A DNA stretch of 64,000 nt, taken from Candidatus Woesearchaeota archaeon UBA525 (GTDB lineage Archaea > Nanobdellota > Nanobdellia > Woesearchaeales > UBA525). Of the stretch, positions 1 to 64,000 are shown in pieces. The stretch spans positions 18,196 to 82,195 of the forward strand of contig DAGG01000013.1 in the NCBI GenBank assembly GCA_002498125.1. Direction: 5' to 3'. Both the position numbers and the translations under genes were made by a program. Positions within the stretch are counted from its first letter, which is position 1, and each line of letters begins with the position of its first letter. A model generated the notes under the pieces. It saw only the letters and a list, made by a program, of their open reading frames with translations. It made no database searches and had not been told where the DNA came from.

Positions 1-176
1 CCATAAACCGTCAGGCCCCCAGAGCAATTCGAGCGTCTGGTACCTATTTCGAGCGGTCTCTTACTTCCCCGGGAAAAGGGTTATTTAAACCTTTCCCTGG
101 GCCGTTCGTACACTCCTACCGGTAAAACGACTATATAAAACTTTCCTAAATGTATTCACTGTCCAGTAGGTTCAGA

Positions 177-473
177 TTACCTTTTGCTCGCTGCCTGAGG
201 AATCTGTTCACAATAACCCTCGTAGAGAATGTGCGCTCCGGAGCAGCGAGCATCGCAAGCAGAAGGATAGTTCGAAGCCTTGTTCCCGGCGCCAGCACAC
301 ACCGGTTCGCCGCTACAGGCAGAGCAGTCCTCTGCAGGCGCAGCAAACTCCTCGATCACACGGCCAGTCGGCGCACCGAGCGGCTCGTACGAAGGGAGTT
401 CCACGACGGTGAGCACGCCGACGATACCGACGACGGCGACAATTCCGAGAAGCATGAGCAGTGCGTTATCCAT
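177..473 (-). CDS. small Cys-rich membrane-anchored hypothetical protein (98 aa; one N-terminal TM, six Cys)
   Basis: ORF has a clean N-terminal hydrophobic helix and spaced Cys residues. TATA-like gcTTTAAATAct lies about 25 nt upstream on the minus strand. The overlapping plus-strand ORFs are Arg-rich frame artefacts. Confidence 0.4.
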   Translation of the reverse strand: MDNALLMLLGIVAVVGIVGVLTVVELPSYEPLGAPTGRVIEEFAAPAEDCSACSGEPVCAGAGNKASNYPSACDARCSGAHILYEGYCEQIPQAASKR

Positions 474-571
474 GGTTACATCCTTGCCCTCGACAGTATT
501 TAAAGCTTCTCGGCAGTAATTAACAACTAATTAGTAGTAACATTTATATTCCTCGTTGTATCAGTAAACGC

Positions 572-1114
572 ATGCGCAACACCGCACTCATGATCATCGA
601 CATGCAGCAGAACTACATGCGGAGCATAGAACCGAGCAAGCTCGATGACCTCGTAGCCCAGCAGCTCGCGTTACTCGACTTGTGCAGGCAAAGAGACGTC
701 CCCATCTTCACCATCAGGATGGACGTTGACATCCCGATCGATACCAGGATTGCGGCGGCAGCCATGCGCGCACCACGGCACGAGCCATACCTCAAGAAGC
801 GTCGTGACGCATTCACCAACCCACGATTAGAGAGGGCGGTGGAGAGGCACGGCATCCGACATCTCATCATCAGCGGCATCTACGCATCTAATTGCGTACT
901 CGCGACAGCTGCGACAGCACGACGCAAGTACAAGATATGGACAACCCCTGCGCTCATAGCAGACAGTGAAGCGCCTGAATTCGTGAGCACGCAAGGGGAT
1001 GTGCACGAAGCGATGAGTGAGAACGCAGCAATGGTGCAGGAGTGGTACCACCTGAACACCAACTACCACCCCGACGTCACTTCTCTCCTCAGGGCGCTGG
1101 ACGACAACATTTAA
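572..1114 (+). CDS. isochorismatase-family cysteine hydrolase
   Basis: MIIDMQ N-terminal motif and conserved Cys (ASNCV). TATA cATTTATATTcc lies about 25 nt upstream. Confidence 0.7.
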   Translation: MRNTALMIIDMQQNYMRSIEPSKLDDLVAQQLALLDLCRQRDVPIFTIRMDVDIPIDTRIAAAAMRAPRHEPYLKKRRDAFTNPRLERAVERHGIRHLIISGIYASNCVLATAATARRKYKIWTTPALIADSEAPEFVSTQGDVHEAMSENAAMVQEWYHLNTNYHPDVTSLLRALDDNI

Positions 1115-1130
1115 ATAGCCTCATCTCCGG

Positions 1131-1685
1131 GTGAGCAGGAGTGAGGTGGCAAGCTTGAAATCTCGTAAAGGCTCAATGCAGCTCAGCATCGAAGCAATCA
1201 TCATCCTGGTAATAGCCATTGTCCTCCTGGGACTCGGCATAGCGTTCATCAAGAACTTCTTCGGCCAAGCGGCTACGCCGCTCGAAGGGCAGCTTGGATC
1301 ACTGAAGAGCTGCAATGCAAATGCGCAGACACCGTTCTTACCCACGACATATAAGCTTCAGCAAGGGACTAAAGAAGCAGGAGTAGAGGTGTGTGTTTTC
1401 AACAACGAAGCCGCTAAGCTTGTTGATGCCAAAATCAAGATAGATGAATGTCTTACCCCTGCAGGCACCACAGTGAGTGCCGCCAACAGCAAGATAAAGA
1501 TTCAGACCCTCAAATTCGATCTCGACCGCAGCAAGTCAGGCCTCATCCCAATCACCATCGATGCGACCACGACCACTACTGCAGACATAGGAACCTATAT
1601 CTGCGGCATCAAGGTCGAGAAGGATAGCGCACTTGCGTCCGATCCGTCACTCGGTCCGGTCCAAGTCACAATCGAGGTGCAATGA
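1131..1685 (+). CDS. archaeal type IV pilin-like protein (class III signal peptide) with beta-rich C-terminal domain
   Basis: N-terminus SRKG|SMQLSIEAIIILVIAIVLLGLG resembles a prepilin (class III) signal peptide. The stop overlaps the start of the next ORF (ATGATGA). Confidence 0.5.
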   Translation: MSRSEVASLKSRKGSMQLSIEAIIILVIAIVLLGLGIAFIKNFFGQAATPLEGQLGSLKSCNANAQTPFLPTTYKLQQGTKEAGVEVCVFNNEAAKLVDAKIKIDECLTPAGTTVSAANSKIKIQTLKFDLDRSKSGLIPITIDATTTTTADIGTYICGIKVEKDSALASDPSLGPVQVTIEVQ

Positions 1686-1909
1686 TGAAACGCACGATAA
1701 CACGGCAGGAGGAGTTCGAGATTATGAAGCTTGTCATGGACAAGTTCTTGTGGCTCGGAGTCATCATCATGGCGTACGGCCTGTACAAGATCATCAGCCT
1801 ATCGGAAAGCTTCTGGTTCGGGCTGAGCATCCTTGCAGGCGGGGCAATCATCATGTTGCTCTTCGTGTGGATCCTCATGAAGGAGTTCAACTACGTCAAG
1901 CACCCATGA
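1682..1909 (+). CDS. small two-TM membrane protein, translationally coupled between the two pilin-like genes
   Basis: 75 aa with two hydrophobic helices. It overlaps both neighbours by 4 nt. Confidence 0.35.
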   Translation: MMKRTITRQEEFEIMKLVMDKFLWLGVIIMAYGLYKIISLSESFWFGLSILAGGAIIMLLFVWILMKEFNYVKHP

Positions 1910-2442
1910 TTCCTTTCTTTCCTCCTAATTCTAAGGGATTCGAGCTAGCCATCAGCACGCTCGTCGTGATGATACTCGGCGTCCTTGTGGTGGGCGGAGG
2001 CATCGCCCTTCTCGCGAAGATTATGATGGCGAGCGAAGACCTGAATGCCGATCTCCCGACACGCCACCTTGATGAGCTGCGAGAGCGCCTCACTGAAGGC
2101 CAGCTCGTGGCGACAGTGCCCTCGAACCAGAAAGTAGTCGCAGGAGAGGCGGTCACGTTCGGTCTCGCTGTGAAGAACGCGCTTGATACCAAGACGTTCA
2201 CCATAGACATCAAAGGGAAAGATGAGAACGACGCTGACGTGACATTCGGCACTGGAGCAACCCAATGGAGTAAAGTGTTGTTCACAGACCTCACTATCGA
2301 AGGAGGTCAAGAAGCCATTGCCAAGATTATCGTCGTTCCAGGCAAGAACGTACCGCAAGGGACCTACACCTTCATCGTGAAGGTCATGGACGGTGCGGAA
2401 GTCTATGACTCAGCGAGATTCTTCACCGTCGCGGTGCAATGA
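1906..2442 (+). CDS. archaeal type IV pilin-like protein (class III signal peptide), paralogue of 1131..1685
   Basis: Internal Met start gives MIPFFPPNSKG|FELAISTLVVMILGVLVVGGG. The beta-sandwich-like C-terminus ends in TVAVQ, like TIEVQ in the upstream paralogue. The first 91 codons of the 269-aa track ORF are Arg/His-rich and judged non-coding. Confidence 0.5.
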   Translation: MIPFFPPNSKGFELAISTLVVMILGVLVVGGGIALLAKIMMASEDLNADLPTRHLDELRERLTEGQLVATVPSNQKVVAGEAVTFGLAVKNALDTKTFTIDIKGKDENDADVTFGTGATQWSKVLFTDLTIEGGQEAIAKIIVVPGKNVPQGTYTFIVKVMDGAEVYDSARFFTVAVQ

Positions 2443-3082
2443 GGCGCTCGAGCGCCCCACGCTGGTCGTGAGCCAGCACGATATGTGAGGAGAGCAGCAC
2501 GCCGGCTGCACCGAGACTGAGCGCGATGGTGAGATCTGTCCTGTTCTTGATACCAGCGCCAACGAGAAGAGGTCTGGATGACGCTCGGACAGCGTCGCCG
2601 ATGACGCCGGGGCGTGCCATGGCCACAGACACGTCACCGCCAATGAGTTCTGGCGGCTCGATGCAGAACAGGTCTGCGTCCACGTGACGCTCGAACTCTT
2701 GCAGCTGCCGCACATCTGCGGCGATAGCGATGACGTCAAGCCTGCTCTTGCGCAGGTGTGGGATGATGCCACGGATGCCCTGTATGCTGATCCTGTGCTC
2801 TGCATGGTTGAGCAGCGTCCCCTTAGCTCCTGCTTTCTTGAGCGCGTGTGCAGTCACCCAACCCGTGCTCTTGCCCGGCATGGCGAAATCAGCGTGCTGC
2901 GCATAGACAGGGATAGATACCGCCTTGGCGACGGCAGATATGTCTGTGGTCTGCACTGCGATGCGGATATCGACCTTGTGCTTGCGGCCGAGAGTCTGGC
3001 ATATCTTCGCCAGTGCCACCGCCCTTTCACCTGTCGCCTGAGGGTATGTCTTGAAGTTGACGATGACGATAGGCTTTGCCAC
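2423..3082 (-). CDS. tpiA: triosephosphate isomerase, archaeal short form
   Basis: KPIVIVNFKTY...NHAEHR motifs; about 219 aa. Confidence 0.85.
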   Translation of the reverse strand: MAKPIVIVNFKTYPQATGERAVALAKICQTLGRKHKVDIRIAVQTTDISAVAKAVSIPVYAQHADFAMPGKSTGWVTAHALKKAGAKGTLLNHAEHRISIQGIRGIIPHLRKSRLDVIAIAADVRQLQEFERHVDADLFCIEPPELIGGDVSVAMARPGVIGDAVRASSRPLLVGAGIKNRTDLTIALSLGAAGVLLSSHIVLAHDQRGALERLIAPRR

Positions 3083-3107
3083 ACACTCAAACCGGCGCAG
3101 AGGGTAT

Positions 3108-3902
3108 TTATGCCTTTCTCGTCAGGCGATGCTTCCCGCGAGTGGTGAACCACCATATCGCGATGCCGACCATCACGAGGCTGAACCACTGGCCGAGGCT
3201 CAATCCCAGGAGCGCGGGATCTGTCGGGTCGAACTCGCGGAAGAACGTGACGATGAAGCGGAACGTGCCGTAGAGGAGGATGAAGCTCCAGAACACAACT
3301 CCCTCTGCGAAGCGTTTGCTCTGCTCCATGACAAGCAGGATGATGAATATCACGTAGGAGTACAGTGCCTCGTATATCTGCGATGGGTGGCGGCAGCCGT
3401 CGGCATGCGGGAACTCGACGCACCAGGACACTTCAGTCACCCGTCCCCAGAGCTCGCCGTTCACGTAGTTGGCAAGCCTGCCGAAGACCAGGACGAGCGC
3501 GAGTGGCACGATGAGAATGTCTGCGAGGCGGTAGAATCCTATCTCGTGCTTGCGGCAGAAGTACCACGTCACAATCGCAGCGCCGATGAGACCGCCGTGG
3601 ATGCTCAACCCTCCCTTCCACACCGCAAGGATATCGATGAGATGCGTCAGGTAGTATGCGGGATTATAGAAGATGACATAGAAAAGCCGTGCGCCGATGA
3701 TGCTCCCGAGCATGAGCTGGAAGATGTAGTCCTCGGCGAGCTTTTTTGTCATCCCTGGCAGGAGGCCACGCTCTGCTGCGAGCTTGAGCACATAGTAGCC
3801 AAGGAAGAACCCTGCGGCGTAGACGAGACCGTACCATCGGACCTCGAGCGGTCCGAGCGAGAACGCGACAGGATCAAGGTCCCAGGTGATCATGGACTGC
3901 AC
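3108..3902 (-). CDS. lgt: prolipoprotein diacylglyceryl transferase
   Basis: Polytopic membrane protein. It contains GRLANYVNGELWG, which matches the Lgt PROSITE signature G-R-x-A-N-F-x-N-x-E-x2-G, and a GGLSIHGG motif. Confidence 0.75.
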   Translation of the reverse strand: MQSMITWDLDPVAFSLGPLEVRWYGLVYAAGFFLGYYVLKLAAERGLLPGMTKKLAEDYIFQLMLGSIIGARLFYVIFYNPAYYLTHLIDILAVWKGGLSIHGGLIGAAIVTWYFCRKHEIGFYRLADILIVPLALVLVFGRLANYVNGELWGRVTEVSWCVEFPHADGCRHPSQIYEALYSYVIFIILLVMEQSKRFAEGVVFWSFILLYGTFRFIVTFFREFDPTDPALLGLSLGQWFSLVMVGIAIWWFTTRGKHRLTRKA

Positions 3903-4145
3903 TTCCTCCGTCGACTATTTATTTCTTTGCGCTGCGCGGAAGTACCGCTGCGGCACATAGACGGATGCTCGCACAGCGGCTTCGGCACGCCTCGCCGCAC
4001 TCGCATCCTTTGTCTTATCGCAAGGCACGGCGAATTCAAAGAATTCGCGTGCAGGGAAAGTTTCACTTTCTCTCGCAGCGTAGAATACATATCCCGTGCG
4101 CATTGAGTTCAGCAGAACTAGTTCAAAAACAGCAATAAAGAAGCT

Positions 4146-4454
4146 TCAGCCGAACGTCTCTTTGACCTTGGCGTCGATCTGGGGCTTGCCGAGCGCGCCG
4201 ACAAAGCGGTTGACTTCCTTGCCGTCCTTGAAGAAGACGACTGTCGGTATGCCGCGGACGCCGTACTGCTGCGCGACCTCAGGGTTCTCATCGACGTTCA
4301 CCTTGGCGAACTTCACTCCAGCAGCGCCCTTGGCAGCCGCTTCAAAAGCAGGAGCCATCATCTGGCAAGGACCGCACCATGGCGCCCAGAAATCTATGAC
4401 AGCGTTGCCCTTGGCGATCGCGTTATTGAACTCAGCAGCAGTCAGTTCTTCCAT
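4146..4454 (-). CDS. trxA: thioredoxin
   Basis: WAPWCGPCQ active site; 102 aa. Confidence 0.9.
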   Translation of the reverse strand: MEELTAAEFNNAIAKGNAVIDFWAPWCGPCQMMAPAFEAAAKGAAGVKFAKVNVDENPEVAQQYGVRGIPTVVFFKDGKEVNRFVGALGKPQIDAKVKETFG

Positions 4455-4461
4455 GTTTCAC

Positions 4462-4929
4462 CTACCGACGAGGTCGCTCGCGCAATTTATTAAGCTTTTC
4501 CTGTAGTCTCACCCTCTTACGTCGACGATGCTCGAGCCTCCAGAGATGGAACCTTTTGTACAGCGCGGTCTTGCGTAGCTTGCGTCGGTGCTTGGCGAAC
4601 TGCGCATCAAACCATTTCCATCGGTGATACCTGCGCATGACGAGCAGCCCGATGACGATGAGCACGACGCCAGGGATGACCGGCAGCATGATACCGATGA
4701 TGCCTCCGATGAAGAGCGCGAGCACACCAGTCATGGTGAGCAAGTAGATGAGCATCCTGTGCGCCCGGTCCACGAGTGGGTGGCGCTTGAAGAACTGCCG
4801 CAAGAGCATGGTGATGCCGAGCAGCACAAGAATTGTGCAGAACGCGATGAAGACAAGCATGCCGGTCACAACCGTCCCCTTGAAGAGCAACGACTCCCGT
4901 ATCACCAGGACGAAATCGCCCAGGTTCAT
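4462..4929 (-). CDS. membrane protein with Arg/Lys-rich C-terminal tail (DUF454/YbaN-like)
   Basis: Two or three TM helices followed by a very basic tail. It overlaps the hisS stop by 4 nt. Confidence 0.45.
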   Translation of the reverse strand: MNLGDFVLVIRESLLFKGTVVTGMLVFIAFCTILVLLGITMLLRQFFKRHPLVDRAHRMLIYLLTMTGVLALFIGGIIGIMLPVIPGVVLIVIGLLVMRRYHRWKWFDAQFAKHRRKLRKTALYKRFHLWRLEHRRRKRVRLQEKLNKLRERPRR

Positions 4930-6197
4930 GCAGCCCTCAGCTTCCCGATAAGGTCGGATTTTGGCAGGAGCGACTCCTCGCCACTACGCATGTCCTTGAG
5001 CTTGTACATGCCCTGATCGAGCTCCTTCTTGCCGACGAACACGACGTAAGGGATGCCCATCGCATTGGCATAATCGAGGTTCTTGCTGATGCCGCGTTCC
5101 ATTATGTCGACATCGGCGTTGATTCCGCAGTCCCGCAGCTCCTGGCATACCTGGTTGCTCTCAAGCGGCGTCTTGATGGGGATGATGTACACATGGACGA
5201 CGGTCTTGGGCTGCTCCTTCTGGAGCATCTTGAGCGCCTCGGTGATAGGCTCGAGGCCAAAGCTCACGCCGACTGCGGGGAAGTCATCAGGTCTGCCGAT
5301 GAACTCGCCAATCATGCGGTCGTACCGGCCGCCGGCGCTGATACTGCTTGTGATAGAGCCATCATCAAGGTATGTCTCGAAGACAACGCCGGTATAGTAT
5401 GAGAGGCCGCGCGAAAGGGCGGGATCAAAGACGAGCCGCTTGTCAGGCACGAGGGAGAGGATGCTCTCAATGCGCTCGAGCTCGGGAACTGTGCCGTACG
5501 CATCCTTGATGGCGGAGACCTTCTCCTCATTCGTGCCGAGCTGCGCGATGGCGATGATGCGCCCGACTCCAGCGCCAGGAATCCCGGCAGCCTCGAGCTC
5601 TGCCATGACGCCCTCCTCACCTATCTTCTTGAGCTTGTCGATGACGAGCATGGCCTGCGGGAGCTTGTCCGCGGGCACGCCATCGTGAGCAAGCATGAGC
5701 TTGAGGAGCGCGACGCTGTTCACGTCGGTATGCACCGTCATGCCGATATCCTTGAAGACTGAGAGCACGAGCTGGATGCACTGCGCGTCAGCAGCAGCCG
5801 AGTTCACCCCGACGATGTCGCCGTCGCACTGGTAGAACTCGCGATAGCGGCCGAGCTTGATTGGCCCATCACGGTACGCCCTGCCTATCTCATAGCGCTT
5901 GAACGGCAACTTCACGTTCGGATTCATCGCTACGAATCGCGCGAGAGGCACAGTGAGATCGTAGCGCAGGCCGAGCTCGCGCTCGCCTTGGTCGGTGAAC
6001 ATAAACGTCTCTTTGAGTATCTCTGCGCCTCCGGCGTACTTCGCGGAGAGCGTCTCATAGCGTTCGATGATCGGGGTCTCTAGCGGATTGAAGCCGTAGC
6101 GCTCGAAGTGGTCCCTGATGACGACCACGACGCGATCCCTCAGTATCTTCTCCTGCGGAGGAAAGTCGCGGACGCCTTTGGGCTGCATGATTTCCAT
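4926..6197 (-). CDS. hisS: histidyl-tRNA synthetase
   Basis: Class II aaRS motifs; 423 aa with HisRS-like N-terminus MQPKGVRDF. Confidence 0.9.
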   Translation of the reverse strand: MEIMQPKGVRDFPPQEKILRDRVVVVIRDHFERYGFNPLETPIIERYETLSAKYAGGAEILKETFMFTDQGERELGLRYDLTVPLARFVAMNPNVKLPFKRYEIGRAYRDGPIKLGRYREFYQCDGDIVGVNSAAADAQCIQLVLSVFKDIGMTVHTDVNSVALLKLMLAHDGVPADKLPQAMLVIDKLKKIGEEGVMAELEAAGIPGAGVGRIIAIAQLGTNEEKVSAIKDAYGTVPELERIESILSLVPDKRLVFDPALSRGLSYYTGVVFETYLDDGSITSSISAGGRYDRMIGEFIGRPDDFPAVGVSFGLEPITEALKMLQKEQPKTVVHVYIIPIKTPLESNQVCQELRDCGINADVDIMERGISKNLDYANAMGIPYVVFVGKKELDQGMYKLKDMRSGEESLLPKSDLIGKLRAA

Positions 6198-6228
6198 GCA
6201 ACGCGAAGAATAGGCGGGGTATAAAAAA

Positions 6229-6750
6229 TCATCGTCGGGAGCGTTTGGTCACAGCTCTGCGCGAAGATTTAGACGCGGCCTTACGGACAATCTTTCGCGG
6301 CACAGCACGCCGCTTGCGCGTCTGAAGAGTTCGAAGAGCGGGTTTTGCAGACGGTGCACGAGACGGAATGAATCCTGTGATCCTGCCGACCACAGGCATG
6401 GTGTCGGTGGCGAGCTCAACCTCGTCGATGCTCTCCTGGGCCGCTGATGTCGCATCCAGTATATCCTCGAGATGCTGGACTGTTCGTCCTGCGGCTTCCT
6501 TCGCCTCCTCAATCGCCTGCCGCACAGTCTCCTGCGGGATGAGGAACTCCTCCGACTCTTCGACGACAGGCGTACGAGGCTCGACCGGCGTGAAGTGCTG
6601 CGCGATGAGCCCTTTGAAGTGCTGCCTGCGCAGGTGCGCGATGAAGCGTGCGCTGTAGTGAGAATGGCATCGCAGGCAGCTGTATCCTGCAAACCTATCA
6701 CCTTTGAGCTTGAATCCGCATACCGGGCACTCGTGGCTTCGCTCCTTCAT
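6229..6750 (-). CDS. zinc-ribbon protein with basic C-terminal tail
   Basis: N-terminal CPVC...CLRC motif, acidic middle and RK-rich tail. Divergent from ileS. Confidence 0.4.
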   Translation of the reverse strand: MKERSHECPVCGFKLKGDRFAGYSCLRCHSHYSARFIAHLRRQHFKGLIAQHFTPVEPRTPVVEESEEFLIPQETVRQAIEEAKEAAGRTVQHLEDILDATSAAQESIDEVELATDTMPVVGRITGFIPSRAPSAKPALRTLQTRKRRAVPRKIVRKAASKSSRRAVTKRSRR

Positions 6751-6772
6751 GGCCTGTTCCCGGTGGGCAAAC

Positions 6773-6780
6773 TATTTAAA
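6773..6780 (+). promoter_or_regulatory. TATA box for ileS
   Basis: TATTTAAA about 23-30 nt upstream of the ileS ATG. Confidence 0.5.
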
Positions 6781-6802
6781 CGCTTTCTCGGGTCCTGGAC
6801 GA

Positions 6803-9800
6803 ATGCCAGGACCGTATGACTTCAAGTCAGTGGAATCCAGTACGCGGGAGTTTTGGGAGCAGAATCGCATCTATGAGAAGGCGAAGGAGGGCAACCAGAC
6901 GCCTGACCATAAGAAGTTCTACTTCCTGGACGGTCCTCCGTACACGAGCGGGAAAGCTCATATAGGCCATACCTGGAACCACGCGCTCAAAGATGTGGTG
7001 CTGCGCTACAAGCGCATGAGCGGCTTCAATGTCTGGGATCGCGCAGGCTACGACATGCACGGCCTACCGACAGAGCACGCCACAGAAAAGGAGCTCGGCA
7101 TCCATGGCCGCGAACAGATAGAGGCGTATGGCGTCGAGAAGTTCATCGATGAGTGCCGCAAAGTCTGCATCCGTAATATGCTGGAGATGAACAAGGTCTT
7201 CAAGAGCCTCGGCGTGTGGATGGACTTCGACAACGCCTATCAGCCGATCACGAAGGAGTTCATCGAAGGAGAATGGTGGTTCGTGAAAACGGCGCATGAG
7301 AAAGGACGCCTGTACGAGGGCGAGCGCACCATGACCTGGGACCCGACAAACGCGACTGCGCTCGCCAAGCATGAGCTCGAGTACAAGACCATCACCGACA
7401 CCGCCATCTACGTGAAGATGAGAGTCAAGGACGAGGCGGATACATACCTCATCATCTGGACCACCACGCCGTGGACCATACCGTTCAACCTCGCAATCAT
7501 GGCCAACCCTGACGTCACCTATGTCAAGGCAAAGGTTTTGCATGACGGCAAGCAACAGATATGGATTCTCGCGAAAGACCTCATGGATGAGTTCATCGTC
7601 GATAAAATGGGGACTGGCTACGAAATCATCAAAGAGCTCAAAGGAAGCGACATCGCAGGTCTCGAATACGAGCACCCCTTCGCAAGCAAGGCGCCGATCT
7701 ATGCCGAGCTCAAGAGCCGCATGCCAAAGGTCCACACAGTCCTCATGAGCACTGAGTACGTCGATACGAGCACAGGAACAGGTCTCGTCCACTGCGCACC
7801 AGGCTGCGGTCCTGAGGATTACGAGGTCGGCCATCGCAATGGCATCAAACCATTCAACACGCTCGATGAGCAGGGAGTCCTGCGCGATCTCGCCCCGTTC
7901 AACGGCCTCATCGCCAAGACAGACGATGACGAGTTCATCAGGCTCATCGATGAGGAGGGCGCTCTGCTGCACACGCACAAATACAGCCACGAGTACCCGC
8001 ATGGCGAGCGCAGCCGGCAGCCAGTCGTGTTCCGCACGACAAAGCAATGGTTCCTCAAGGTCGAGGACATCAAGGACAGGCTCATCGAAGAGAACAACAA
8101 GATAGCATGGCGACCGGAAGCCGCGTACAATGCCTTCAACAGCTGGCTCGAGAACCTGCGCGACAACAGCATCAGCAAGCAACGTTTCTGGGGCACACCC
8201 ATACCCGTCTGGCGTAGTACTGATGATCCTAAGGAGTATATCGTCGTCGGCAGCGCCAAGGAGCTCGCTGAGCTCGCCGGCCTAGACAAGGAGCCTGAAG
8301 ACCTGCACATCCCGACAGTGGACAAAATCACATTCAAACGCAAAGGCAAAGACGGCAAGATGCACGAGTACCGCCGCATCCCTGACGTCCTCGACGTATG
8401 GGTGGATGCCGGCACGACCAGCTGGAACTGCCTCTTCTATCCGGGCCGCCCCGACCTGCTCAAGGAGTGGTACCCTGCCGCATTTATCCTCGAAGGCAAG
8501 GACCAGATCCGCGGATGGTTCAACCTGCTGCACATCGCGAGCATGATAGCATTCGACAAGCCGGCGTTCAAGGCGGTGTACATGCACGGCTTCATCAACG
8601 ACTCGCAAGGCCGCAAGATGAGCAAGTCATTGGGCAACTACATCCTGCCTGAGGAGATCATCAGCAAATACGGGGTCGACACGACCCGCTACTACATGAT
8701 AGGCGCCGCGAATCCTGGATTCGACATGAACTACAACTTCGATGACACGGATGCAAAGTTCAAGAATATGCTCGTCTACTGGAACATGCACAACTACCTG
8801 CTCGAGCTCGCAGCGCTCGGCGACATAAAGCCGAAGCCCATCAGTTCCCTCGAGCTCGGTCTTGAGGAGCGCTACCTCCTCTCCAGACTGAATACTGCCA
8901 TCAAAGGGATGACAGAGGCGTTCGACGAGTACCGCCTCAATGAGACGCCGGTCATCGTAGAGGAGTTCCTCCTGGACATGAGCCGCACCTACATTCAGCT
9001 TGTGCGCGACAAGGCGACCGCGGGCACTGATGAGGAGAAAGAAACAGTTGTGAGCGCGCTCGCGCACAGCATGCTCGATGCCATGACGCTCTTCGCGCCC
9101 ATCGCGCCGTACTTCGCAGAAGCGATGTACCAAGACCTCAAGGCAGCTTTCCCTGAGATCTGCAAAGAGGAATCAATTCACCTGCGGCAGTGGCCGACAT
9201 CTGACGGAGAGCTCATCGATGAGCAGCTCGAGAAGGATTTCATCATCGCCAAAGACCTCATCGGCGCGATCCTCGCCGCACGCGACAAGGCGCAGCTGGG
9301 CGTGCGCTGGCCTGCCTCGCAGGTTCGCGTCGACTGCACACCTGTGCAAGCGGAGGCGATCCGACGCATGGAGACGCTCGTGAAGGTGCAGACGAACGTG
9401 AAGGACATCTCGTTCGAACCAGTCGAGGTCGAATATGTGATAGAGCCGAACACGAAGACCATCGGCAAGGCGTTCGGGAAGGAGACGCAGGAGGTCATGG
9501 CATTGATCGCACGCAGCCAGGAGGATATCACCCAGATGTTGCGCGAACGCAAGAGCCATATCATGCTCGACCAGAGGACCATCAAGGAGGAGCATCTCGA
9601 TATCAAGCGGCAGGCACCGGATAAGTACCAGCCTGGCGAAGGCAATGTGTTGCGCGCTTACCTCGACACTACGAGGACGCCGGAGCTCGAACGCGAAGGG
9701 TATGCCCGCGAGATCATCAGGCGCATCCAGCAGCTGCGCAAAACGGCCGGCCTTGTGAAGAGCGACCGCATCGGCGTGGAGATTACGAGCGCCGATAGCA

Positions 9801-9958
9801 TGCTGCGCAGTGCCGCCGAGGAGCACAGCGCCTCCATCGCAGAGCGCACAGGCAGCACGAAACTGCAACTCGTCGAGACGCTCACGCAAGGATTGGAGCA
9901 CACGAGCAGCGAGAAGATAAAGGGCGCCGCGTTCATCGTCGGATTCTCCCGCTTATAA
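6803..9958 (+). CDS. ileS: isoleucyl-tRNA synthetase
   Basis: HIGH-like HIGHTWN motif and KMSKS motif, about 1050 aa. Start chosen at MPGPYDFK (ATG 6803); TATA TATTTAAA at 6773..6780 is about 25 nt upstream. The track ORF start at 6704 overlaps the divergent gene. Confidence 0.9.
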   Translation: MPGPYDFKSVESSTREFWEQNRIYEKAKEGNQTPDHKKFYFLDGPPYTSGKAHIGHTWNHALKDVVLRYKRMSGFNVWDRAGYDMHGLPTEHATEKELGIHGREQIEAYGVEKFIDECRKVCIRNMLEMNKVFKSLGVWMDFDNAYQPITKEFIEGEWWFVKTAHEKGRLYEGERTMTWDPTNATALAKHELEYKTITDTAIYVKMRVKDEADTYLIIWTTTPWTIPFNLAIMANPDVTYVKAKVLHDGKQQIWILAKDLMDEFIVDKMGTGYEIIKELKGSDIAGLEYEHPFASKAPIYAELKSRMPKVHTVLMSTEYVDTSTGTGLVHCAPGCGPEDYEVGHRNGIKPFNTLDEQGVLRDLAPFNGLIAKTDDDEFIRLIDEEGALLHTHKYSHEYPHGERSRQPVVFRTTKQWFLKVEDIKDRLIEENNKIAWRPEAAYNAFNSWLENLRDNSISKQRFWGTPIPVWRSTDDPKEYIVVGSAKELAELAGLDKEPEDLHIPTVDKITFKRKGKDGKMHEYRRIPDVLDVWVDAGTTSWNCLFYPGRPDLLKEWYPAAFILEGKDQIRGWFNLLHIASMIAFDKPAFKAVYMHGFINDSQGRKMSKSLGNYILPEEIISKYGVDTTRYYMIGAANPGFDMNYNFDDTDAKFKNMLVYWNMHNYLLELAALGDIKPKPISSLELGLEERYLLSRLNTAIKGMTEAFDEYRLNETPVIVEEFLLDMSRTYIQLVRDKATAGTDEEKETVVSALAHSMLDAMTLFAPIAPYFAEAMYQDLKAAFPEICKEESIHLRQWPTSDGELIDEQLEKDFIIAKDLIGAILAARDKAQLGVRWPASQVRVDCTPVQAEAIRRMETLVKVQTNVKDISFEPVEVEYVIEPNTKTIGKAFGKETQEVMALIARSQEDITQMLRERKSHIMLDQRTIKEEHLDIKRQAPDKYQPGEGNVLRAYLDTTRTPELEREGYAREIIRRIQQLRKTAGLVKSDRIGVEITSADSMLRSAAEEHSASIAERTGSTKLQLVETLTQGLEHTSSEKIKGAAFIVGFSRL

Positions 9959-10042
9959 GCTGCCCAGTCCTGTGAATTTTCTAGCGTAGATGTGCAGGAT
10001 TGAGGGGATAGCTATAAAAAAGAACTGATAGTCTTCTGAATA

Positions 10043-11635
10043 ATGGTTCGTTTTTCACATCTAGCGGCGGCACTCTTGACCTCGGCCACAGTGGTCGGAG
10101 CGCAGACATTGGAAGATAGCTTGCCGAAGTTCTCATTCGAAGCGCCGCGTGAGAAGATGACTGGAACCGTCAATCTCACTGTCAACACAGAGGACCCGAA
10201 CGTGAAGAGTGTCAGCTTTTTCCTCGATGAGATGAAGCACAACTCACGTAGCAGGAATAGCCCTTTCCATCGTGAAATATTCATCGGGCCAATCCCCAAC
10301 CCTCGCAGGCTGTGCGCTGTCGGCTACGATGGGCGACAGAGCCCAATCTACGAGCACTGCACCGTGCTCAACCCAGGACATCGTGCTGCATTCTTCGATT
10401 TCATCACCCCACTCTCTGGACAATATGTGGAGGGAGAAGTACCTGTGCAACTCCAAGTGCACTTGCCCTCGTACGAGAACGTCACAAATATCGAATTCCA
10501 GTACGGCCTTGCAGAGAGCTATACAAAAGCAAACCTGGAACTCATCGGCCAGAAGGAGAAACAGAATCCACACAAAGTGCAGACATACGCCACCTCAATC
10601 TGGATCGACAACCAGTTCACTGTACTAGACGCGACTGTCAAGACAGACCGCCGCCCACCTATCTCCGACACCATCATCGTGAACAACCCCCCGGGCAGGT
10701 TCAGCGAAGCGATAGATGTGAACGCAGCCGAGCGCCTCGTCAGCACGAGAGGAGAGGATGTAAAAAAGGAGAATTTCCGGGTAGTTGACAGGAAGACTGG
10801 CGAGAATTACGAGGTGCTCGAGGCACGCCTGCTCAAAGACATCCCTTTCTCATTCGGTATCGCACTTGACATGTCGAACTCACTGCGGCACGGCACGATG
10901 CTCAGGCAGACGATAGCTCAGCAATTCATAGAGAATATCATGAAGCCCACAGACGCCGCATTCATCTACGGCTTCGGGGATTACATCAGGGAATTCATGC
11001 CCTGGACGAATGACAAGCAGGCGATACAGGAGAAGTTGCTCTCGCTAGGTGACTCGAGATCCTCGATTACGCCAATATACCGCACACTGCTCGATCTCGT
11101 GTATGAGTTCCAGGGCGAACAGGGAGCGCGTGCAGTGATCTTCATCAGCGACGGTGTCGAATTGCTCGACGACAAGCAGGAACCATCAATCCCAGACGGA
11201 CAGAAAATAGGCCTGCCTTTGTTCCACGAGTACCGTGTGCCGCAGAAGGAGGTGCTGGAGTATCTCGCAAAGTCAGGGGTGACGGTGCATACTATAGGTA
11301 TCGAGACCCATTTCCAGGACGGCAGCCGCGTCCAGATAAACAGCGAAGGGCTCAAGGAGATCGCTCGCGTCAGCGGAGGCAACTATTACCATTTGACGCT
11401 GCAAGTGGCAGATGATTACCTGCAGAAGCCAAGTGAAAAGGCAACGCCTGAGGAGAGAAAGAAGATCGCTCAGGAGAATATTAAGAGGATGAAGGAGAAG
11501 AACAAGAGAGATATGGAATCGCTCCAGCAGGTGCAGAGGATATTCGCTGAACTGGAGAAAGACATCAGGACACAGTACTTAGTGACATATAGGCCGACGC
11601 AGCCGAACGCAGTGGAAATCAAGTATTCTCAATAG
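10043..11635 (+). CDS. secreted von Willebrand factor type A (VWA) domain protein
   Basis: Sec-type signal peptide MVRFSHLAAALLTSATVVGA. MIDAS-like DMSNS motif in IALDMSNSL. TATA gcTATAAAAAag about 25 nt upstream. Confidence 0.55.
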   Translation: MVRFSHLAAALLTSATVVGAQTLEDSLPKFSFEAPREKMTGTVNLTVNTEDPNVKSVSFFLDEMKHNSRSRNSPFHREIFIGPIPNPRRLCAVGYDGRQSPIYEHCTVLNPGHRAAFFDFITPLSGQYVEGEVPVQLQVHLPSYENVTNIEFQYGLAESYTKANLELIGQKEKQNPHKVQTYATSIWIDNQFTVLDATVKTDRRPPISDTIIVNNPPGRFSEAIDVNAAERLVSTRGEDVKKENFRVVDRKTGENYEVLEARLLKDIPFSFGIALDMSNSLRHGTMLRQTIAQQFIENIMKPTDAAFIYGFGDYIREFMPWTNDKQAIQEKLLSLGDSRSSITPIYRTLLDLVYEFQGEQGARAVIFISDGVELLDDKQEPSIPDGQKIGLPLFHEYRVPQKEVLEYLAKSGVTVHTIGIETHFQDGSRVQINSEGLKEIARVSGGNYYHLTLQVADDYLQKPSEKATPEERKKIAQENIKRMKEKNKRDMESLQQVQRIFAELEKDIRTQYLVTYRPTQPNAVEIKYSQ

Positions 11636-11640
11636 AACGA

Positions 11641-11690
11641 TGGACCCGGCCAGATTTGAACTGACCATTCTCACTTCGTTCGGAGCCCGG
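11641..11690 (-). pseudogene. tRNA 3'-half-like fragment (degenerate copy of tRNA-Val T-arm and acceptor 3' strand plus conserved trailer motif)
   Basis: tggacccggccagatttgaactgacc matches 20 of 26 nt of the tRNA-Val 3' end. It has no 5' half, so it is not a functional tRNA. Confidence 0.5.
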
Positions 11691-11707
11691 TTCGTATTTT
11701 ATGAGAA

Positions 11708-11779
11708 TGGACCCGCCCGGATTTGAACCGGGGACCTCTACCGTGTGAAGGTAGCGCTCTACCACTAAGCTACGGGTCC
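11708..11779 (-). tRNA. tRNA-Val (anticodon CAC), CCA not encoded
   Basis: Manual fold GGACCCG-TA-GCTT-AGTGGTA-GAGC-G-CTACC-TTCACAC-GGTAG-AGGTC-CCCGG-TTCAAAT-CCGGG-CGGGTCC-A. Confidence 0.8.
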
Positions 11780-11870
11780 GCTTCGCGTCCCCTACTTTGC
11801 CTTCTCTACGAACGCAAAGTACGGGTCCTTATCCTGGAGTGCTGCGAAGGGCTTTATAAAAATATCGTGG

Positions 11871-12185
11871 TCAAGCCAATGCTTGCTCAACCGCCTCGGC
11901 AGTCACATCACGATGCGACGCGTGCCACACCGACTTGCCCTTGCACAGTACGATTACCTGCGGCGACTCGTGCCTGATGCCGGTGATCCGCTCGATAGCG
12001 TCAGACACTTGCCGCGACTCAATAACCTTCACCAGGTAGATATCACGACGTCCGGCCAGTTCCTCCATCTCTGCGTGCGCTGCAGCGCTTATCGGGCACT
12101 GCGTGCTGTGCTTGAACACGATGGCCGTTTCCCTGGAGAGCAGTTCCTCGAACTCCTCCACACTTCTCAATTCAACCATTACCAT
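11871..12185 (-). CDS. ytxJ: YtxJ-like thioredoxin-fold protein (bacillithiol-system type, DUF2847)
   Basis: TQCPIS motif; about 104 aa. Confidence 0.55.
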   Translation of the reverse strand: MVMVELRSVEEFEELLSRETAIVFKHSTQCPISAAAHAEMEELAGRRDIYLVKVIESRQVSDAIERITGIRHESPQVIVLCKGKSVWHASHRDVTAEAVEQALA

Positions 12186-12195
12186 CCGTCACCTC

Positions 12196-12912
12196 TCATC
12201 TTGACCTCTTAACTCCGATACGCGGACACAGGTCAAACATCGGACATTGTGAGCATTTCGGACTCACTGGTACGCACAGGTGCTGCCCGAATGATACGAG
12301 CAAATCGTTATACGACATCCAGTATCTCCTGGGCAACTTCGCGCGCAATTCCATCTCTGTGCCGTGCGGATCCTTTGTCTTGACATAGCCCCAGATATTG
12401 CTAATCCGGTGCACGTGCGTATCTACGCACATCGCGTGCTTGCGGTAGCCGAGCGTAAGCACGAGATTCGCGGTCTTGCGTCCTACACCAGGAAGCCGCA
12501 GAAGGGCATCCATATCAGGAGGAACCACACCACCATGCTCGCCGAGCAGGAGTTCGCATGTTCGCTGTATCGAACGCGCTTTCGTCTTGTAGAACCCTAC
12601 CGGATAGATGAGACGCGCCATCCTCTCGACAGGCAGCGCTGCCATAGCGCGCGGAGTATCTGCGACGGCGAACAGCCGCTCTGACGCCGCCGCAGTCACG
12701 AGATCCTTGGTGCGCAGCGAGAGCATGGTCGATATGAGCACCTTGAACGGGTCGCCTGCTGTGTTCGCGACCAGCGTCACGATAGGCAAGTCATACTGCC
12801 GCACCTCGCGCTTGATGCGGCGGAGCGCCTCGCCGATGTTCCTGTTGTCGACAGGTCCCGGCCGCATCGTGCGGCGCGGCACGAGTTGCCGTGGTTCAGG
12901 CATCACAGACAT
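12196..12912 (-). CDS. nth: endonuclease III (HhH-GPD DNA glycosylase with 4Fe-4S cluster)
   Basis: LPGVGRKTANLVL helix-hairpin-helix and C-x6-C-x2-C-x5-C cluster at the C-terminus. Start uncertain: 12912 (MSVMPEP), 12867 or 13005. Confidence 0.8.
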   Translation of the reverse strand: MSVMPEPRQLVPRRTMRPGPVDNRNIGEALRRIKREVRQYDLPIVTLVANTAGDPFKVLISTMLSLRTKDLVTAAASERLFAVADTPRAMAALPVERMARLIYPVGFYKTKARSIQRTCELLLGEHGGVVPPDMDALLRLPGVGRKTANLVLTLGYRKHAMCVDTHVHRISNIWGYVKTKDPHGTEMELRAKLPRRYWMSYNDLLVSFGQHLCVPVSPKCSQCPMFDLCPRIGVKRSR

Positions 12913-13757
12913 GCGATTACCTCTACTTTGCGCACCTTTCTTGCGAGATTGTCTCTCGCCCATTGGAAGATGAACTGCTGCGCGAGGCCAGCATCCTTCC
13001 CCCAACGATGTTGAGCGAAATCACGCGCTCTTCGTTCATCGGAAAAATGCTCGTGAGGGAAAAGCGCCTGCATTGCCCTCAGCACGTGCACATCCACAGG
13101 GAATGCCTCTCCGTGTCCGAGCGCGAAGAGGCAAATGCAATCAGCCACTTTGGGTCCGATGCCTGGCAGTGATTTGAGGAGTTCGTGGCTGTGATCGTAG
13201 TCAGCGACAGATAGTTCGTTCAACATATCTCCGGTGAGTAACGCATTGGTCCCGACGAGGAACTTCGCGCGGTACCCGGTCTTCGCGGCGGTGACTGCTC
13301 CGAGATCGAGCTCCTGACCGGGCAACGGTAGATGCGCATGCCCTCCAACGACACGGCCGCAAGACTGCGCAATCAGCCTCAGGTTCAGCCTGATCTTCGG
13401 GATATTACTCATGCTGGAGCAGATGAAGCCGAGCGTCGCCTCGTGCAGGTCCTGCCGCATCACGCGCAGGCCAGGATACATCGCGACGACTGGCAAGAGC
13501 ACAGGATCGGCACGCAGCCGTGCGATACGCTCATCGTACTGCGGGACGAGCTGGAACAAGTGCCTGATGAACTCCTCGTCCGCTCCACCATAGCAGAGAG
13601 CGCCATCTTCTTGCCGGATGACGACGGCCTTGCCTTGCGTCAGCAGCAGATAGCCTTCTCCATGCTCCTCATACCTGAAGAACTGCCCACTCTCGAGCGT
13701 CAAACGCAGGTCAAAATCCTGCACGATGAGACATCGCTCCCCCATGATGTTGTGCAC
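12903..13757 (-). CDS. ogg: 8-oxoguanine DNA glycosylase / AP lyase (OGG1-type HhH-GPD)
   Basis: LPGIGPKVADCICLF and DVH motifs; 284 aa. Confidence 0.7.
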   Translation of the reverse strand: MHNIMGERCLIVQDFDLRLTLESGQFFRYEEHGEGYLLLTQGKAVVIRQEDGALCYGGADEEFIRHLFQLVPQYDERIARLRADPVLLPVVAMYPGLRVMRQDLHEATLGFICSSMSNIPKIRLNLRLIAQSCGRVVGGHAHLPLPGQELDLGAVTAAKTGYRAKFLVGTNALLTGDMLNELSVADYDHSHELLKSLPGIGPKVADCICLFALGHGEAFPVDVHVLRAMQALFPHEHFSDERRARDFAQHRWGKDAGLAQQFIFQWARDNLARKVRKVEVIACL

Positions 13758-13797
13758 GACAGAGATTATTTAAATATGATGTCCGGGTCTTCAGCCC

Positions 13798-14256
13798 ATG
13801 GGATTCGCGAAGAGGATAGGATCTGCGCTCCTGCGATGGATCAAACGCACGCTCGGACTGCACCCCATACGGGATATCACCATCAGCGCAGGAGTGCTCG
13901 ACGACATCAGCGACATGGCAGGCTCAGCGCACCCCAAGGAGATGCTGGCGTTCATGTCATCAACCCGCGGTAACCGGCACGGCATCGTGTATATCGATGA
14001 GATCCAACTACAGGCGTACGTCGCCTCGGAGGATAGCGCGACATTCCACACGTGGAACATGCCGACAGTGACTGGCATCGTAGGCACCGTCCATAGCCAT
14101 CCCGGCGGCAGCAAACGTCCATCAGATGCTGATCTGCACCTGTTCTCGAAATTCGGATATATCCACGCCATCATCGGAGAACCGTACAGGCCGAGGGATA
14201 TCAGGTTCTACAATAAGGACGGCATCGCTATCGCGGTGCGTGTCGTCGATGATTGA
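13798..14256 (+). CDS. JAB/MPN (JAMM) metalloprotease domain protein
   Basis: JAMM motif E...HSHPGGSKRPSDAD. TATA gATTATTTAAATat upstream. Confidence 0.65.
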   Translation: MGFAKRIGSALLRWIKRTLGLHPIRDITISAGVLDDISDMAGSAHPKEMLAFMSSTRGNRHGIVYIDEIQLQAYVASEDSATFHTWNMPTVTGIVGTVHSHPGGSKRPSDADLHLFSKFGYIHAIIGEPYRPRDIRFYNKDGIAIAVRVVDD

Positions 14257-14333
14257 ACGCAGCGAAGCATATTTAAAGCCGCCGCGCATGCCTCAACGAA
14301 GATGCCGTCCGCATCAGAATCTAAGGTGATACT

Positions 14334-14858
14334 ATGATCAAAGTAGGTGAAAGAGCCCCAGTATTCAGCGCAGATGCATACGTGAACGGTCAAGTGGCCC
14401 GCGTGAACGCATCGGACTTCAAGAAGAAGTGGATCGTCCTATTCTTCTATCCGCGCGACTTCACATTCGTGTGCCCGACTGAAATCAACGGTTTCGCAAA
14501 GCTCGAGCCGGAGTTCAAGAAGCACAACGCCGTCGTCATCGGCGCGAGCACCGACAGCGTGCACAGCCACAAGGCGTGGTTCGAACGCGATCTTCCGACA
14601 GTGAAGTACCCTGTGCTCGCTGACACGAGCCATGCTATCGCGCGCGCGTACGACATCCTCATCGAGGACACGGGCGAAGCGCTCCGCGGGACATTCATTA
14701 TCGATCCCGACGGGATACTGCAGTATGCGGTCGTCAGCAACCTGAACGTCGGAAGGAGCATCGATGAGACGCTGCGTACGCTCGAGGCGTTGCAGACAGG
14801 CGGACTGTGCCCTGTCGAATGGAAACCGGGCCAGGAAACGCTCAACAAGAAGAAGTGA
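14334..14858 (+). CDS. ahpC: peroxiredoxin (AhpC/TSA, 2-Cys)
   Basis: FTFVCPTEI peroxidatic Cys motif; SD AGGTGA upstream. Confidence 0.9.
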   Translation: MIKVGERAPVFSADAYVNGQVARVNASDFKKKWIVLFFYPRDFTFVCPTEINGFAKLEPEFKKHNAVVIGASTDSVHSHKAWFERDLPTVKYPVLADTSHAIARAYDILIEDTGEALRGTFIIDPDGILQYAVVSNLNVGRSIDETLRTLEALQTGGLCPVEWKPGQETLNKKK

Positions 14859-14869
14859 ATTCCTCTTCT

Positions 14870-14890
14870 TCTCATTATTTTTTTTTGATA
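14870..14890 (+). terminator. oligo-T terminator after peroxiredoxin
   Basis: A run of about nine T immediately 3' of the stop. Confidence 0.4.
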
Positions 14891-15020
14891 TCCTTCTGCG
14901 ATTTCCCATTATTCCTGCACACTCTCGTATAATTTATAAAGCGTAAGCACCGGGTTAAGTGTGGTGGTGGCTGGATCTCGGGGCCATCGCGGCTTCACAA
15001 GAACCTGAGAGGAGAAAAAG

Positions 15021-15119
15021 ATGGCAAAGAAGAAAGCAGCCAAGAAGGCAGTGAAGAGAACTACGACGAAGAAGAAAGCGCCTGCACGCAAGAAGGCCGT
15101 CAAGAAGAAGAAGCAGTAA
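15021..15119 (+). CDS. 32-aa Lys/Ala-rich highly basic peptide (MAKKKAAKKAVKRTTTKKKAPARKKAVKKKKQ)
   Basis: Strong SD GAGGAG 7 nt upstream. It is not in the ORF track because it is under 60 aa. Composition resembles histone-H1/Hc1-like tails. Confidence 0.4.
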   Translation: MAKKKAAKKAVKRTTTKKKAPARKKAVKKKKQ

Positions 15120-15192
15120 TGCTTCATTTTCTTTCTTTTTACCCAATCCAATCAGTCTCGTTTCTCGATAACCGCACCAAACGTCTATATGT

Positions 15193-15729
15193 TTGCTGAT
15201 TGAACTGCGCGGGATGGACGCGATAAAATTCCTCAAGCAAGAGCACAAACGTATCAATGGACTCATCGATGATCTGCATAAGACCACAGAACGGGCCAAG
15301 CTGACGCGCCTCAAACTCCTCGCGGAGATCACTGAACAACTCGATGTCCATTCGCAGATCGAAGAGGAGATATTCTATCCGGAGTTCAACCGCGTGGCCA
15401 AGAAGAGAGAGCACCGCATCCTGCGACAGGAGGCTGAAGAGGAGCACGCGATAGTCGACCGTCTACTCAGGGAGATGCGCAGTTCGGATGTCGAGACAGA
15501 AGGATTCTCAGCGAAGGCAAAAGTGCTCAAGGACCTCGTAGAGCACCACGTCGAGGAAGAAGAAAAGCAGATGCTGCCGATGGCGAAGCGATTGATGTCT
15601 CCGGGGCTACTGCGCGAGCTCGGCGAGCGCATGCAGCAGCGCAAAGAGGAGATTGAGGACACGATAGCAGTCAATGCGCTCGTGGCGGCGACCCGTGATG
15701 ATGCAATCGCTGCGAAGAGGGTACAGTAG
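15193..15729 (+). CDS. hemerythrin HHE cation-binding domain protein
   Basis: H...HxxxE...H-rich four-helix pattern (EHKRING, HSQIEEE, HHVEEEE). Start may be the internal Met near 15214. Confidence 0.6.
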   Translation: MLIELRGMDAIKFLKQEHKRINGLIDDLHKTTERAKLTRLKLLAEITEQLDVHSQIEEEIFYPEFNRVAKKREHRILRQEAEEEHAIVDRLLREMRSSDVETEGFSAKAKVLKDLVEHHVEEEEKQMLPMAKRLMSPGLLRELGERMQQRKEEIEDTIAVNALVAATRDDAIAAKRVQ

Positions 15730-15824
15730 AAAGAGTGAAGATAGAAAGAGTGAAGACGCCCCCACGGGGCAATCTCACTAGCGTTCGGAGCCCCGCGGGG
15801 ACCACGAATGCAGCGAAGCGAAAT

Positions 15825-15896
15825 ACGCCCCCACGGGGAATTGAACCCCGGTCTCAGGGTTCGGAACCCTGAAGTCTATCCGTTAGCCTATGGGGG
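15825..15896 (-). tRNA. tRNA-Arg (anticodon CCG), CCA not encoded
   Basis: Manual fold: acceptor GCCCCCA/TGGGGGC, anticodon arm CAGGG-TTCCGAA-CCCTG, T arm CGGGG-TTCAATT-CCCCG. The D stem has one mismatch, shared with the second Arg tRNA. Confidence 0.7.
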
Positions 15897-16078
15897 CAGG
15901 ATCATTGAATCCTGATACAGGGGAACTCATTCCCCTCGCGCCGGCGTAGCATTGAACTATTTATAAAACTGACTTCCTCGTGAACGCACAGATTATTTTC
16001 CCTAAGTGAAGAAAACGTGCGCATTCTTTGTCCATTCATCACCTAACATATTTAGGCATACGGAGCGTAGGATGCCAT

Positions 16079-16426
16079 ATGACTAAGAAACGCACACGCG
16101 CCAGCACCAGAACTAGCGCTGCGATGCAGATGGTTGCTGCAGGCACATCCACAATCGCGGATTCACTCCTCACCACGACCGCATACAGGCTCAGGGAGGA
16201 GACCGACATCCTGTTCGCCAAACTGGAGGAGCATGCGCTCAATCTCAGGTCCCGCCTGATGAACGGCATGTACTTCTCCATGATGATGGCTGCGGCGACC
16301 GTTTTTCTTATCGTGTCATTCCTGCTCTTCATGGTGCAAGTAGGGCTCTCATGGGCCACGGCATTCCTAATCGGCAGCGTCATACTCTTCGTGGCAGCCA
16401 TAGCATTCCATCTCATCAAGAAGTAA
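16079..16426 (+). CDS. YqjE-like inner-membrane protein (DUF1469 / holin-like family)
   Basis: Basic N-terminus then two adjacent TM helices. ATG at 16079 within the TTG-initiated track ORF. Confidence 0.4.
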   Translation: MTKKRTRASTRTSAAMQMVAAGTSTIADSLLTTTAYRLREETDILFAKLEEHALNLRSRLMNGMYFSMMMAAATVFLIVSFLLFMVQVGLSWATAFLIGSVILFVAAIAFHLIKK

Positions 16427-16440
16427 AGGAGGCGATACGA

Positions 16441-16806
16441 TTGGCAAAGAGAAATAGCAGATCAACACGTAACTCGAACTCTCGCAAGGGAACACAAGCA
16501 TCAACCACCACAGTTAGACGTGCGCAGAAAAGGATAGATTCCACTATCGACCGCGCAGCGAATAGGGTGAGCAGCGGCATGAAACGTGCGGTGAACAAGG
16601 CCGCTACCCGATCGACGGCAAGTGAACGCAAGCTGCGCGCGCAGACGCGCAAGCAGATGGACCGCGCCAAGAAGACGCTGAACAACGCTGACCGCAAGGT
16701 CTCAGGATACATAAGGAACAACCCGAAGAAAGCCGTAGCCATGGCCGCAGGCATCGGAGCGGCAGTGACTGCAGCAGTGGCCGCAGCGATGCGGAAGAGA
16801 AGGTGA
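16441..16806 (+). CDS. ElaB/YqjD/YgaM-like protein (DUF883), C-terminal membrane anchor
   Basis: C-terminus YIRNNPKKAVAMAAGIGAAVTAAVAAAMRKRR matches the DUF883 tail. Proposed TTG start 7 nt after AGGAGG; alternatively ATG 16351 overlapping the upstream gene. Confidence 0.5.
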   Translation: MAKRNSRSTRNSNSRKGTQASTTTVRRAQKRIDSTIDRAANRVSSGMKRAVNKAATRSTASERKLRAQTRKQMDRAKKTLNNADRKVSGYIRNNPKKAVAMAAGIGAAVTAAVAAAMRKRR

Positions 16807-16810
16807 ATTT

Positions 16811-16996
16811 ATGGACGCGACAAAAAAGATAGGACGCGCCATGGATAAGACTGCGAGGGCTATCAAGCGTGGCACAAAGAAGCTGACGCGCGCGGTAGGC
16901 ATCGGCAAGAAATCGAGCCGCGGATCGAAATCCCGCTCCGGCAGATCATCCACGCGCAACTCTAGCGGCAAGCGCGTCACCGGGAAGCGGAGGTGA
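16811..16996 (+). CDS. small basic protein (61 aa, Lys/Arg/Ser-rich)
   Basis: ORF directly follows the DUF883 gene. Low complexity. Confidence 0.3.
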   Translation: MDATKKIGRAMDKTARAIKRGTKKLTRAVGIGKKSSRGSKSRSGRSSTRNSSGKRVTGKRR

Positions 16997-17220
16997 GTCC
17001 CGTCCTATTTTTCTCCTATTTTGACGAGGTGAAAAAACTATTGGACCGTATCGATAAGGAGGTGGAGAGCTACGGCAGGGAAGTAGGCCGTGTGCTGGAC
17101 AAACTTGATGACCTCGTGGGACCGGAGCCGCGCAAGAGGACCACGAAGAGAGCGACTACCAAGAGGGCGACGAAAAGAGTGGTAAATAGACCTGTCAAGA
17201 AAAACGCCCCCGCGAGGTAA
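16993..17220 (+). CDS. small coiled-coil protein with basic tail (75 aa)
   Basis: Overlaps the previous ORF by 4 nt; C-terminal KR-rich repeats TTKRATTKRATKR. Confidence 0.3.
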   Translation: MSPVLFFSYFDEVKKLLDRIDKEVESYGREVGRVLDKLDDLVGPEPRKRTTKRATTKRATKRVVNRPVKKNAPAR

Positions 17221-17275
17221 TCTCAGTTGCCTTCGAGACCTCGCGGGGACCTTGAATGACTGAAAGGAATGAGAA

Positions 17276-17347
17276 CGCCCCCGCGAGGAATTGAACCCCG
17301 ATCTCCAGGACCGCAACCTAGTGGTCTATCCGTTAGCCTACGGGGGC
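17276..17347 (-). tRNA. tRNA-Arg (anticodon GCG), CCA not encoded
   Basis: Manual fold GCCCCCG-TA-GGCT-AACGGAT-AGAC-CA-CTAGG-TTGCGGT-CCTGG-AGAT-CGGGG-TTCAATT-CCTCG-CGGGGGC-G. TATA gcTTTTTAAAc about 35 nt upstream. Confidence 0.7.
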
Positions 17348-17389
17348 AGACGTACTCGCAAGAGATTCAGGGGTGCTTTTTAAACGTTG

Positions 17390-17830
17390 CTAAAAGAATG
17401 TGAGTGCTGCATAGAGCGGGAGTGCCGTCATAGGCATCCATGCGCTCCGCTGCAGCAGGAGCTTGAGTTTCTTTGTGGTCACACCTTGCAAGAATGCGAG
17501 CACGAGCAGGAGCGTGTAGACTGTGGCTTGCGTACCCGCGGGCAATAATGTTGCTGCTGCAGCCACAATGCCCGCCACTGGCGCATAAGCTATCGCGAGC
17601 CATCTGCGCAGAACGACGAGCACCACTGGCACGCCGATTGCCAGCCACATCTGGCCGTAACTGTAGAGCGCGAGGCCGACGCTTATCGCGAGCAATGCAT
17701 CCATTCCGAAGATAAGATACTTACGCGCAGGCACGACCTCATCCTGGACGCCGTTGCCAACCTTCCATCCTATGAAGAATGTGATATAGATGATGAAGAT
17801 GATGGCGATGAATGGAAGGATTGTAAGCAT
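17390..17830 (-). CDS. polytopic membrane protein, unknown function
   Basis: Four or five hydrophobic helices. Confidence 0.4.
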   Translation of the reverse strand: MLTILPFIAIIFIIYITFFIGWKVGNGVQDEVVPARKYLIFGMDALLAISVGLALYSYGQMWLAIGVPVVLVVLRRWLAIAYAPVAGIVAAAATLLPAGTQATVYTLLLVLAFLQGVTTKKLKLLLQRSAWMPMTALPLYAALTFF

Positions 17831-18000
17831 GGTTCATCGACCTCTCCCGCGATTATTAAACTCTTTGGTGCCTGTGCCGCGGACATTTACCTATGGAAGA
17901 TCTCGCCGCTGCACTGTCGCGCTCATTCCATTCGCGCGTCGCAGCGGCTCAGAACTACTCCAAGGCGGCACTAAGCAGATGTCGATGTGACTGGTATTCC

Positions 18001-18444
18001 CTAGTCGTGGCAATTCTGGGGCGTGCTGCCCACCTTACAACCGCAGGGCGTACCTGAGAGGTTGAGTTCGCCAGATCCTGGTCCGATGCCTGTGTAGGCG
18101 TTGCCTTCGTCATCGAAGATATACGTCAGGTTGCCGGCCTCATCGCGCAGGAAGATGCAGAAATCGTTCTCCACACCCAGTTCTACCTTGAGACCCTCAT
18201 AGTCTGTGCGAGCACGCTCGAGCAGAACCTTGAGACGGTCATTATCTATCTGGTTGTTATCGCCCAGACGAAGGCTCGGGTCCTCCGAGAGCTTTGTCGC
18301 TATCAATTCGGACTCTATGCGTAGCGGCGCCACATTCTCATGGTCCTTGCTCGCGAGAAGAGTGTAGATGATGCCGACGGCAATCATGAAGATGAGCACG
18401 CCGAGAATCAAGTCCATAGACCAAGCTTGTCCTTTCCCACCCAT
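18001..18444 (-). CDS. secreted/pilin-like protein with class III-type signal peptide
   Basis: MGGKG|QAWSMDLILGVLIFMIAVGIIYTLL. Start taken at the internal Met (18444). Confidence 0.4.
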   Translation of the reverse strand: MGGKGQAWSMDLILGVLIFMIAVGIIYTLLASKDHENVAPLRIESELIATKLSEDPSLRLGDNNQIDNDRLKVLLERARTDYEGLKVELGVENDFCIFLRDEAGNLTYIFDDEGNAYTGIGPGSGELNLSGTPCGCKVGSTPQNCHD

Positions 18445-18663
18445 GAGCAACCATGCAGAACCAGCGTTTATAAAGGTTATTCTCAAGCGCAGCACAGTGA
18501 AGAGAACTGCCCGCAGCAGAAATCGCAGCAGAAAACGGTCAGCACGACGAGAATTTGCGAAAAGTATATAAATAAGTAATGCACAAGTTTTTTAAAATTA
18601 GCGTCGTGAGACGCTTTAGCTCGTCCCAGGTGACGGGCGAGACCAGAAAAGGGGGGAGTTACC

Positions 18664-19587
18664 ATGTCTCTAGTCAAGAAGTGCCCAGAATGCGGCGGAA
18701 TGAACCTCTGGTTCAACACCGACAAGGGTGAAGTCATCTGCCGCGATTGCGGACTCGTTGTCGAGGACAAGCTCGTCGACTTCGACCAGGAATGGCGCGA
18801 ATTTGATTCTGACGCTGCCGCACGCAAGCGCCGCACCGGCGCCCCGATGTCCTACACCCAGTTCGACCAGGGCCTCGGCACAGATGTCGGCCGCAAAGGC
18901 GACCTGTACGCGCTCGGCGCCAAGAACAAGAACAAGTTCTTCCGCCTGCGCAAGTGGCAGCAGCGCATCAGTACAGCGATCGAGCGCAACCTCAAGCTTG
19001 CACTCGCAGAACTCAAGCGCGTCTCCAGCTACCTCAAGCTCCCACGTTCAGTGGAGGAGGAAGCGAGCCGCGTCTACACGCTCGCAGTCCAGAAAGGCCT
19101 TGTCCGTGGACGCAGTATGGAATCAGTCGTCGCAGGCGCGCTCTACGCAGCATGCCGCCGCCACGACGTGCCACGCACGCTCGATGAACTCAGCGAAGCT
19201 TCAGGCATCGAGAAGAAGGAGATAGGACGCACCTACCGCTTCATCACGCGCGAGCTTGGCATCAAGATCCTGCCCAGCAACCCTGCGGACTACATCGCCC
19301 GCTTCGCGAGCGCCCTGAACCTGTCTGCTGAGACGCAGAGCAAGTCTGTCGAGATCATCGAGCAGGCGCAGGAGATCGAGCTCACCAGCGGTCGCGGCCC
19401 GACAGGCATCGCCGCAGCAGCGCTCTACGTCGCCGCGCTCATCCACGGCGAGAAGCGCACGCAGCGCGAGGTCGCTGATGTCGCGGGCGTGACAGAGGTC
19501 ACGATAAGGAACCGCTACAAGGAGCTGCTCTCGGAACTTGAGCTCGAGAAGGAGATCAAGAAGACGAAGAAGAAAAAGGCGGAGTAG
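18664..19587 (+). CDS. tfb: transcription initiation factor IIB (TFB)
   Basis: N-terminal Zn ribbon CPECGG...CRDCG and two cyclin-fold repeats; 307 aa. Confidence 0.9.
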
Positions 19588-19618
19588 TCCTTCTTTCCTT
19601 ATTCATTCTCTTTTTCCA

Positions 19619-20428
19619 CTATTTCTTATCCTTGAGGAACAGCTTCACCTCATCCGACAGCAATCCATCCACGCCACGCCGCTTGAGCAGAGCGCCCTCA
19701 AGACGCGTGTTCACAACGAATGGATAGACCTTCCACCCCTTGGTATGGGCGAGCTTTACGAGTTTAGAGCTGCAGAAGCGATGGTAGACCTGGATGCTGT
19801 AAAGCGGCAGGTCGGGAAGAGAGGAGAGGTAGTGTTGGTTCGTGAAACCGACCCTCTTCTTCATGTCGAACCTCTGCTCCGTATTGAACTTCATAACAAT
19901 ATGGTGCCTACTGACGCGCTCAGGCATTGTACCCTTCACGAGCTTCAGCGCCGAGTGGATAGGTACATAGCTCAGGCCCAGCCTAATTGAGGGTTCGAGC
20001 TTGTGCACACGGCGCAGCACCTCAGGTTCCCAAGCTATGACTATCACGCGCTCTTGCACGTCACTCTGCTGAATGAGGCGAACGAGCTGGCGCTCCTCAC
20101 CCACATCCTTGACATCGATCATGAGCTCCTTGCCCTCGCCGTGTGCTGCGAAGAGGGCGAGCATATGGCCGAGCAGCGTGACCTCGCGCTTGAGCTTGCT
20201 GTACGTGTGCTCGTGCACCTGGAAGACTATCTGCTTCTCAGTCTTGAGGAACGGATTGTGGATGACCACCCATTTGCGGTCCTTGGTGAGACGCACATCG
20301 AACTCAATCATGCGCACAGGTGATGAGATCGCTGCCTGCATCGCCTGCACCGTGTTCTCGCGGAAGCCGAACCCTAGGCAGCGGTGCGCGATGACTTCGA
20401 AATCAGAACGCGTGGCGTTTTCGCTCAA
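19619..20428 (-). CDS. glycerophosphodiester phosphodiesterase (GDPD family)
   Basis: HRCLG...EFDVR motifs. Confidence 0.7.
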   Translation of the reverse strand: MSENATRSDFEVIAHRCLGFGFRENTVQAMQAAISSPVRMIEFDVRLTKDRKWVVIHNPFLKTEKQIVFQVHEHTYSKLKREVTLLGHMLALFAAHGEGKELMIDVKDVGEERQLVRLIQQSDVQERVIVIAWEPEVLRRVHKLEPSIRLGLSYVPIHSALKLVKGTMPERVSRHHIVMKFNTEQRFDMKKRVGFTNQHYLSSLPDLPLYSIQVYHRFCSSKLVKLAHTKGWKVYPFVVNTRLEGALLKRRGVDGLLSDEVKLFLKDKK

Positions 20429-20723
20429 ACCCCACCACCTTACAGTCCTCTACCATCACTCCTTCCGCCTCGAGCATCGCTATCTTCACCTGTATACCCT
20501 GCCCTTCAGTCTCTCCGAAGAATCCGCCGATGGTACCGTCGCTCGATATGACACGATGACACGGCACATCAGGCATGCCAGGGCTGCGACGCATCGCCTG
20601 GCCGACAGCACGACATGCGCCAGTGCCAAGCGCATATGCGATATCGCGATAGGTCGTCACTCTGCCCGCAGGCACCTGCCGCACGAGGGCATGCACATGT
20701 TGCGTAAAAGTGATTGGTTTCAT
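20403..20723 (-). CDS. ogt: methylated-DNA-protein-cysteine methyltransferase (short form, DNA-binding/active-site domain only)
   Basis: PCHRV active-site motif; 106 aa. Confidence 0.7.
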   Translation of the reverse strand: MKPITFTQHVHALVRQVPAGRVTTYRDIAYALGTGACRAVGQAMRRSPGMPDVPCHRVISSDGTIGGFFGETEGQGIQVKIAMLEAEGVMVEDCKVVGFERKRHAF

Positions 20724-21223
20724 CTCAGTTCGTAGATGCGCATCCGTTTGCGCACCCCTGCCGTCTGCATAGCCCTCGTCCCTTTAAATGTTGCTCCGTG
20801 ATTCTCCAATGAGCGCCACGACCTGATGTTCCCCTCCTCAACCGATGCCCATAGCAAGTATCCGCGCCGTGACGCCGCTCGCTTGAGCGCATCTAAGGTC
20901 TCATGAGTGACACCGGTGCCCCAGAGGCGCGGATGGAGGGCGTGGCCGAACTCCGCACGTTTTCGCCGGCGGTCGATGCTCTTGATATGGAAATCCCCGA
21001 CAACCGCGCCTGTACTTTTATCGACGATCATGTACACGTAACGCGTGCCTCGCTCCCATTCCTGGAGATAGTGCAGCAACTCGTTCCGCGCATACACAAT
21101 GCTCGGAACAGGAGGCCAGGAAAGGCCTTCGGTAGCCATGCGCTTGACGATGAGGTTGTTGAACGATTTCCACGCTGCGGCATCCTCAATACTTACCTTG
21201 CGCAGCACTGTGCGCGCAGTCGT
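20720..21223 (-). CDS. GNAT family N-acetyltransferase (RimL-like)
   Basis: GNAT core (VGDFHIK...RRKRAEFGHAL). Start chosen at MTTARTVL to avoid overlap with the kinase gene; the track ORF extends to 21328. Confidence 0.5.
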   Translation of the reverse strand, partial: TTARTVLRKVSIEDAAAWKSFNNLIVKRMATEGLSWPPVPSIVYARNELLHYLQEWERGTRYVYMIVDKSTGAVVGDFHIKSIDRRRKRAEFGHALHPRLWGTGVTHETLDALKRAASRRGYLLWASVEEGNIRSWRSLENHGATFKGTRAMQTAGVRKRMRIYELR

Positions 21224-21239
21224 CATCCTGGACGGGAAG

Positions 21240-21839
21240 TCATGCGCCACGGATAGTCTCCAGCATGCGCTCATATGCGGGCTTGCCGTGGTCTTTCTTG
21301 TACGCCTTGGCATGGGCGAGCATCGCATCGCGCGGCACCTCGATGCCTTTTGCCGAGAGCAGCGTCGTCATGTCGCGGCCAGTGATCCACTGGCAGACCT
21401 GGGTGACGTTCTTCGGGTTCTCAGTCCTACGCGCTCGTTCGAAGTCGATGAACACCGGCTCGTCGTCGCGCATGAGGATGTGCTTGTGCGGGTGCGTCAT
21501 CTCCTGCTTGTTGATTCCAAGCAGGTCGAGCTGCCTGCACTGCGCGATGACGCGTTCAAGCGCGCGCTTGATGCGCGGTTTCGTTGCGCCGGGGATCCAG
21601 TCCATCATCTCTGGACCGTCGATGTACTCGCGGACAAGGACTCCGTCGCGGTACGCGATGAAGAGCGGGCCGATGCTTTCCTTGTTCACTGCTTTGAGCA
21701 TCTCTGCCTCGTGCGCTATCGTGTCGACGACAGAAGAGGGATTGCGCTCCTTGAGCAGCACCTTACGGTCGCCGATATACGCCGTGGACACGAGACCGCG
21801 CTTGCCTTTGGCGAACTGCTCCTTGCGCTCCAGCTTCAT
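21240..21839 (-). CDS. small atypical protein kinase (Bud32/RIO/KdkA-like fold)
   Basis: About 200 aa. Gly-rich loop KGKRGLVSTAY, conserved Lys in VLLK and Glu in EAEML, catalytic segment HPHKHILMRDD...IDFE. The usual HGD motif is replaced by HKH. Confidence 0.5.
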   Translation of the reverse strand: MKLERKEQFAKGKRGLVSTAYIGDRKVLLKERNPSSVVDTIAHEAEMLKAVNKESIGPLFIAYRDGVLVREYIDGPEMMDWIPGATKPRIKRALERVIAQCRQLDLLGINKQEMTHPHKHILMRDDEPVFIDFERARRTENPKNVTQVCQWITGRDMTTLLSAKGIEVPRDAMLAHAKAYKKDHGKPAYERMLETIRGA

Positions 21840-22417
21840 TGCGCATCCCGTTCCGGCAGCCATATGCGGTAGACGTAGAGGCGCTCGAAGAACTCCGCGA
21901 GCTGCGCGAGCTCCTCATGCAGGTAGCCGAGGCGCTTGAGTTCCATGTCGATACGGTCGCGGTTCGTGAGACTGGAGAAGAGGAAGAGGATCTGCCCGCC
22001 CGGTGCGAGGTACTCCTTCGCCTCCGCGAGGAACTTGACCGCAAACTCGTAGCCCTGCGGCCCACCGTAGAGCGCGGGATCAGTGTCCTTCTCCTCATCA
22101 GGAAGATAGGGAGGATTGCAGATGATAGTATCGAAGCGCTGCCCGTCCAGTACGTCGAACATGTCGCTCTGGAGCACGACCATCGACCTGATGCGTGGGT
22201 CCATTTCCTTGAGCGTCTCGATGCGCCGCGCAACATGCACGATAGCTAAAGGGTTGATGTCCACAGCAGTGATCTCCTTCACCTTGGAGTTCTCTGCCGC
22301 GATGAAAGCCTGCACACCGCTGCCCGTCCCCATATCGAGGACACGACCACGCGCGAGCAGCCTCACGTAGCGCGCGAGCAGGTCCGAATCCTCGCGTGGT
22401 TCGTAGACTGAAGACAT
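21836..22417 (-). CDS. prmC: protein-(glutamine-N5) methyltransferase, HemK/Mtq2-like
   Basis: NPPY motif and SAM-binding DMGTGSG. Confidence 0.75.
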   Translation of the reverse strand: MSSVYEPREDSDLLARYVRLLARGRVLDMGTGSGVQAFIAAENSKVKEITAVDINPLAIVHVARRIETLKEMDPRIRSMVVLQSDMFDVLDGQRFDTIICNPPYLPDEEKDTDPALYGGPQGYEFAVKFLAEAKEYLAPGGQILFLFSSLTNRDRIDMELKRLGYLHEELAQLAEFFERLYVYRIWLPERDAQ

Positions 22418-22426
22418 GCGCGCCTC

Positions 22427-22909
22427 CTAGCGCACCAAGAATACCTTGTCGATCTCATCGACATACTCCTTGACACGGGCGATGATCGATGCGAGGTAGT
22501 ACTTCTCGATGTTCTCCTCGAAGATGGATTTGAGCATCGTGCGTTCGCGGATGCGGTAGTTGTTCTTCACCTTCTCCACGATGAACAGGTCACGCAGGCG
22601 CAGGAGCTGGCGGCGGATGTTCGACGGTGCAATGCCGAGGAGCTCAAGCCCTGATGACTTGCGCTTCTCAATGACCCGGTGCTCGACCTCTGTGGATGTC
22701 AGCTCGGTGTCGGCCTCAAGCATAACCTGCAGGACATCGACGACGACATCGCGCGAGTCCCCTGGCTGCAGGAGCCCGAGGCTCAAGCAGAGCTTGCGGA
22801 CGAGTTCTCTTTTAGACTCGCCGCTAGGTTTCTCATACTTGCGAAGCGTTATTTCAGCTAGCGGTGTATCGACGCTGATCTTTGCCAAAAATATCCCCCA
22901 ACAATTCAT
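22427..22909 (-). CDS. winged-helix-like putative transcriptional regulator
   Basis: Start at MNCWGIF, supported by TTTATATAA about 22 nt upstream on the minus strand. No confident family assignment. Confidence 0.35.
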   Translation of the reverse strand: MNCWGIFLAKISVDTPLAEITLRKYEKPSGESKRELVRKLCLSLGLLQPGDSRDVVVDVLQVMLEADTELTSTEVEHRVIEKRKSSGLELLGIAPSNIRRQLLRLRDLFIVEKVKNNYRIRERTMLKSIFEENIEKYYLASIIARVKEYVDEIDKVFLVR

Positions 22910-23109
22910 TTGAGAGTTGTACCTTATATAAAGTTTTTGATAGAAAGTTTTCATCAAAGCACGTGGTGCGCCTCCTCTGCTCAGAGGTGACACCCCTGGA
23001 TAGCTGCAAGGATAAGAGGCGACCGCGTCAGAAGCAGCATCGCATATGGCATCACTAATCTAATAGCACAGGGAAATGTTTATAATGAATTGTTAAGCGC
23101 AATCGGTGC

Positions 23110-23280
23110 ATGAGCCACAAAGAGGAGAACCTGGAGACGATGCTCGACGGGATATGCGGGAAGTGCGATACGCCGCAGGACATCAGGTTCGATGAGAGAT
23201 GGGAGCTCGGCACGCTGTACATGGTCGGCTGCTGCCCGGGCTGTAGCTACGAACACAGCATCCCTGTTAAAAAGATATGA
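23110..23280 (+). CDS. 56-aa zinc-ribbon protein (CGKC...CCPGC)
   Basis: TATA tgTTTATAATg about 26 nt upstream. Under 60 aa, so absent from the ORF track. Confidence 0.4.
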   Translation: MSHKEENLETMLDGICGKCDTPQDIRFDERWELGTLYMVGCCPGCSYEHSIPVKKI

Positions 23281-23337
23281 CTGACATCACCAAAAGATTC
23301 TTTAACCATACCCCGAGCACCCTATTAAGGTGGTAAC

Positions 23338-23859
23338 ATGGGGTACACGTCATCCAACTATACAGACGACCACACGCTCGTCTACATCGCACATCCGATC
23401 TCCGGCGACATCATCGGGAATATCACGAAAGTGCTCGCTATAGCACGGCAGCTGCACGTGGAGGAGAACGTCATCCCCCTGACGCCCTACATCTCATACC
23501 TGCTCTACCTCGATGACCATTCCGAGAAGGAACGCATGATGGGGGTCATCGGCGACAAGGCTCAGATTGCCCGTGCTGCGGAAAGGATAGAGATATTCGG
23601 CCCAAAAATAAGCACCGGTATAAAATATGAAGCTCTGTTCGGAAAACAGCTCGTGAAACCGATTACCCTGCGCAATCCTGAGCTGATTAATGACCTCGGA
23701 GAGGTGTTAAATGGGTATAAGTTCACAGTCAGGCCGTTCGAGCTCAAGAGGGAATACATGGATTCAGTTGAGTGCAATCTCGCGGGCCTTGTCAACAATG
23801 CGCGATGGCTTGAAAAGGTAACGCGGTTCGCACAACTCTACGACACGCGACGTACGTAA
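23338..23859 (+). CDS. hypothetical protein, possibly DUF4406 / nucleoside 2-deoxyribosyltransferase-like
   Basis: N-terminus LVYIAHPISGD resembles DUF4406. SD AAGGTGG upstream. Confidence 0.3.
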   Translation: MGYTSSNYTDDHTLVYIAHPISGDIIGNITKVLAIARQLHVEENVIPLTPYISYLLYLDDHSEKERMMGVIGDKAQIARAAERIEIFGPKISTGIKYEALFGKQLVKPITLRNPELINDLGEVLNGYKFTVRPFELKREYMDSVECNLAGLVNNARWLEKVTRFAQLYDTRRT

Positions 23860-24774
23860 CTAGTCATCGTCCTGAGTTAGGACCTTGCAGCCGGTCTTCG
23901 TAATCATGAACGTGTTCTCGCGCTGCGCGACGATCCCGCCTGAGCGCTCAAGAAGCGGCGGGTACTCCGAGAGCATGCGCGCGCGTCGCAGCTCAGTGAG
24001 ACCGAGCAATGCCTTCGACCCGATCTCTCGCGTCAGCCACCTCGTCGTGAACGGCAGGCCACCGTAAGACTGAATGAGCGCGAGCGCCTCGCGGCCTGAT
24101 GGCGTGCGCGCGCCGCGCGCTGCTGTAAGCGCAAAGAGCGTGGGGTTCGAGCCGTTATAGATGAGGCCGGCTGTGCCGGTCGTCGCGAACGGCTCGACAG
24201 CGACCACCTGGTGCTCTATGAGCGGTTTCGTCTCCCCTGTGGGCACGTTCGGCATGCTCGGGCTCGTATGAATGATGAACCTGCCGACACCGTGACCACT
24301 GAGGTTGCGGACCGGGCGCATACCTTTGCTTTCGATGGCTTCGCTGATAGCGACACCGACTTCGTGGGGCGTGCATCCTGGACGCAGCACTGCTTGCGCG
24401 GCGTTGACCGCGTCGACCGCCGCCTGCACGAGCGCCTTGTGCTCTCCGCTGAGATCGACGGTGATCGCGGTGTCGCCGATGTACCCGTCATGGTGCGCGC
24501 CGACATCGAGCTTCACCACGTCGCCCTCCTTGTAAATGACTTCATCGACATCTGTCGGGCAGAAGTGCGCAGCGACGTTGCTGATGCTCGACTGTGCAGG
24601 GAACGCGATGCCACACCCCTTTTTGAGAATGTATTCCTCGACGCTGTCGAGTACCTCGCGCATGTTCGCGCCGGGCTTGATTTGCTTCGCGCCGTGACGG
24701 AGCGCTCCTGCAGCGACACGGCCTGCGATCTCATACGATTTGCGTATCTCAGGCGTCGGTGCGAGGTTTTCCAT
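23860..24774 (-). CDS. map: methionine aminopeptidase, type 2 (archaeal)
   Basis: Pita-bread fold metal ligands (D...D...H...E...E); 304 aa. Confidence 0.85.
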   Translation of the reverse strand: MENLAPTPEIRKSYEIAGRVAAGALRHGAKQIKPGANMREVLDSVEEYILKKGCGIAFPAQSSISNVAAHFCPTDVDEVIYKEGDVVKLDVGAHHDGYIGDTAITVDLSGEHKALVQAAVDAVNAAQAVLRPGCTPHEVGVAISEAIESKGMRPVRNLSGHGVGRFIIHTSPSMPNVPTGETKPLIEHQVVAVEPFATTGTAGLIYNGSNPTLFALTAARGARTPSGREALALIQSYGGLPFTTRWLTREIGSKALLGLTELRRARMLSEYPPLLERSGGIVAQRENTFMITKTGCKVLTQDDD

Positions 24775-24895
24775 CCTCCAGCAAAATCCCTACCGTATAA
24801 AAAGGTATCCTGGATATGACCTGTTAGGTCTGCTGGATATGACTCACTGCGACAGGTGACAAAGCTTTTTATTCAGTTGAAGCAGTGGCAGACCT

Positions 24896-25417
24896 GTGAA
24901 GGAGACTGAACTCTTCAGGAAAGCGGATCACGACCCCGCATCCAAGGACGCGAAAGACGCTCTCAGGCTCATTGAGTTCCTCGAAGAGCGCAATGCCAAG
25001 CTCGTGGAGCTTGAGCAAGAGGAGGAGAATGCATCTTTCGGCGCGAAGCTCGCTGACAAGGTTGCCGCTGTCGGTGGCAGCTGGGGATTCATCATCTCCT
25101 TCGTAACCGTGCTGATGATTTGGGTGGCGCTGAATGCCACTGCTGCAATCGGCATCTGGGATCCCTACCCCTTCATACTCCTCAACCTCTTCCTCTCCAC
25201 TGTCGCGGCACTGCAAGCACCAATCATCCTCATGAGCCAGAACCGCCAGGCCACGCGCGACAGGTTGCGCATGTGGATAGACCTTGAGCGCGACCGCCTC
25301 GATCTGGAGGTGGACACGTTCGCAGCCAAGGTCACACGTGATGCGTTCCTCAAGTTGCACGAGATGGATGAGAGGATGAAGAGAATAGAGAAGCTAGTGA
25401 GCAAGAAGAAACGCTAG
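24896..25417 (+). CDS. DUF1003 family membrane protein
   Basis: Motifs SWGFI and PYPFILLNL; two TM helices. Confidence 0.55.
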   Translation: MKETELFRKADHDPASKDAKDALRLIEFLEERNAKLVELEQEEENASFGAKLADKVAAVGGSWGFIISFVTVLMIWVALNATAAIGIWDPYPFILLNLFLSTVAALQAPIILMSQNRQATRDRLRMWIDLERDRLDLEVDTFAAKVTRDAFLKLHEMDERMKRIEKLVSKKKR

Positions 25418-25797
25418 TTCCTCATCTTGCCGAACACGCTCGTGGCATTCAAGTAAGCGGCGTTGACGCCTACGAAAACCAGTCTCTGCTCGAACATCTT
25501 ATAGCCTAATTCTTCTGTTTCACGGCGCGAGCGGTATGCCTGAACCGGGTGCAAGAGCGCACTGATGCCACGAAGCTGGTGGTCACATGCGCTTTTGTAG
25601 TTGGCATTAATCTCGGTGAAACCATTTTGCGCCCTCTGCCTCTCCACGAGGAGTTTATTGCACAGGTCCTGCTGATCGCGTAGGAGCGTCTTCTTCCAGC
25701 CCTTTAAATCAGGCCTGTCGATGAACTCGTTATAGAGATTTGACTGCTCATTCGCCTGCTTGATGAGTTGTGCTGTGGATTCGTCCATGATGCTCAC
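25414..25797 (-). CDS. hypothetical protein
   Basis: ORF only. Confidence 0.3.
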   Translation of the reverse strand: MSIMDESTAQLIKQANEQSNLYNEFIDRPDLKGWKKTLLRDQQDLCNKLLVERQRAQNGFTEINANYKSACDHQLRGISALLHPVQAYRSRRETEELGYKMFEQRLVFVGVNAAYLNATSVFGKMRN

Positions 25798-25799
25798 TC

Positions 25800-26327
25800 C
25801 TAGTAGATTATCGCTACGACAACGCGCTCAATCTGGTGGAAACGTACGCGGCCAGGGTCACTCGTGGGCAGGTTGTCTCCCTTCATGATGAAGTAGGTCC
25901 CCTGCTCATCCTGTCCCTTGTACACGACGCGATGGATGATGCTGCCTTCTGCGTATACGCTCCTGTAGCTCACGATGTCGCCGACCTTCAGGTCGTCCTC
26001 GTTCTCAGGGACTAGCTCTATCGCGTTCGATCCCTTGAAGATCACCGGTTCCATGCTATGCGTGTCGGTGAAGGTGGCCCACTGCGCGTTCTGGATGTCC
26101 AGGATGATGCGTTCCTTGTAGACCTCGATTGCCTTCTCAGGCACGCGGTCCATTGGGTTCTCCTTCGCAGACACCGGTTGCGGCAACACAGCGGCCGCTG
26201 CGAGCAGCACACCGTCACCGTACTCGCCATCAGTCCACGTGTCCTGCTGGCTGAGCGCTAAGTAGTTGCCGGCCACGAGTCCGGTCATGAACACAATGAA
26301 TACGATGAATGCCTTGAAGAGTTTCAT
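25800..26327 (-). CDS. signal peptidase I (S26 family)
   Basis: N-terminal anchor, SMEP catalytic Ser motif and KGDNLPTSDPG box-E-like motif. Confidence 0.6.
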   Translation of the reverse strand: MKLFKAFIVFIVFMTGLVAGNYLALSQQDTWTDGEYGDGVLLAAAAVLPQPVSAKENPMDRVPEKAIEVYKERIILDIQNAQWATFTDTHSMEPVIFKGSNAIELVPENEDDLKVGDIVSYRSVYAEGSIIHRVVYKGQDEQGTYFIMKGDNLPTSDPGRVRFHQIERVVVAIIY

Positions 26328-26525
26328 TGTCAGTCCCCCAGCATTCCTGAGGGGAAGAATACTTTAAATACTTTTCTAAATGTAACCACTTAGTAGAGGT
26401 AACATTAATGAAATCTAGACGGGAAACATATAAACAACTATATGGAAAATAAATAATAAATACTTAAAAACTACCTCGGCATGAACAAGAGAAAAGCTAA
26501 AGAGAAGAATAGAAGAGAAGGAAGC

Positions 26526-26981
26526 TCACTCAATGAGGAGCTTGATGCGCTCTGGATCGTACGACCAGTCCGCCGCGAGCCTGCCTGTGCTCTTGTAGTG
26601 CTTCGCGAGACGGTTGATCTTGTTCTCAGCAAGACGCAGGCCGCGCTTGGCAGTCATGTCCTTCTTGTTCTCGTCCATGTGCTTCTTCACGAAGACGACC
26701 TTGCGGATGAGAGCCATGATATCCTCAGGGATGTCGGTGAGAAGCTCCTTCTCAGCGAGAATCTGCGAGACGCTCTTGTCAGTGACGAGCTTCACGCTCG
26801 GGATGCCGTACTCGTCGCGCAGCAGGATACCGATCTGCGACGGGCTCTTGCCCTCCTTAGCGTACTTCACGACGAGGAGTTCAGTCTCCTTCGGCGTCTG
26901 TGCGAGCCATGCCGGCTTCGTCGGACTGCTCGGTCTTGTCGAACCGCTCTTGCCACGTGCGTGGCTGTGCATTCTTGCCAT
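26526..26981 (-). CDS. rps15: 30S ribosomal protein S15 (uS15, archaeal S15P/S13e)
   Basis: Internal Met start MARMHSHARGKSGSTRP. The track ORF adds 30 upstream codons that are likely untranslated. Confidence 0.85.
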   Translation of the reverse strand: MARMHSHARGKSGSTRPSSPTKPAWLAQTPKETELLVVKYAKEGKSPSQIGILLRDEYGIPSVKLVTDKSVSQILAEKELLTDIPEDIMALIRKVVFVKKHMDENKKDMTAKRGLRLAENKINRLAKHYKSTGRLAADWSYDPERIKLLIE

Positions 26982-27182
26982 ATTGTGCCTCCAAGCAGAG
27001 CACTTGGATTGAGAGAATGACCTCTCGCGTCCAGTATGCGGAAGCAACCAGGCAAGCCTGTACCGCCGCATCTCTCTGCGTATGCAAGGGAGAACAGGGG
27101 ACCCTTTTTAAAATTACCGTCAATGAGGACACGGACATGACCGAAAACCTCCAGAACGCATTTAAGGAGGCATTGCCCTCAG

Positions 27183-27440
27183 ATGCACATGGCCACCCTT
27201 GAGAAAATCACAGACGACTACCGCCCGCAGTACCTGACAAAGATTCCCGCAGACATCATGCAAGAGGAACTCGTGGAGATGGACAAGAGCCTCATGCCTG
27301 GCGCTGAGGAGATGGCGATGCTGCGCCGAAGAGACAGAGTCATCAACAGCGTGAAGAGCCACATGCATGAGTATGGCACTCTCTACGCAGGGCTCGGACT
27401 CACTGCAGCAGTCATCGTCATGGCCTACTACAACAGGTAA
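27183..27440 (+). CDS. hypothetical small protein with C-terminal TM helix
   Basis: SD AAGGAGG upstream. Confidence 0.3.
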   Translation: MHMATLEKITDDYRPQYLTKIPADIMQEELVEMDKSLMPGAEEMAMLRRRDRVINSVKSHMHEYGTLYAGLGLTAAVIVMAYYNR

Positions 27441-27475
27441 GGATTAAAAACCCCTGCAATCCTCACGGATGCAAC

Positions 27476-27547
27476 GCGTCTGTAGTGCAGTGGTTAACAT
27501 ACGAGCTTCCCAAGCTTGTGACCCGGGTTCGACTCCCGGCAGACGCA
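27476..27547 (+). tRNA. tRNA-Gly (anticodon CCC), CCA not encoded
   Basis: Manual fold: acceptor GCGTCTG/CAGACGC, anticodon arm CGAGC-TTCCCAA-GCTTG, T arm CCGGG-TTCGACT-CCCGG. Confidence 0.75.
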
Positions 27548-27599
27548 TAGCAGCCTCGGCGAAAAAACATATAATCTACACTATCACTCCCCACACCCA

Positions 27600-27860
27600 A
27601 TGGCCACCCACGATCTCGAGACAGTCACAATCCTCACATTCAAAGATGGAGATGAGGAGTTCTCAAGGTCCTACGATAGTCTTCTCAACCTTAAGTCGGG
27701 CGACGTGGTGAATCTCCTCATCGGCGGAGGGAATCCGCCGGTACGCGCCGGCAATTACATCGTCAGGATATCGACCATACACAACCAGATGGGAATCGAC
27801 CTTGAGGAGAAGGGACCTGACGGCCTCTACAAATACTTCGATCTCGAATACATAGGCTGA
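27600..27860 (+). CDS. hypothetical protein (86 aa)
   Basis: ORF only. Confidence 0.3.
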   Translation: MATHDLETVTILTFKDGDEEFSRSYDSLLNLKSGDVVNLLIGGGNPPVRAGNYIVRISTIHNQMGIDLEEKGPDGLYKYFDLEYIG

Positions 27861-27880
27861 CAGCTCCGGCAGACGCATCG

Positions 27881-28072
27881 ATGAAACTCTTCTTGGCACG
27901 ACACGGCGAGACCGACTGGAACCAGCAGAAGATGATCCAGGGACCGAATTCAAGCCACCTCTCAGAGAAAGGAAAGCAACAGGCGAGAGCGCTCAAAGAG
28001 CACCTCTCATCACACCCCGCGAAGATATTTAAACAATCCACGAACCGCCATACTGATGGAGCAGTGGAATGA
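27881..28072 (+). pseudogene. histidine phosphatase (PGM-family) N-terminal fragment, truncated after about 60 aa
   Basis: LARHGETDWN catalytic motif followed by a premature stop. No in-frame continuation of the fold. Confidence 0.4.
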
Positions 28073-28709
28073 GTATATCGGCGACATATGGGCAGATGTC
28101 CTGAAAGGATGCGCACTCCCGGACCGGGGTACGCTTGTAGAGATCGCTCCTGGCGGGACGGACAAGATAGGCCGCGGACTCAAGGCACTCGGATGGCAGG
28201 GAACAATCTACCTCGTAGACCCTCATCGTGAAGCGCTGGAGAAGACGCTACACGCATACAAAGCGCTCCTCCCAGCATCACGCGTCATCGGTATCGCCGC
28301 CCCATGCGACGAAGCGCCGCTTCCACCCCGCATGGACGCGCTCATCTCTAACCACCCGCTTGATGATATGATCATCGGCCACACGCTCGATGCTGACGAA
28401 TTCACTTCTTTCTTCGCAGACCACTACGCGAGCGATCCGGAAACGACGCGGTCGCTCTGGCAGAAGAAATCCGAGCAGATAGGAGCAGCAGTGGAACGCA
28501 CCGTTTCGGAATGGAGCACCCTCATGCCGAGAGCGGCAGTCACAGTCATCGCGCAGTACGAGAGCTCATTCTTCAGACAACATCAAATAGACGCACCAGA
28601 CCGCTACGCAAAAGTTGTGCTCGACAGACTACGGAACATATCCCGCACAGCACTCCCCACCTCAGCTAAGATAGCCGATCCGCAACGATGGCTCATCGCC
28701 CACCAATAA
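28056..28709 (+). CDS. putative class I SAM-dependent methyltransferase-like protein
   Basis: LVEIAPGGTDK motif-I-like and DALISNHPL motif. Weak assignment. Confidence 0.35.
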   Translation: MEQWNEYIGDIWADVLKGCALPDRGTLVEIAPGGTDKIGRGLKALGWQGTIYLVDPHREALEKTLHAYKALLPASRVIGIAAPCDEAPLPPRMDALISNHPLDDMIIGHTLDADEFTSFFADHYASDPETTRSLWQKKSEQIGAAVERTVSEWSTLMPRAAVTVIAQYESSFFRQHQIDAPDRYAKVVLDRLRNISRTALPTSAKIADPQRWLIAHQ

Positions 28710-28728
28710 GAGAATCAAGAAGATAAAA

Positions 28729-29745
28729 TCAGGATTTCTTCAGCACGTACTGCGTGGCGAGCGCGAGGTCACGCGCAGAGCCGCGCTCGTTGTCGTAGCC
28801 GGCGACCACGCAGATGCTATAGAGGCCAGGCATCATCTGGTCGACAGTCGTCTTCTTGAGAGCGACAATGCTATTCTGCATCTCGCCTTGGATGTCATTC
28901 ACGTTCATCTCCTTGCCATTGAACACAGCGAATCTGTCGCTCACCGCCTCTCTGAACCATCCATTCACGATATCCTTCGTGAGATCGCCGTCGTATGATG
29001 CGGTGATGAAAAGATACGCGATGCTGCCGTCGAGGATTGGAACGCGGTTCGAAGTCGCGTTCACCTTTCCCTCGAGCGAAGGGATGAGCTTCACTATCGC
29101 GTTGTTCGCGTTCGTTGAATGCGTCGATGCTTGTTCGAGGACATCAAGCACATTCTGCGATGCCGTGGCGGCGTGGACAGTGAGGAGGTTCAGTTTCCTG
29201 TAGACGAAACCATTCTCCTTTCCTCGCCGCTCAAGAATTTCGAGCGGCATCACCGACGCTTTTGTCGTGCATGACGCATTGGAGATGAGGTGGTGCTTGG
29301 CAGGATCATAGGTCTTGTGATTCATCCCCATGACGAGCGACAGGTCAGCCTCCGCATCATAGGACTGCAGGACCTTCTCTGCGCCGAAATTGAAGAACGC
29401 GTCAGCCAAGCGTACGTCCGGGTTCTTCTTATCGTTCCCGTAAAAGCCAGAGCACTCCACGACGATATCCGCTCCGAGCCAGTTCGAGTTCGGGGCCTTC
29501 TCTGCGGTGACGCGATAGTTCACACCATCGATGCTGATAACATCATCTCGGACTTTCTTGACATCCCATTTGAACCTTCTATGCACGGGATCATTTTTCG
29601 TCAGGCTATGGATGATCGCGTCGATGCCCATAGGATCGTTGAGCCCTACGACATTCACATCGTCATCATGCATGGTGATGAGATCGTACGTGACGAGACG
29701 GCCAATCCTGCCGCCTGCGCCATTGATGGTTATTTCCTTCTCCAT
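28729..29745 (-). CDS. gap: glyceraldehyde-3-phosphate dehydrogenase, type I (bacterial/eukaryotic-type)
   Basis: SNASCTT active-site motif and N-terminal NGAGGRIGR Rossmann motif; 338 aa. Confidence 0.9.
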   Translation of the reverse strand: MEKEITINGAGGRIGRLVTYDLITMHDDDVNVVGLNDPMGIDAIIHSLTKNDPVHRRFKWDVKKVRDDVISIDGVNYRVTAEKAPNSNWLGADIVVECSGFYGNDKKNPDVRLADAFFNFGAEKVLQSYDAEADLSLVMGMNHKTYDPAKHHLISNASCTTKASVMPLEILERRGKENGFVYRKLNLLTVHAATASQNVLDVLEQASTHSTNANNAIVKLIPSLEGKVNATSNRVPILDGSIAYLFITASYDGDLTKDIVNGWFREAVSDRFAVFNGKEMNVNDIQGEMQNSIVALKKTTVDQMMPGLYSICVVAGYDNERGSARDLALATQYVLKKS

Positions 29746-29805
29746 TGCGGTTCCCCCGGCGAAAGCTATACGAGGGGAATCTCGCTTCCTATAAAACGCT
29801 TATCC

Positions 29806-31473
29806 TCACACCCTGAAGAACCCGCCATAACCATGATTGATGACCACAGTCAAGGGCATCTCATAGGCCGTCGGGCCCCAGAACTGCCGCGGGCCCGGGG
29901 ATGCGAACGCATCATCCCTCTTCCACTCGTCGCGGTGCTGCGCGAAATACAGGAAAGCAGGATCGTCGAGCTGCACGAGGCGTTTGCTGATGACAAACTC
30001 ATCTTTGCCATTACGCCGTTCCGCGCCCATGATGCCGACGAGAGGTATGGCGACAGGACTGCCGCCCTCATCATAGTTGGTGAACCCTGCCATGTACCCA
30101 GTTCGGCCGTCGAGCACGAGGGATCCTGCGACAAGGCCGAGGTTGTAACTGAGCATGGCGTCGAAACGCGTGGGCGCGCCGCAACGTCCCTCGTAGCCGA
30201 AGAAGTGCGTCTGCGGTAAAAGCTTGACTTTGCCATCAACGCGCGCAGCGACCATGTCGGCGATGAGCCGTTCCGTAGGGATTTGTGACACCTCAAGGTT
30301 GCCGTGGCTGTCGCGATCGGCGATGAGCATGTCTTGGATGTAGTGCGGTAACTGCCCGAAGAGCAGGTGCTGGACACGACTGATGAAGAACTCACGCCTG
30401 TGATGGCGATCGAGCCCTGCATAGGAGCCGTCAGCCACCATGACACGTTCAATCTCCGCGATGAGGTCAGACACTTCAGGTATAAACTCAAGCAAGCCTT
30501 CCGGTACCACGACGACGCCGTGGTGCATGCCGCGCGATGCGCGGTCAAGAACAGCGTCGGCAATCTCATCGATGATGCTCTGGAGCGAGCGGCGCTGCTC
30601 ACGTACCTCCTCTGAGATGAAGGTGATTGTCGGATGCGTCTGGAGCGCTACCTCGAGCGCGACATGCGAAGCTGTGCGGCCCATGAGCTTGATGAAGTGC
30701 CAGTACTTGCCTGATGACGGCGTGTCCTGGAGTATGTTGCCGACGAGCTCCGCATATATCCGCGTCGCTGTGGAAAAACCGAATGGCAGCGGCAGAAGGC
30801 CGTCCTGCTGCACGTCACCGTCCATGGTCTTCGGCACACCGATGACCTGCACGCCAGTTCCATCTGGTTTGATATTGAAGAGCGCCTCAGCGAGGACTGC
30901 GGCGTTTGTGTTTGAGTCGTCGCCTCCGATAACGACGATGGCGTCGAGCTTGTGCTCGAGACACACTTTACGCAGCGTCGCTACCTGCTCATCGCTCTTG
31001 ATCTTCGTGCGGTCTGTGCCGAGGAGATCGAAGCCGCCGATGTTTCTTACGTGCTCAACCTGTTCGTCCGTTATCTCGAAGAAATCTCCTGCGAGCAGCC
31101 CTTTGGGTCCGCAGCGGACGCCAAGCAATGTGCTACCTGCGAGCGCGTGCTTGAGCCCGACGATGACATTATGCCCTCCTGATGCTGGTCCGCCGGAGAA
31201 GAGCACAGCAACACGCATGGCTTGTGAGGCCTCGTTGAACCCGTCGGCCTTGAGGACGTGCCGCCATGATGCGGCAGTGATCTTAGGGAACTGCCGAGCA
31301 ACTGCACCATCATCACCCGTGTTCAGCTGCGCCTCGTGCTTGAAAATCACGGGCCTGATCCCTGTGGATGATACAAAAGAGGCACATGGTAAAAGCGGTA
31401 GTTTGGGAAGATGCTGCTCGAGCAGCGCTGTGCTGCGCATCACACTCACAGGATTCCCCACCTCCATACTCAT
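29806..31473 (-). CDS. pfp: pyrophosphate-dependent phosphofructokinase (PFP, long form)
   Basis: GGPASGGHNV and PKTMDGD motifs; 555 aa long-type. Confidence 0.85.
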   Translation of the reverse strand: MSMEVGNPVSVMRSTALLEQHLPKLPLLPCASFVSSTGIRPVIFKHEAQLNTGDDGAVARQFPKITAASWRHVLKADGFNEASQAMRVAVLFSGGPASGGHNVIVGLKHALAGSTLLGVRCGPKGLLAGDFFEITDEQVEHVRNIGGFDLLGTDRTKIKSDEQVATLRKVCLEHKLDAIVVIGGDDSNTNAAVLAEALFNIKPDGTGVQVIGVPKTMDGDVQQDGLLPLPFGFSTATRIYAELVGNILQDTPSSGKYWHFIKLMGRTASHVALEVALQTHPTITFISEEVREQRRSLQSIIDEIADAVLDRASRGMHHGVVVVPEGLLEFIPEVSDLIAEIERVMVADGSYAGLDRHHRREFFISRVQHLLFGQLPHYIQDMLIADRDSHGNLEVSQIPTERLIADMVAARVDGKVKLLPQTHFFGYEGRCGAPTRFDAMLSYNLGLVAGSLVLDGRTGYMAGFTNYDEGGSPVAIPLVGIMGAERRNGKDEFVISKRLVQLDDPAFLYFAQHRDEWKRDDAFASPGPRQFWGPTAYEMPLTVVINHGYGGFFRV

Positions 31474-31605
31474 CCCATCGGATAGAGGATTTAAAAATCC
31501 TCCGTCAAGAGGTAATCCTTGACAGAAAGCTTTTAATCACATTGTTGATACAGAAGCTTATTAAGGGGTTTCGGGTCGGAAGGCTTGGAATAGGGGAGGG
31601 TATCA

Positions 31606-33678
31606 ATGCTGTTCACACTCTTGACATTAGTGATTCTCATCAGCCTCCTGTCACTGGTCGTCGCGGGTTATCTCACCTGGGACGTCCTGAGACGGGATAC
31701 CGGTACGCCGGAGATGCGCAATGTGTCTGACGCGATTAAGGAGGGTGCGGAGGCGTTCCTCAAACGCCAGTACAGGACCATCGCTTGGCTGGCCATCATA
31801 GTGGCGGTACTGATTTTCGGCATCTATGCCTACTTCGGCCGCTGGGACTATGCCACGAAGACCGCGATAGCATTCATCATCGGCGCAGTGTCGTCGGCGA
31901 TTGCAGGCATCGCAGGCATGTGGATCTCAGTACGTTCGAACATCAGGACTGCGAGCGCTGCCCGCACGTCACTCGCTGACGCGCTCAAGATAGCGATGCG
32001 CGGCGGAGCAGTATCAGGAATCCTCGTCGTCGCGCTCTCGCTGCTAGGCGTCACAGGCCTGTACTGGGCCTTCGGCAGCAACCCGCAGGAGACGCCCTTC
32101 CTCATCGTCGGCTATGGTTTTGGCGCGAGCTTCGTCGCGCTCTTCGCGCAACTCGGCGGCGGCATCTATACCAAAGCGGCGGATGTCGGAGCAGACCTCG
32201 TCGGCAAGATCGAAGCAGGCATCCCTGAGGATGACCCGCGCAACCCGGCAGTGATTGCCGACCTCGTCGGTGACAATGTCGGCGACTGCGCTGGCCGTGG
32301 CGCTGACCTCTTCGAGTCCACCGCTGCAGAGAACATCGGTGCGATGATCCTCGGTGTCGCACTCTACCCTATATTCGGCATGTACGGCGTGCTGTTCCCG
32401 CTCGTGGCACGCGCCTTCGGTCTAATCGCGAGCATCGCGGGTATCTTCTTCGTGCACATGCGCGATGAGAAGGATGACCCGATGAGCGCGCTCAACCGCG
32501 GCTACTTCGTCGCGAGCATCCTCGCGACCGCAGGGTTCTTCCTCGCGACGTGGCTGCTGCTTCGCCCCGAGGCCTACCCGACCGCATACTTGTGGTACTT
32601 TGGAGCCGGCCTTATCGGCATCGTGACGAGTATCCTGTTCGTGTACATCACGCAGTACTACACAGAGTACAAGTACCGCCCGGTCAAGGAGATCGCTGAG
32701 GCGAGCCGCACCGGTCCCGCGACGAACATCATCGCAGGCTTCGCAGTGGGTCTCGAGAGCACAATCCTACCGGTGATTGTCATCAGCGGTGCGCTGTGGC
32801 TGTCTTATAATTTCGGCATCTGGAGCGGCGTCCCTCTCGGGGGGCTCTACGGTACTGCCATAGCGACAATGGGTATGCTGTCTACTGCAGCATACATCCT
32901 CGCGATGGATACCTTCGGACCGATTACGGATAACGCCGGAGGCATTATCGAGATGAGTAAGTCCGCCGCGAATGTTCGCGAGCGCACTGATCGCCTTGAT
33001 GCTGTCGGCAACACAACCAAGGCGCTCACGAAGGGCTACGCCATCGGCAGCGCAGCACTCGCTGCATTCTTGCTGTTCAGCGCGTACATGGATGAGGTCG
33101 CTCACCTGACCGGCGTGCCGTTCGCGACTGTCGACCTGGCGAAAGTGGATGTGTTCATTGGCGCGCTTCTCGGCGCGACATTGATCTTCCTCTTCACGAG
33201 CCTGGCCATCCGCGCAGTGGGCCAGACTGCCTCGTACATCATCGAGGAGGTGCGCAGGCAGTTCAAGAACAAGGGCATCATGACCGGCAAGGTGAAGCCT
33301 GACTACGCCAGGTGCGTCGATATCACGACGCGCGGAGCGCTCAAGGCCATGATCTTGCCTGGCTTGCTCGCCATTGTGTTCCCGGTCGTCGCCGGCGTCC
33401 TGCTCAAGGCAGAGGCGACCGCCGCCTTCCTCATGGTGGCGACAATCGCAGGCATCCTGCTCGCGATGGTGCTGAACAACAGCGGTGGCGCGTGGGATAA
33501 CGCGAAGAAGTATATCGAGACCGGCGTCGCTGGCGGGAAGGGCTCTGAGTCGCACAAGGCTGCTGTCGTGGGCGATACTGTTGGCGATCCGTTCAAGGAC
33601 ACTGCTGGGCCGAGTTTGCACGTGCTCATCAAGCTGCTCGCGACGATCAGCCTGGTGCTCGCGCCGCTCTTTATCTGA
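31606..33678 (+). CDS. hppA: membrane-bound proton/sodium-translocating pyrophosphatase (V-PPase)
   Basis: 690 aa polytopic protein with GGG/DNVGDN/DxxGN motifs. Confidence 0.9.
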   Translation: MLFTLLTLVILISLLSLVVAGYLTWDVLRRDTGTPEMRNVSDAIKEGAEAFLKRQYRTIAWLAIIVAVLIFGIYAYFGRWDYATKTAIAFIIGAVSSAIAGIAGMWISVRSNIRTASAARTSLADALKIAMRGGAVSGILVVALSLLGVTGLYWAFGSNPQETPFLIVGYGFGASFVALFAQLGGGIYTKAADVGADLVGKIEAGIPEDDPRNPAVIADLVGDNVGDCAGRGADLFESTAAENIGAMILGVALYPIFGMYGVLFPLVARAFGLIASIAGIFFVHMRDEKDDPMSALNRGYFVASILATAGFFLATWLLLRPEAYPTAYLWYFGAGLIGIVTSILFVYITQYYTEYKYRPVKEIAEASRTGPATNIIAGFAVGLESTILPVIVISGALWLSYNFGIWSGVPLGGLYGTAIATMGMLSTAAYILAMDTFGPITDNAGGIIEMSKSAANVRERTDRLDAVGNTTKALTKGYAIGSAALAAFLLFSAYMDEVAHLTGVPFATVDLAKVDVFIGALLGATLIFLFTSLAIRAVGQTASYIIEEVRRQFKNKGIMTGKVKPDYARCVDITTRGALKAMILPGLLAIVFPVVAGVLLKAEATAAFLMVATIAGILLAMVLNNSGGAWDNAKKYIETGVAGGKGSESHKAAVVGDTVGDPFKDTAGPSLHVLIKLLATISLVLAPLFI

Positions 33679-33684
33679 TCCTTT

Positions 33685-33705
33685 TTTACTTTTCTATCTT
33701 CTTCT
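33685..33705 (+). terminator. oligo-T terminator after hppA
   Basis: ccTTTTTTacTTTTc immediately after the stop. Confidence 0.4.
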
Positions 33706-33886
33706 GTTGCTGCGGCGTTCATACTCTCGAGGAGTTTCGCGCCTCATACAGTGACTTTGCTAGCGCTCGTCACACTCGGCGCTCAGGATGCACGCCAAGG
33801 CAGTCGGTGTCCGTTAGGAGACCGACTAAGGAACGATAGTGACTGCAGCGAAATAGGAACTTCCTCGATGTGATTGAGAATATGCC

Positions 33887-34078
33887 CTAAGCGTCCTTCA
33901 ATAGCTCTATGACCTTGTCGCATTCCTGGTCGATGAGGGTGTAGGCTTGCTCGAGGTCCTTGTCCTTGAGCGTTCCGTCGTGGATGAGCTGCGTGAGGTT
34001 CTTCACCACCATCATGCTGCCCCGCAGGTCGTGCACGAGCTTCCGGTCTTCGATATTCGCCATTGTATGATTCAACAT
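33887..34078 (-). pseudogene. HisKA (H-box) dimerisation/phosphoacceptor fragment of a histidine kinase, 63 aa, no ATPase domain
   Basis: LVHDLRGSMMVVKNL H-box. There is no room for a HATPase_c domain before the hppA terminator. Confidence 0.35.
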
Positions 34079-34162
34079 CCCGTTTAATACCTGAGGAATT
34101 GTTGCTATGGTCCAGGAGTAAAAATACCAACTATTAAAAATTACCCTTTATACCCCTCCTTT

Positions 34163-34534
34163 ATGAACGATCGCCCAAAGACCATCCTCATTGTCGACGA
34201 CGCGCCCGGTGTGCGCCTGATGCTCCGCTCCTACCTCGAGCCCGAAGGGTACGATATCCTCCAGGCAGATTCTGCTGAGACTGCGCTTCGCCTGAGCAAG
34301 GAGCAGCGCGTGGACCTCATTATCCTCGATATCATGCTTCCTGGCGGCCAGATGGGGACTGACGTCCTGCAGAAGCTGCGTAAGAAGAGCAGCACCGCAA
34401 GCATCCCGATCATCGCGATCAGCGGACTCTCGGCATACCAGGACGGACTGCAGACAATCGACCCGAACATCGCGTTCCTGCCTAAGCCGTTCGACAAGCA
34501 GACCTTCATGAGCGTGTTTGACTCGCTTATCTGA
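34163..34534 (+). CDS. response regulator receiver domain protein (CheY-like, stand-alone)
   Basis: ILIVDD...D...LIILDIMLP...K pattern; 123 aa. Confidence 0.75.
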   Translation: MNDRPKTILIVDDAPGVRLMLRSYLEPEGYDILQADSAETALRLSKEQRVDLIILDIMLPGGQMGTDVLQKLRKKSSTASIPIIAISGLSAYQDGLQTIDPNIAFLPKPFDKQTFMSVFDSLI

Positions 34535-34621
34535 TCCTCTTCTTCACAGTTCATATCATCTTGACTCTCTCAGTTCTGCAAGCAACGTTTATAAACAGCG
34601 AGCGGTCTCAGCGAAACCCCG

Positions 34622-35167
34622 ATGGAAAACTACTGGCACACAATCCCCACGAGCGAGAAAACTATCGCAGAGCAAATCAATGCGGTCATCGAGATCCCGA
34701 AGGGCTCGCAGAACAAGTTCGAGTACGACAAGGACTACGGCATCATCAGACTTGACCGCGTCCTGTTCACAAGCACGCACTACCCCGCCAACTACGGCTT
34801 CATTCCGCAGACATACGCTGATGACGACGACCCGCTCGACATCCTCGTGCTATGCACGCAGCCAATGGTCCCGGGAGTGCTCATGCGCGCGAGGGCAATC
34901 GGAGTGTTCATCATGGTGGATGGAGATAGCTTCGATGAGAAGATCATGGCGGTGAGTGACGACGACCCGACATACAAAGGCATCACACACATCGATCAGC
35001 TCCCCAAGCACATCATCGAGGAGATGACACACTTCTTCGAGGTCTACAAGGAGCTCGAGGGCAAGAAGACAAAAGTCATGAAGTTCAAGAACGCGCCAGA
35101 AGCCCTTAAGGTCATCGAGAAATGCCAGGCAGCGTACAAAGAGAAGTTCAAGAACATCAAGGAGTGA
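34622..35167 (+). CDS. ppa: inorganic pyrophosphatase, family I (soluble)
   Basis: DPLDILVL and DGD motifs; 181 aa. Confidence 0.9.
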   Translation: MENYWHTIPTSEKTIAEQINAVIEIPKGSQNKFEYDKDYGIIRLDRVLFTSTHYPANYGFIPQTYADDDDPLDILVLCTQPMVPGVLMRARAIGVFIMVDGDSFDEKIMAVSDDDPTYKGITHIDQLPKHIIEEMTHFFEVYKELEGKKTKVMKFKNAPEALKVIEKCQAAYKEKFKNIKE

Positions 35168-35198
35168 AGTTTAAAACCCTACAACCCCTCTTCCTACG

Positions 35199-35816
35199 AT
35201 GCGCATCGACTATTGGATCAACGCGGAGTACCTCGATGAGACTAATATACTGAAACTACGCGCTCAGTACGCGGGGGCGAAACCGTTCCCGCACATCGCA
35301 ATCAAGGGATTCCTCAGGCCCACAAAGGCTCGCGAACTCGAACGGGCGCTACGCAAGCAGCAATTCTCACGAAAGGAAGCCGATCTCTTCAGCTTCAGCC
35401 AGAGCGCTGACCTGCACGCACTCAGAGACAAGACGCTCAAGGAGTTCCTCGCAGTCCTGCAAAGCGTTGAGGTCACACATATCGTCCGGTCCATAACCGG
35501 CGCGAAGATAACGCAAGGAAAAGCCGACGCATCCGCATTCATCTATGGCCCCGGCGACCACCTGCTCTGCCATGATGACGGTGTGAGCAGCCGCCGGGTA
35601 GCGTATATCCTCAACCTGAGTACGTTGAACGCAATCAATGGAGGAGCGCTCACTCTCTTCGCGAGCAAAGCCAATCGTCCGACGAGTATCGCGAAGCGCA
35701 TCCGGCCGCAGAGGAACTCGCTCGTGCTCTTCGGCGTCACGCGTCGCTCGCACCACATGGTCGAAGAAGTGTTAAGCGGAGAACGTCTCACTGCGACAGG
35801 GTGGTTCCATGGATGA
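35199..35816 (+). CDS. 2OG-Fe(II) oxygenase (prolyl-hydroxylase-like)
   Basis: HxD in LCHDDG and second His in SHHMVEE; conserved RxS region. Confidence 0.55.
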   Translation: MRIDYWINAEYLDETNILKLRAQYAGAKPFPHIAIKGFLRPTKARELERALRKQQFSRKEADLFSFSQSADLHALRDKTLKEFLAVLQSVEVTHIVRSITGAKITQGKADASAFIYGPGDHLLCHDDGVSSRRVAYILNLSTLNAINGGALTLFASKANRPTSIAKRIRPQRNSLVLFGVTRRSHHMVEEVLSGERLTATGWFHG

Positions 35817-36336
35817 ACGCATCAACTCGTTCTATTCAAGGCCTGAAATCCTGAACGCAATCAAGAAATCGTGGAAAGTCGACCGCAGCGTCGCGCTCGC
35901 GGGATTCCTGACTGAGAGGGGACTCAAGGCACCTGGAGAGATGGATAATTGGCGACATATCATCATCCCGGACAAGTTCAGCTTCGAAGGCCACCTGCGT
36001 ATTCCTGAACAGAGAATGTTAAGCGCATTCGCCAAGACCATAACGGGCCAGACACCGGTGCGCGACTGCGCGAAGCGCTTCAAGCACGGCAACTACACCA
36101 TCCTTCATGACAAGGACGTGCAGAAACCCGGCATCGTCGCGCTCCTCTTCCTCGACGACTGGGACGAGTCATGGGGCGGCTATGTCGCGTTCATGAAAGA
36201 TGGCGAAACCCTCTACAGATTCACTCCGCGTAGGAACACATTCCTCATAGTCGAACGCAAGAAAGGCGTGCGCTACTTCGTCAAGTACATTAATCACCGC
36301 GCAGGGAAACGAAGACTCCGAATAGTATCGGCCTAA
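35809..36336 (+). CDS. 2OG-Fe(II) oxygenase-like paralogue lacking the second metal-binding His (probably non-catalytic)
   Basis: Aligns to the upstream gene (ILHDKD vs LCHDDG), but the second His position is occupied by Val/Arg. Confidence 0.4.
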   Translation: MDERINSFYSRPEILNAIKKSWKVDRSVALAGFLTERGLKAPGEMDNWRHIIIPDKFSFEGHLRIPEQRMLSAFAKTITGQTPVRDCAKRFKHGNYTILHDKDVQKPGIVALLFLDDWDESWGGYVAFMKDGETLYRFTPRRNTFLIVERKKGVRYFVKYINHRAGKRRLRIVSA

Positions 36337-36354
36337 GAAAAAGCTATATGATTC

Positions 36355-36759
36355 CTAAAGTTCCCTGCTGACGTACTCCAGAAGGGAATGAAACCGTACA
36401 TTGTCCTCGAGCGTGGGAGTCCTACCATCTTCAGCGTCCGCGAAACGCAGCAACTTCTCGCCCCCGCGGTACGGAGTGGAAAGGTTCACTCCCTGCAAGA
36501 AGACCTCATCGAGCAGCTTACCGAAACTGCGGTACCCTGTACGGATACCGAGGAATCCCGAATCAGCGGATGTTGGAGAGTAACGGAAATCACCGAAGTG
36601 CTCAGCTATCGTCAAGCAAACGAATTCTCGATCGCTGAACTGAATGTTAAGCGTGCACAACGGAAGAATATAAGTGTCCACGTTATCATCACTTGAACGA
36701 GGCTTCGTCACCTTAACCTTATCCAGGATATTCTCAATCTTCTCTGAGAGGTTTGACAT
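36355..36759 (-). CDS. hypothetical protein (134 aa)
   Basis: ORF only. Confidence 0.3.
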   Translation of the reverse strand: MSNLSEKIENILDKVKVTKPRSSDDNVDTYILPLCTLNIQFSDREFVCLTIAEHFGDFRYSPTSADSGFLGIRTGYRSFGKLLDEVFLQGVNLSTPYRGGEKLLRFADAEDGRTPTLEDNVRFHSLLEYVSREL

Positions 36760-36790
36760 AGAGAGAGGAGTCTAGGCGCAGTATAAATGT

Positions 36791-37696
36791 TTACTGCTTG
36801 TCGTGGATCTTGTGCCCGCCGAACTCGTGGCGCTGCGCAGCAACGACCTTGTACGCAAACACTTCAGGCTCACGGGAGAGGTAGCGGCTGAAGAGCGCGT
36901 GCGACGTCATGAGGAACGGCACCTGGTAGTCCAGCGCCTCCTGTATCGTCCACTTGCCCTCACCATTGTCGTCGATGCGCTGCGTGAGCTTGCCCAGATC
37001 AGGATCCTTGGCGAGCGCACTCGCGGTGCAATCCATAAGGAAGCCGCGGATGATGGATCCGTTCGTCCAGAGCTTAGCCACGGCAGCCAGGTCGAGGTCC
37101 TTGCCGTAGTGCCCTTTCTTGAGTAGCTCAAAGCCCTCGCCGATGCCCTGCATGATAGCGTACTCTATCGCGTTATGCACCATCTTGGTGTAGTGACCGC
37201 TGCCCGCGGGGCCGCAGTGGAGATACCCTCCTTCAATGCTCATGTCGCGAAGTACCGGCTCGATATGAGAGAATACTTCCTTCTGGCCGCCCGCCATTGT
37301 GCAGTACCCTACCTCGCCGCCGAGCAGTCCACCACTCACGCCGACATCGATGAAGTTCACGCCCTTCGCTTCCACGTGCGCATGCCTGCGCAAAGTATCT
37401 TTATAGAAGCTGTTCCCTCCGTCAATCAGGATATCGCCTGGCGAGAGCGTCTCGAGCACATCCTGCATGACCTGCTCAGTCACGTCGCCCGCAGGGAGCA
37501 TGAGCCATACGACACGAGGCGCCTTGAGATTCTCCGCTACTCTTTTGTGGTCATCGACCACGCGGCAGCCCTTGGCAGCGACCTCATCACGAGGCCCGGG
37601 GCCTCGGTTCCATGCGAGGACGTCGTGTCCTTTCTCCTTGAGCCGGAGCGCTATGCCTTTGCCCATCCTTCCGAGTCCGAGTACTGCGAGTTCCAT
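36791..37696 (-). CDS. gnd: 6-phosphogluconate dehydrogenase (decarboxylating), short YqeC/GntZ-like form
   Basis: N-terminal NAD(P) Rossmann GLGRMG and 6PGDH C-terminal domain; 301 aa. Confidence 0.8.
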   Translation of the reverse strand: MELAVLGLGRMGKGIALRLKEKGHDVLAWNRGPGPRDEVAAKGCRVVDDHKRVAENLKAPRVVWLMLPAGDVTEQVMQDVLETLSPGDILIDGGNSFYKDTLRRHAHVEAKGVNFIDVGVSGGLLGGEVGYCTMAGGQKEVFSHIEPVLRDMSIEGGYLHCGPAGSGHYTKMVHNAIEYAIMQGIGEGFELLKKGHYGKDLDLAAVAKLWTNGSIIRGFLMDCTASALAKDPDLGKLTQRIDDNGEGKWTIQEALDYQVPFLMTSHALFSRYLSREPEVFAYKVVAAQRHEFGGHKIHDKQ

Positions 37697-37697
37697 A

Positions 37698-38966
37698 TCA
37701 CTTCCTCTTGCGCAGGGGTTTTTGAGGTTTTGCTTTCGCGCGTGTCTTCCGCTGCGAAGCGACCTTCACCTTCTTGAGCGTCTTGACGACTGCCGCAGGC
37801 ACCTTGAGCACTTCGCGCTTGCCGATATCATGATGCTCCTTGCGCATCAGCGCCTGGCGCACAGCGAGGACGATGTCTTGAGCACGCAAACCGTACTTGT
37901 CCAGGAGCTCGGCAGACGTGCCGCTCTCACCGAACGTATCACGAACGCCCACGCGTTCCATCGGCACGGGCAGGTGCGTCGCTATTACCTCTGCGACAGC
38001 CGATCCCAACCCACCGATGATCTGATGCTCCTCGACGGTCACTATAGCGCCAGTATCATGCGCAGCGTCAAGCACAGCGCGCTCATCGAGCGGCTTTATC
38101 GTGTGCATGTTAATGATGCGCGCAGAGATCTTCTCTTTGGCAAGAGTATCCGCCGCGATGATAGCTTCTGAGACGAGGTTGCCGCAGGCGATGATGGCCA
38201 CATCATTTCCGCGGCGCAACGTCACTGCCTTACCAATCTCGAACGGAGTCTCCTCCGATGTCACCTGCGGGAACTTCTCGCGGCCGCTGCGGAGATACAC
38301 AGGGCCTTTGAACTTGGCTGCCGCGACTGTCGCCTTGCGCATCTCTATCGCGTCAGCAGGGACGATGACAGTCATGCGCGGCAGGCATCGCATGATAGCG
38401 ATATCCTCGAGCGCCTGGTGCGTCGCGCCGTCCTGGCCGACAGTGATGCCGGCATGGCCGCCGACGACCTTGACGTCAGCGTTGCTGTAGCATACGCTCA
38501 CGCGCACCTGATCCCAGCTCCTGCCTGGTGAGAACACTGCGAAGCTCGCGGCGAATGCGGTCTTGCCTACGTGCGCCATGCCTGCGGCGACTCCGATGAG
38601 GTTCTGCTCGGCTATGCCTACCTCGACAAAGCGCGACGGATACTCCTTCTTGAACTTGTCGAGCTTATTGCTCTCAGTGAGATCGGCGCACAGCGCGACC
38701 ACATCAGGGTTCTCCTGCGCCGCAAGCATGATGCCTTCGCCAAATCCGTCACGCAATGCGCGCTTGACAGGCTCAATCGGAGACGCTGGTTTCACTTCTT
38801 GCTTCGGTGCAATCTTCTGCTCGACAGGTTTCTCTCCCAGTCCCGCGATCAGTTCCGCGCCTAGCTTGCCCTCAGGAGTATCTAGCTTCACCTCAGGCGA
38901 CTTGACCTCAGGTGTACCTAGCGTCACCTCAGGTGCGGACTTCAACTCAGTGATTGTATCAGGCAT
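37698..38966 (-). CDS. tkt: transketolase C-terminal subunit with N-terminal P/E/V/K-rich repeat extension and basic C-terminal tail
   Basis: RDGFGEGIMLAA...ADL pyrimidine-binding domain. The ATG at 38966 overlaps the upstream stop (TGATG). The track ORF extends to 39059. Confidence 0.8.
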   Translation of the reverse strand: MPDTITELKSAPEVTLGTPEVKSPEVKLDTPEGKLGAELIAGLGEKPVEQKIAPKQEVKPASPIEPVKRALRDGFGEGIMLAAQENPDVVALCADLTESNKLDKFKKEYPSRFVEVGIAEQNLIGVAAGMAHVGKTAFAASFAVFSPGRSWDQVRVSVCYSNADVKVVGGHAGITVGQDGATHQALEDIAIMRCLPRMTVIVPADAIEMRKATVAAAKFKGPVYLRSGREKFPQVTSEETPFEIGKAVTLRRGNDVAIIACGNLVSEAIIAADTLAKEKISARIINMHTIKPLDERAVLDAAHDTGAIVTVEEHQIIGGLGSAVAEVIATHLPVPMERVGVRDTFGESGTSAELLDKYGLRAQDIVLAVRQALMRKEHHDIGKREVLKVPAAVVKTLKKVKVASQRKTRAKAKPQKPLRKRK

Positions 38967-39808
38967 CAGAACCACCTCTTCTCGATCCTTGTACGGATCT
39001 CCTGCAGCTCGGCGAGCGCCTTGTCGCCTTGCTCCTTGCTCGGCGTCTTGCCGTGCCATTCGTAGTTGTTCTCGAACTCAGAGCAACCTTTACCAGGCAC
39101 AGTCTGCGCGAGTATCGCTGTCGGTTTGCCACGGGTAGCTCCTGCTTTGCCGAGCGCCTTCTTAATCTCACCGATATCATGGCCGTCGATACCTATCACG
39201 TTCCATCCGAACGCACGCAGCTTGTCACCGAGCGGTTCAAGATTCATGATGCTATGTGTCGGGCCGTCGATCTGGATATTGTTGCGGTCGATGATGATGG
39301 TGAGGTTGTCGAGTTTGTGCTGGGCAGCGAACATGAGCGCCTCCCATACCTGGCCTTCGTCCATCTCGCCATCGCCGAGGAGCGCATACACTCGGTTGGG
39401 CTTACCGTCAGCCTTGAGTGCTATTGCGCAGCCCGCTGCCTGGGATATGCCTTGCCCGAGCGGACCGCCACTGTTCTCAACGCCAGGGATCGTCTCGTTA
39501 TGAGGGTGGCCTTGGAGGAGTGAATTGATCTTCCGCAGGTGCTGGAGCTCATCGACAGGGAAAAACCCCCTCATCGCGAGCGTCACGTACCATATCGGGC
39601 AGATGTGGCCGTTGCTGAGGTAGATGTAATCACGATCAGGCCAGGAAGGGTTGTTCGAGTCAACTCTTGCACAGTCATAGTAGAGGACAGTGAATATATC
39701 AGCCATGCCGAGCGGTCCTGCGGTGTGCCCGCTCTGCGCATTGACGAGCGTCTTGACCAGCTCTTGACGAGCGCTATTCGCGAGGAGCTCAAGTTCCTTA
39801 TCCTTCAT
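38966..39808 (-). CDS. tkt: transketolase N-terminal subunit (TPP-binding)
   Basis: GHxS and GDG(E/x)25-30N TPP motif (LLGDGEMDEGQVWEA); 280 aa. Confidence 0.85.
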   Translation of the reverse strand: MKDKELELLANSARQELVKTLVNAQSGHTAGPLGMADIFTVLYYDCARVDSNNPSWPDRDYIYLSNGHICPIWYVTLAMRGFFPVDELQHLRKINSLLQGHPHNETIPGVENSGGPLGQGISQAAGCAIALKADGKPNRVYALLGDGEMDEGQVWEALMFAAQHKLDNLTIIIDRNNIQIDGPTHSIMNLEPLGDKLRAFGWNVIGIDGHDIGEIKKALGKAGATRGKPTAILAQTVPGKGCSEFENNYEWHGKTPSKEQGDKALAELQEIRTRIEKRWF

Positions 39809-39816
39809 TCTTCACC

Positions 39817-40578
39817 TCATTTCGAAGTCCACTTGGAAAGCTTCGTCTTCACTATCTTCCCTATCCGCTTGGCAGGGGCTCTCTTTGGACTTGCCGCAGT
39901 CCTGGTTTTCGGCTTGGCAGCGGGTTTCGCTACAGGCACTGCAGCATAGAGCTGCCGCAATGCTTTGGCAGGATCAGGAGCGTTGCTCACGAAACTGCCG
40001 CTGTTGATGCGCGTCGCGCCTGCGGCGACAACCGCTGCGATCGTCTTCGGCGTCATGCCACCATCGACCTGCACCACCAGAGCAGGATTCGAGTTCTTCC
40101 TGACGAACTCCTTGATACGAGCAGGCGTCTTGGCGACATATGGTGCTCCGTTGAATCCTGGATGCACGCCGAGGAAGAGCACACCATCGATGAGCTTCAC
40201 GTATGGCAGGAGTTTGCTCACCGGAGTCTCCGGATTGATGGCGAGTACAACTTCCATCTTGTGCTTCCGGCAGAGGTCTATAAGATTCCTGATTGTCCGG
40301 TCACTGAGCGGCTCGACGTGGAAGAGGATACGTTTGATGCCACGGCGTGCCATGGGTTGGATGTAAGCGCCAGGATTCTGCACCATAAGGTGCGCCTCGA
40401 ACCGCTTGCGGTACCGCCTCACTTCAGGTATCTGATGGATAGGGATGCTCATCGATGGCACGAACTTGCCGTCCATGATATCGAACTGCAGCTCATCGGC
40501 CACTTTGAGGAGCTTGCGCAGTTTCATGCCGAACTCCGCTTCCGTGTTCGCGAGCACTGTCGGCACGATCTTTATCAT
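39817..40578 (-). CDS. rpe: ribulose-phosphate 3-epimerase with Lys/Pro/Ala-rich C-terminal tail
   Basis: TIM-barrel RPE motifs; about 35 extra basic residues at the C-terminus. Confidence 0.85.
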   Translation of the reverse strand: MIKIVPTVLANTEAEFGMKLRKLLKVADELQFDIMDGKFVPSMSIPIHQIPEVRRYRKRFEAHLMVQNPGAYIQPMARRGIKRILFHVEPLSDRTIRNLIDLCRKHKMEVVLAINPETPVSKLLPYVKLIDGVLFLGVHPGFNGAPYVAKTPARIKEFVRKNSNPALVVQVDGGMTPKTIAAVVAAGATRINSGSFVSNAPDPAKALRQLYAAVPVAKPAAKPKTRTAASPKRAPAKRIGKIVKTKLSKWTSK

Positions 40579-41072
40579 CGCTTCCTCTCAAGCGTCGCGA
40601 TCTTGGCGATCCGGCGCTTATGTCTGGGAAGATTGGAGAATGGAGTCTCCAAGAATATCTTGACGAGGCGCGGCTCTTTCGCAGTGTTGAAGTTCCGCGC
40701 CCGCAATGCCATGACGTTGGCATCGTTGTCGTGCCGCGCCATCTTCGCGCTGTACTCGTCGTACACAACTGACGCCCTTATCCCCGGCACCTTGTTGGCA
40801 GCGATGACCATGCCGGTGCCTGAACCGCAGATGAGGATGCCGCGGGCGGCCTTGTCCTCGGCGACGAGCTTCGCGACTTCGGCCGCGTAGTCAGGGTAGT
40901 CGTCGTGCGCATCAGGATCGAACCCGCCGACGTCAACGACAGTGTAGCCCTTTCCCGCGAGGAACTTAAGGAGTCCTTGCTTTGTTTTGTACCCTGCATG
41001 ATCGCTGCCTATTACAACGACTGGCTCAGGGTTTGCCTTTGGATTGTTCCTCTTCAGTTTCTTCGCCATCAT
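40575..41072 (-). CDS. rpiB: ribose-5-phosphate isomerase B with basic N-terminal extension
   Basis: VVIGSDHAG...CGSGTG motifs. Confidence 0.85.
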   Translation of the reverse strand: MMAKKLKRNNPKANPEPVVVIGSDHAGYKTKQGLLKFLAGKGYTVVDVGGFDPDAHDDYPDYAAEVAKLVAEDKAARGILICGSGTGMVIAANKVPGIRASVVYDEYSAKMARHDNDANVMALRARNFNTAKEPRLVKIFLETPFSNLPRHKRRIAKIATLERKR

Positions 41073-42388
41073 CTCTTCCTCGCCAGTATGCGTTTCGTCT
41101 CAATCTTGTAGTCCTCGACATTCGGCTGGTCGAATGGGTTCACGTCCAGGAGCGCGGCGAGGTATATCATCTCCATCATGTGTAGCTGGAGCAATGCTCC
41201 AACACTCTCCTCTTTGGCGTCCTGCAACTCAATATGACAGTACGGCCGGTGGAGCTTACGCAGCGTCGCCTCGACACCACCACTGATCGCCCCCATGATG
41301 ACGGGGAGCGGCTTGCCCTGGATGTTGTGGACGAGCGGGTCGTACTGGCGCATCTGCGGCACCTTCACCTTCGACTTCCAGTCCTTGACTGTGACGAGGG
41401 TGAATATCTTGTCATCGGGCCCGCCGAAGTAGAGCTGCGCCATGCTGTGCAGGTCTGTGCTGCCGATGCTGACCGTTGGCGTGATACCCATATGGACCTG
41501 CTTCGCATGCTCGCGGTCCCATTCCTTGCCGATGCTCTCGCCCATGAGCTGTCGGTACCATTTGCCGATGCTCTCGAGGTCTGTTTTGAAGTAGAAGTTG
41601 TCTGCGATGCAGCGGCCGTGCGTCCACGCATGCGCGAGGATGGCGGCGCGGATGATGGCAGGGTTCTCCCTGTGCCCTACGTTCAGGCATGCTGCGCGCA
41701 TGTGCGCTGCACCGTCAAGGAGTTTCTTGATGTCAACGCCAAGCACTGCCAGAGGGAAGAGGCCCACTGGCGAGAGTACACTATAGCGGCCGCCTACTTT
41801 CTTGGGTATCGGCAGCACAGCAAAGCCCTGCTGGTTGGCCACATCCCAGAAGTGCGATCCCTCGTCTGTCGTGACGATGACATAGTCCTTCGCTTTGGCT
41901 TTCTTGTAACGCTGCAATGTCTGGAGCAGCACTTCGAAGTTCGCTATGGATTCTGTCGTGCCGCCAGATTTGCTCACAACACTGAGGAGCACGTTCCTCT
42001 TACGTGAGAGTTCTTGGCGCATGAGACCTTCGATGCGTGCAATCGCGTCGGCGTCGACCGTGTCTGCGTAGAGTATGCGCGCACGTTTGCCTGGATCAAG
42101 GTTGTGCATCTTGCCAAGGACTGCCTCCTGCACAGCAACCGTCCCGAGGTTGCTGCCGCCGATGCCTACCACAATGATGAGCGAGACCTTCTTGTGCTTG
42201 GCTGCGGTGCGCTGCACAAGGCGCAGGTGGTCATTGTCCACCGGCAGGTTGATGCTCGCATGGTCGTTCTCATAGAATCCCTTGCTCGCCTGGCGCATCG
42301 CTTCGAGCTCCGGCATGAGCTTATGCTCATAGGCCTGGAGGTCGTGGTCTGCGAGGTTCGCGTGTTCGTAGTGGACCTGGACTCGCAT
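41069..42388 (-). CDS. pgi: glucose-6-phosphate isomerase (SIS-domain PGI)
   Basis: Two SIS domains; 439 aa. Confidence 0.8.
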   Translation of the reverse strand: MRVQVHYEHANLADHDLQAYEHKLMPELEAMRQASKGFYENDHASINLPVDNDHLRLVQRTAAKHKKVSLIIVVGIGGSNLGTVAVQEAVLGKMHNLDPGKRARILYADTVDADAIARIEGLMRQELSRKRNVLLSVVSKSGGTTESIANFEVLLQTLQRYKKAKAKDYVIVTTDEGSHFWDVANQQGFAVLPIPKKVGGRYSVLSPVGLFPLAVLGVDIKKLLDGAAHMRAACLNVGHRENPAIIRAAILAHAWTHGRCIADNFYFKTDLESIGKWYRQLMGESIGKEWDREHAKQVHMGITPTVSIGSTDLHSMAQLYFGGPDDKIFTLVTVKDWKSKVKVPQMRQYDPLVHNIQGKPLPVIMGAISGGVEATLRKLHRPYCHIELQDAKEESVGALLQLHMMEMIYLAALLDVNPFDQPNVEDYKIETKRILARKR

Positions 42389-42391
42389 GGA

Positions 42392-43069
42392 TCACCTGAG
42401 CTTCTGATGATATGCGGCAGTGTCCGCCTGGAACTGCGCGATGCCCTTGTCTGTGAGCGGGTGGCTGAAGAGCTGCTCGAACACCTTATAGGGTATCGTC
42501 GCTATGTCCGCGCCGATGAGCGCTGCATCGCGCACGTGCGTTGGCGTGCGGACGCTCGCCACGAGGACCTTGGTCTCATAACCGTAATTCTCGTATATCT
42601 GCTTGATCTGGCCGATGAGATCCATGCCTGACGCTCCGGCGTCGTCGATACGGCCGACGAATGGGCTGATGATGAAGGCTCCTGCTTTTGCTGCGAGTAG
42701 TGCTTGATTTGGTGAGAAACAGAGCGTGACGTTCGTCCTGATCTTGCGCCTCTTGAACTCCTGGACCGCAATGAGACCATCTTGCGTCATCGGGACCTTG
42801 ATGATAATATGCTTGTCCCATTTGGCGTACTCGAGCCCTTCCTTGACCATATCCTTCCATTCTGTGGAGTTCACTTCTGCACTCACGGTGAAATCGTCAG
42901 TGTGTGCTTTGAGTATCTTCACGATCTCAGATATCTCTGTCTTGAAGTCGCGTCCTTCCTTCATGATGAGCGTCGGGTTTGTCGTGACGCCGTTCAGGAG
43001 TCCTGTCGCGGCGGCTTTCTTTATCTCTTCAATGCTCGCGGTATCCAGATAGATTTGCATGGTCCTCAC
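42392..43069 (-). CDS. tal: transaldolase (short, FSA-like type)
   Basis: MQIYLDTASIEEI...NPTLI motifs; 225 aa. Confidence 0.85.
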   Translation of the reverse strand: MRTMQIYLDTASIEEIKKAAATGLLNGVTTNPTLIMKEGRDFKTEISEIVKILKAHTDDFTVSAEVNSTEWKDMVKEGLEYAKWDKHIIIKVPMTQDGLIAVQEFKRRKIRTNVTLCFSPNQALLAAKAGAFIISPFVGRIDDAGASGMDLIGQIKQIYENYGYETKVLVASVRTPTHVRDAALIGADIATIPYKVFEQLFSHPLTDKGIAQFQADTAAYHQKLR

Positions 43070-43202
43070 CTGAAGATTTCCCTGAAGACGAGCCCTTATA
43101 AATGTTTTGCAGGCTCTCCGACGGGAGAAAGGTATCCTTCACGACACCGTCTCGACGAAGACAACAATAGGGATACAAAGATGAGAAAACTGGGAGAACT
43201 AC

Positions 43203-43886
43203 CTAGCGCAGAGAGGTGAAGACTGTGAATGTCGGCACCTGCAGGAGCAACTTCGCAGGGCACTGGTCGACAGCAGTCTTGGGATCGCTGAACAACTCGT
43301 ATGCACGGCGCTTCTCGCCGATGAAAAACAACACCGCTTCTGACGCTGACGTGATGAGCTGTGGAGTGATGGTCACGCGTTCAGGAGGGGCTTTTGGCGC
43401 GTGGTCCTCCATCATGTAGCCTGCGTGCTGCGCGTGGAGCGTGTCATGCCCCGGGAAGAGCGAGGCGATGTGGCCGTCCTCTCCAGCGCTGCAGATGATA
43501 AGGTCAAAACGCGTCGGTCCCGGCAGCTCGACAAGAGCGTTGAAAACCTGCCGCATCTCCACCTGCATCGAATCCTTGTGTGTGCTCTGCAGCGGGTGCC
43601 AGACGATATCGACGCCTTCGCGATGCAGCTGCTCAAGGAGCGGCAGGACTGGCGCGTAGTTCTTATGGTCCGCATGCAGGCGCTCGTCAAGCCAGAACAC
43701 CTCTATCCTGCCATTGAACGGGCCATAGGGGAGGAGCTTATCGAGTATCGCAGGGACACTGCGGCCACCGACAATCCCGAGCACGCACTGCTTCTGCGCA
43801 GCGCAGATGCCTGCTATCCTGTCAGCGATGAAGCCTGCTGCCTTGATATACAGCTCCCGATCATCGCGCTCAGATATCATCAGCAT
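43203..43886 (-). CDS. pgl: 6-phosphogluconolactonase (NagB/DevB family)
   Basis: LGIVGGRS motif; 227 aa. Confidence 0.65.
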   Translation of the reverse strand: MLMISERDDRELYIKAAGFIADRIAGICAAQKQCVLGIVGGRSVPAILDKLLPYGPFNGRIEVFWLDERLHADHKNYAPVLPLLEQLHREGVDIVWHPLQSTHKDSMQVEMRQVFNALVELPGPTRFDLIICSAGEDGHIASLFPGHDTLHAQHAGYMMEDHAPKAPPERVTITPQLITSASEAVLFFIGEKRRAYELFSDPKTAVDQCPAKLLLQVPTFTVFTSLR

Positions 43887-43889
43887 AGG

Positions 43890-45194
43890 TCACTCGCTGG
43901 CATCGTCTCCTTTTATTGGTTTGCAGCGCGATGCCTTGACGCGTTCCAGGACATACTCCTGGCTGAGGAAGTGCTCGATGAGCTTGACCGGATCACGGAA
44001 CTTACGTGTCTCAAGCGCGTACACCTTGCCTTCACGCGCGTACGTGGTCTCATGGGCGGTCTGGAAGCGCGCGACGTCGGTGGTGCGGTGCACTGGCGGC
44101 CCTGCGAGTTCCTCCTCCTTGGACAAGAGCCCGTACTCGAGCGCGAACAGGAGCAAGGTGCGTGCGGGGCTGAACTCCCATGTCGATGCATGGACTGCGA
44201 AGTTATGCTCTACGAGCTGCTGCCAGATGTGCTGGTAGACCTTGTAGCACTTCGCGCCTACCACATCCTTCTTGCCGCGTTGCGGCGTGAGCGTGACGGC
44301 GATAATCCTGGATCCTGGATACTCAGCAGCGAATTGCGCAGCATCGAGCGGCTCGATGGTGAAGTACGCCTCCTGCTCATCCTCTGACGCAGCGAGGTAC
44401 TCTGCTGCTCTGGCCTTGAACCTAGCGAACGCCTGCTGCGTGAGCGCCGCCGCGCTGTTGCGGTCCTGTTGGACTGGGTCCACGATGACGAGCGGCGCCT
44501 GGATCTTGGCGTCGTTGAGCTCGGTGAGCGGATTGTCGAGCTGCCGCTCCGGATCAAGCACCACGCGCGCAGGCCACTGCGCCGCCGCCTCGAGCAGCTG
44601 CCGGAAACCTCCATAGTGGATGTTGAGCAGGTCGACCACGTGACCTGAGAATCCGCCGATGTAGCTCTCTGCACCGTAGACCTTCGCTGCTTTGCAGAAC
44701 TGCTTGGTGAGGCGTATCTCGCCAGCAAGCCATGGCCGCTCGCCCGTGTGCTGTGCGACGTAGTCGACGTGGAGCGGACTCATGTCAGTGACATTGCGCG
44801 CCTCCTGCCAAGAGCTGATGTGCAATACCGGAATGAACTCGAAGACGAAGTCGTCGAGTAGGACGTGGAAGTAATCCCTGCTGCCGTGCACGCGCTCGAC
44901 ACTGTCGAATACCGACTCGAGGATTGCTTGAAGACGGTCAGCGAGTGTCGCATCATCGTAGTCCGGCGAGAATCTCACGAACACGTCGATGTCATGGTCG
45001 CCCTTGAGATACGTTCCCTTGGCTATGCTGCCGCCGAGGGCCACGGTGGCGAGCTCCTGGCGTGCTTTGATGGCCTCTTCTACCTTCGTGAGCGTCTTAC
45101 CCACGATAGCAGGCAGGGTCTTGGGAGGGGTAATCCTCTTGAGCACGCGCAACTCCGCAGCGGTGTGCGGCGCGCCAGTCTGGGGAGTATCCAT
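43890..45194 (-). CDS. cca: CCA-adding tRNA nucleotidyltransferase, archaeal class I
   Basis: GSIAKGTYLKGDHDIDVF nucleotidyltransferase motif; 434 aa. Consistent with the tRNA genes lacking encoded CCA. Confidence 0.85.
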   Translation of the reverse strand: MDTPQTGAPHTAAELRVLKRITPPKTLPAIVGKTLTKVEEAIKARQELATVALGGSIAKGTYLKGDHDIDVFVRFSPDYDDATLADRLQAILESVFDSVERVHGSRDYFHVLLDDFVFEFIPVLHISSWQEARNVTDMSPLHVDYVAQHTGERPWLAGEIRLTKQFCKAAKVYGAESYIGGFSGHVVDLLNIHYGGFRQLLEAAAQWPARVVLDPERQLDNPLTELNDAKIQAPLVIVDPVQQDRNSAAALTQQAFARFKARAAEYLAASEDEQEAYFTIEPLDAAQFAAEYPGSRIIAVTLTPQRGKKDVVGAKCYKVYQHIWQQLVEHNFAVHASTWEFSPARTLLLFALEYGLLSKEEELAGPPVHRTTDVARFQTAHETTYAREGKVYALETRKFRDPVKLIEHFLSQEYVLERVKASRCKPIKGDDASE

Positions 45195-45239
45195 ACGCAG
45201 CCTTGCTGACGTGCTCGTTTAAGAATCTTTAGCACCGGT

Positions 45240-45944
45240 TCAGCCGAAGTAGTCCATGGACTTCTTGTCCTGTTCGCTGAGCATCTTCTGGCTCTGACCC
45301 ATCATGGATTTCAACTTCTGCTCAAACTGCGTTGCCTGCTCGACGAGCGGATGGTAGTCCACCTCGAGGCCCATATACTTGTCCAGGAACTTTACAATTT
45401 CAGCCGCCGCCTTGCTGTCAGGGAACTCGCTGTGCGTTGTCGCGAACAGGCATGAGGTGTTGGGATGGATGAGCATGAGCGCCGCCGACACGCCCATGAT
45501 GACCGACTCCTGCATCTGCTGGGCGCCGAGCTGCGTGAACTGCGGGTTGCCGAATGCGTAGATGATGGATTCCTCGCTCGCGGCATTCGCTCCATCGATG
45601 CAGATAATCTCCTTAGCGCCGAGGTCCTTGGCGAGCTGAGCCAGTACACCGGCGACAGCCCACTCCTCCTTGCGGACGTTGAGCACTGTGTAAGCGATGA
45701 GTGCGTTGTGCTTCTCGCTATAGTGCAGCGACATCGGGTGCACGAGCGCACCCTTGTGCACGGCTGCAGTAGCGGGGAGCTCGTCGTAGACGAACTTGCC
45801 CATAACCTCTGTCTTCATGTGGTCAATGAGGAACTCAGTTACGATAGGGCCGACGAGGCCGACGCCAGGGAAACCGACGATGATTGTGGGAGATGAAGGT
45901 CTCTTTGTGAGCTCAATGCGCATTATTACCACCTTCATACGCAT
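45240..45944 (-). CDS. proteasome assembly chaperone, PAC2 family
   Basis: IVGFPGVGLVG motif. Confidence 0.6.
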   Translation of the reverse strand: MRMKVVIMRIELTKRPSSPTIIVGFPGVGLVGPIVTEFLIDHMKTEVMGKFVYDELPATAAVHKGALVHPMSLHYSEKHNALIAYTVLNVRKEEWAVAGVLAQLAKDLGAKEIICIDGANAASEESIIYAFGNPQFTQLGAQQMQESVIMGVSAALMLIHPNTSCLFATTHSEFPDSKAAAEIVKFLDKYMGLEVDYHPLVEQATQFEQKLKSMMGQSQKMLSEQDKKSMDYFG

Positions 45945-45985
45945 CCAGCGATATCATTTAAAAGACTTGCGTCCTGCACACCGGA

Positions 45986-47206
45986 ATGGTTAGCTTCCGC
46001 GATCCCATCCACGGGGATCTCATCTTCGATGGCGTCATAGAGGAGCTCATTCTCACTGAGGAGTTCCAGCGTCTCTCTGAAGTCAAGCAACTCGGCCTCA
46101 CAGACAAGGTCTACCCTGGCGCGAACCACACGAGATTCTCCCACGCGCTCGGCACCTGCTATCTCACGGGCGAGCTCGCAAAACGTCTGGGCGTACCGAC
46201 CAAGGACCGGATGCTCCTCCAGATTGCGGCGCTCCTGCATGACATAGGCCACTACGATTTCAGCCACGCGGTCGAGCATCTCGCCCCGTACGACCATGAG
46301 GAGAATGGCAAATGGATCATCCTCGGCAAGGCCGAGCTCCCAGGCCGCACAAGCGGGCAGATCGCAAAGGTGCTGCGCAAGCACGGCTTCAAACCTGAGG
46401 ATATAGTGCAACTGCTGCACAAGGAAGGTAGGTTCCCCAAGTTCTACTACACGATGCTCAGCGGTCCGCTCATCGATTGCGACCGCATGGACTACCTGAA
46501 GCGGGACACGTACTGCGCCGGTGCAGTAATCGGAGAGGTGGATGTGCACCGCCTGCTCGGCGTGCTCGTGGTGCATCCGAAGACGAAAGAGCTCGGCATC
46601 ATGCACAAAGGCGTCGCATCGCTTGAGCAGTTCCTCGTCGCGCGCACCCACATGTACCGCCAGGTGTACATGCATCCAGACACTGAGGCTGGCGAGACAA
46701 TGCTACGCAAGGCGGTCCAGTCAAGCAAGAAGATCGCCATCCCACTCATGTACGGTGATGGCCACCTGCTCGCGAGGCTCGCAGAGCACGGCAGCCCCCT
46801 CACCAAAGACCTCGTCCGCAGAATCAGGGCGGGAAAACGCGCGTACTACCCTACTGCGATTACCGTGGATGCGACCGGTAGCGCAAAGCATCTCCTGGAG
46901 CGCGTACGCGCGCTCTACGAAGAGGAATGGACAGATCCCGGCCATACTGAGCGCGAACTGCTCAAACGCACAAAGCTCAGAGAAGGACAACTGCTCGTAT
47001 CATTCCCTGATGCCAAGAAGCACAAGCCGCTGCCCAAGTTCCCAGTCCTACTGAACGAGGGAGAGTGGATAGATTTCTTCGATGTCGCACCCATAGCCAA
47101 GGCTGCAATGGAGGCCCGCGTCTCCAACACAGCGCTCGTCGTGTATGCACCCCTGGAGCATGTGAAGAAGGTGCGCGAGACAACGACAGCCTTCCTCCAA
47201 AAGTAA
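45986..47206 (+). CDS. HD-domain phosphohydrolase (dGTPase/SAMHD1-like dNTP triphosphohydrolase family)
   Basis: HTRFSHALGT...LLHDIGHYDFSH HD motif; 406 aa. TATA atcATTTAAAAga upstream. Confidence 0.65.
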   Translation: MVSFRDPIHGDLIFDGVIEELILTEEFQRLSEVKQLGLTDKVYPGANHTRFSHALGTCYLTGELAKRLGVPTKDRMLLQIAALLHDIGHYDFSHAVEHLAPYDHEENGKWIILGKAELPGRTSGQIAKVLRKHGFKPEDIVQLLHKEGRFPKFYYTMLSGPLIDCDRMDYLKRDTYCAGAVIGEVDVHRLLGVLVVHPKTKELGIMHKGVASLEQFLVARTHMYRQVYMHPDTEAGETMLRKAVQSSKKIAIPLMYGDGHLLARLAEHGSPLTKDLVRRIRAGKRAYYPTAITVDATGSAKHLLERVRALYEEEWTDPGHTERELLKRTKLREGQLLVSFPDAKKHKPLPKFPVLLNEGEWIDFFDVAPIAKAAMEARVSNTALVVYAPLEHVKKVRETTTAFLQK

Positions 47207-47234
47207 TTTATACCCCTCGCCTGGAATCAGGCGC

Positions 47235-47846
47235 ATGAATATCGCCGTTTTATTCGACTGGCTCGTGACGTTCTTCGATGACCAGTTCCTGAAGATCATG
47301 CTCGCGACAGCGCTGCTCTTCCTCCTCGTGTTCTTCACGTGGTGGCTGTACAGGATCATCTCCCGACGCAACATCTTCGTGCTCTTCCACACAAGCAAGA
47401 GCAAGCCACACCCCGACGCCTGGGACCATATCCTCTACGTGCTGAAGTACTTCTTCCTCTTCCCGCTCCTGACATTCGCGGGATTCATCGTGTTCGCATT
47501 CTCACTGTTCATATTGATGAAACCTGCGCTGGCCGCAGACCAGCAGAATGTGCTCTTCATCGCGATAGTCGTCGTCAGCACAATCCGCGTGAGCGCCTAT
47601 GTGAACGAGAACCTCGCTGAGGACCTCGCGAAGCTCATCCCACTCTCCATGATCGCAATCATCCTCACGCATCCGAATTTCGAAACCATCGGACTCAGCA
47701 CAGAGCAGGTGACGGGGTTCTTCATGCTCATCCCCGGCTTCCTCAAATACCTCGTATTCACCATCATGCTCGAAGCGCTCCTGCGTGGCGGCACGTGGCT
47801 CGCGAGGAACATCAACGTCGATGTCCCGAACGACAGCCTCGAGTAG
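47235..47846 (+). CDS. polytopic membrane protein, unknown function
   Basis: Five or six TM helices. Confidence 0.35.
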   Translation: MNIAVLFDWLVTFFDDQFLKIMLATALLFLLVFFTWWLYRIISRRNIFVLFHTSKSKPHPDAWDHILYVLKYFFLFPLLTFAGFIVFAFSLFILMKPALAADQQNVLFIAIVVVSTIRVSAYVNENLAEDLAKLIPLSMIAIILTHPNFETIGLSTEQVTGFFMLIPGFLKYLVFTIMLEALLRGGTWLARNINVDVPNDSLE

Positions 47847-47885
47847 TGACACAGCTTTTTATACCGATATTGAGGCAGCAATAGC

Positions 47886-48770
47886 ATGCGCAACGGAGCC
47901 AAGCACCATCCGATACGCAGGCGTGTCCTGCACCGGCATCGTGTTGAAGCTAAGCAACGGGTGAAACGTGTCAAGCAGAGGATAGAGCTTCCTGCGCTGC
48001 CAGAGCAACCGGTCGAGAGCATCAATACCGGAGAGGCGGCCATCTCGACATCTCCCATCGCTGGCGGGCAGCCGTTACAGCGCAAGCATTCTTTCGCCGA
48101 AGACCTTCACGACTGGATCCTCGGAGGCCAGGACGGACTGGTCAACGTCCTTGGAAGCCTCATGGGAGTGGCCATCGTGACCACGCAGAAGGAGATTGTA
48201 CTCGTCGCAGGACTGGCATCGCTATGCGCAGAGAGCATCAGCATGGCGGCGGTTGCTTACACCTCAGTGAAGGCGAGCCATTCATACTACCATAGCGAGC
48301 ACTACGCACAACGCAAGCTCATCGAGGAGAACCCTGTGCTGCAACGCGAGATACTCATCGACATCTATGAGCACAAGGGATTGTCACGCGCAGATGCGCA
48401 ACGTGTCGTCGCTGAACTGACGAAAGATAAGGCTGTCTGGTTGCAGACGATGATGGAGGAGCACCTCCACATGGCGGCGCCGGAGGAGACCGGTCCTGCC
48501 CATTCCGCCATCGTAGTCGGACTGGCGTCGCTGCTAGGGTCTGCCATCCCACTCCTGCCCTTCTTCTTCCTTAGTGGCATCCCCGCCATCCTCTGGTCCT
48601 CAGGGATCAGCGTGACCGCGCTCTTTGGTCTCGGAGCTATGGGCGCGAAGCTGACCATCGGAGACTGGAAAGCTCGCGGTGTCGAGCTCGCCCTCATCGG
48701 CGGCACTGCAGCGGCAGTGAGCGTGCTCATCGGCTGGGTGTTCGTCAGCGGTATCATCCCAGTAGGATAA
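47886..48770 (+). CDS. VIT1/CCC1 family membrane protein (DUF125), possible iron/manganese transporter
   Basis: GGQDGLVNVLGSLMGVA motif; TATA cTTTTTATAcc about 25 nt upstream. Confidence 0.55.
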   Translation: MRNGAKHHPIRRRVLHRHRVEAKQRVKRVKQRIELPALPEQPVESINTGEAAISTSPIAGGQPLQRKHSFAEDLHDWILGGQDGLVNVLGSLMGVAIVTTQKEIVLVAGLASLCAESISMAAVAYTSVKASHSYYHSEHYAQRKLIEENPVLQREILIDIYEHKGLSRADAQRVVAELTKDKAVWLQTMMEEHLHMAAPEETGPAHSAIVVGLASLLGSAIPLLPFFFLSGIPAILWSSGISVTALFGLGAMGAKLTIGDWKARGVELALIGGTAAAVSVLIGWVFVSGIIPVG

Positions 48771-49010
48771 TCATCTCCTCTTGACGACTGGCGCGTCCAT
48801 GGGCGGAGCGTGGCAGTAGCCCCCGCAACCGCAAGTCGGCCAGCGCATACGCAGCACGCCGCCAGTGATGAGAAGGACTCCGATGAGGAGCCACGGGTTG
48901 ATGAAGGAGAGCCACGCGTTGGCGACGATGACCACACCGATGACGATGATAACGATGCCCCAGCACTTACCACAGTACTCATCCATTAACTCCACTCCGT
49001 GCGTAAGCAC
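48771..49010 (-). CDS. small membrane protein with CGCGGYC motif
   Basis: Two TM helices; Cys-rich C-terminus. Confidence 0.3.
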   Translation of the reverse strand: MLTHGVELMDEYCGKCWGIVIIVIGVVIVANAWLSFINPWLLIGVLLITGGVLRMRWPTCGCGGYCHAPPMDAPVVKRR

Positions 49011-49572
49011 GATAGCGTGCCCTTGGCTTATTTACTTAAGACTGTCCCTGAAGTCTTGCAGCTCGGCACCAAGCACAGGACAGCAACCTTTAAAAAGGGC
49101 TTCAGAATCCACCGGAGTATGGCAAAGATCCACACCCGCGCGAAGCGCCTGCTCGGCATAACGAGCACGCAACGTAAGCACCGCTTCTACTTCACGAGCG
49201 TGACCGCAAAGAAGGGCCACAAGAGCTTCGACACGAAGGAGAAGGCGATGGAGTGGGCCAAGCAGAACAGCGTCGACATGAAGACGCACGAAGTGCACAC
49301 GCTGCGCACGAAGTTCCAAGTCAGGCCGATTCCGCGCCAGTAGTTTCCCATTTCTCTATAATCAACGTAATAGCTAGCTAAAGCGCTGCAGTCACTTCGT
49401 TCCGCACTTTGTCTTCTCCGAACACAAAGTGCCTTGGCGCAAATCTGAGGAGCGACGACAACGAGCGCAGCGAGTTGACAGTGGCGCTCCGAGACAATGC
49501 TCTGAGGGACGAAGAGAATATGCGCCGCAGCGAATAGGGAGAAAGACCGCAGCGCGGTCTACGTCGATAATC

Positions 49573-49580
49573 TATATAAA
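49573..49580 (+). promoter_or_regulatory. TATA box for PIN-rpo7 operon
   Basis: TATATAAA 23-30 nt upstream of ATG 49603. Confidence 0.5.
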
Positions 49581-49602
49581 CAGACCGCGGTTCGCCCTCT
49601 CA

Positions 49603-50022
49603 ATGCGCAAAGTCATCGTCGACACGAACATGCTGCTCGTCCCAGGACAGTTCAAGGTGGACATCTTCACCGAGATCGACCGGGTCATGGACGAGCCGTA
49701 TGAGATCGTCGTCCTCGAAGGCAGCCTCGCGGAGCTGAAGAAGATCGCGGAGACCGGCTCAGGCGAGGACAAACGCGCAGCGAAGCTCGCCGCCATGCTC
49801 GTCGAGCACATGCGCAAACGCGACTTCGCATCGACGGGGAATTGCAAAGCTTTAAAAATCGTCGCCGGTTCTCCCGACAAGTACGTTGATGACGCAATCC
49901 TGGAGATTGCCGAGGACGAGCTGGTAGCCACCAATGATGGTGAGCTCAAGCGTCGTCTTCTCGACAAAGGTGTTCGCGTCATCTACCTGAAGCAACAGCA
50001 GCACCTTGCAATCTCGACCTGA
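49603..50022 (+). CDS. PIN-domain protein conserved upstream of Rpo7 in archaea
   Basis: MRKVIVDTNML PIN N-terminus. The track ORF starts earlier, but TATA placement supports 49603. Confidence 0.6.
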   Translation: MRKVIVDTNMLLVPGQFKVDIFTEIDRVMDEPYEIVVLEGSLAELKKIAETGSGEDKRAAKLAAMLVEHMRKRDFASTGNCKALKIVAGSPDKYVDDAILEIAEDELVATNDGELKRRLLDKGVRVIYLKQQQHLAIST

Positions 50023-50091
50023 GCGAAGGCATCCTTTGTTCATCCGGATCCACGGATCCAACCTAATAGGCCCATCGGGGCGGGTGAAACC

Positions 50092-50667
50092 ATGTTTTAC
50101 AAAGTCGTAGTCAAAGACCACATCAGAGTCAGCCCGAACTACTTCGATAAGGATATCGAGGAAGCGATAGCCACAGAGGCGCGCAACAAGTTCACTGGCT
50201 TCATCAGCAAAGAGCTAGGCATCGTCATCGATGTCATGGACGTCCGCGAAGTCGGCGACGGCATCCTCATCCCTGGGGACGGCGCGCCGTACTACGAGAG
50301 CATCTTCGAGCTGCTCGTCTTCGAGCCGGAGAACCAGGAGATCCTGTCTGGCAAGATCAAGGACATCGCCGATTTCGGTGCGTTCCTCACCATGGGACCG
50401 ATCGACGGCATGGTCCACATCGGGCAGACGATGAACGACTTCGTCACGTACAGCAAGGAGAAGGTGCTCACCGGCAAGGAGAGCAACCGCACGCTGCACG
50501 TCGGCGACAAGTGCGTCGCGAAGATCATCGCAATCAGCTACAAGGATCCGCAGAACCCTAAGTTCGGCCTCACCATGCGTGGCGAGGGACTGGGCAAGGA
50601 GGACTGGATCGAGCCTGACCTGAGCGGAGAGCCGAAGGTCGTCAAGGGCAAGAAGAAGGCAGAATAA
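50092..50667 (+). CDS. rpoE: DNA-directed RNA polymerase subunit E' (Rpo7)
   Basis: S1-domain subunit; MFYKV...GxV N-terminus; 191 aa. Confidence 0.85.
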   Translation: MFYKVVVKDHIRVSPNYFDKDIEEAIATEARNKFTGFISKELGIVIDVMDVREVGDGILIPGDGAPYYESIFELLVFEPENQEILSGKIKDIADFGAFLTMGPIDGMVHIGQTMNDFVTYSKEKVLTGKESNRTLHVGDKCVAKIIAISYKDPQNPKFGLTMRGEGLGKEDWIEPDLSGEPKVVKGKKKAE

Positions 50668-50675
50668 GAGGTGTC

Positions 50676-50864
50676 ATGATGAAGAAGAAAGTATGCCGCA
50701 ATTGCAAACTCTTCACTGAGGAGAACATGTGCCCTATCTGCAAGAAGGACGCGTTCTCCACACAGTGGCAGGGCCGCATCAATTTCGTCAACGCCAAAGA
50801 GAGCTTCATCGCCAAGCAGATGGGCGTCGAAGAGAACGGCGAATACGCAATCAAGGTGAGATGA
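50676..50864 (+). CDS. spt4: transcription elongation factor Spt4 (RNAP subunit E'')
   Basis: CRNC...CPIC zinc ribbon; 62 aa. Confidence 0.8.
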   Translation: MMKKKVCRNCKLFTEENMCPICKKDAFSTQWQGRINFVNAKESFIAKQMGVEENGEYAIKVR

Positions 50865-51038
50865 GCAAGGATAATCACGCGCCGCCTTGGAGTCATCCAG
50901 ATTTTTGCCCGATTCGCAAAGGGAAGCTCCGCTTCCCTGCGCCGAGGAAACAAAATGTTTCCTCCGGCATGCAGGGCAAAAATCGCAAGTCCCGCGAGGG
51001 ACGAGCAGCAAAGCTCCGCGGCGCAAGGAGGAGTGACA

Positions 51039-51362
51039 ATGGACGTTAACATTCAGCACAAGGAGGAGAAACCGCTCCTGCACCGCACCGACGCGCGTGT
51101 ACGCATCGCGTACGAAGGAGCGACACCGCAGCGCACAGCGCTCCAGAGCAGCATCGCAGGAGCGATGAAAGCACAGCCGGGCAACGTGATCGTGCGCCGC
51201 ATCGCGACCGAGTTCGGCAACCAGGCCGCCATCGTCGATGTGAGCGTATACAAGGACAGCAAGGCGCTCGAGCAGTTCGAGCCGGTGCACATGAAGAAGC
51301 GCCACGGCCTTGACAAGAAAGAGGAGCCTGCAGCCGAAGCGGCCGCGGAGAAGAGTGAGTAA
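51039..51362 (+). CDS. rps24e: 30S ribosomal protein S24e
   Basis: Start MDVNIQHKEEKPLLHR preceded by AGGAGG SD. The track ORF begins upstream in an untranslated leader. Confidence 0.8.
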   Translation: MDVNIQHKEEKPLLHRTDARVRIAYEGATPQRTALQSSIAGAMKAQPGNVIVRRIATEFGNQAAIVDVSVYKDSKALEQFEPVHMKKRHGLDKKEEPAAEAAAEKSE

Positions 51363-51364
51363 CC

Positions 51365-51583
51365 ATGGCAGCGAAACCAGCACCTAAGGCAGCGAAGAAG
51401 GGCGCAGGCAAGGAGAAGAAAGCTCCGGGAGCCGCGCGCAGCCGCATCCAGATCTACAAGGTTAACGGGGACAAGCTTGAGCGCACCACGCGCTTTTGTC
51501 CCAAGTGCGGCCCGGGCATCTTCATGGCGAACCACAAGGACCGCTTCACCTGCGGCCACTGCAACTACATGGAGAAGAAGTAG
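51365..51583 (+). CDS. rps27ae: 30S ribosomal protein S27ae (zinc ribbon)
   Basis: CPKCG...CGHC motif; 72 aa. Confidence 0.85.
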   Translation: MAAKPAPKAAKKGAGKEKKAPGAARSRIQIYKVNGDKLERTTRFCPKCGPGIFMANHKDRFTCGHCNYMEKK

Positions 51584-51638
51584 GATTATTTTTTAACTTA
51601 TCGAACAATTTTTAAACGCACCAGCGGCACCATCTAGT

Positions 51639-52010
51639 ATGTCGCGGCTCGCCGGGAAACTGGGAATCCCTCTTCTCGAGGACGAACTTGAGAGGGTACT
51701 CGCTCTCGAGGATGATGATAGCGCCGCGATTGAAGTCGATACGCGGAGGGAGAACAGACGGGGTTACGTCGCGGTGCACGTCTATCTGAAGAGGCAGTTC
51801 GAATCATCCGATGATTTCATGGGCTTCCTGAAGGATAAGAGAATAGCGCAGCCTGAATCGCCACCATTCTCGTCAGGAGGGGGATCAAATGGATACACGA
51901 TTTTCTACGATCGCATGCGCGTGGACTTCTCGTACCATATAGGCCGTCCGTTCGCCCCCTTCATCAAGCACGGGACTGCCCTGCCACGCATAGACACCCG
52001 TAAGTTCTGA
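51639..52010 (+). CDS. hypothetical protein (123 aa)
   Basis: ORF only. Confidence 0.3.
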   Translation: MSRLAGKLGIPLLEDELERVLALEDDDSAAIEVDTRRENRRGYVAVHVYLKRQFESSDDFMGFLKDKRIAQPESPPFSSGGGSNGYTIFYDRMRVDFSYHIGRPFAPFIKHGTALPRIDTRKF

Positions 52011-52278
52011 AGGATATCGGTATCCTGCATCGACCATCCAATGAATCAAAAATAGAGAATTTGTTCTATCTCTTGAATTCGTAGCCGCCTTTGATGTACA
52101 AGTCACCGGCACGGCCAGATAAATTCCAGAAGTATGACCGCATAAGCGACATGAACTCCGATGAACGCGGCGGAATGGTGCGCATCTACGCCTTCAAGAA
52201 TGACGGCGACGGGAACTACAAGTAGCAATCCTCTCTTTTTCATCATCTTTATAATTTCTCGATAATAACCATACAATC

Positions 52279-52548
52279 ATGAGATACTTGCACCACGATC
52301 CGGCTTGCGCAGAAGACTCGTGCAACGTCGATGGAGAGCTGGAATTCAAGTACAAGGGCAGAGAGGTCATCGCCATCATCTACAGCGAACGCGGAAGCAA
52401 CAAGCCACGCGTCAATGTCCTCGGTTATGTCATGCAGAGAGAGGAGCACTCCACTGAGATCGAACGAGTCAGCACAGCTCCCGAGCGCAAGGACATCACG
52501 AAGAGACTCCGGTCCCGAGGTCTCGAGCAGGAGATAGATTTCTTGTGA
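52279..52548 (+). CDS. hypothetical protein (89 aa)
   Basis: ORF; overlaps the downstream methyltransferase by 4 nt. Confidence 0.3.
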   Translation: MRYLHHDPACAEDSCNVDGELEFKYKGREVIAIIYSERGSNKPRVNVLGYVMQREEHSTEIERVSTAPERKDITKRLRSRGLEQEIDFL

Positions 52549-53243
52549 TGCAGCGCCTCGCCGCCATCGTCGAACTCCTCAAGGAGTCGAACAAGCGTAT
52601 AGAGGATTCTAGGGAGGCAGAAGGCACGGGGTTCCTCTCGTTCGATCCAGAGCGGATCGCGCAGACAGTGCTTGAGTTGAGCGCAATCAGTCGGCCTCCC
52701 AGGAGCGTCCTCGACTTGGGCTGCGGAAACGGCCAATTCGCATTGCTCGCCGCGGCGGCAGGTTACCCGTCGTATGGCATCGAGATAGAGCCTCGCCTCA
52801 TCGATGAAGCAAGGCATCTCCACGAGATATGTGTTGAGCGCAATCTAATAGACAAGAATATCCCGTGCAGGTTCGTCGCCGGCGACATGATCCCATTCGA
52901 ATACCGCGAGCAGTACAGGAAGTTCCGGACCGAGCACAACGAGAACGAGGCCAGCATGCCAATATCCGAAGATACCTCCGACCCCTACAAGGAGTTAGGC
53001 ACAAGCATTCAGACAGCGGACATCATCTACTGCTGGTCGTGGCCAGGCCAATCGCGATTCCTCTACAATCTCCTCGAGGATATCGCGAAACCTGACTGCG
53101 TATTCATACTTCCCTCATATGAGCGTTATACGCAAGGAGAGCACATGAACGCTGCTTTCAAGGAAAGGAACCGCCTTGTGCTTACGCGTCTGGCAGAGGT
53201 CCAGGGCCAGACGAGCATCTTCATCGGTCGCCGCGCTCAGTAG
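52545..53243 (+). CDS. class I SAM-dependent methyltransferase
   Basis: VLDLGCGNGQFAL motif I and post-I acidic residue. Confidence 0.6.
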   Translation: MMQRLAAIVELLKESNKRIEDSREAEGTGFLSFDPERIAQTVLELSAISRPPRSVLDLGCGNGQFALLAAAAGYPSYGIEIEPRLIDEARHLHEICVERNLIDKNIPCRFVAGDMIPFEYREQYRKFRTEHNENEASMPISEDTSDPYKELGTSIQTADIIYCWSWPGQSRFLYNLLEDIAKPDCVFILPSYERYTQGEHMNAAFKERNRLVLTRLAEVQGQTSIFIGRRAQ

Positions 53244-53809
53244 CGAACTGTTACATCTCTCGGCGTTTTGCCGATGAGGTCCCACGTATAGATAACGGCA
53301 TCGAAGGGCTCGTATGAAGTGATTCGTACCCAGTCTGCAGGTACCCAGTCCCCTGCAGCGATTACCTGCCGATCTCCCGCGGCACGCTTGATGACTGCGG
53401 CAATGTTATTCTCCTCCCCGTTCCATGCTGTCGAGCAACTGTTCAGAAGTATGGTCGCATCAGGCGCAAGCTGGTTAAAAAAGCTGCGCAACTCCTCCAC
53501 GTCACTACGGTCAATGTAGCGCTTCTCGTCGCAATCGACTCCACAAGGATCATCAGGGCCGCCGAGCGCAATTGATGTCGGCGTGCCATGGCCTCCGATG
53601 ACGAGCAACTTCGCTCCCGCCACAGGCGTACGGTACAGCTCATCCTCTGTCCCTACCTCTGCCATATGCGTCAGGTAGTGCGACTCAATCTGACTGATCA
53701 GCTTTGATTGCGCTGCCCGCGAGAACGATCCAGAAGTATCATACACGGGCATCGTCATGACTGCTTTCGGCTGTGAGAGCGCTGCTGCGAGGATGAGTTC
53801 GAGAAGCAT
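53237..53809 (-). CDS. secreted small protein with His...Cys dyad arrangement (clan-CD caspase-like signature hhhhGGHG ... hhhhNSCS)
   Basis: Signal peptide; LLVIGGHGTP and ILLNSCSTAW motifs. Confidence 0.4.
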   Translation of the reverse strand: MLLELILAAALSQPKAVMTMPVYDTSGSFSRAAQSKLISQIESHYLTHMAEVGTEDELYRTPVAGAKLLVIGGHGTPTSIALGGPDDPCGVDCDEKRYIDRSDVEELRSFFNQLAPDATILLNSCSTAWNGEENNIAAVIKRAAGDRQVIAAGDWVPADWVRITSYEPFDAVIYTWDLIGKTPRDVTVRY

Positions 53810-53812
53810 GCG

Positions 53813-54430
53813 TTACTCCATGAATGTGTAGTCGATTTCCGGCATCGTTCCAGAAGGATACGATTTCCCTACGATGTTTTCGAGACGCACGGTCTTGCCA
53901 GGCATATGACCTCCGTCGATATCTACCTTGCTTGTTATCCGCAGGCGGAATGGGTATCGTGAGATATAATGCTCATTGACGTCGTTGAAGGACGAGGTAG
54001 ATGCGATGACCGTGCGTGTGCCTGCGATGCGCTTGAACTCAGCAGCGAAAGAACCAGGCCCTTTCGCCGTACTGCCGGACCGCAGGTAGATGGTCGCATC
54101 CTCAGGCATGTGCGAGATGGCTTCGCGGAGCGCCTCCATGTCGCCGAGATCGAGCTTACGCGCCTCTCCCTCGCCGGCGCTGAGCGTGATGCCATCGGGC
54201 GTGCCATGTCCTGATATCACGAGCGTATGAGGGCCGGTCCGCATCATCGCGTACACCTTATCCTCAGTATCGACCTCGTACATCCGCACACGGTGCGTCG
54301 ATGCGAGGTAGGTGTCTATCGCCTGTTTTGTCCCGGCGTTACGCGTGAACATCCCTGTATCATAGTTAGGATGGAGGATGACAGCCTGCGGCATAGCCGC
54401 GATAATCAGTGCCGCCACCCATTGGAGCAT
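53813..54430 (-). CDS. secreted paralogue of 53237..53809 with Cys replaced by Gly (likely inactive)
   Basis: Signal peptide; LVISGHGTP retained but IYLRSGSTA has Gly where the paralogue has Cys. Confidence 0.4.
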   Translation of the reverse strand: MLQWVAALIIAAMPQAVILHPNYDTGMFTRNAGTKQAIDTYLASTHRVRMYEVDTEDKVYAMMRTGPHTLVISGHGTPDGITLSAGEGEARKLDLGDMEALREAISHMPEDATIYLRSGSTAKGPGSFAAEFKRIAGTRTVIASTSSFNDVNEHYISRYPFRLRITSKVDIDGGHMPGKTVRLENIVGKSYPSGTMPEIDYTFME

Positions 54431-54526
54431 GCGCCTTCGCGCACAAGTCTGCTCTTAAGGCCTGCGGCATATTCCCGTTGAAAACAAGAGAAATGCTCCT
54501 CATATGAGGAAGCGAAAAAAATAGGA

Positions 54527-54575
54527 GGCGGCGGATTCAATCCGCGTTCCGGCATTCGGAATGCCTGGAATCCCG
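54527..54575. promoter_or_regulatory. two adjacent 15-bp perfect palindromes (GCGGATTcAATCCGC and GGCATTCgGAATGCC), candidate operator
   Basis: Each is a 7+1+7 inverted repeat, 5 nt apart, in a 520-bp divergent intergenic region. Confidence 0.4.
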
Positions 54576-54953
54576 TTAGGGATCATCCTGCCCGTAGTGG
54601 CAGCTCCGGGCGAGGAGCAAGAGATAGCGACGCCTAACAAAAGAGGGGTATGAAGCAGGACCTACTCGTCCTCTTCTATGAGGTCACCACTGCTGTTGAC
54701 CTTCCACTCGTTTGGCGTTGCCATAAGTAGGCGAGGGATTTTCTCCTTTATGAAGGTTGTGTCATCATACTTTTTCGTCTGAGAAATCCACCAAAAGTGC
54801 ATTTTTAGTCATAAGGAAAAGAACGTAAACGACCATATAGAAAATAAATAATTTATTGATGTATTTAAACAAATCGTAGTATTTAAAGAGAGGCACGTAT
54901 CCGCCAGAAGAATTCAAAACCGCAACCATGCTTGCGCTTCTGGAGGTATCACG

Positions 54954-55544
54954 ATGGAACACCAAGTCAAGACATTCGATCTCAAAGGCCTTAATGGTCT
55001 CAGCGACCAGCAGATGGAGCCGCATCGCGACGCGCTCTACGTCGGCTACGTCAAGAAACTCAACGAGATAGAGAAAGCACAGCGCGAGGCCGACCTCACG
55101 AAAGCTAATGGCACATACGCAGAGTTTCGCGAACTGAAGGTAGAGGAGCCGTTCGCGACGAATGCAGTATTCCTCCATGAAGGGTTCTTCGCGAACCTCG
55201 AACACGGCAAGGGTGGCGAGCCGCAGGGAGCGCTGGCCGAGGCGATAGCGAAGGAGTGGGGGAGCTTCGATAAGTGGAAGGCAGAGTTCATCGCCTGCGG
55301 AAAGGCTGCGCGCGGCTGGGCAGTGCTCGCGTACAGCTTCAATGACAACCGCCTGCACAACTACGTGATGGAACGCCACGATATCGGCGGGGTATGGGGC
55401 TGCATCCCGGTGCTCATCCTCGATGTGTATGAGCACGCGTACATGATCGACTTCGGCGTGGACCGCGCAGCATACATCAATACGTTCTTCGAGAACCTGA
55501 ACTGGGACGTCGCAACCCAACGGTACGAGAAGACGCTGAAGTGA
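54954..55544 (+). CDS. sodA: superoxide dismutase (Fe/Mn family)
   Basis: Motifs characteristic of Fe/Mn SOD (HxxK...DVYEHAY); 196 aa. Confidence 0.9.
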   Translation: MEHQVKTFDLKGLNGLSDQQMEPHRDALYVGYVKKLNEIEKAQREADLTKANGTYAEFRELKVEEPFATNAVFLHEGFFANLEHGKGGEPQGALAEAIAKEWGSFDKWKAEFIACGKAARGWAVLAYSFNDNRLHNYVMERHDIGGVWGCIPVLILDVYEHAYMIDFGVDRAAYINTFFENLNWDVATQRYEKTLK

Positions 55545-55644
55545 CCGGCGGGGTTTTATCTTTTCCTTGATTCCTCAGCGCGGGATTTCGAGACTGTAGA
55601 CCACAGCAAAGATAGGCGATATCTTTTTATCCGACAGCGCACTA

Positions 55645-55950
55645 TTGAAGCTTATGGGTTACGAATGGCTGGATCCTAGACAGGATTTCGACGGTGTAGA
55701 TCTCAGTGATGCCTTAGACGGTAATCTTGCCGATATCATCAAACGAGAGTACCGTAGGATGGTGCCGGGCATCGTGCGTTCTACTCTGCGCGGAGCGACT
55801 GCTGGCGCAATCGCTGGTTACGTGGCGCAGCGAGCCTTCAATCTCCCTCCAGACACAGTGTTTGCTGGCAGCATCGTGGGAATAACTGTCGATGTTGTCC
55901 AGTACAATATCAGGTACCAATACAGGGTGGCGAAGAAGTTCTTCGAATAA
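55645..55950 (+). CDS. hypothetical protein (101 aa, TTG start)
   Basis: ORF only. Confidence 0.3.
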   Translation: MKLMGYEWLDPRQDFDGVDLSDALDGNLADIIKREYRRMVPGIVRSTLRGATAGAIAGYVAQRAFNLPPDTVFAGSIVGITVDVVQYNIRYQYRVAKKFFE

Positions 55951-55993
55951 TCTACTGCATGATTGGTCCGTAGCCGATGAGGCGGAAGAACTG

Positions 55994-56374
55994 TCAATGG
56001 CGTGAATAGATTTCTTTCGCTTTCGGCGTCAGGAAGATGATGTTCGGCGCGTTGTGCTGGGCCTGCGGCAGGTACCATTCATACTCCATCTGATCCATCC
56101 GCCGCGAACGCAGCCTATCCAGCAGAGGGACGCATTTCCAGAATGTCCTCGACAGATACTTTGAATCCTGCTCAGCGGCATTCTTCACAAACCCGCTCAT
56201 CCATTCGTAAACAGGATCCTTGAACGCCGGATCATCACTACCCCAGGACTCAAGACGCACTTGCCGATCGGACATCTTCCGGAGCAGTTCGCTGTTCCAT
56301 TCGACGAGCATGCTTCTCTGCGATTTAGGAAGCATTTTTGGGAATTTCTCCTCAATCTCTTGAAGCGTGTGCAT
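55994..56374 (-). CDS. hypothetical protein (127 aa) flanked by duplicated aIF2-gamma 3' end
   Basis: Start at MHTLQEIEEKF; the longer track ORF overlaps aIF2-gamma. Confidence 0.35.
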   Translation of the reverse strand: MHTLQEIEEKFPKMLPKSQRSMLVEWNSELLRKMSDRQVRLESWGSDDPAFKDPVYEWMSGFVKNAAEQDSKYLSRTFWKCVPLLDRLRSRRMDQMEYEWYLPQAQHNAPNIIFLTPKAKEIYSRH

Positions 56375-56409
56375 AGAAGTCGGGAACTCGGGACTGGTTA
56401 AAAAGATTC

Positions 56410-57732
56410 TCACTGCTTGATTAGTCCGTAGCCAATGAGGCGGAAGCGGGTGCCAACACGGCGTGAGATTGTGACCCGCGCGCCGACATCTGCGCAGACA
56501 GGCTTCTTCAGCGTGCACTTGATCACGTTCTTTGAGATGTCGCGCACAATGCCGACAGTCGCTGAGCTGTTCACGTTGAGCATGAGCAGTTCGTTCGGCA
56601 CAATCGGGTTGACCTTGAGGTCCTCGATGCTGCCGACCACACGCTCCATGAGCGTAACCTCGAGATTGAGGCTGTTCCACACCGGCGGAAGCTTACCGGG
56701 GAGGCCGACGACGTTGCCGGTGAGCGAGTCTGATTTCACGACGCCAGGGTCAAGGTCTGTCATGATGCCGATGCTGCCACCGGGACCGACAGATTCCACC
56801 AGAACGCCGCCAGTCACTGCTGAGACGACTGTCGCCATGATTGGCTTCGCCTTGAGCTGGTTCGCTTCCTCGTAGACACGGCCAGGACGGAGCTCCACCT
56901 TGTCACCAATCTTGAATCGTCCCTGCTTGAGCGAGCCACCGAGCACTCCGCCTTTGATCTTCTCTGGCTTGGTGCCGGGCTTGTTCATGTCGAAGCTGCG
57001 GGCGACGAACATGATCGGGTCTGCTTCAGCGTCACGCTGAGGCGTCGGGATGAACTCCTGGATTGCCTGCAGCAGAACGTCGATATTGACTCCGCGCTGG
57101 GCGCTGATTGGAATGATAGGGGCATCCTCGAACTTTGTGCCCTTGAGGAACTCCTTGATCTGCTGGTGGTTACGGAGCGCGCGCTCTTGACTGACGAGGT
57201 CGATCTTATTTTGCACGATGATGACCTTATCGATTCCACTGATCTCTAGCGCCATGAGGTGCTCGCGTGTCTGTGGTTGCGGGCACAGCTCATTCGCTGC
57301 GACCAAGAGGAGCGCACCATCGATGATGGTCGCGCCTGCAAGCATGGTAGCCATGAGACTCTCGTGTCCTGGCGCATCGACGAGACTGATTTTCCGGATC
57401 TCAGTGGTCTCACCAGCTTCCGCGTCCACCTCTTTGGTGGTGAGCGTGCCGTCCTTTGCCTGGCGAACGGTGAAATCGGCATAGCCGAGCCTAATCGTGA
57501 TGCCGCGCTTGACCTCTTCAGAATGCGTATCTGTCCACTTGCTGCTCAAGCGCTCAGTGAGCGTAGTCTTGCCGTGGTCGACGTGGCCGACCAGGCCGAT
57601 GTTGATCTCTGGCTGCGCGACGCCGTGCGCGGCCTTGGCCTTGGATTTCTTCTCCTTGTGCTCAGGCTTGTGCTCTGGCTTCTCCACTGCAGTCTGTTCA
57701 GGTTCTGCAGTCTTCTGAGCCTTTTTCGCCAT
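56410..57732 (-). CDS. eif2g: translation initiation factor 2 subunit gamma (aIF2-gamma) with Lys-rich N-terminal extension
   Basis: INIGLVGHVDHGKTTL and WTDTHSEEVKRGITI motifs diagnostic of aIF2-gamma; 440 aa. Confidence 0.8.
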   Translation of the reverse strand: MAKKAQKTAEPEQTAVEKPEHKPEHKEKKSKAKAAHGVAQPEINIGLVGHVDHGKTTLTERLSSKWTDTHSEEVKRGITIRLGYADFTVRQAKDGTLTTKEVDAEAGETTEIRKISLVDAPGHESLMATMLAGATIIDGALLLVAANELCPQPQTREHLMALEISGIDKVIIVQNKIDLVSQERALRNHQQIKEFLKGTKFEDAPIIPISAQRGVNIDVLLQAIQEFIPTPQRDAEADPIMFVARSFDMNKPGTKPEKIKGGVLGGSLKQGRFKIGDKVELRPGRVYEEANQLKAKPIMATVVSAVTGGVLVESVGPGGSIGIMTDLDPGVVKSDSLTGNVVGLPGKLPPVWNSLNLEVTLMERVVGSIEDLKVNPIVPNELLMLNVNSSATVGIVRDISKNVIKCTLKKPVCADVGARVTISRRVGTRFRLIGYGLIKQ

Positions 57733-57757
57733 CTAGAGGAGAATCAGGAGGTTCTTT

Positions 57758-58306
57758 TTAAAGGTTTGTAGATTCTCTCCTGTATTTCGCGACGTCAATA
57801 ATGCCACGATTGTTCAGGATGTCTAAGAGTGTGGGTTCATTCACCAGACAGCTCTGTTCCCTGAACCTCTTCTTCACCGCCTCAAGCTCAAAATCCCTCT
57901 GTGTTTCGAGAGAGCCCATCTTCCTATCGTACTCCTGCCTTGCGCTATGGAAGTAGGAAAGATCGCCTGCGATATCGCGCCTCGGCACAGTAAGGAGGTC
58001 TAAGACGCTATTGTAGTGCCGGTCAGTTACGATCACTCCTTTATCATAATCGTAGAAGGTGATGAAGCGCGATTTGCGCATGAACGTGACGTCCTCACCC
58101 ACCCCGATAGGGTCTGGGCAGATTACTGCCCGACGTTCCTGTCTCTTCCTGAAGAGACCGTACTGCCGCAACACCACTGGAGCCAATACCAGACCATCTT
58201 CCGATCTGGCCTCGTAGTTCACATAGTTCGTGGCAAGGATATGGTTCTTGTGATCTGCGACCACCAGTCCTGCAATGTCCAGGATGTATAGGCGTAACTC
58301 TTCCAT
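57758..58306 (-). CDS. hypothetical protein (182 aa)
   Basis: Start MEELRLYILD supported by TTATTTAA about 27 nt upstream on the minus strand. Confidence 0.35.
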   Translation of the reverse strand: MEELRLYILDIAGLVVADHKNHILATNYVNYEARSEDGLVLAPVVLRQYGLFRKRQERRAVICPDPIGVGEDVTFMRKSRFITFYDYDKGVIVTDRHYNSVLDLLTVPRRDIAGDLSYFHSARQEYDRKMGSLETQRDFELEAVKKRFREQSCLVNEPTLLDILNNRGIIDVAKYRRESTNL

Positions 58307-58346
58307 GAGAATTGGGACGGAACGCCGTGTTAAATAACTTACGAGA

Positions 58347-58874
58347 GTGGGATTTAAGAATTCACAACAACTCCCTGACTCCATGCTCATCCGTAGAGCG
58401 CGTATCGATGATGCTGAAGACATCAGCAAGCTCTGCGCAGAGCTCAATGTGACGCGATCATCATCGGCACGCACAGGTTTCGTGGAGCACGCACCTTCTC
58501 CAGAGGAGTTCAGGCGACGTATCATAGGCAATCCGCTCTTCTTCACCGCGTACGAGCATCACGAACTCGCCGGGTTCGTCGCTGCGTACAGGGATGACAG
58601 GATGCCAGAGGAAGATATCACGAAAGCATTGGATACCAAGGAGCGACCGTTCGTTTACTGCGAGCTTCTCGGCGTGAAAGAGGGATACCGCGGCCTGGGC
58701 AAGATACTGGTGCAGTACCTCTTTGATCATTCAAGAGGGCCATACTGGTCGGCGACAGTTTGCGCTCCGCGCAGGAACAGGCCTGCCGAAGCGCTCCTCA
58801 GGCTCACCGGCTGGAAACCTGAGCAGAAAGTAGAGAGTGACGGATTGACGTTTCAGTTCTATAGGCATGAGTAG
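58347..58874 (+). CDS. GNAT family N-acetyltransferase
   Basis: GVKEGYRGLGKILVQ acetyl-CoA-binding motif; GTG start. Confidence 0.6.
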   Translation: MGFKNSQQLPDSMLIRRARIDDAEDISKLCAELNVTRSSSARTGFVEHAPSPEEFRRRIIGNPLFFTAYEHHELAGFVAAYRDDRMPEEDITKALDTKERPFVYCELLGVKEGYRGLGKILVQYLFDHSRGPYWSATVCAPRRNRPAEALLRLTGWKPEQKVESDGLTFQFYRHE

Positions 58875-59353
58875 AAAAAAAATCGCCCGATTTTCCAACC
58901 ACCTCGGGCGCCGGTGTTGCCGCCCCGCGCTGAGTGTTGGGGGGTGATACGTATAAAGCGCGGAACAGCCAAGAATTCTCCGAAAGGAGTGTCATCTCTT
59001 GGCCATTTGGCCACGGATCCTTGCGAATCCTGGTTCCGGGAATGTCCCGTAACCGTTGCCACTGTCATCACTGTCCGGCAAGATTCTCTTGCGGTTCGTG
59101 CTGCGGCGCACCCATACTTGCGCATGGTTGTTTCGGCCCTCGCACAGTTGCGTCGCCATAGCTCGCAACACTCAGGCCTCAGACCTATGCCAAGGCAGCA
59201 CTGGAAATTGAGTAAGGAAAGGAAAAAAAGGGCCGGTTCACTGCGTCACCAATTCCACCATGTTACCAAACAAGCCATCCTTGGTGTATTTCTCTGTCGT
59301 CTCTATCGGCCCCTCTGTCACCACCGTTGACTGTGAGGGAAAAAGGAGTAAAA

Positions 59354-60469
59354 TCAGTACAGGATCTCGAGTCCGAGGTCCTGGCTCACCTGCTGGCGCG
59401 CGCTGGCTTTCGCCTGCGCTGATTGCTTGCCCATAACATACGGGCTGCGCACGCCGGTGATGATTGTCATGATGGTCAGCTTACCCTTCATCTCAGGCAC
59501 GACGCGCGCGCCCCAGATGACGTTGGCATCCTGGTCCATGGCCTCTGTCACGAAGTCGCCGACACGGGCGACCTCATCGAGCGTCATGTCCTCGCCACCA
59601 GTCACGTGGATGATTGCGCCAGTGGCGCCCTCGTAGCTGATGTCCAGCAGTGGGTTGGCGAGCGCTCCCTTGACCGCCTCTTCTACGCGGTTGTTGGTGT
59701 CGCTCGCGCCTACGCCGATGACCGCTACGCCGCCGTTCGTCATGATCGCCTTGATATCGGCGAAGTCAAGGTTGACGAGCGATGGGACGCTGATGATCTC
59801 GACAATGCCCTTGATCATCGTGGAGACGAGCTCGTTCGCGACCGCGAACGCCTGGTTCACCGGCAGGTTGCCGGCGATCGCCACGAGACGGTTGTTGTCA
59901 ATCACGATGACCGTATCAGTGTGGCTGCGTAGTGCCTGGAGGCCGAACTCTGCGCGGTCAATGCGCGCGCGCTCAATCTTGAACGGCATCGTCACTGTGC
60001 CGATGACAATCGCGCCGCTGTCCTTGGCCATCTGGGCCACGAGCGGTGCGCTGCCGGTTCCTGTGCCGCCGCCCATTCCTGCGCAGACGAAGACCATGTC
60101 AGATCCCTTGAGGACCTGCTGGATCTCCTGCTTGGACTCGGTCGCTGCCTCACGGCCGCGCTCCGGGAATCCGCCGGCGCCAAGGCCGCGAGTCGTGTCG
60201 CGTCCGATCAAGAACTTGCGGTCCGCCTCGACAAGATCGAGGTGTTGCTTATCTGTATTGAATGCTATGATCTCTGCGCCTTTGACTCCTTTCTTATAGA
60301 GCCAATTCGCCATGTTGCTGCCGGCGCCGCCGCACCCCACCACTTTGATGGTTGCGTGCCCGACGAGGTTGTCGTTGCTGTCCCTGTTGCCACTGCCTGC
60401 GATGTCCATGTTGCTCCCCGTACCCCTAGCGATCGTCAGACTGCCGTCTTGCTTGCTTATTTTCCGCAA
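59354..60469 (-). CDS. ftsZ: cell division GTPase FtsZ
   Basis: GGGTGTGSAP tubulin signature; 371 aa. Confidence 0.9.
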   Translation of the reverse strand: MRKISKQDGSLTIARGTGSNMDIAGSGNRDSNDNLVGHATIKVVGCGGAGSNMANWLYKKGVKGAEIIAFNTDKQHLDLVEADRKFLIGRDTTRGLGAGGFPERGREAATESKQEIQQVLKGSDMVFVCAGMGGGTGTGSAPLVAQMAKDSGAIVIGTVTMPFKIERARIDRAEFGLQALRSHTDTVIVIDNNRLVAIAGNLPVNQAFAVANELVSTMIKGIVEIISVPSLVNLDFADIKAIMTNGGVAVIGVGASDTNNRVEEAVKGALANPLLDISYEGATGAIIHVTGGEDMTLDEVARVGDFVTEAMDQDANVIWGARVVPEMKGKLTIMTIITGVRSPYVMGKQSAQAKASARQQVSQDLGLEILY

Positions 60470-60649
60470 GAATGGCTTCGCCCGCTTCTTGGACCTGAGT
60501 ATGAGCCTTCGGCATCATTGCTCAAATCTTTTAATCACAACCTTGAGTTTACTTATATATAAATACTCTCGTTATTCAATATAGTATTGAAAACCTACAT
60601 ACTGCACAGAATTTCTGCAGAAAAGAATTCGGGGCCTCACGTCGATAAA

Positions 60650-61183
60650 CTACTTCTGCAGCAGGACCTGGCGATCATCACTGTACAACCCCATCTGGGT
60701 CATCTGCTCATACTGCTGCGGCTCAAGCATAAGGTATACTATAGTAAAACCCATTTCCTCTTTGATCTTGGCCACTGCAGCCACCAATGGCTCTGTGGCG
60801 ATACCTGAGCCGATGATGAGCAGGTGCGCCTTGTCCTTGAGCTTCTTACCATGGAGCACAACTTGCCTGATGCCCTCGATAGGTCTGCAGAGCTCGATGA
60901 ACTCTTCGACAGCACCGCGTCGCAGTTCGATGAGCTGGTCCACGAACTTTGACTCCTTGCCCGTACCGTACTGGTATATCTTGAACTTCTTGATTTTGAT
61001 CTCCTGCACCACACCCATGGTGACCAGTCTGCGGACGATGCGGAAGACCGTGGCGATGGGAACCCTGGTCGTCTTGGAGATCTCACGAAGATAGTACTGC
61101 TTCTCCGCGTTCTGCGAGAACAACCTCAAGACCGCAAGCGTCTTCCTATCGAATAATTCCTCAAGGATCTTGCCCGGTTCCAC
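60650..61183 (-). CDS. winged-helix transcriptional regulator with C-terminal uncharacterised domain
   Basis: HTH segment REISKTTRVPIATVFRIVRRLV. A palindromic site lies in its upstream region. Confidence 0.45.
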   Translation of the reverse strand: MEPGKILEELFDRKTLAVLRLFSQNAEKQYYLREISKTTRVPIATVFRIVRRLVTMGVVQEIKIKKFKIYQYGTGKESKFVDQLIELRRGAVEEFIELCRPIEGIRQVVLHGKKLKDKAHLLIIGSGIATEPLVAAVAKIKEEMGFTIVYLMLEPQQYEQMTQMGLYSDDRQVLLQK

Positions 61184-61225
61184 AGAATGCCTCTACAGGC
61201 GCCCTCTTATATAATTATCGAATTT

Positions 61226-61240
61226 GGAACAATGTTCCAT
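61226..61240. promoter_or_regulatory. 15-bp perfect palindrome TGGAACAaTGTTCCA upstream of regulator gene
   Basis: 7+1+7 inverted repeat about 45 nt upstream of the regulator start, within a 340-bp AT-rich island. Confidence 0.35.
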
Positions 61241-61543
61241 AATTGAAAACATAAAATATGAGGCAATTCCAAAGTTACGAAAAGACAGGATCTTGCCCAG
61301 GACCCCTTCGTTTCTCGTCGAAAGTTCCATGAGAAATCAAGGGGTTGTCATGCACGGGTGACTACGGAAAAATTACGGACGAGGGAATGTTTCACGAATT
61401 ATTTTCTATATTGTGCGGAAATACTACAGAACCTAACGACCCCACTTCCCAAAAAATTAGTTTCTATATAGTACATAAAAATGCACGCATATATCGAAAA
61501 ACTGTAGAGCAACACCAATTACTTCTCTAAACTATATTCTGCA

Positions 61544-62038
61544 CTAGACAATTTTGCGGCCGGAGATATCCCTGATGCCATCGCCAGGATCTCCGCAAAG
61601 AGAAAAAGGTATGAATTCAGAAGTATACATCAAATCATATTCTTTGAAATCTATATTTTGTAATGCGGATGCTATCCGGCCAGGAACATACAAGTACCGC
61701 GAGTGGTCGTGCCGCATCTTGTAGAGTCCGCCGCGTTGCCGGCGCTCGAGGGCAAGCACATCACGCCTGAAAGAAGGATAGGCCTTCATTTCCACCCAGA
61801 ACATGCAGTCCGGGGCCACGGCAATGTCGAAGCCAAGGTTAGCAAAGGAGCAGGGTGCCATGATGCTGATGTCAACACGCTCCAACTGCTCAAACCCGTC
61901 ATCAGCTATCTGCGGGATGGAGAACCCGCGGCCTCGGTAGTGCTCAAGCGTCTCTTGGATCTCCGCAGGCGTGTCACCGTACATGACAGCGATAAGGGTC
62001 GCCAAATGCTCAGCGGAGTTGTACCGGTACAAGCCCAT
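61544..62038 (-). CDS. hypothetical protein (164 aa)
   Basis: ORF only. Confidence 0.3.
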   Translation of the reverse strand: MGLYRYNSAEHLATLIAVMYGDTPAEIQETLEHYRGRGFSIPQIADDGFEQLERVDISIMAPCSFANLGFDIAVAPDCMFWVEMKAYPSFRRDVLALERRQRGGLYKMRHDHSRYLYVPGRIASALQNIDFKEYDLMYTSEFIPFSLCGDPGDGIRDISGRKIV

Positions 62039-62069
62039 AAGGAAGAGAGATGCAATGGAAGATTAATAG

Positions 62070-63839
62070 TTACTTGTTCCTGCCGCGCTGTGCCTCGTAG
62101 GCATCCATGACATCGGAGAGCGTGCTGATCTCCTCAGGCCTGCGGTCGTCCCGCAGCCGCACGAATCGCGGGAAGCGCAGCGCGAAGCCACTAGAATAGG
62201 AGGGTGAGCGCTGTATCTCCTCGAACTTGACCTCGACCACGATGTTCGGCTTCAGCCTGACCTCCTTCCCTTCCTCTGCCAGGATGTCGTCCTTGAGCAG
62301 GTCAGTGACTTGGGAGAACGTGGTTCCGCCCTCCTGCTCAAGCTCCTTGAGACCAGTGCCGAAGCGGCCGATCTCAACGAAGTTGCCATCATCATCTAGG
62401 ACCGCGATGGTGAAGCTGGTGAGCCAGCCTGAGCGCTTGCCCTCACCCCACTCTGCACCTACGATGACTACATCGAGCTCATCCATGACTGGCTTCATCT
62501 TGACCATGAAGCCGACGCGACTGCCGGGCTTGTACGGCGCTGCGAGTGTCTTTAGCATGATGCCCTCGTTACCTGCGGCCAGGCTTTTCTTGTAGAATGA
62601 CTCCACCTCTGCCTCTGCGTGTGCGATCAAGAGGTCGCTCGGCTTGATGTGCCCAGGCCTGTTCGGAATTATTTTTTCTATGAGCTTGCGCCGCTCCTCG
62701 AACGGCCTGAGGTAGACAGACTCATTCTCGTGGTAGAGGATATCGAAGACATTGAGCTCCACCGGCAGTTCCTTCATGAGCGTGTCGATGTCGTACTTAC
62801 GGCGGATGCGTTGGCTGATCTGCTGGAACGCAGTGTACTTCCCAGTCTTCGGGTCGTAGCCTACAGCTTCGCAGTCCAGGATACAGGCCACCTTGACCTC
62901 CTTGATGAACTCCACGACATCAGGGAACTGGTCTGTGACGTTCTCCAGGCGGCGCGTGAAGAGCGTGATCTTCCCTTCCTTGTCCCGATGCACTTGCATG
63001 CGAAAGCCATCGTACTTGTACTCGAGCGCGGCAGGAGTGCCTACGCGCGTAAGCGCCGCCGCAACCTCAGTCTCCTTCTGCGCGAGCATGACGCGGATCG
63101 GCACGCCAATCGTGAGGTCGATGCCGCGAAGGCCCTCCAACCCCTCATGCCTCGCGGTGACTGCGACCTTGGCGACATCGTTGGAACGGTCGATGGCATC
63201 CTGGACTGCCGCCCGCCACTCCTGTGCCGGCGTCTGGACTCCTGAGTCCTCAGCCTTAGGCGGCTTATCGGCAGGGATGACGTGCAGGCCGTGCTTCTCC
63301 AGCGCGTACTGGATGATAGCGTCGCGTATCGTACCATCGGCGATGCCGATACGGAGGTCCTCAAGCAGGATGCGGATTAGGAACCGGGCTTCGAGCGGCG
63401 AGGCATTGTTCAGGAGATGGGCGATGGTCCTCAGCTTAAGATCCACGCTGCCGCTGCCTTCGATCGTGCTGATCTTGCGCATGCCCTTGATGACATCCTT
63501 GACTGAGAGCTCGGAGCTTGCGAGTGTGGACTGCTTGCGCTTTGAGAGGAGCTGCTGGCAGACCTGGCCGATGTCCCCGGTCTTCTTGAATTGCTGGACT
63601 ATCTTCGTCTCTGATTCACCGCTCGCCATGCTGATTGCGCGGATGGCGAGCTTTGAGCTGATGCCGAGCTGCGTCTTGTCCCACTCCGGATAGACACGAC
63701 CCTTGAGCAGCATCATGACCTCTGCCATGTCAGAGTCAGGGACCTCCTTGAGCAGCGCGGCTATGAGCGCAGTCTTCTCAAGGCGCTTGGCTGTCTGGGA
63801 CAGCTCAAGATACGCATCACAGAGCTGGGAAAAACGCAT
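62070..63839 (-). CDS. lig: ATP-dependent DNA ligase
   Basis: KYDGFRMQVH (KxDGxR) adenylation motif; 589 aa. Confidence 0.9.
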   Translation of the reverse strand: MRFSQLCDAYLELSQTAKRLEKTALIAALLKEVPDSDMAEVMMLLKGRVYPEWDKTQLGISSKLAIRAISMASGESETKIVQQFKKTGDIGQVCQQLLSKRKQSTLASSELSVKDVIKGMRKISTIEGSGSVDLKLRTIAHLLNNASPLEARFLIRILLEDLRIGIADGTIRDAIIQYALEKHGLHVIPADKPPKAEDSGVQTPAQEWRAAVQDAIDRSNDVAKVAVTARHEGLEGLRGIDLTIGVPIRVMLAQKETEVAAALTRVGTPAALEYKYDGFRMQVHRDKEGKITLFTRRLENVTDQFPDVVEFIKEVKVACILDCEAVGYDPKTGKYTAFQQISQRIRRKYDIDTLMKELPVELNVFDILYHENESVYLRPFEERRKLIEKIIPNRPGHIKPSDLLIAHAEAEVESFYKKSLAAGNEGIMLKTLAAPYKPGSRVGFMVKMKPVMDELDVVIVGAEWGEGKRSGWLTSFTIAVLDDDGNFVEIGRFGTGLKELEQEGGTTFSQVTDLLKDDILAEEGKEVRLKPNIVVEVKFEEIQRSPSYSSGFALRFPRFVRLRDDRRPEEISTLSDVMDAYEAQRGRNK

Positions 63840-64000
63840 GGGTATGCTGAGAACGCAGGCATTAAAATATGTTCCTCAATATTTTATTTAATTTCCACAC
63901 CCCCCGTTTATATTTTAGTTACTCTATAGTGATTATAATGGAAGAATATTTAAACCATGCGCGCACCGCACAAAACATGGGGCGCAATGGGCATTTTCCT

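Follow-up and report, generated by a model that had tools for sequence, protein, structure and literature searches.

Short hairpin units that copy the 3′ end of the adjacent tRNA were found behind at least 17 tRNA genes in genomes of Woesearchaeota and Nanoarchaeota and in metagenomes, and three such units lie in the 64,000-nt stretch of Candidatus Woesearchaeota archaeon UBA525 that was analysed here (hereafter the window). The best explanation, to which we would give slightly less than an even chance, is that the units are non-autonomous structured insertions which target tRNA 3′ ends and are probably co-transcribed with the tRNA, the trailer of tRNA-Val being a decayed and probably chimeric member. 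A conserved hairpin unit behind DPANN tRNA genes is apparently undescribed so far, as a full-text literature search returned no description of such tRNA-3′ units.

The host is a DPANN archaeon whose IleRS is 50–54% identical to Woesearchaeota/Nanoarchaeota proteins and 61–76% identical to those of closer relatives, and the window holds a TFB gene as well as archaeal TATA-like boxes. Four tRNA genes were located in it with ARAGORN and Rfam, none of which encodes CCA, and no further tRNA was present in the 10 kb past the window end:

11779..11708, minus strand: tRNA-Val(CAC) (Rfam score 73.4 bits)
15897..15826, minus strand: tRNA-Arg(CCG)
17347..17276, minus strand: tRNA-Arg(GCG)
27476..27547, plus strand: tRNA-Gly(CCC)

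A duplicated 3′ end follows all four genes, the direct repeat matching at 13/13 positions at both Arg loci, 20/26 at Val and 12/12 at Gly, and a structured GA-hairpin unit is present at three of the four (Val and both Arg). These three loci were identical in an independent JGI assembly, whose sole difference was a 14-nt indel within the neighbouring vWA gene; the Val trailer and copy are thus not the assembly artefact that the preliminary description of this DNA had considered.

The two Arg units are intact and display the general arrangement:

15757..15825, minus strand: Arg(CCG) unit, with anti-strand GTCCCCGCGGGG (15802..15791), motif loop CTCCGAACGCTAGTGAGATTG (15790..15770) and tRNA-end copy CCCCGTGGGGGCG (15769..15757, 13/13)
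17205..17275, minus strand: Arg(GCG) unit, with anti-strand GTCCCCGCGAGG (17250..17239), motif loop TCTCGAAGGCAACTGAGATTA (17238..17218) and tRNA-end copy CCTCGCGGGGGCG (17217..17205, 13/13), followed by TTTTT

In an intact unit, the tRNA end (B) is followed by a spacer X, by an anti-strand (anti-B) of about 12 nt that is the complement of the tRNA's T-stem and acceptor 3′ strands, by a GA hairpin, by a copy of the last 11–25 nt of the tRNA plus the next T (B′) and by a T-rich tract. The GA hairpin carries tandem G·A mismatches, described as sheared, in the order C-GA-AN-loop-N′U-GA-G, and it caps an anti-B/B′ helix of about 12–13 bp. Units measure about 45–95 nt and inserts 41–69 nt (41–57 nt in the window), while the repeats of 11–25 nt, mostly 12–14 nt, lie almost wholly inside the tRNA. 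Both Arg units end in 13 nt identical to the 3′ end of their own tRNA, and the 12 nt before the loop are complementary to this copy, giving a 12-bp helix as long as the acceptor and T stems stacked on each other. As the helix has this length and is GA-capped, the unit mimics an acceptor/T minihelix. All three window units are of one GAGA(A/U)U subtype, and in each of them the start of the spacer is complementary to the 3′ part of the motif over 5–9 nt, a feature absent from most foreign units.

Further members were sought with a pattern in which a T-loop is followed, after a gap, by the motif, and for which about 5 chance matches were expected by a rough estimate. The scan returned 13 genome loci, seven archaeal (three from Woesearchaeota, one from Nanoarchaeota and three from MAGs labelled Methanosarcinales) and six bacterial. 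The copy of the tRNA end, which formed no part of the pattern, was present in 7/7 archaeal and 0/6 bacterial loci, and all seven archaeal loci had the full architecture. Scanning of metagenomes added about 10 more distinct archaeal examples, and the tRNAs that carry units now include those for Val, Arg (four anticodons), Ser, Pro, Gln, Phe, Gly and Asp. Because the pattern demanded an upstream T-loop, the association with tRNAs in the fetched loci is partly built in, and its independent test consists of scans with a covariance model that was built from 22 related units. With filters off, this model gave three matches in the whole window, each directly behind a tRNA:

17255..17205, minus strand: behind tRNA-Arg(GCG), 50.6 bits
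15807..15757, minus strand: behind tRNA-Arg(CCG), 47.0 bits
11702..11653, minus strand: behind tRNA-Val, 34.8 bits (E = 4e-6)

The claim of the preliminary description that the Val trailer and both Arg trailers share a core is thereby borne out, the model matching all three and nothing else in the window. Across 350 kb of fetched loci, its matches likewise fell behind tRNAs only. Two motif-like sites in the window, at 31938 and 6066, both lie within coding sequence and were discarded as chance matches. At the gathering threshold Rfam detected only tRNA, and relaxing the search to E 10 at the Val locus and L009 (relatives' loci are given as L numbers) yielded nothing useful, so that no Rfam family fits the unit.

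The consensus consists of the anti-B/B′ lower helix, a small asymmetric internal loop, a C-G pair, tandem G·A and A·G, an A-U pair, an N-N′ pair and a loop of 3–4 nt (often GNAA). Among 22 aligned units, 80.8% of pairing cells were filled by pairs, against 57.8% in shuffles, and the covariation score was 0.568, whereas shuffles gave 0.185 and slid partners about 0.15; none of 500 shuffles reached the observed value. The pair adjacent to the loop covaries (C-G, G-C, U-A), as does the pair below the G·A step (C-G, U-A), and by eye a further pair at alignment columns 18/38 alternates between U-A and C-G. The fold of the tRNA strand is stabler than that of the opposite strand by a mean of −2.6 kcal/mol (16/22 units, p = 0.008), which suggests that the relevant fold is single-stranded and strand-specific, in RNA or in top-strand DNA. 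By our own tally, about 21 of 26 units have a B′ that repeats 12 nt of B without a mismatch, and anti-B pairs in about 75% of cells, often via G·U or with A·G mismatches. Other identities for the motif were compared by hand and rejected: its bulges are not staggered by 4 bp as a bulge-helix-bulge (splicing endonuclease) site would have them, the order of a hammerhead CUGANGA/GAAA core does not fit, and a standard K-turn is excluded as there is no 3-nt bulge beside the G·A pairs.

At the Val locus, the following features were assigned, the TATA-like box and spacer X being read directly from the sequence:

11853..11862, minus strand: TATA-like box TTTTTATAAA, about 75–85 nt upstream of tRNA-Val
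11820..11828, minus strand: GGACCCGTA, an exact 9-nt copy of the tRNA-Val 5′ end, within the leader
11789..11825, minus strand: leader hairpin CCC.GUACUUUGC...GCAAAGUA.GGG
11786..11780, minus strand: GCGAAGC mini-hairpin, after the leader hairpin
11707..11667, minus strand: trailer TTCTCATAAAATACGAACCGGGCTCCGAACGAAGTGAGAAT, 41 nt, directly behind tRNA-Val
11692..11707, minus strand: spacer X, TTCTCATAAAATACGA
11685..11691, minus strand: anti-strand relic ACCGGGC, homologous by hand alignment to ACCGGGT of the orthologous unit in L001
11667..11684, minus strand: conserved GA motif TCCGAACGAAGTGAGAAT, with the core hairpin CGAAC-GAA-GTGAG at 11682..11670
11666..11641, minus strand: Val copy (B′) GGTCAGTTCAAATCTGGCCGGGTCCA, comprising T-arm, acceptor 3′ strand and discriminator

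Behind the copy the minus strand continues as TCGTTCTATT. The preliminary description had reported the 41-nt trailer and, after it, a 20/26 match to the tRNA 3′ end, and this withstood testing: when the 150 nt downstream were shuffled 20,000 times, the best match averaged 12.3 and peaked at 18, short of the 20 observed, and across the whole window no unrelated site matches the last 26 nt of tRNA-Val at more than 18/26 positions. The T-loop, acceptor 3′ strand and discriminator of the copy are identical to those of tRNA-Val (16/16). Five differences in the T-arm all fall in the T-stem and keep the pairing in each case, CCCGG/CCGGG having become GTCAG/CTGGC. The 9-bp inverted repeat that had been noticed in the trailer is also real, with arms CCATTCTCA (11710..11702) and TGAGAATGG (11673..11665) on the minus strand, and its left arm is made of the last 3 nt of the tRNA and the first 6 nt of spacer X. 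A reading of the trailer as an intron or an alternative 3′ end, in which the tRNA body would pair with B′, was rejected because the tRNA is contiguous and high-scoring and the unit is missing in L003.

Of the three units, that at Val has decayed furthest, with the lowest model score and a fold z-score of −0.7, against −2.3 for Arg(CCG) and −4.6 for Arg(GCG). Its weak fold results from the loss of pairing between the relic ACCGGGC and the downstream copy. The preliminary description had taken the greater divergence of the copy as a sign of age; its decay agrees with this, but the copy is nearer to another tRNA than to its own. By hand count it matches the T-arm region of the L004 tRNA-Val(UAC), in which the T-arm is GTCGG/CCGGC, at 23/26 positions as opposed to 20/26 for its own tRNA, so that it looks imported or chimeric and not simply older. 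The combination of a UAC-like copy with an anti-strand relic of CAC type points to exchange between loci, and on these sequence grounds the Val trailer is probably a decayed, chimeric member of the tRNA-3′ unit family.

The 9-nt copy of the tRNA 5′ end upstream had been dismissed as lying within chance expectation. It is present at 11828..11820 as described, but with two occurrences of GGACCCGTA in the window and about 5e-4 expected per 150 nt, chance does not account for it. The hairpin that is built on it has a predicted energy of −23.3 kcal/mol (z = −5.57), and none of 200 shuffles folded equally well. Leader hairpins on a copy of the first 9 nt of the tRNA were found at the window Val locus (z = −5.6), in L024, where there are two in tandem, and in L013. 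If TTTTTATAAA is the promoter, as its sequence suggests, the Val leader would be roughly 55 nt long.

Comparison with relatives revealed both filled and empty sites. The nearest relative, L003 (IleRS 76%), is collinear with the window, with IleRS, a vWA ortholog (E = 2e-44) and a convergent tRNA-Val, and its tRNA-Val locus has neither the trailer unit nor the copy; this is the outcome that the preliminary description had named as favouring insertion. L001 (IleRS 67% identical), which is syntenic, has a filled tRNA-Val site with a 69-nt trailer, in which GGACGCGCCCGG is complementary to the tRNA end at 11/12 positions and is accompanied by the motif TCCCGAACAACGTGAGGACA and a perfect 25-nt copy of T-arm and acceptor. 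This copy reproduces even the unusual TCCGAAT loop of the host tRNA. L005 (61%) has a 40-nt hairpin whose loop is different, followed by a 15-nt copy of the tRNA end, and no unit stands behind the tRNA-Val(UAC) of L004. Synteny is partly kept in L002, where no tRNA occupies the corresponding place. A homologue search with the vWA neighbour returned the same genome only, plus one distant match of 23% identity. About half of the tRNAs in the examined loci are without a unit.

Units also occur in tandem and around other DNA. Tandem arrays were found in L013, L014, L027, L032 and L033; the L013 array consists of two diverged units of different motif subtypes, and in L032 two identical copies of a variant unit, with an upper stem of 4 bp, stand behind a tRNA-Asp. 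In L009 a tRNA and its unit are followed by a 770-bp segment with two small ORFs, which gave a weak MazE/AbrB-like signal only, and then by a second, identical unit. About 650 nt downstream of the tRNA-Arg of L001 lies a near-copy of that tRNA's end. In L001 the two Arg tRNAs are separated by 25 nt, against 1.38 kb in the window, where the Arg(GCG) unit and, on the opposite strand, four small basic ORFs occupy the space between them. Behind the window tRNA-Gly, the duplicated end encloses an insert of another kind:

27548..27877, plus strand: tRNA-Gly insert, 316 bp, with no GA motif and a 12/12 copy of the tRNA 3′ end at 27866..27877, 318 nt downstream
27600..27860, plus strand: 86-aa ORFan, enclosed by the tRNA-end repeat

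A homologue search with this ORF returned the same genome only. The inserts at tRNA-Gly and in L009 show no convincing terminal hairpin, and such cargo inserts may therefore be a separate phenomenon.

Genes for a recombinase were sought in several ways. Pfam annotation of window positions 0–20 kb and 36–57 kb gave no recombinase domain, no integrase, casposase, transposase or reverse transcriptase was seen near any unit examined, the L009 cargo ORFs contain no recombinase domain, and a crude tyrosine-recombinase regular expression matched none of the ORFs of the loci. The consensus motif and unit had no match in IMG/VR or in phage or plasmid collections.

The architecture, conservation, covariation, strand bias, presence and absence, arrays and unit-flanked cargo observed here can be read in more than one way. 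In the reading we favour, the units would be non-autonomous DNA insertions that are gained and lost by recombination at the tRNA 3′ end. This end would be duplicated at each insertion and would serve as the recombination core for a recombinase encoded elsewhere, and the units, lying within the tRNA transcription unit, would be transcribed with the tRNA and fold on the tRNA strand. Filled and empty sites, arrays, cargo between identical units and an exact B′ beside a drifting anti-B favour insertion and deletion at the DNA level, the last of these being expected if B′ is renewed by recombination while anti-B drifts. The empty site of L003 and the filled one of L001, the tRNA-end direct repeats around the window tRNA-Gly and L001 tRNA-Arg inserts, and the different spacing of the Arg tRNAs in L001 and the window all agree with it. 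Against insertion it must be said that at 45–95 bp the units fall below the size at which an ordinary double-stranded circle could serve as intermediate, that an anti-B specific to each tRNA is not produced by plain target duplication, that unequal crossing-over between B and B′ could yield arrays and losses without transposition, that motif conservation at phylum level is equally compatible with a host function, and that neither a recombinase near the units nor a free or viral form was found. The main rival, which we hold to be rather unlikely, is that the units are not mobile and instead constitute a vertically inherited, cis-acting RNA module of the host, gained by local duplication and lost by deletion between tRNA-end copies. 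The module would be a co-transcribed minihelix with a protein-binding GA hairpin, possibly a K-loop-like one bound by L7Ae, and would act in 3′-end processing (as a second RNase Z or RNase P-like site), in termination within tight convergent intergenic regions or in another tRNA-linked role. Such a module would account as well as insertion does for the conserved motif, for the strand bias and for the T-runs behind B′: the motif is conserved with covariation over distant lineages, the structure is stronger on the tRNA strand and makes use of G·U pairs, and T-runs follow B′ and not the tRNA, as with TTTTT at the Arg(GCG) unit and also in L006 and L017. The units, moreover, sit between housekeeping genes with no mobile-element genes seen around them, all three units of this genome belong to the GAGA(A/U)U subtype, as expected under co-evolution with one binding factor, the leader hairpins made from tRNA 5′-end copies would also be inside the transcript, and tRNA-sRNA precursors of Nanoarchaeum equitans offer a partial precedent (PMC3491384). 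In L008, B′ departs from the tRNA end at 3 of 13 nt, and its partner in the predicted hairpin is another segment upstream; if real, this would suggest selection on the hairpin. A host module does not, however, explain why an exact B′ = B goes with tolerated mismatches in anti-B; the unit is dispensable at the same tRNA in L003 and missing from about half of the tRNAs in the loci, the helix of the Val unit has been lost while tRNA-Val is intact, the T-run of L026 lies inside the spacer, before the hairpin, and the identical units around the L009 cargo resemble the behaviour of an element. The two readings are compatible with each other and not exclusive.

Chance, a plain integrase scar and a decayed tRNA duplicate all fall far behind these two in likelihood. 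The 3′ ends of tRNA genes are classic sites of integration, and the preliminary description had pointed to an integrase-type att scar at tRNA-Val. Insertion at the tRNA end is the part of this claim that stands; the insert itself is a conserved structured unit with an anti-strand, and no recombinase domain accompanies it in the annotated parts of the window. A simple scar left by an integrase-bearing virus or plasmid, with later deletions leaving a random remnant between attL and attR, would account for tRNA 3′-end direct repeats around inserted DNA and for the empty site in L003, but we consider it very improbable, as one covarying hairpin would not be common to random remnants at many tRNAs and across lineages as distant as phyla, such remnants would not carry a complement of the att core and integrase fragments were not found nearby. 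More broadly, integrase att duplication and the accretion of CIMEs, cis-mobilizable elements that accumulate in tandem at att sites as described for Streptococcus ICEs, resemble the present loci in the tRNA-end repeat, the empty sites in relatives, the arrays that share a repeat and the small integrase-less elements beside cargo, but differ from them in that the units are only 45–95 nt long, share identity segments of mostly 12–14 nt, possess a conserved structured hairpin and the complement of an att core, and have no integrase in view. An origin from tandem tRNA duplicates, decayed into mini-tRNA pseudogenes that lack positions 8–48 and have the T-loop replaced, appears more remote still. 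On this view an older tRNA-Val gene would survive in its outer parts, as the 5′ copy in the Val leader and the 3′ copy in the trailer. The idea fits the presence of both copies at this locus, the perfect T-arm kept in the Val copy and the anti-B of both Arg units, which matches the joined 5′ strands of acceptor and T-stem at all but 2 positions. The Val copy is a full T-arm with the acceptor 3′ strand, and the Arg units hold stem strands only. The same deletion and the same replacement motif would, however, be needed independently at many tRNAs, anti-B differs from the tRNA 5′ strands at wobble positions, and Rfam detects no tRNA within the units.

The recurrence of the units over DPANN lineages suggests that archaeal tRNA loci have a common feature which annotation has missed, and the covariance model lets annotators separate the units from tRNA fragments and att scars. 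If mobile, the unit would be a very small element imitating the site that it targets, and hairpin-dependent targeting of tRNAs would bear on integration hot spots and on the entry of small cassettes into reduced genomes. If it is a functional RNA, it would represent a new tRNA-linked class in organisms known for unusual tRNA processing.

Among known systems, the attC site of integrons is a strand-specific imperfect hairpin in which a 3′ core pairs with a 5′ inverse core, and is used together with a GTTRRRY core, IntI and attI. The units are alike in form only, through their imperfect hairpin with anti-B and B′ 75% paired and covarying, and the loci share with integron cassettes a strand-specific structure, arrays at one attachment point and ORFan or toxin-antitoxin-like cargo. 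Unlike integrons, they have neither attI nor a GTTRRRY/RYYYAAC core, the core being the local 3′ end of the tRNA, no IntI is annotated and the cargo inserts here are without clear end hairpins. A more specific version of the insertion proposal, which we judge distinctly doubtful, would be a structure-specific recombination system at tRNA 3′ ends, whose recombinase would read the folded acceptor/T minihelix and the unit hairpin (anti-B, GA motif, B′) that mimics it; the unit hairpin would then play the role of attC, with units and gene cassettes piling up behind tRNA genes. REP/BIME and MITE-like repeats are short imperfect palindromes, non-coding and multi-copy, in 3′ intergenic regions, and possibly terminators, all of which recalls the units, but the units differ in that their stems copy the tRNA next to them and so vary from locus to locus, leaving the loop motif as the sole shared part, and in that they always lie at a tRNA 3′ end. 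A casposon at a tRNA-Pro 3′ end makes a fixed 15-bp duplication that overlaps the tRNA by 5 bp (PMC5137440). Its insertion is directed by the T-arm region of the tRNA gene and duplicates a short adjacent segment (PMC5137440), as would hold for the units, but unit repeats of 11–25 nt are not of fixed length, terminal inverted repeats are weak or absent and Cas1 and PolB genes are missing; a casposon-type duplication was rejected since register and length differ (PMC5137440).

In Nanoarchaeum equitans, dicistronic tRNA-sRNA precursors are cut by RNase Z (PMC3491384), and the units are comparable as small structured RNAs directly behind a DPANN tRNA, for which RNase Z would, by analogy, make the 5′ end. 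The GA motif, with CCGA ... GUGAGGA, appears by sequence to resemble the C′/D′ K-loop of box C/D sRNAs, CUGA ... RUGAUGA. However, box C (RUGAUGA) and box D (CUGA) are lacking at the unit ends, no Rfam sRNA matches, and the arms of guide length pair with each other and copy the neighbouring tRNA instead of targeting rRNA. The loop-adjacent pair, which covaries between C-G, G-C and U-A, argues for a closed helix over a K-loop.

The insert 3' of tRNA-Gly(CCC) is closed by a copy of the tRNA's own 3' end, CCGGCAGACGCA being repeated at its far end with 12 of 12 nucleotides identical, and a duplicated 3' end is therefore present at all four of the four tRNA genes in the window. The final 40 nt of this insert also contain TCTCGAA...CTGACAG, which weakly resembles the GA motif, the conserved hairpin with tandem G·A mismatches found in the units behind tRNA genes. 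The window features considered here are:

11780-11835, minus strand: leader hairpin and mini-hairpin of tRNA-Val
16028-17220, plus strand: additional DNA between the two Arg tRNA genes
17905-17948, minus strand: intergenic hairpin GCCGCTGCGACGCG-CGAATGGAATGAG-CGCGACAGTGCAGCGGC
27548-27877, plus strand: 316-bp insert 3' of tRNA-Gly(CCC), with an 86-aa ORFan

The leader hairpin of tRNA-Val is highly stable (z = -5.6), and its start coincides with a perfect 9-nt repeat of the tRNA's 5' end. A GCGAAGC mini-hairpin directly adjoins the tRNA. Comparable units, likewise carrying 5'-end copies, were observed in leaders at the comparison loci L024, where two lie in tandem, and L013. The Arg(CCG) leader of the window contains a degenerate hairpin, GAGGGGAA-TGAG-TTCCCCTG. 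The two Arg tRNA genes are separated by 25 nt in the syntenic relative L001 (19701-19725) versus 1.38 kb in the window, where the additional DNA carries four small, very basic opposite-strand ORFs without any Pfam match. The intergenic hairpin, flanked by two minus-strand genes, has the GA-mismatch core of the units and no adjoining tRNA. In this genome, GA hairpins may form a module of more general use.

Comparison loci from other organisms included the following:

L013 7700-7790, minus strand: tRNA-Arg(CCT) with a 69-nt intron
L020 3513-3685, plus strand: tRNA-Val(GAC) followed by three GA motifs
L007 1939-2010, L029, L030 and L010 1187-1260: Clostridia contigs with a similar GA hairpin, GCTCCGAACGRAGTGAGGATGC, behind a tRNA

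Behind the L020 tRNA, some 85 nt of additional unit sequence apparently interrupt the 25-nt T-arm copy at the T-loop/T-stem junction, suggestive of a nested insertion at position 60/61. The T-loop of the L001 tRNA-Val (13918-13989) is unusual, reading TCCGAAT with C at position 55, a position normally occupied by U (pseudouridine), and the downstream copy (13825-13849) carries the same change. The L013 intron contains the box C-like AATGATGATCA and may encode an intron-borne C/D sRNA.

The hairpin in the Clostridia contigs (Eubacterium, Lachnospiraceae) is very similar to the archaeal one and is surrounded by repeated hairpins with a GCGAAGC loop; a tRNA-end copy was absent at these loci (L007, L029, L030 and L010). 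The likeness may reflect chance or a motif common to both domains. A Chromatiaceae tRNA-Arg (L015, about 1620-1800, minus strand) has a 19-nt copy of its own 3' end 156 nt downstream, apparently a bacterial att-type repeat of the ordinary kind.

Finally, a 14-nt indel at 11413-11426 (plus strand) distinguishes this assembly from the independent JGI contig. The indel falls within the vWA gene, where the ORF length shifts from 459 to 530 aa as a result, and L050, a third assembly, stops exactly at this point.

Follow-up and report, generated by a model that had tools for sequence, protein, structure and literature searches.

The window (the whole 64-kb stretch of DNA that was analysed) carries on its minus strand a gene for tRNA-Arg(CCG), directly followed by a short, structured trailer. 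Read along the tRNA strand, the locus consists of the following features.

15826–15897, minus strand: tRNA-Arg(CCG), complete, intron-less and without encoded CCA (Rfam tRNA model, 56.1 bits; ARAGORN agrees).
15825–15838, minus strand: X1, the functional 3' end of the tRNA and the upstream copy of the repeat (exact 14-mer match).
15803–15824, minus strand: a 22-nt spacer that separates the hairpin from the tRNA end, non-conserved in the alignment.
15790–15802, minus strand: X' (GUCCCCGCGGGGC), 13 nt, which forms the 5' side of the hairpin (fold; pair counts; covariance-model match over 15758–15801, 55.8 bits).
15771–15789, minus strand: the conserved core, UCCGAAC-GCUA-GUGAGAUU, an apical mini-hairpin.
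15756–15770, minus strand: X2 (15756–15769), the downstream copy of the repeat and 3' strand of the hairpin, plus the stem-closing G15770.

The sequence-only reading of this locus described a perfect 14-nt direct repeat of the tRNA 3' end, with a spacer of 54 nt. The repeat is real: ACGCCCCCACGGGG occurs exactly twice on the plus strand of the window, at 15756–15769 and 15825–15838. The second copy had been placed one base off, and the spacer measures 55 nt. As proposed, the repeat is the tRNA 3' terminus; X1 spans the T-stem 3' strand, the acceptor 3' strand, the discriminator G and one more base. It is also correct that CCA is not encoded, which holds for all four tRNA genes of the window. 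When up to two mismatches are allowed, ACGCCCCCACGGGG has four matches against 0.21 expected, a number reached in none of 100 shuffled sequences; the extra two are the analogous pair at tRNA-Arg(GCG) (ACGCCCCCGCGAGG, 17204–17217 and 17275–17288). Chance had been called unlikely for the 14-mers, and the shuffles bear this out. The 14-mer does look GC-rich and of low complexity, and nothing beyond this speaks for a chance repeat or an ordinary overlapping pseudo-tRNA; given the shuffles, the recurrence of the arrangement elsewhere (see below) and the Rfam result, either has next to no probability. RF00005 matches only 15826–15897, with no match at 15756–15824 even at E≤10.

On folding, GUCCCCGCGGGGC (15802–15790) pairs with GCCCCGUGGGGGC (15770–15758) in a predicted stem of 13 bp that encloses a structured loop of 19 nt; the hairpin that had been proposed from the sequence thus exists, with dimensions that differ from the 10 bp and 21 nt first given. 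X' is the tRNA 3' end copied in inverted orientation, and so resembles the 5' strands of the acceptor and the T-stem, while X2 remains joined to the old downstream flank. A further feature abuts X2: a perfect 15-nt tandem duplication (TAGAAAGAGTGAAGA twice, 15727–15756; Tandem Repeats Finder), which starts at the stop codon of a convergent hemerythrin-like gene. No close archaeal orthologue of this hemerythrin neighbour was found.

Three of the four window tRNAs (Arg-CCG, Arg-GCG and Val) are followed by such a module. The features at the other two loci are as follows.

17276–17347, minus strand: tRNA-Arg(GCG), with a paralogous module (Rfam tRNA model, 51.6 bits).
17203–17275, minus strand: module of tRNA-Arg(GCG) (covariance-model match over 17206–17249, 54.3 bits).
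17274–17288 (X1) and 17203–17217 (X2), minus strand: the 15-nt repeat; X1 overlaps the tRNA end, and 17274–17275 open the module.
17251–17273 (spacer), 17238–17250 (X'), 17219–17237 (core) and 17206–17218 (3' strand of the stem), minus strand: the parts of this module.
11708–11779, minus strand: tRNA-Val(CAC), with a diverged module (Rfam tRNA model, 73.4 bits).
11641–11707, minus strand: module of tRNA-Val (weak covariance-model match, 17 bits).
11667–11683, minus strand: the core of this module in a triloop version, CCGAAC-GAA-GUGAGAAU.
11641–11666, minus strand: after the core, a degenerate copy of the T-arm and acceptor 3' strand, GGUCAGUUCAAAUCUGGCCGGGUCCA.

The motif CGAASG-N(2-5)-STGAGAWT occurs exactly three times in the 64 kb (0.01 expected), each time just 3' of a tRNA. 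The earlier statement that the trailer spacers are homologous holds for the core; the remaining spacer is non-conserved. The fourth tRNA of the window, tRNA-Gly(CCC) (27476–27547), has no such trailer, and no tRNA was found in ~13 kb of further sequence of the same genome beyond the window.

The same architecture, with its own sequence each time, is seen at ≥13 loci in several genomes, although these loci were retrieved via a motif search and form a biased sample, so that the counts are not genome-wide frequencies. Beyond the window, at least six Woesearchaeota/Nanoarchaeia assemblies have the module, and in each the stems are specific to the locus. A conserved core with stems that match the local gene is found at the two tRNA-Arg genes and the tRNA-Val gene of the window and at three tRNA-Gly genes of MAG STB_88; further hosts are tRNA-Thr (L059), a tRNA (L068), tRNA-Gly (L092) and tRNA-Val(UAC) (L090). 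A downstream copy of the tRNA 3' end accompanies nine of nine tRNAs that are followed by the core, versus none of five without it. Each tRNA-linked copy follows its tRNA directly and on the same strand. The copy at L069 is not linked to a tRNA: its 40-nt repeat ends exactly at the ATG of an opposite-strand minD-like gene, and its stem is not tRNA-like. Under strict scoring, an inverted arm that reaches into the flank is supported at L069 (~20–30 nt; 0 of 500 shuffles) and L092 (3 of 500 shuffles). A similar flank-extending arm at tRNA-Val, plausible in a permissive alignment, was set aside as not significant under the same scoring (158 of 500 shuffles). Where relatives were aligned by synteny of the TFB gene (L002, L003 and L006; 88–93% identity), neither tRNAs nor modules were present near TFB. 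These hairpin modules of ~45–70 nt are a previously undescribed family in DPANN (Woesearchaeota-type) archaea, and no Rfam family matches them.

Every copy has the same order: (i) the gene end X1, (ii) a spacer that reaches ~24 nt at most and is missing in L068, (iii) the inverted copy X', (iv) the conserved core, and (v) the direct copy X2. The core is 18–19 nt long, with the consensus YCGAAS-GNNA-S'UGAGAWU, and is predicted to fold into 2 bp, tandem G.A pairs (G.A/A.G), another 2 bp and a GNNA tetraloop. It is strongly conserved across assemblies, the G..A of the tetraloop being kept and one compensatory C:G to G:C swap occurring. In the hairpin as a whole (16 pairs), 81% of positions are paired, versus 32–46% with the partners slid; both partners vary at ten of the 16 pairs, and the observed score was reached by none of 500 shuffles. 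The length of the direct repeat varies between loci (9, 12–13, 13, 14, 15, 16, 17, about 28 and 40 nt), while its end always falls 0–5 nt beyond the gene end. Random staggered cuts followed by selection do not obviously account for this, the spread being too narrow. The 13-bp stem corresponds to the seven acceptor pairs, the five T-stem pairs and one more, followed by the discriminator—it is a mimic of the acceptor/T-arm minihelix, a point absent from the sequence-only reading.

Several known RNA identities were considered and rejected: a C/D box sRNA (no RUGAUGA or CUGA boxes on inspection of the alignment, and no Rfam sRNA match), a K-turn (the strand opposite the candidate bulge carries four extra nucleotides, GAWU), an H/ACA RNA, a hammerhead and a sarcin-ricin loop (all by inspection), and a primer-binding site that would pair with the tRNA 3' end plus CCA (at odds with what lies upstream of X').

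Presence and absence can be compared directly at a tRNA-Gly(CCC) gene that is identical in L108 and L109, with flanks that are ~90% identical. L108 is filled and L109 is an exact empty site; the difference between them is a clean 46-nt unit of module plus repeat. (At two further relatives of this locus, within L112–L114, the contigs end before or inside the tRNA, and they lie outside the comparison.) The direction of the change is suggested by the apparent shared ancestry of the L108 and STB_88 modules, which favours loss in L109. Such a loss would make the unit dispensable and excisable, without thereby establishing insertion. The copies also co-evolve: in L108, where the core is degenerate, two substitutions in the acceptor stem of the tRNA reappear in X2, and one in X'. 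At tRNA-Arg(GCG) in the window, X' has an A opposite U63 of X2, while the tRNA itself retains G.U.

The shape of the module raises the question of a functional RNA: by analogy, an acceptor/T-arm minihelix with a protein-binding tandem-G.A/GNNA core, which would serve as a processing, termination or quality-control signal, or be released by RNase P and RNase Z as a small RNA. Plant mitochondrial t-elements and mascRNA/MEN-beta are tRNA-like minihelix processing signals, and the module shares with these the coaxial helix of acceptor and T-stem, the discriminator and a place in the transcript beside the gene. A 12–13-bp helix plus discriminator has the right form, and a module-bearing MAG of the lineage encodes an archaeal RNase P RNA. 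The highly conserved core with its GNNA loop and compensatory swap, the constant position downstream on the tRNA strand and the tracking of tRNA substitutions by X2 point the same way. Unlike in t-elements and mascRNA, however, the module has a 19-nt structured core in place of the T-loop, its 3' strand copies the neighbouring tRNA exactly, and the L069 copy is not tRNA-like; the sole match to the mascRNA model falls on the real tRNA, not on the module. The absence of the module after tRNA-Gly(CCC) of the window and after the identical tRNA-Gly in L109, the decaying core in L108, the L069 copy that is antisense to a protein gene, and the lack of an Rfam family all weigh against this reading, as does a T5 run, typical of archaeal terminators, that separates tRNA from module in L092. 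We consider a functional RNA unlikely, though some RNA-level role of the module may exist. The proposal that the trailer is a conserved structure involved in tRNA 3' processing finds no support as a requirement: one of four window tRNAs does without it, identical tRNA-Gly genes occur with and without it, and its core is decaying in one lineage.

The other proposal of the sequence-only reading, an element with a target duplication, finds support in outline, since (i) the core recurs with stems of the local gene, (ii) a copy lies at a protein gene, and (iii) an exact empty site exists. Its specific forms fare less well. One is an attL/attR scar of a tRNA-targeted virus or plasmid element that is either nearly wholly deleted or only ~55 nt long. 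The module repeat starts at the T-loop/T-stem junction and stops a little beyond the gene, which is the typical extent of att identity blocks in tRNA genes, and its start in the T-loop region resembles the att "T-loop sublocation". The minD copy likewise ends exactly at a gene boundary, and the direct repeats are exact at the two Arg loci (14 and 15 nt), L069 having one of 40 nt. Insertion of SSV-type and pNOB8-type integrase elements also rebuilds the gene and leaves a direct repeat of its 3' part that reaches slightly beyond it. There is also a precedent in Caldiarchaeum, where integration of a recombinase-bearing element is linked to tRNA fragments and intron gain (PMC3293823). Yet an att scar would require ≥10 independent loci each to have kept the same ~20-nt core and nothing else; it has no place for X' or its co-variation with X2, and the core, being absent from the target, would be no crossover region. 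Unlike tRNA-targeted integrative elements, the module amounts to 46–70 nt between or after the repeats (55–57 nt and no genes at the window Arg loci), has an additional inverted, hairpin-forming copy, and has neither a recombinase nor a free-element counterpart. Pfam integrase, transposase and recombinase domains are absent from the 14.8 kb around the window Arg loci, and three passes over 2.9 million viral contigs yielded nothing beyond chance-like matches, none with a stem or repeat; the module was on no viral or plasmid-like contig. One 34-bp inverted repeat containing the core (L099) was set aside, as it lies in an AT-rich bacterial-phage context with sigma-70-type promoters. An integrase scar is therefore improbable.

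A MITE-like element, the other form proposed, does not agree with the absence of consistent terminal inverted repeats or with a repeat that varies from 9 to 40 nt; TTCTCA...TGAGAA is seen at tRNA-Val and partly at tRNA-Arg(GCG), and is absent at tRNA-Arg(CCG) and at all loci in other genomes. With MITEs, REP/BIME sequences and IS200/IS605-derived PATEs the module shares its small size, hairpin formation, several copies per genome, the lack of coding sequence and a presence that differs between relatives (filled L108, empty L109). It differs in that the duplicated target is 9–40 nt long and ends at a gene boundary, and in that the stem comes from the target sequence, only the loop being conserved. 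A casposon, which has a Cas1 gene, terminal inverted repeats and a 14–15-bp target duplication at a tRNA 3' end, was also considered, the 14/15-nt repeats of the Arg loci being suitable, and was rejected on the 9–40-nt repeats of other loci and on the lack of terminal inverted repeats and of genes between the repeats. Fold-back inverted duplications and quasipalindrome template switching produce a short segment in direct, inverted, direct order. The module has this order in common with duplications of the DUP-TRP/INV-DUP type, as well as three copies that evolve in concert; it is unlike them in always being centred on a conserved, non-target sequence and in recurring at one kind of site across many genomes.

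A further link, also absent from the sequence-only reading, is to T-loop introns: judged by sequence similarity, the core is common to the modules and such an intron. In L090, the tRNA-Ala(CGC) gene carries a 44-nt insert at T-loop position 59/60, and the core forms its 3' end; removal of the insert leaves a perfect cloverleaf with G3.U70. Position 59/60 is also the site of inserts in two neighbouring tRNAs, and the end of each, YGAA-AG|U, pairs with the T-loop. The tRNA-Ile insert can be drawn by hand as a canonical BHB, while the tRNA-Ala folds as a relaxed BHB (3-bp helix plus G.A; bulges GAA and UGU). Archaeal BHB introns at the non-canonical position 59/60 and "intron transposition" among unrelated tRNAs have been described (Fujishima et al. 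2010, as summarized in PMC4090602), and the same review gives the mechanism of transposition as unknown, presumably at the DNA level. One conserved sequence at many tRNA types is common to that process and to the modules. Unlike BHB introns, however, the window module lies outside a complete tRNA and interrupts nothing: the window tRNAs are complete without any removal (Rfam 51–73 bits), the L090 tRNA-Ala alone becoming complete through it. The module also has direct and inverted copies of the 3' exon, one copy sits at a protein gene on the opposite strand, and the two-bulge BHB is missing, the window Arg stems being 13 bp without interruption, with a 1x2-nt asymmetric loop beside the tandem G.A.

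Could the trailer nonetheless be an alternative 3' exon, with the BHB endonuclease splicing T-loop position 59 to X2, the module acting as a functional intron and the internal exon copy being redundant? The 3' half of the core (GAGAA-UG) forms the 3' end of the L090 tRNA-Ala intron, where GAGAA pairs with UUC(G) at T-loop 54–57; by inspection, the same pairing with UUCG is possible in tRNA-Gly of STB_88, and X2 tracks the tRNA acceptor. In the window Arg genes, though, the T-loop UUCAAUU and GAGAUUG allow only two Watson-Crick pairs, and the perfect 13-bp stem offers no second 3-nt bulge 4 bp away. Splicing to X2 would also lose U60 (plus C61 in tRNA-Gly), and the upstream tRNA is already complete. 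We regard this alternative as decidedly improbable.

The reading that we favour, and find about as easy to believe as to doubt, is that repeat and spacer together are one member of a family, specific to Woesearchaeota-type DPANN archaea, of small DNA-level insertion modules that are non-autonomous and akin to T-loop introns, the duplicated end keeping the gene intact. This reading ranks ahead of both a dedicated tRNA-processing structure and an integrase scar. The unit would consist of X', the core and X2, the core being like a T-loop (YUCGAA) that carries a 12-nt insert at 59/60. The core would enter a tRNA gene at its T-loop/T-stem junction or close by, occasionally near the end of another gene, and fold-back template switching during break repair would copy the target in both inverted and direct orientation. 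Only events that rebuilt a complete gene would survive. The gene still has X1 as an intact end, so the upstream copy yields a normal tRNA, which would be cleaved behind the discriminator, presumably by RNase Z, and receive CCA. The module, probably co-transcribed with the tRNA, would then be a mere trailer hairpin and close to neutral. Afterwards, the three copies could co-evolve through templated correction, the flanking direct repeats could permit precise loss of the module, and if X1 were deleted instead, a T-loop intron would result. Against the insertion module stand the narrow spread of the repeat end relative to the gene end, and the finding that every tRNA-linked copy is on the tRNA strand. 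The conservation of the core, the G..A tetraloop and the C:G to G:C swap fit a selected RNA as well as they fit a mobility signal.

In practical terms, tRNA annotation, att-site prediction and metagenome assembly could go wrong in DPANN archaea where the modules create exact 12–17-nt repeats of tRNA ends and strong hairpins. For the biology of this group, one conserved sequence is found in three states in related genomes—T-loop intron, post-tRNA module and empty site—and these make the question of intron movement testable through comparative genomics and RNA-seq. We tentatively raise the possibility that the modules are DNA-level intermediates of archaeal tRNA intron movement, in which the 3' exon is protectively duplicated at insertion: later deletion of the upstream exon would give a new 59/60 BHB intron, as in the L090 tRNA-Ala, while the repeats could recombine and so remove the module without a trace, as in L109. 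If true, this would be the first concrete mechanism for archaeal "intron transposition", and the modules would represent a new element class, in which the target serves as the template for the hairpin arms.

The tRNA gene concerned and its neighbour in the window are:

15826-15897, minus strand: tRNA-Arg(CCG) (ARAGORN; Rfam, 56 bits)
15193-15729, convergent: hemerythrin-like (hemerythrin-domain) gene, adjoining the Arg(CCG) module

Searching the plus strand of the window with the 14-mer ACGCCCCCACGGGG returned exactly two exact matches (15756-15769 and 15825-15838). The sequence-only reading had correctly recognized a perfect 14-nt repeat of the tRNA 3' end, but set the second copy one base off and the spacer at 54 nt, where we measure 55 nt. 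Given the placement of the tRNA, the upstream copy therefore spans the 3' strands of T-stem and acceptor stem, plus the discriminator and one further base. With up to two mismatches, the same search gave four matches (0.21 expected; four reached in 0/100 shuffles), and revealed an analogous repeat (17204-17217 and 17275-17288) at tRNA-Arg(GCG), composed of sequence from this tRNA itself. A generalized core, CGAASG-N(2-5)-STGAGAWT, occurs exactly three times (0.01 expected), in each case immediately after the 3' end of a tRNA (Val, Arg-CCG and Arg-GCG). Neither core nor repeat was found at the window's fourth tRNA, tRNA-Gly-CCC (27476-27547). Chance, already doubted from the sequence, and a pseudo-tRNA are excluded by the shuffles, the core count and the lack of an Rfam match to the trailer, even at E<=10.

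Next to the Arg(CCG) module lies a perfect 15-nt tandem duplication (TAGAAAGAGTGAAGA x2; 15727-15756), which runs from the stop codon of the hemerythrin-like gene up to the very start of the downstream repeat copy. It may be a second gene-end duplication from the same event as the module, or simple slippage. The gene itself has no close archaeal homologue (next best matches ~50-54% identical, the few labelled ones bacterial), which suggests horizontal acquisition. TFB, IleRS and similar genes of the window are archaeal (TFB best matches 85-93% identical, labelled Woesearchaeota or Nanoarchaeia); the tRNA genes have upstream TTTATAAA boxes and do not encode CCA, and the source contig (192.7 kb) belongs to a DPANN archaeon.

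Folding the tRNA-Arg(CCG) trailer confirmed a hairpin, with a longer stem than the 10 bp first proposed: GUCCCCGCGGGGC pairs with GCCCCGUGGGGGC over 13 bp, around a 19-nt structured loop. The stem comprises seven acceptor-like and five T-stem pairs plus an additional one, with the discriminator after it; as modelled, it is an acceptor/T-arm minihelix with the structured loop in place of the T-loop. In an alignment of 12 module copies cut in register (A2), cells of a 16-pair hairpin are paired in 81% of cases, versus 32-46% with slid partners. Ten of the 16 pairs vary on both sides, the observed covariation was reached in 0/500 shuffles, and RNAalifold independently recovers most of the hairpin. 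The core folds as Y-C, G.A, A.G, A-S, a GNNA tetraloop, S'-U, G.A and G-A. The tetraloop G and A are constant around a variable middle (GAGA, GAUA, GCAA, GCUA, GUGA, GAAA, GCCA, GUCA), and in the Arg(GCG) copy G:C replaces C:G as the closing pair, a pattern indicative of a folded single-stranded molecule, with RNA as the simplest candidate. The module matches no Rfam family, even at E<=10. In the window, a covariance model of the module (R1) detects the three copies linked to tRNAs and no others; in relatives' tRNA-free loci it detects none.

Seven of the 33 matches to GGYYYCGAASGNNASTGAGAWT across 185,579 species genomes fall in Woesearchaeota/Nanoarchaeia MAGs. The remainder are scattered among bacteria, have neither stem nor repeat, and are consistent with the chance expectation for the pattern (~70 matches, a rough estimate of our own). 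A metagenome scan added three loci (L092, L095, L090). The core recurs with a local repeat in the archaeal MAGs, as would be expected of the family envisaged in the sequence-only reading. The tRNA hosts identified are:

MAG STB_88: tRNA-Gly(UCC), (CCC) and (GCC)
L059: tRNA-Thr, two tandem cores
L068: intron-containing tRNA, module abutting the gene
L092: tRNA-Gly(CCC)
L090: tRNA-Val(UAC), variant core with a longer apical stem

All archaeal copies share one order: gene end (X1), spacer of at most ~24 nt (absent in L068), inverted copy (X'), core, and direct copy (X2). A downstream copy of the tRNA 3' end follows 9/9 tRNAs with a core versus 0/5 without, frequencies that are biased because the loci were retrieved by motif search. 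Most X2 copies start at tRNA position 61-63; one starts at 66, and that of the window's Val near 45. The end of the repeat invariably lies 0-5 nt beyond the gene, for which none of the models fully accounts.

Several individual loci deserve mention. In L059 (3367-3430, minus), a triloop core directly follows tRNA-Thr, then come a tetraloop core and X2, and the 17-nt direct repeat runs 5 nt beyond the discriminator; the tandem cores look like nested or repeated insertion at a single site. A module in L079 (100-160, minus) follows a TATA-like ATATATATAAA box within a few nt; it has a weak direct repeat (CTTGCGG/CTTTCGG) and no recognizable tRNA upstream, and may be an independently transcribed copy. 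L079, from the module-bearing MAG SO_2017_GW1_84, also encodes an archaeal RNase P RNA (3251-3611; Rfam, 110 bits); this lineage therefore has an RNA-based RNase P, unlike Nanoarchaeum equitans. At its end (4107-4170), a close relative's contig (L112) breaks off in tRNA-Gly(CCC), in the 3' strand of the T-stem and precisely at the start of the X repeat. Duplicated tRNA ends may break up short-read assemblies. Finally, the AT-rich viral contig L099 (IMG/VR 3300025030_000515, 7427-7590) has sigma-70-type promoters and a perfect inverted repeat of 34 bp, whose arms both contain the core sequence (TTCGAACGCAAGTGAGAAT) and together flank ~85 bp. The coincidence is striking and the match count fits chance; the repeat is probably unrelated to the module.

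Orthologous loci, anchored on the radical-SAM gene adjoining STB_88 tRNA-Gly(CCC), provided a filled and an empty site. L108 and L109 have identical tRNA-Gly(CCC) genes and ~90% identical downstream flanks; between tRNA and flank L108 carries a 46-nt module plus repeat, and L109 is the exact empty site (alignment A3). The L108 module is orthologous to those of STB_88, because they share a TCAG spacer and two X' mismatches. The simplest history would be an ancestral module and its precise loss in L109 via the 12-nt direct repeats. The L108 core is degenerate (CGAA to GGAA, GAGAAU to GACAAC, one loop base lost); both core decay and loss of the whole unit can occur with the tRNA unchanged. Both acceptor-strand substitutions separating the L108 tRNA from that of STB_88 are mirrored in X2, and one in X'. 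The two window Arg modules, clear paralogues with GGUCCCCGCG in common, likewise each have an X2 that agrees with its own tRNA; X' of the Arg(GCG) module has A opposite U63, whereas tRNA-Arg(GCG) itself retains G.U. This mirroring indicates that X1, X' and X2 evolve in concert.

In L069 a module, on the strand opposite to a minD/parA-like gene, lies upstream of that gene. Its repeat measures 40 nt, with three substitutions and divergence at the 5' edge, and stops precisely at the ATG; X1 remains with the intact gene, and the former flank and Shine-Dalgarno-like sequence stay with X2. The stretch from X1 to the core is a decayed inverted copy of X2 (0/500 shuffles). An inverted arm also extends past X2 into the flank in L092 (3/500 shuffles), and is not significant at the window Val locus (158/500). 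The displaced minD-like gene start (355-447, minus) retains a Shine-Dalgarno-like GGAGG and ATG, which opens a 31-codon frame through the module. Because the TGA of this frame overlaps the real ATG (ATGA), translational coupling could maintain expression.

The module is seen at many different genes, disrupts none, and behaves as a dispensable DNA indel unit. A functional minihelix RNA would fit the conserved core and the strand bias, but is hard to square with the empty site, the decayed core and the minD-linked copy, or with the module-free window tRNA-Gly; we consider it unlikely. The attL/attR-like scar suggested from the sequence fits the repeat boundaries, yet we found neither a recombinase (14.8 kb around the window's Arg loci) nor an attP counterpart (2.9 million viral contigs), and X' is left without explanation, making an integrase scar very unlikely. 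We give about an even chance to a small non-autonomous insertion module with target-copied arms. The arms would plausibly be copied when a break at or near the palindromic T-arm is repaired with fold-back template switching; the retained direct repeat would guard the gene and later permit clean loss. The data show the family with its architecture, the covarying stem, the filled and empty pair, the concerted evolution of X1, X' and X2, and the intron form; the way the module inserts is inferred. Such a module would be co-transcribed with the tRNA, removed by RNase Z, and nearly neutral.

The module is also related in sequence to a T-loop intron. L090 (JGI Ga0180007_10101799, whole contig) holds three core copies and, in 1.9 kb, four tRNAs, most of them missed or mis-called by Rfam and ARAGORN:

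tRNA-Gly(GCC)
tRNA-Ile(UAU), two introns
tRNA-Ala(CGC)
tRNA-Val(UAC), two introns

Three of these have inserts at T-loop position 59/60, a known non-canonical intron site (PMC4090602). In tRNA-Ala(CGC) the insert (44 nt) separates the T-loop from the T-stem 3' strand and has the core as its last 18 nt; once it is removed, a perfect cloverleaf remains, including the alanine identity pair G3.U70. The fold combines the T-stem, a helix of T-loop UUC(G) with core (A)GAA, and 3-nt bulges (GAA, UGU), which makes a relaxed bulge-helix-bulge (BHB) motif. The inserts of tRNA-Ile(UAU) (31 nt) and tRNA-Val(UAC) (135 nt) both finish YGAA-AG|U, pairing with T-loop UUCR, and their removal also yields perfect tRNAs. 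The tRNA-Ile(UAU) sequence allows a full canonical BHB, with AAU and AGU bulges, to be drawn by hand; the inner helix of tRNA-Val(UAC) is loosely paired. That X2 serves as an alternative 3' exon by splicing is very unlikely, since the window Arg modules allow two Watson-Crick pairs at most with the T-loop and lack the required bulges. The core can be read as a T-loop look-alike (YUCGAA) followed by 12 inserted nt and a U that never varies, which in effect makes it a T-loop in miniature with its own 59/60 mini-intron.

We found no description of such modules in a full-text literature search or Rfam. The module lacks a tested defining feature of each of BHB introns, att scars and MITEs, the last having been offered as a reading of the sequence, and probably also differs from t-elements. 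Conservatively, we class it with small insertion elements, as one related to the tRNA introns of archaea. 'Intron transposition' denotes similar introns in unrelated tRNAs, by a mechanism that is unknown and presumably DNA-level (PMC4090602); it is possible, if somewhat doubtful, that the module supplies the intermediate still missing for the mobility of archaeal tRNA introns.

Follow-up and report, generated by a model that had tools for sequence, protein, structure and literature searches.

Why is the 3' end of an archaeal tRNA gene repeated a short distance downstream of that gene, with a complementary segment lying between the two copies? The question was raised by a tRNA-Arg(GCG) gene in a 64-kb stretch of archaeal DNA (hereafter the window). 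A duplicated tRNA end is the footprint that mobile DNA usually leaves behind. In the present case this footprint is of miniature size, and no integrase was found with it; it is seen at three of the four tRNAs of the 64-kb window and, among the tRNAs sampled from the clade, at about one in three. A conserved structured module comes with it, as does a stem that follows the sequence of each tRNA. Should the elements be mobile, they would make up a class of tRNA-targeting insertions of unusually small size in the genome-reduced DPANN archaea; should the hairpin work as RNA, it would be a naturally occurring mimic of a tRNA minihelix, produced together with its parent tRNA. Such fragments can also mislead annotation by passing for tRNA genes or terminators.

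Genomic context of the tRNA genes

Four tRNA genes were identified in the window by ARAGORN and Rfam, namely tRNA-Val(CAC) (11708-11779, minus strand), tRNA-Arg(CCG) (15826-15897, minus strand), tRNA-Arg(GCG) (17276-17347, minus strand; Rfam RF00005, 51.6 bits) and tRNA-Gly(CCC) (27476-27547, plus strand). The CCA end was encoded in none of the four. A displaced copy of the 3' end was present at the Val, Arg(CCG) and Arg(GCG) genes, and the tRNA-Gly gene had no such element. The window also contains a TFB gene (18664-19587), the closest homologues of which are 84-93% identical and without exception carry the name Woesearchaeota or Nanoarchaeota; the DNA therefore belongs among the DPANN archaea. 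The 10 larger open reading frames (ORFs) tested were housekeeping genes, including those for HisRS, GAPDH, 6PGD, transketolase, PGI, the CCA-adding enzyme (43890-45194), FtsZ and aIF2-gamma. An identical Arg(GCG) sequence was present in an independent assembly (L001, Logan SRR1026849).

The repeat and trailer of tRNA-Arg(GCG)

A preliminary description of this DNA had reported a 14-nt sequence occurring twice, 57 nt apart, with one occurrence at the tRNA 3' end. This was confirmed by an exact 14-mer search combined with the ARAGORN and Rfam annotation: on the plus strand of the window, ACGCCCCCGCGAGG matched exactly at 17204-17217 and 17275-17288 and nowhere else. When up to two mismatches were allowed, seven matches were found in the window against 0.78 expected, and six of the seven were tRNA ends, their copies or the complementary arm described below. 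Copy 1 (17275-17288, minus strand; CCTCG CGGGGGC G T in the tRNA sense) overlaps the tRNA gene at 17276-17347, and it therefore consists of the 3' strand of the T stem, the 3' strand of the acceptor stem, the discriminator and one further base.

The trailer that follows copy 1 was read in the tRNA sense, on the minus strand. It begins with a 23-nt linker, TCTCATTCCTTTCAGTCATTCAA (17252-17274), which would be the left end of the putative insertion. The linker is followed by a 13-nt arm, G GUCCCCG CGAGG (17239-17251), which forms inverted repeats with copy 2, and within which the complementary stretch is CCCCGCGAGG (17239-17248). Next is a 21-nt loop (17218-17238) with UCU and AUUA on either side of a 14-nt mini-hairpin (17222-17235), C GA AG GCAA CU GA G, made up of a closing pair, tandem G.A/A.G, 2 bp and a GNRA tetraloop. 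Copy 2, the displaced duplicate of the tRNA 3' end (17204-17217), is an exact 14-mer and is directly followed on its 3' side by a run of five T residues (17200-17204). Oligo-T acts in archaeal transcription termination, and this run is likely to be such a signal. The whole locus thus reads ...CCUCG CGGGGGC G / U UCUCAUUCCUUUCAGUCAUUCAA G GUCCCCG CGAGG [UCU CGAAGGCAACUGAG AUUA] CCUCG CGGGGGC G UUUUU.

The arm and copy 2 together form a 12-bp helix, with 7 bp as in an acceptor stem and 5 bp as in a T stem (G1-C72, U2.G71, CCCCG/CGGGG, CGAGG/CCUCG), followed by an unpaired G at the discriminator position. The arm is a mimic of the 5' strands of the acceptor and T stems. The 77-nt trailer folded at -32.2 kcal/mol (z = -4.75), a value equalled by none of 200 shuffles, and a chance origin of the repeat and trailer was ruled out by this score and by the 14-mer counts. 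Folding of the whole precursor gave an intact cloverleaf and a separate trailer hairpin. There is no T run between the tRNA and the hairpin, and the T5 run comes after copy 2, so that the hairpin is likely to be co-transcribed as a trailer. It would then probably be removed by 3' processing of the tRNA.

Related elements at other tRNA genes

A homologous element follows tRNA-Arg(CCG) (15756-15824, minus strand), with the arm at 15791-15803, the mini-hairpin at 15774-15787 and copy 2 at 15756-15769. The two Arg trailers are colinear and share the same architecture. Their spacers had been described as about 65% identical, and the measured value was close to this (61%, 35/57); with copy 2 counted in, the identity was 78% over 58 nt. 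The element after tRNA-Val(CAC) (11640-11707, minus strand; mini-hairpin 11670-11682, copy 2 11640-11666) is related, and has the start TTCTCAT in common with the Arg(GCG) element. Copy 2 at this locus includes a complete T arm, GUCAG/CUGGC compared with CCCGG/CCGGG in tRNA-Val itself, and the two T stems are separated by two double compensatory changes and one wobble change. As these changes are compensated, the fragment must derive from a working tRNA-Val and not from simple duplication of the target; the sequence is consistent with a fragment brought in by a donor but not with a target-site duplication. A third Arg element was found in another Woesearchaeon, at a tRNA-Arg(GCG) gene beside TFB (L058), where the arm GGUCCCUGCG pairs with that tRNA's own end sequence, CGCAGGGGC.

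Co-variation of the stem

Co-variation was evaluated in an alignment of three homologous, related Arg elements (those of Arg(GCG) and Arg(CCG) in the window, and L058). Across this alignment 97.8% of the cells were paired, and both sides had changed in 5 of 15 pairs; this value was reached by 5 of 500 shuffles, and all slid controls were far lower. The 12-bp arm stays paired through three double changes. The preliminary description had stated that the Arg(GCG) arm is complementary to its tRNA end, that the Arg(CCG) arm pairs with its own, and that the stem co-varies with the 3' sequence of each tRNA. The stem differences were as claimed, with A-U in Arg(GCG) where Arg(CCG) has G-C, and G-C where Arg(CCG) has G.U, and the co-variation held at both window loci and at L058. 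An arm that is constant regardless of tRNA identity, which had been considered incompatible with a structural role, was not observed, the L058 arm tracking its own tRNA.

The arm/copy 2 duplex of Arg(GCG) had an energy of -28.0 kcal/mol (z = -6.3), and the opposite strand was 4 kcal/mol weaker. Significance in this duplex test was limited to the three Arg elements (z = -6.3, -4.6 and -3.7), and no significant arm was detected at the non-Arg tRNA loci. In the three Arg elements the duplex in the tRNA sense was 4-7.5 kcal/mol stronger than in the opposite sense because of G.U pairs. All of the Arg arms have the same imperfect end, with GGU in place of the CGC of an exact complement, and this shared feature argues for common descent of the arms and not for fresh templating from each target. 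The earlier proposal that the stem reflects either selection on the hairpin or a templated copying of the target site was therefore only partly upheld. The co-variation is real; selection is not separable from other causes, and fresh templating is contradicted by the shared GGU. The pairing of the arm could have been kept by selection on the transcript, by homogenisation between close repeats or by a role as a recombination site, three sequences being too few to separate these; presumably the reason is selection or homogenisation.

The 14-nt mini-hairpin

The 21-nt loop has the same 3 + 14 + 4 layout in Arg(GCG), Arg(CCG) and L058. When the 14-nt unit is removed, 7 nt remain in each of the three, which is the size of a T loop (UCU/AUUA in Arg(GCG), CUC/AUUG in Arg(CCG), and ACC/GAUU in L058, where the T loop is UUCGAUU). 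The unit itself follows the pattern C-GA-NN-(GNRA, GCUA or GAA)-N'N'-GA-G. Six copies were found at tRNAs of four identities, three at Arg and one each at Val (window), Tyr (L063) and Ser (L042), in each case directly before copy 2. The GA/GA was invariant in 6/6, the inner pair was C-G, G-C or U-A, and the closing pair was C-G, G.U or U-A. In the six copies 91.7% of cells were paired, and the covariation score was 0.733 against 0.233 for shuffled alignments, with none of 500 shuffles reaching it. A covariance model (R1) retrieved only these six copies at E <= 0.006 from 1.18 Mb of Woesearchaeota DNA, all of them in the tRNA sense and all downstream of a tRNA.

No Rfam family was matched by any trailer or mini-hairpin at gathering or E-value thresholds. 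The mini-hairpin differs from a K-turn in having no 3-nt bulge and in having Watson-Crick pairs on both sides of the tandem G.A. A GUGAUGA sequence (box C, RUGAUGA) occurs only in L058. By-eye comparison with the canonical K-turn, box C/D, H/ACA, SECIS, hammerhead and sarcin-ricin motifs gave no fit for any of them.

Distribution among relatives

The clade survey covered the window and 80 related loci, with 34 tRNAs, and a copy was defined as at least 9 nt of the 3' end no more than 250 nt away. Copies were present downstream of 12 of the 34 tRNAs and upstream of one, with about 0.6 expected by chance. Among the loci of Woesearchaeota relatives, spacers of 45 to 800 nt and repeats of 9 to 28 nt were seen. 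On its right side the repeat mostly extended one base past the discriminator; in L026 it ends before the discriminator is reached. The left edge varied: repeats of 9 nt hold acceptor sequence only, and others begin in the T stem, in the T loop or, in L012, in the variable arm. We take these edges to correspond to the T-loop class of integration sites attributed to Williams 2002, a work that PMC9897764 has in its references together with Reiter 1989 and the Islander database. At a tRNA-Ser (L068), a 20-nt repeat surrounds about 650 nt holding one orphan ORF, and at a tRNA-Arg (L025) a 21-nt repeat surrounds 125 nt; an apparent L025 repeat at +135 was discarded as a scaffold-gap artefact of 100 N, the real 21-nt repeat being further downstream. 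One tandem duplicate was seen (L055), and otherwise there were no cassette arrays.

Long forms were seen at the orthologous tRNA-Arg(GCG) gene of two relatives, in which the 14-nt repeat surrounds 680-800 nt with a single orphan ORF. In L002, the TFB of which is 97% identical, tRNA-Arg(GCG) is followed by a 795-nt spacer and then by a second CCTCGTGGGGGCGT, and the edges of this 14-nt repeat are identical to those in the window. A decayed arm, GUUCCCCA, precedes copy 2, and its A matches U66 of that tRNA. The insert carries a 170-aa orphan ORF on the opposite strand, for which only one other cluster was found among 5.8 billion proteins; this cluster is carried by L289, and the two insert ORFs are homologous orphans with 53% identity. 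In L289 the tRNA 3' end is identical to that in the window and is followed by 676 nt and by a copy 2 with one mismatch. The start of this insert (25 nt) matches the window linker at 17/23 positions, about 620 further nt with the ORF follow, and the last approximately 35 nt align with the window arm, mini-hairpin (degenerate in L289) and copy 2. Because the ends of the L289 insert match both ends of the window spacer, the 57-nt spacer corresponds to the ends of a larger insert without the ORF. An intact hairpin was seen in Arg(GCG), Arg(CCG) and L058, where its distance to the tRNA is about 25 nt, and a decayed one in L002 and L289, where an ORF intervenes.

The distribution of the element among relatives was patchy. 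L002, L017 and L025 do not have the short form at the same tRNA, and their downstream flanks could not be aligned with the window. A search for further orthologous tRNA-Arg loci by means of TFB homologues yielded no new Arg element. Pattern scans of metagenome and viral collections gave no further element copies: the core pattern CTCCGAACGN{1,3}AGTGAGAWT had 4 viral and 72 metagenome matches, none beside a tRNA and all chance-like, and the arm-to-copy pattern had six chance matches in GC-rich coding DNA of viral contigs. For the L042-type modules in viral contigs, one pattern gave a single chance match and the other 112 matches, the latter pattern being too unspecific.

Origin of the duplicated tRNA end

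On balance, the sequences make it somewhat probable that the second 14-mer is an att-type duplication, made when a small element, of which only the ends are left in the window, inserted into the tRNA gene. Such a duplication, which the either/or of the preliminary description had omitted, appears to be the best explanation of the direct repeat. A small piece of DNA would have inserted into the tRNA-Arg(GCG) gene at the boundary of the T loop and T stem and, since it brought a 3' segment of its own, would have kept the tRNA intact and left a displaced copy. The insertion would belong to a Woesearchaeota family, the right end of which would carry the mini-hairpin and, as the arm, the duplicated segment in inverted form. 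With such a right end, the distal junction would be a 12-bp palindrome, and this would happen to reproduce the stack of acceptor and T stems. The window element would have been cut down to its two ends (57 nt), with relatives having 680-800 nt and one orphan ORF at the same tRNA. A point against this reading is that a DNA circle of 70 nt is implausible as a substrate for recombination, so that the short form must be secondary. The sequences themselves show the repeat, the helix, the homology of the loci, the co-variation, the variation in insert length and the bias to the downstream side; recombination as the cause, the choice of the original copy and the transcription of the trailer are what we infer.

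The arrangement expected of an att-type duplication was seen at Arg(GCG), Arg(CCG) and Val, with a direct repeat of which one copy is in an intact tRNA and the other is co-oriented downstream. The DNA between the repeats is also variable (57 nt in the window, 795 nt in L002, 676 nt in L289 and about 650 nt in L068). No recombinase was found among the 10 larger window ORFs, the cargo ORFs had no Pfam match, and a 57-nt insert has no room for one; similarly, there was no integrase among the ORFs tested near the window tRNAs. A pair of empty and filled sites with identical flanks was not recovered among the relatives, and the insertion was for this reason deduced rather than seen. The missing recombinase and the missing site pair are the weak points of the att-type reading. 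It also weighs against it that an ordinary scar gives no reason for the persistent pairing of the arm or for the strand asymmetry, that the hairpin is intact only close to the tRNA, and that the pattern scans of metagenome and viral collections gave no further copies.

Partial copies of tRNA genes are known to arise when mobile DNA integrates into tRNA genes, as in the example of PYG1 (PMC9897764). The loci described here resemble such integrative elements in having a complete tRNA with a co-oriented, displaced 3' copy, repeat edges that are usually at the tRNA 3' end and in or near the T arm, and inserted DNA of variable length that may carry foreign ORFs. The Val copy, with a T arm from another functional tRNA, is a further likeness. 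They differ in the size of the insert: the window has 57 nt and its relatives have 45-800 nt, compared with approximately 9-23 kb in archaeal examples (PMC9897764). Other differences are that no integrase was found here, that the distal junction has an inverted 12-13-nt copy of the repeat and a G.A mini-hairpin, and that the arm co-varies with the tRNA. The duplication of tRNA ends by mobile DNA is thus already known, whereas the miniature size, the arm and the mini-hairpin set these elements apart; a function for them is unproven.

The main alternative is that the hairpin is a functional RNA trailer, a co-transcribed tRNA-like minihelix (7 + 5 bp, discriminator G and U5) acting as a terminator or 3'-end module or as a released small RNA. 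We regard this as possible but rather unlikely, and the same grade is shared by its variant, in which RNase P, tRNase Z and the CCA-adding enzyme would release a small RNA with the G.A mini-hairpin binding a protein. The 12-bp stack of acceptor and T stems with its discriminator is exact in three loci, and compensatory changes preserve both this helix and the mini-hairpin. The G.U pairs favour the strand in the tRNA sense by 4-7.5 kcal/mol, the six significant mini-hairpins are all downstream in the tRNA sense, and the precursor folds as a cloverleaf with an independent hairpin. The T5 run after copy 2 and the gene for the CCA-adding enzyme in the window agree with an RNA role, which also fits the intactness of the hairpin only at about 25 nt from the tRNA and its decay where an ORF intervenes. 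There are precedents in the tRNA-like processing signals of mascRNA, the t-elements of plant mitochondria and the tRNA-like element that precedes the 5S rRNA in Haloferax volcanii. These share the 12-bp acceptor and T-stem stack with a discriminator, but here a 21-nt loop replaces the T loop. However, the hairpin is absent at the same tRNAs in the closest relatives and at the window tRNA-Gly, and it must therefore be dispensable. The Arg(GCG) copy resembles a bacterial intrinsic terminator in having a GC-rich hairpin followed by U5, but there is no U run after copy 2 in Arg(CCG), Val or L063, and archaea are not known to need or use hairpin terminators. A terminator scan did not call the Arg(GCG) hairpin, its 21-nt loop exceeding the 8-nt limit. 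In addition, the trailer has no Rfam match, the copy in L018 (see below) is antisense to its tRNA, the covariation comes from three related sequences, and a constant orientation would also be expected from directional recombination alone. An att-type duplication accommodates the patchy distribution and the ORF-bearing forms, and the hairpin may act in the tRNA transcript too.

Other origins of the repeat were judged less probable. The trailer might be a tandem tRNA-Arg pseudogene in decay, its second copy having lost positions 8-48 and gained 14 nt in the T loop, which is improbable. The arm is indeed like the tRNA's own strands (GUCCCCG and GCCCCCG in the acceptor, CGAGG and CGGGG in the T stem), the loop without the 14 nt has the 7 nt of a T loop (5/7 match in L058), and the core weakly resembles the anticodon arm of tRNA-Arg(CCG). 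Nevertheless, local alignments of the trailer with the tRNA body were not significant when compared with shuffles (p = 0.03-0.5), and the trailer was rejected as a degraded tRNA body. Two precise deletions or replacements would have had to occur identically. Such a pseudogene also leaves unexplained the same mini-hairpin at Val, Tyr and Ser loci, the ORF-bearing forms of 680-800 nt between the same repeats, and the lasting identity of copies 1 and 2 in each lineage. A target-site duplication by a transposase, either casposon-like or of an IS or MITE with the terminal inverted repeats TTCTCA...TGAGA, is very improbable. Casposases duplicate 14-15 bp at tRNA 3' ends (PMC6977970), close to the 13-14-nt repeat found here, and the spacer starts with TTCTCA and ends with TGAGAT (TGAGAA in Val), which is a short inverted repeat. 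But the casposon duplication in Methanosarcina mazei overlaps the tRNA by 4 bp and runs downstream (PMC6977970), whereas the repeat here is inside the tRNA. Moreover, repeats of anything between 9 and 28 nt occur at the various loci, compensated changes in the T stem distinguish the two Val copies, and the inverted repeat is just 5-6 bp and is missing in Arg(CCG). No Cas1 or transposase was seen among the tested window and cargo ORFs, and a casposon or transposon duplication was rejected on these grounds of geometry, variable length and gene content.

It is also conceivable, though doubtful, that the elements form a cassette-like mobile system of short segments, with one orphan ORF or none, each ending in a strand-specific hairpin, the stem of which mimics the 3' end of a tRNA. 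The hairpin would consist of an inverse core, the G.A mini-hairpin and the core, with the tRNA 3' end as its attachment site, in analogy to integron attC x attI recombination or to the folded attP of CTX phage. The likenesses to those two systems are the presence of at most one small ORF with an imperfect distal palindrome, the outer part of which repeats the proximal junction, the strand-asymmetric folding, and a stem that imitates the target site. The sequence after copy 2, however, is GTTTTTC (Arg(GCG)) or GTCTTCA (Arg(CCG)) and not the GTTRRRY core of attC, no IntI or Xer was identified here, the target is a tRNA 3' end, and cassette arrays are lacking except for the L055 tandem duplicate. 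Membership of the integron attC or gene-cassette class was rejected, as the RYYYAAC...GTTRRRY core sites are missing and no integrase was found.

Relation to T-loop introns

How archaeal tRNAs gained their non-canonical introns has been called an open question in a review (PMC4033280), and models exist in which tRNA genes are disrupted by mobile DNA (PMC3293823, PMC4033280). In the cassette-like system considered above, insertions without duplication of the 3' end would survive as T-loop bulge-helix-bulge (BHB) introns, such as that of L018, and the element family would be a live source of non-canonical introns. More generally, if the elements are mobile, the L018 intron would capture, as is rarely possible, the acquisition of such introns by archaeal tRNA genes. 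The window elements are comparable to the non-canonical archaeal tRNA introns (PMC3293823, PMC4033280) in that the L018 BHB intron shares modules with the L042 trailer insertion, and in that the region of insertion is the boundary of the T loop and T stem, where the window repeat starts. In contrast to these introns, no splicing is needed for the tRNAs of the window, which are intact, and the window elements have no conserved BHB. A BHB intron or split tRNA in the window was rejected, as the Arg(GCG) mini-hairpin is the one place where the motif can be drawn and neither Arg(CCG) nor L058 conserves it.

The tRNA-Ser of L018 is valid only after removal of a 91-nt insertion at T-loop position 59/60. 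This insertion is a BHB intron, and its splicing yields the T loop UUCAAAU. It holds, in antisense, a unit like the mini-hairpin and the hairpin CAAAUGRGCGUAACCAUUUG. Both of these modules occur in sense in the L042 trailer, and they are free-standing upstream of a tRNA-Ser in L008. Their occurrence in both orientations argues for mobility at the DNA level.

Surroundings of the tRNA-Arg elements

In the window, the two tRNA-Arg genes are separated by 1.3 kb, which is filled by four small, very basic orphan ORFs of 132, 151, 61 and 75 aa (16028-17220, +), for which no homologue was found among 80 related loci. The last of these, 75 aa long (16993-17220, +), terminates within the sequence complementary to copy 2, the displaced duplicate of the tRNA 3' end, in the tRNA-Arg(GCG) element (17204-17217, -). 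At the tRNA-Arg(CCG) element, copy 2 (15756-15769, -) is adjoined by a perfect tandem repeat of 15 nt (TAGAAAGAGTGAAGA x2, 15727-15756), which overlaps the stop codon of a hemerythrin ORF (15193-15729).

Displaced tRNA fragments in relatives

Displaced pieces of tRNA genes were also observed in related loci from Woesearchaeota relatives (L-numbers, with coordinates local to each locus). L064 (9060-9350, -) has a displaced 3' fragment, CGGUGGCG, that agrees with the acceptor of tRNA-Ser in L068 (8970-9770, -) rather than with the acceptor of the L064 tRNA itself, CGCCGGCG. Upstream there is a fragment of the variable arm, and the entire tRNA-Ser gene seems to have been replaced. In L012 (9170-9480, -), a 43-nt copy of the tRNA 3' half lies downstream of the tRNA and is interrupted, at the junction of the variable arm and the T arm, by a 52-nt insert with two hairpins; the 5' end of this tRNA (TTCA TGCCAACGTGGC) was duplicated too, approximately 66 nt upstream. 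For tRNA-Val(GAC) of L034 (4560-4630, -), a 12-nt inverted copy of the T-arm/acceptor junction, CCGGCCAGATTC, was present at +67 by itself, with no direct copy. In L055 (4640-4770, -), the 3' end of tRNA-Ser together with 85 nt of trailer sequence forms a 102-nt unit that is repeated in tandem roughly 1.6 times. Identical tRNA-Arg sequence on either side of a run of 100 N in L025 (8733-8833) was rejected as a biological repeat, as it looks like a scaffolding artefact.

Two-hairpin unit and tRNA introns

A unit of two hairpins, GUGCGAUUGAACNNUAGUGAAAUCGCAC followed by (C)AAAUGGGCGWAACCAUU(UG), recurs close to tRNA-Ser genes, as a trailer in L042 (9175-9272, -), free-standing upstream on the opposite strand in L008 (2545-2650, +) and within an intron in L018 (3612-3712, +). 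This unit, which matched no Rfam family, could represent either a mobile module or the gene of a small RNA.

The tRNA-Ser(UGA) gene of L018 (3600-3816, -) carries two introns, a canonical one of 33 nt and one of 91 nt that has a BHB-like (bulge-helix-bulge) boundary and lies in the T loop at position 59/60, and was detected by ARAGORN only when the T-loop insert was cut out in silico. The 'nn' in tRNA-Arg(GCG) of L002 (6935-6945) and L290 corresponds to a canonical 21-nt intron, which is present in further assemblies from this species (L291:3730-3824); the window orthologue of the L002 gene is intronless.

CCA addition

The window harbours a gene for an archaeal class I CCA-adding enzyme (43890-45194, -), which is consistent with the lack of an encoded CCA in all four of its tRNA genes.
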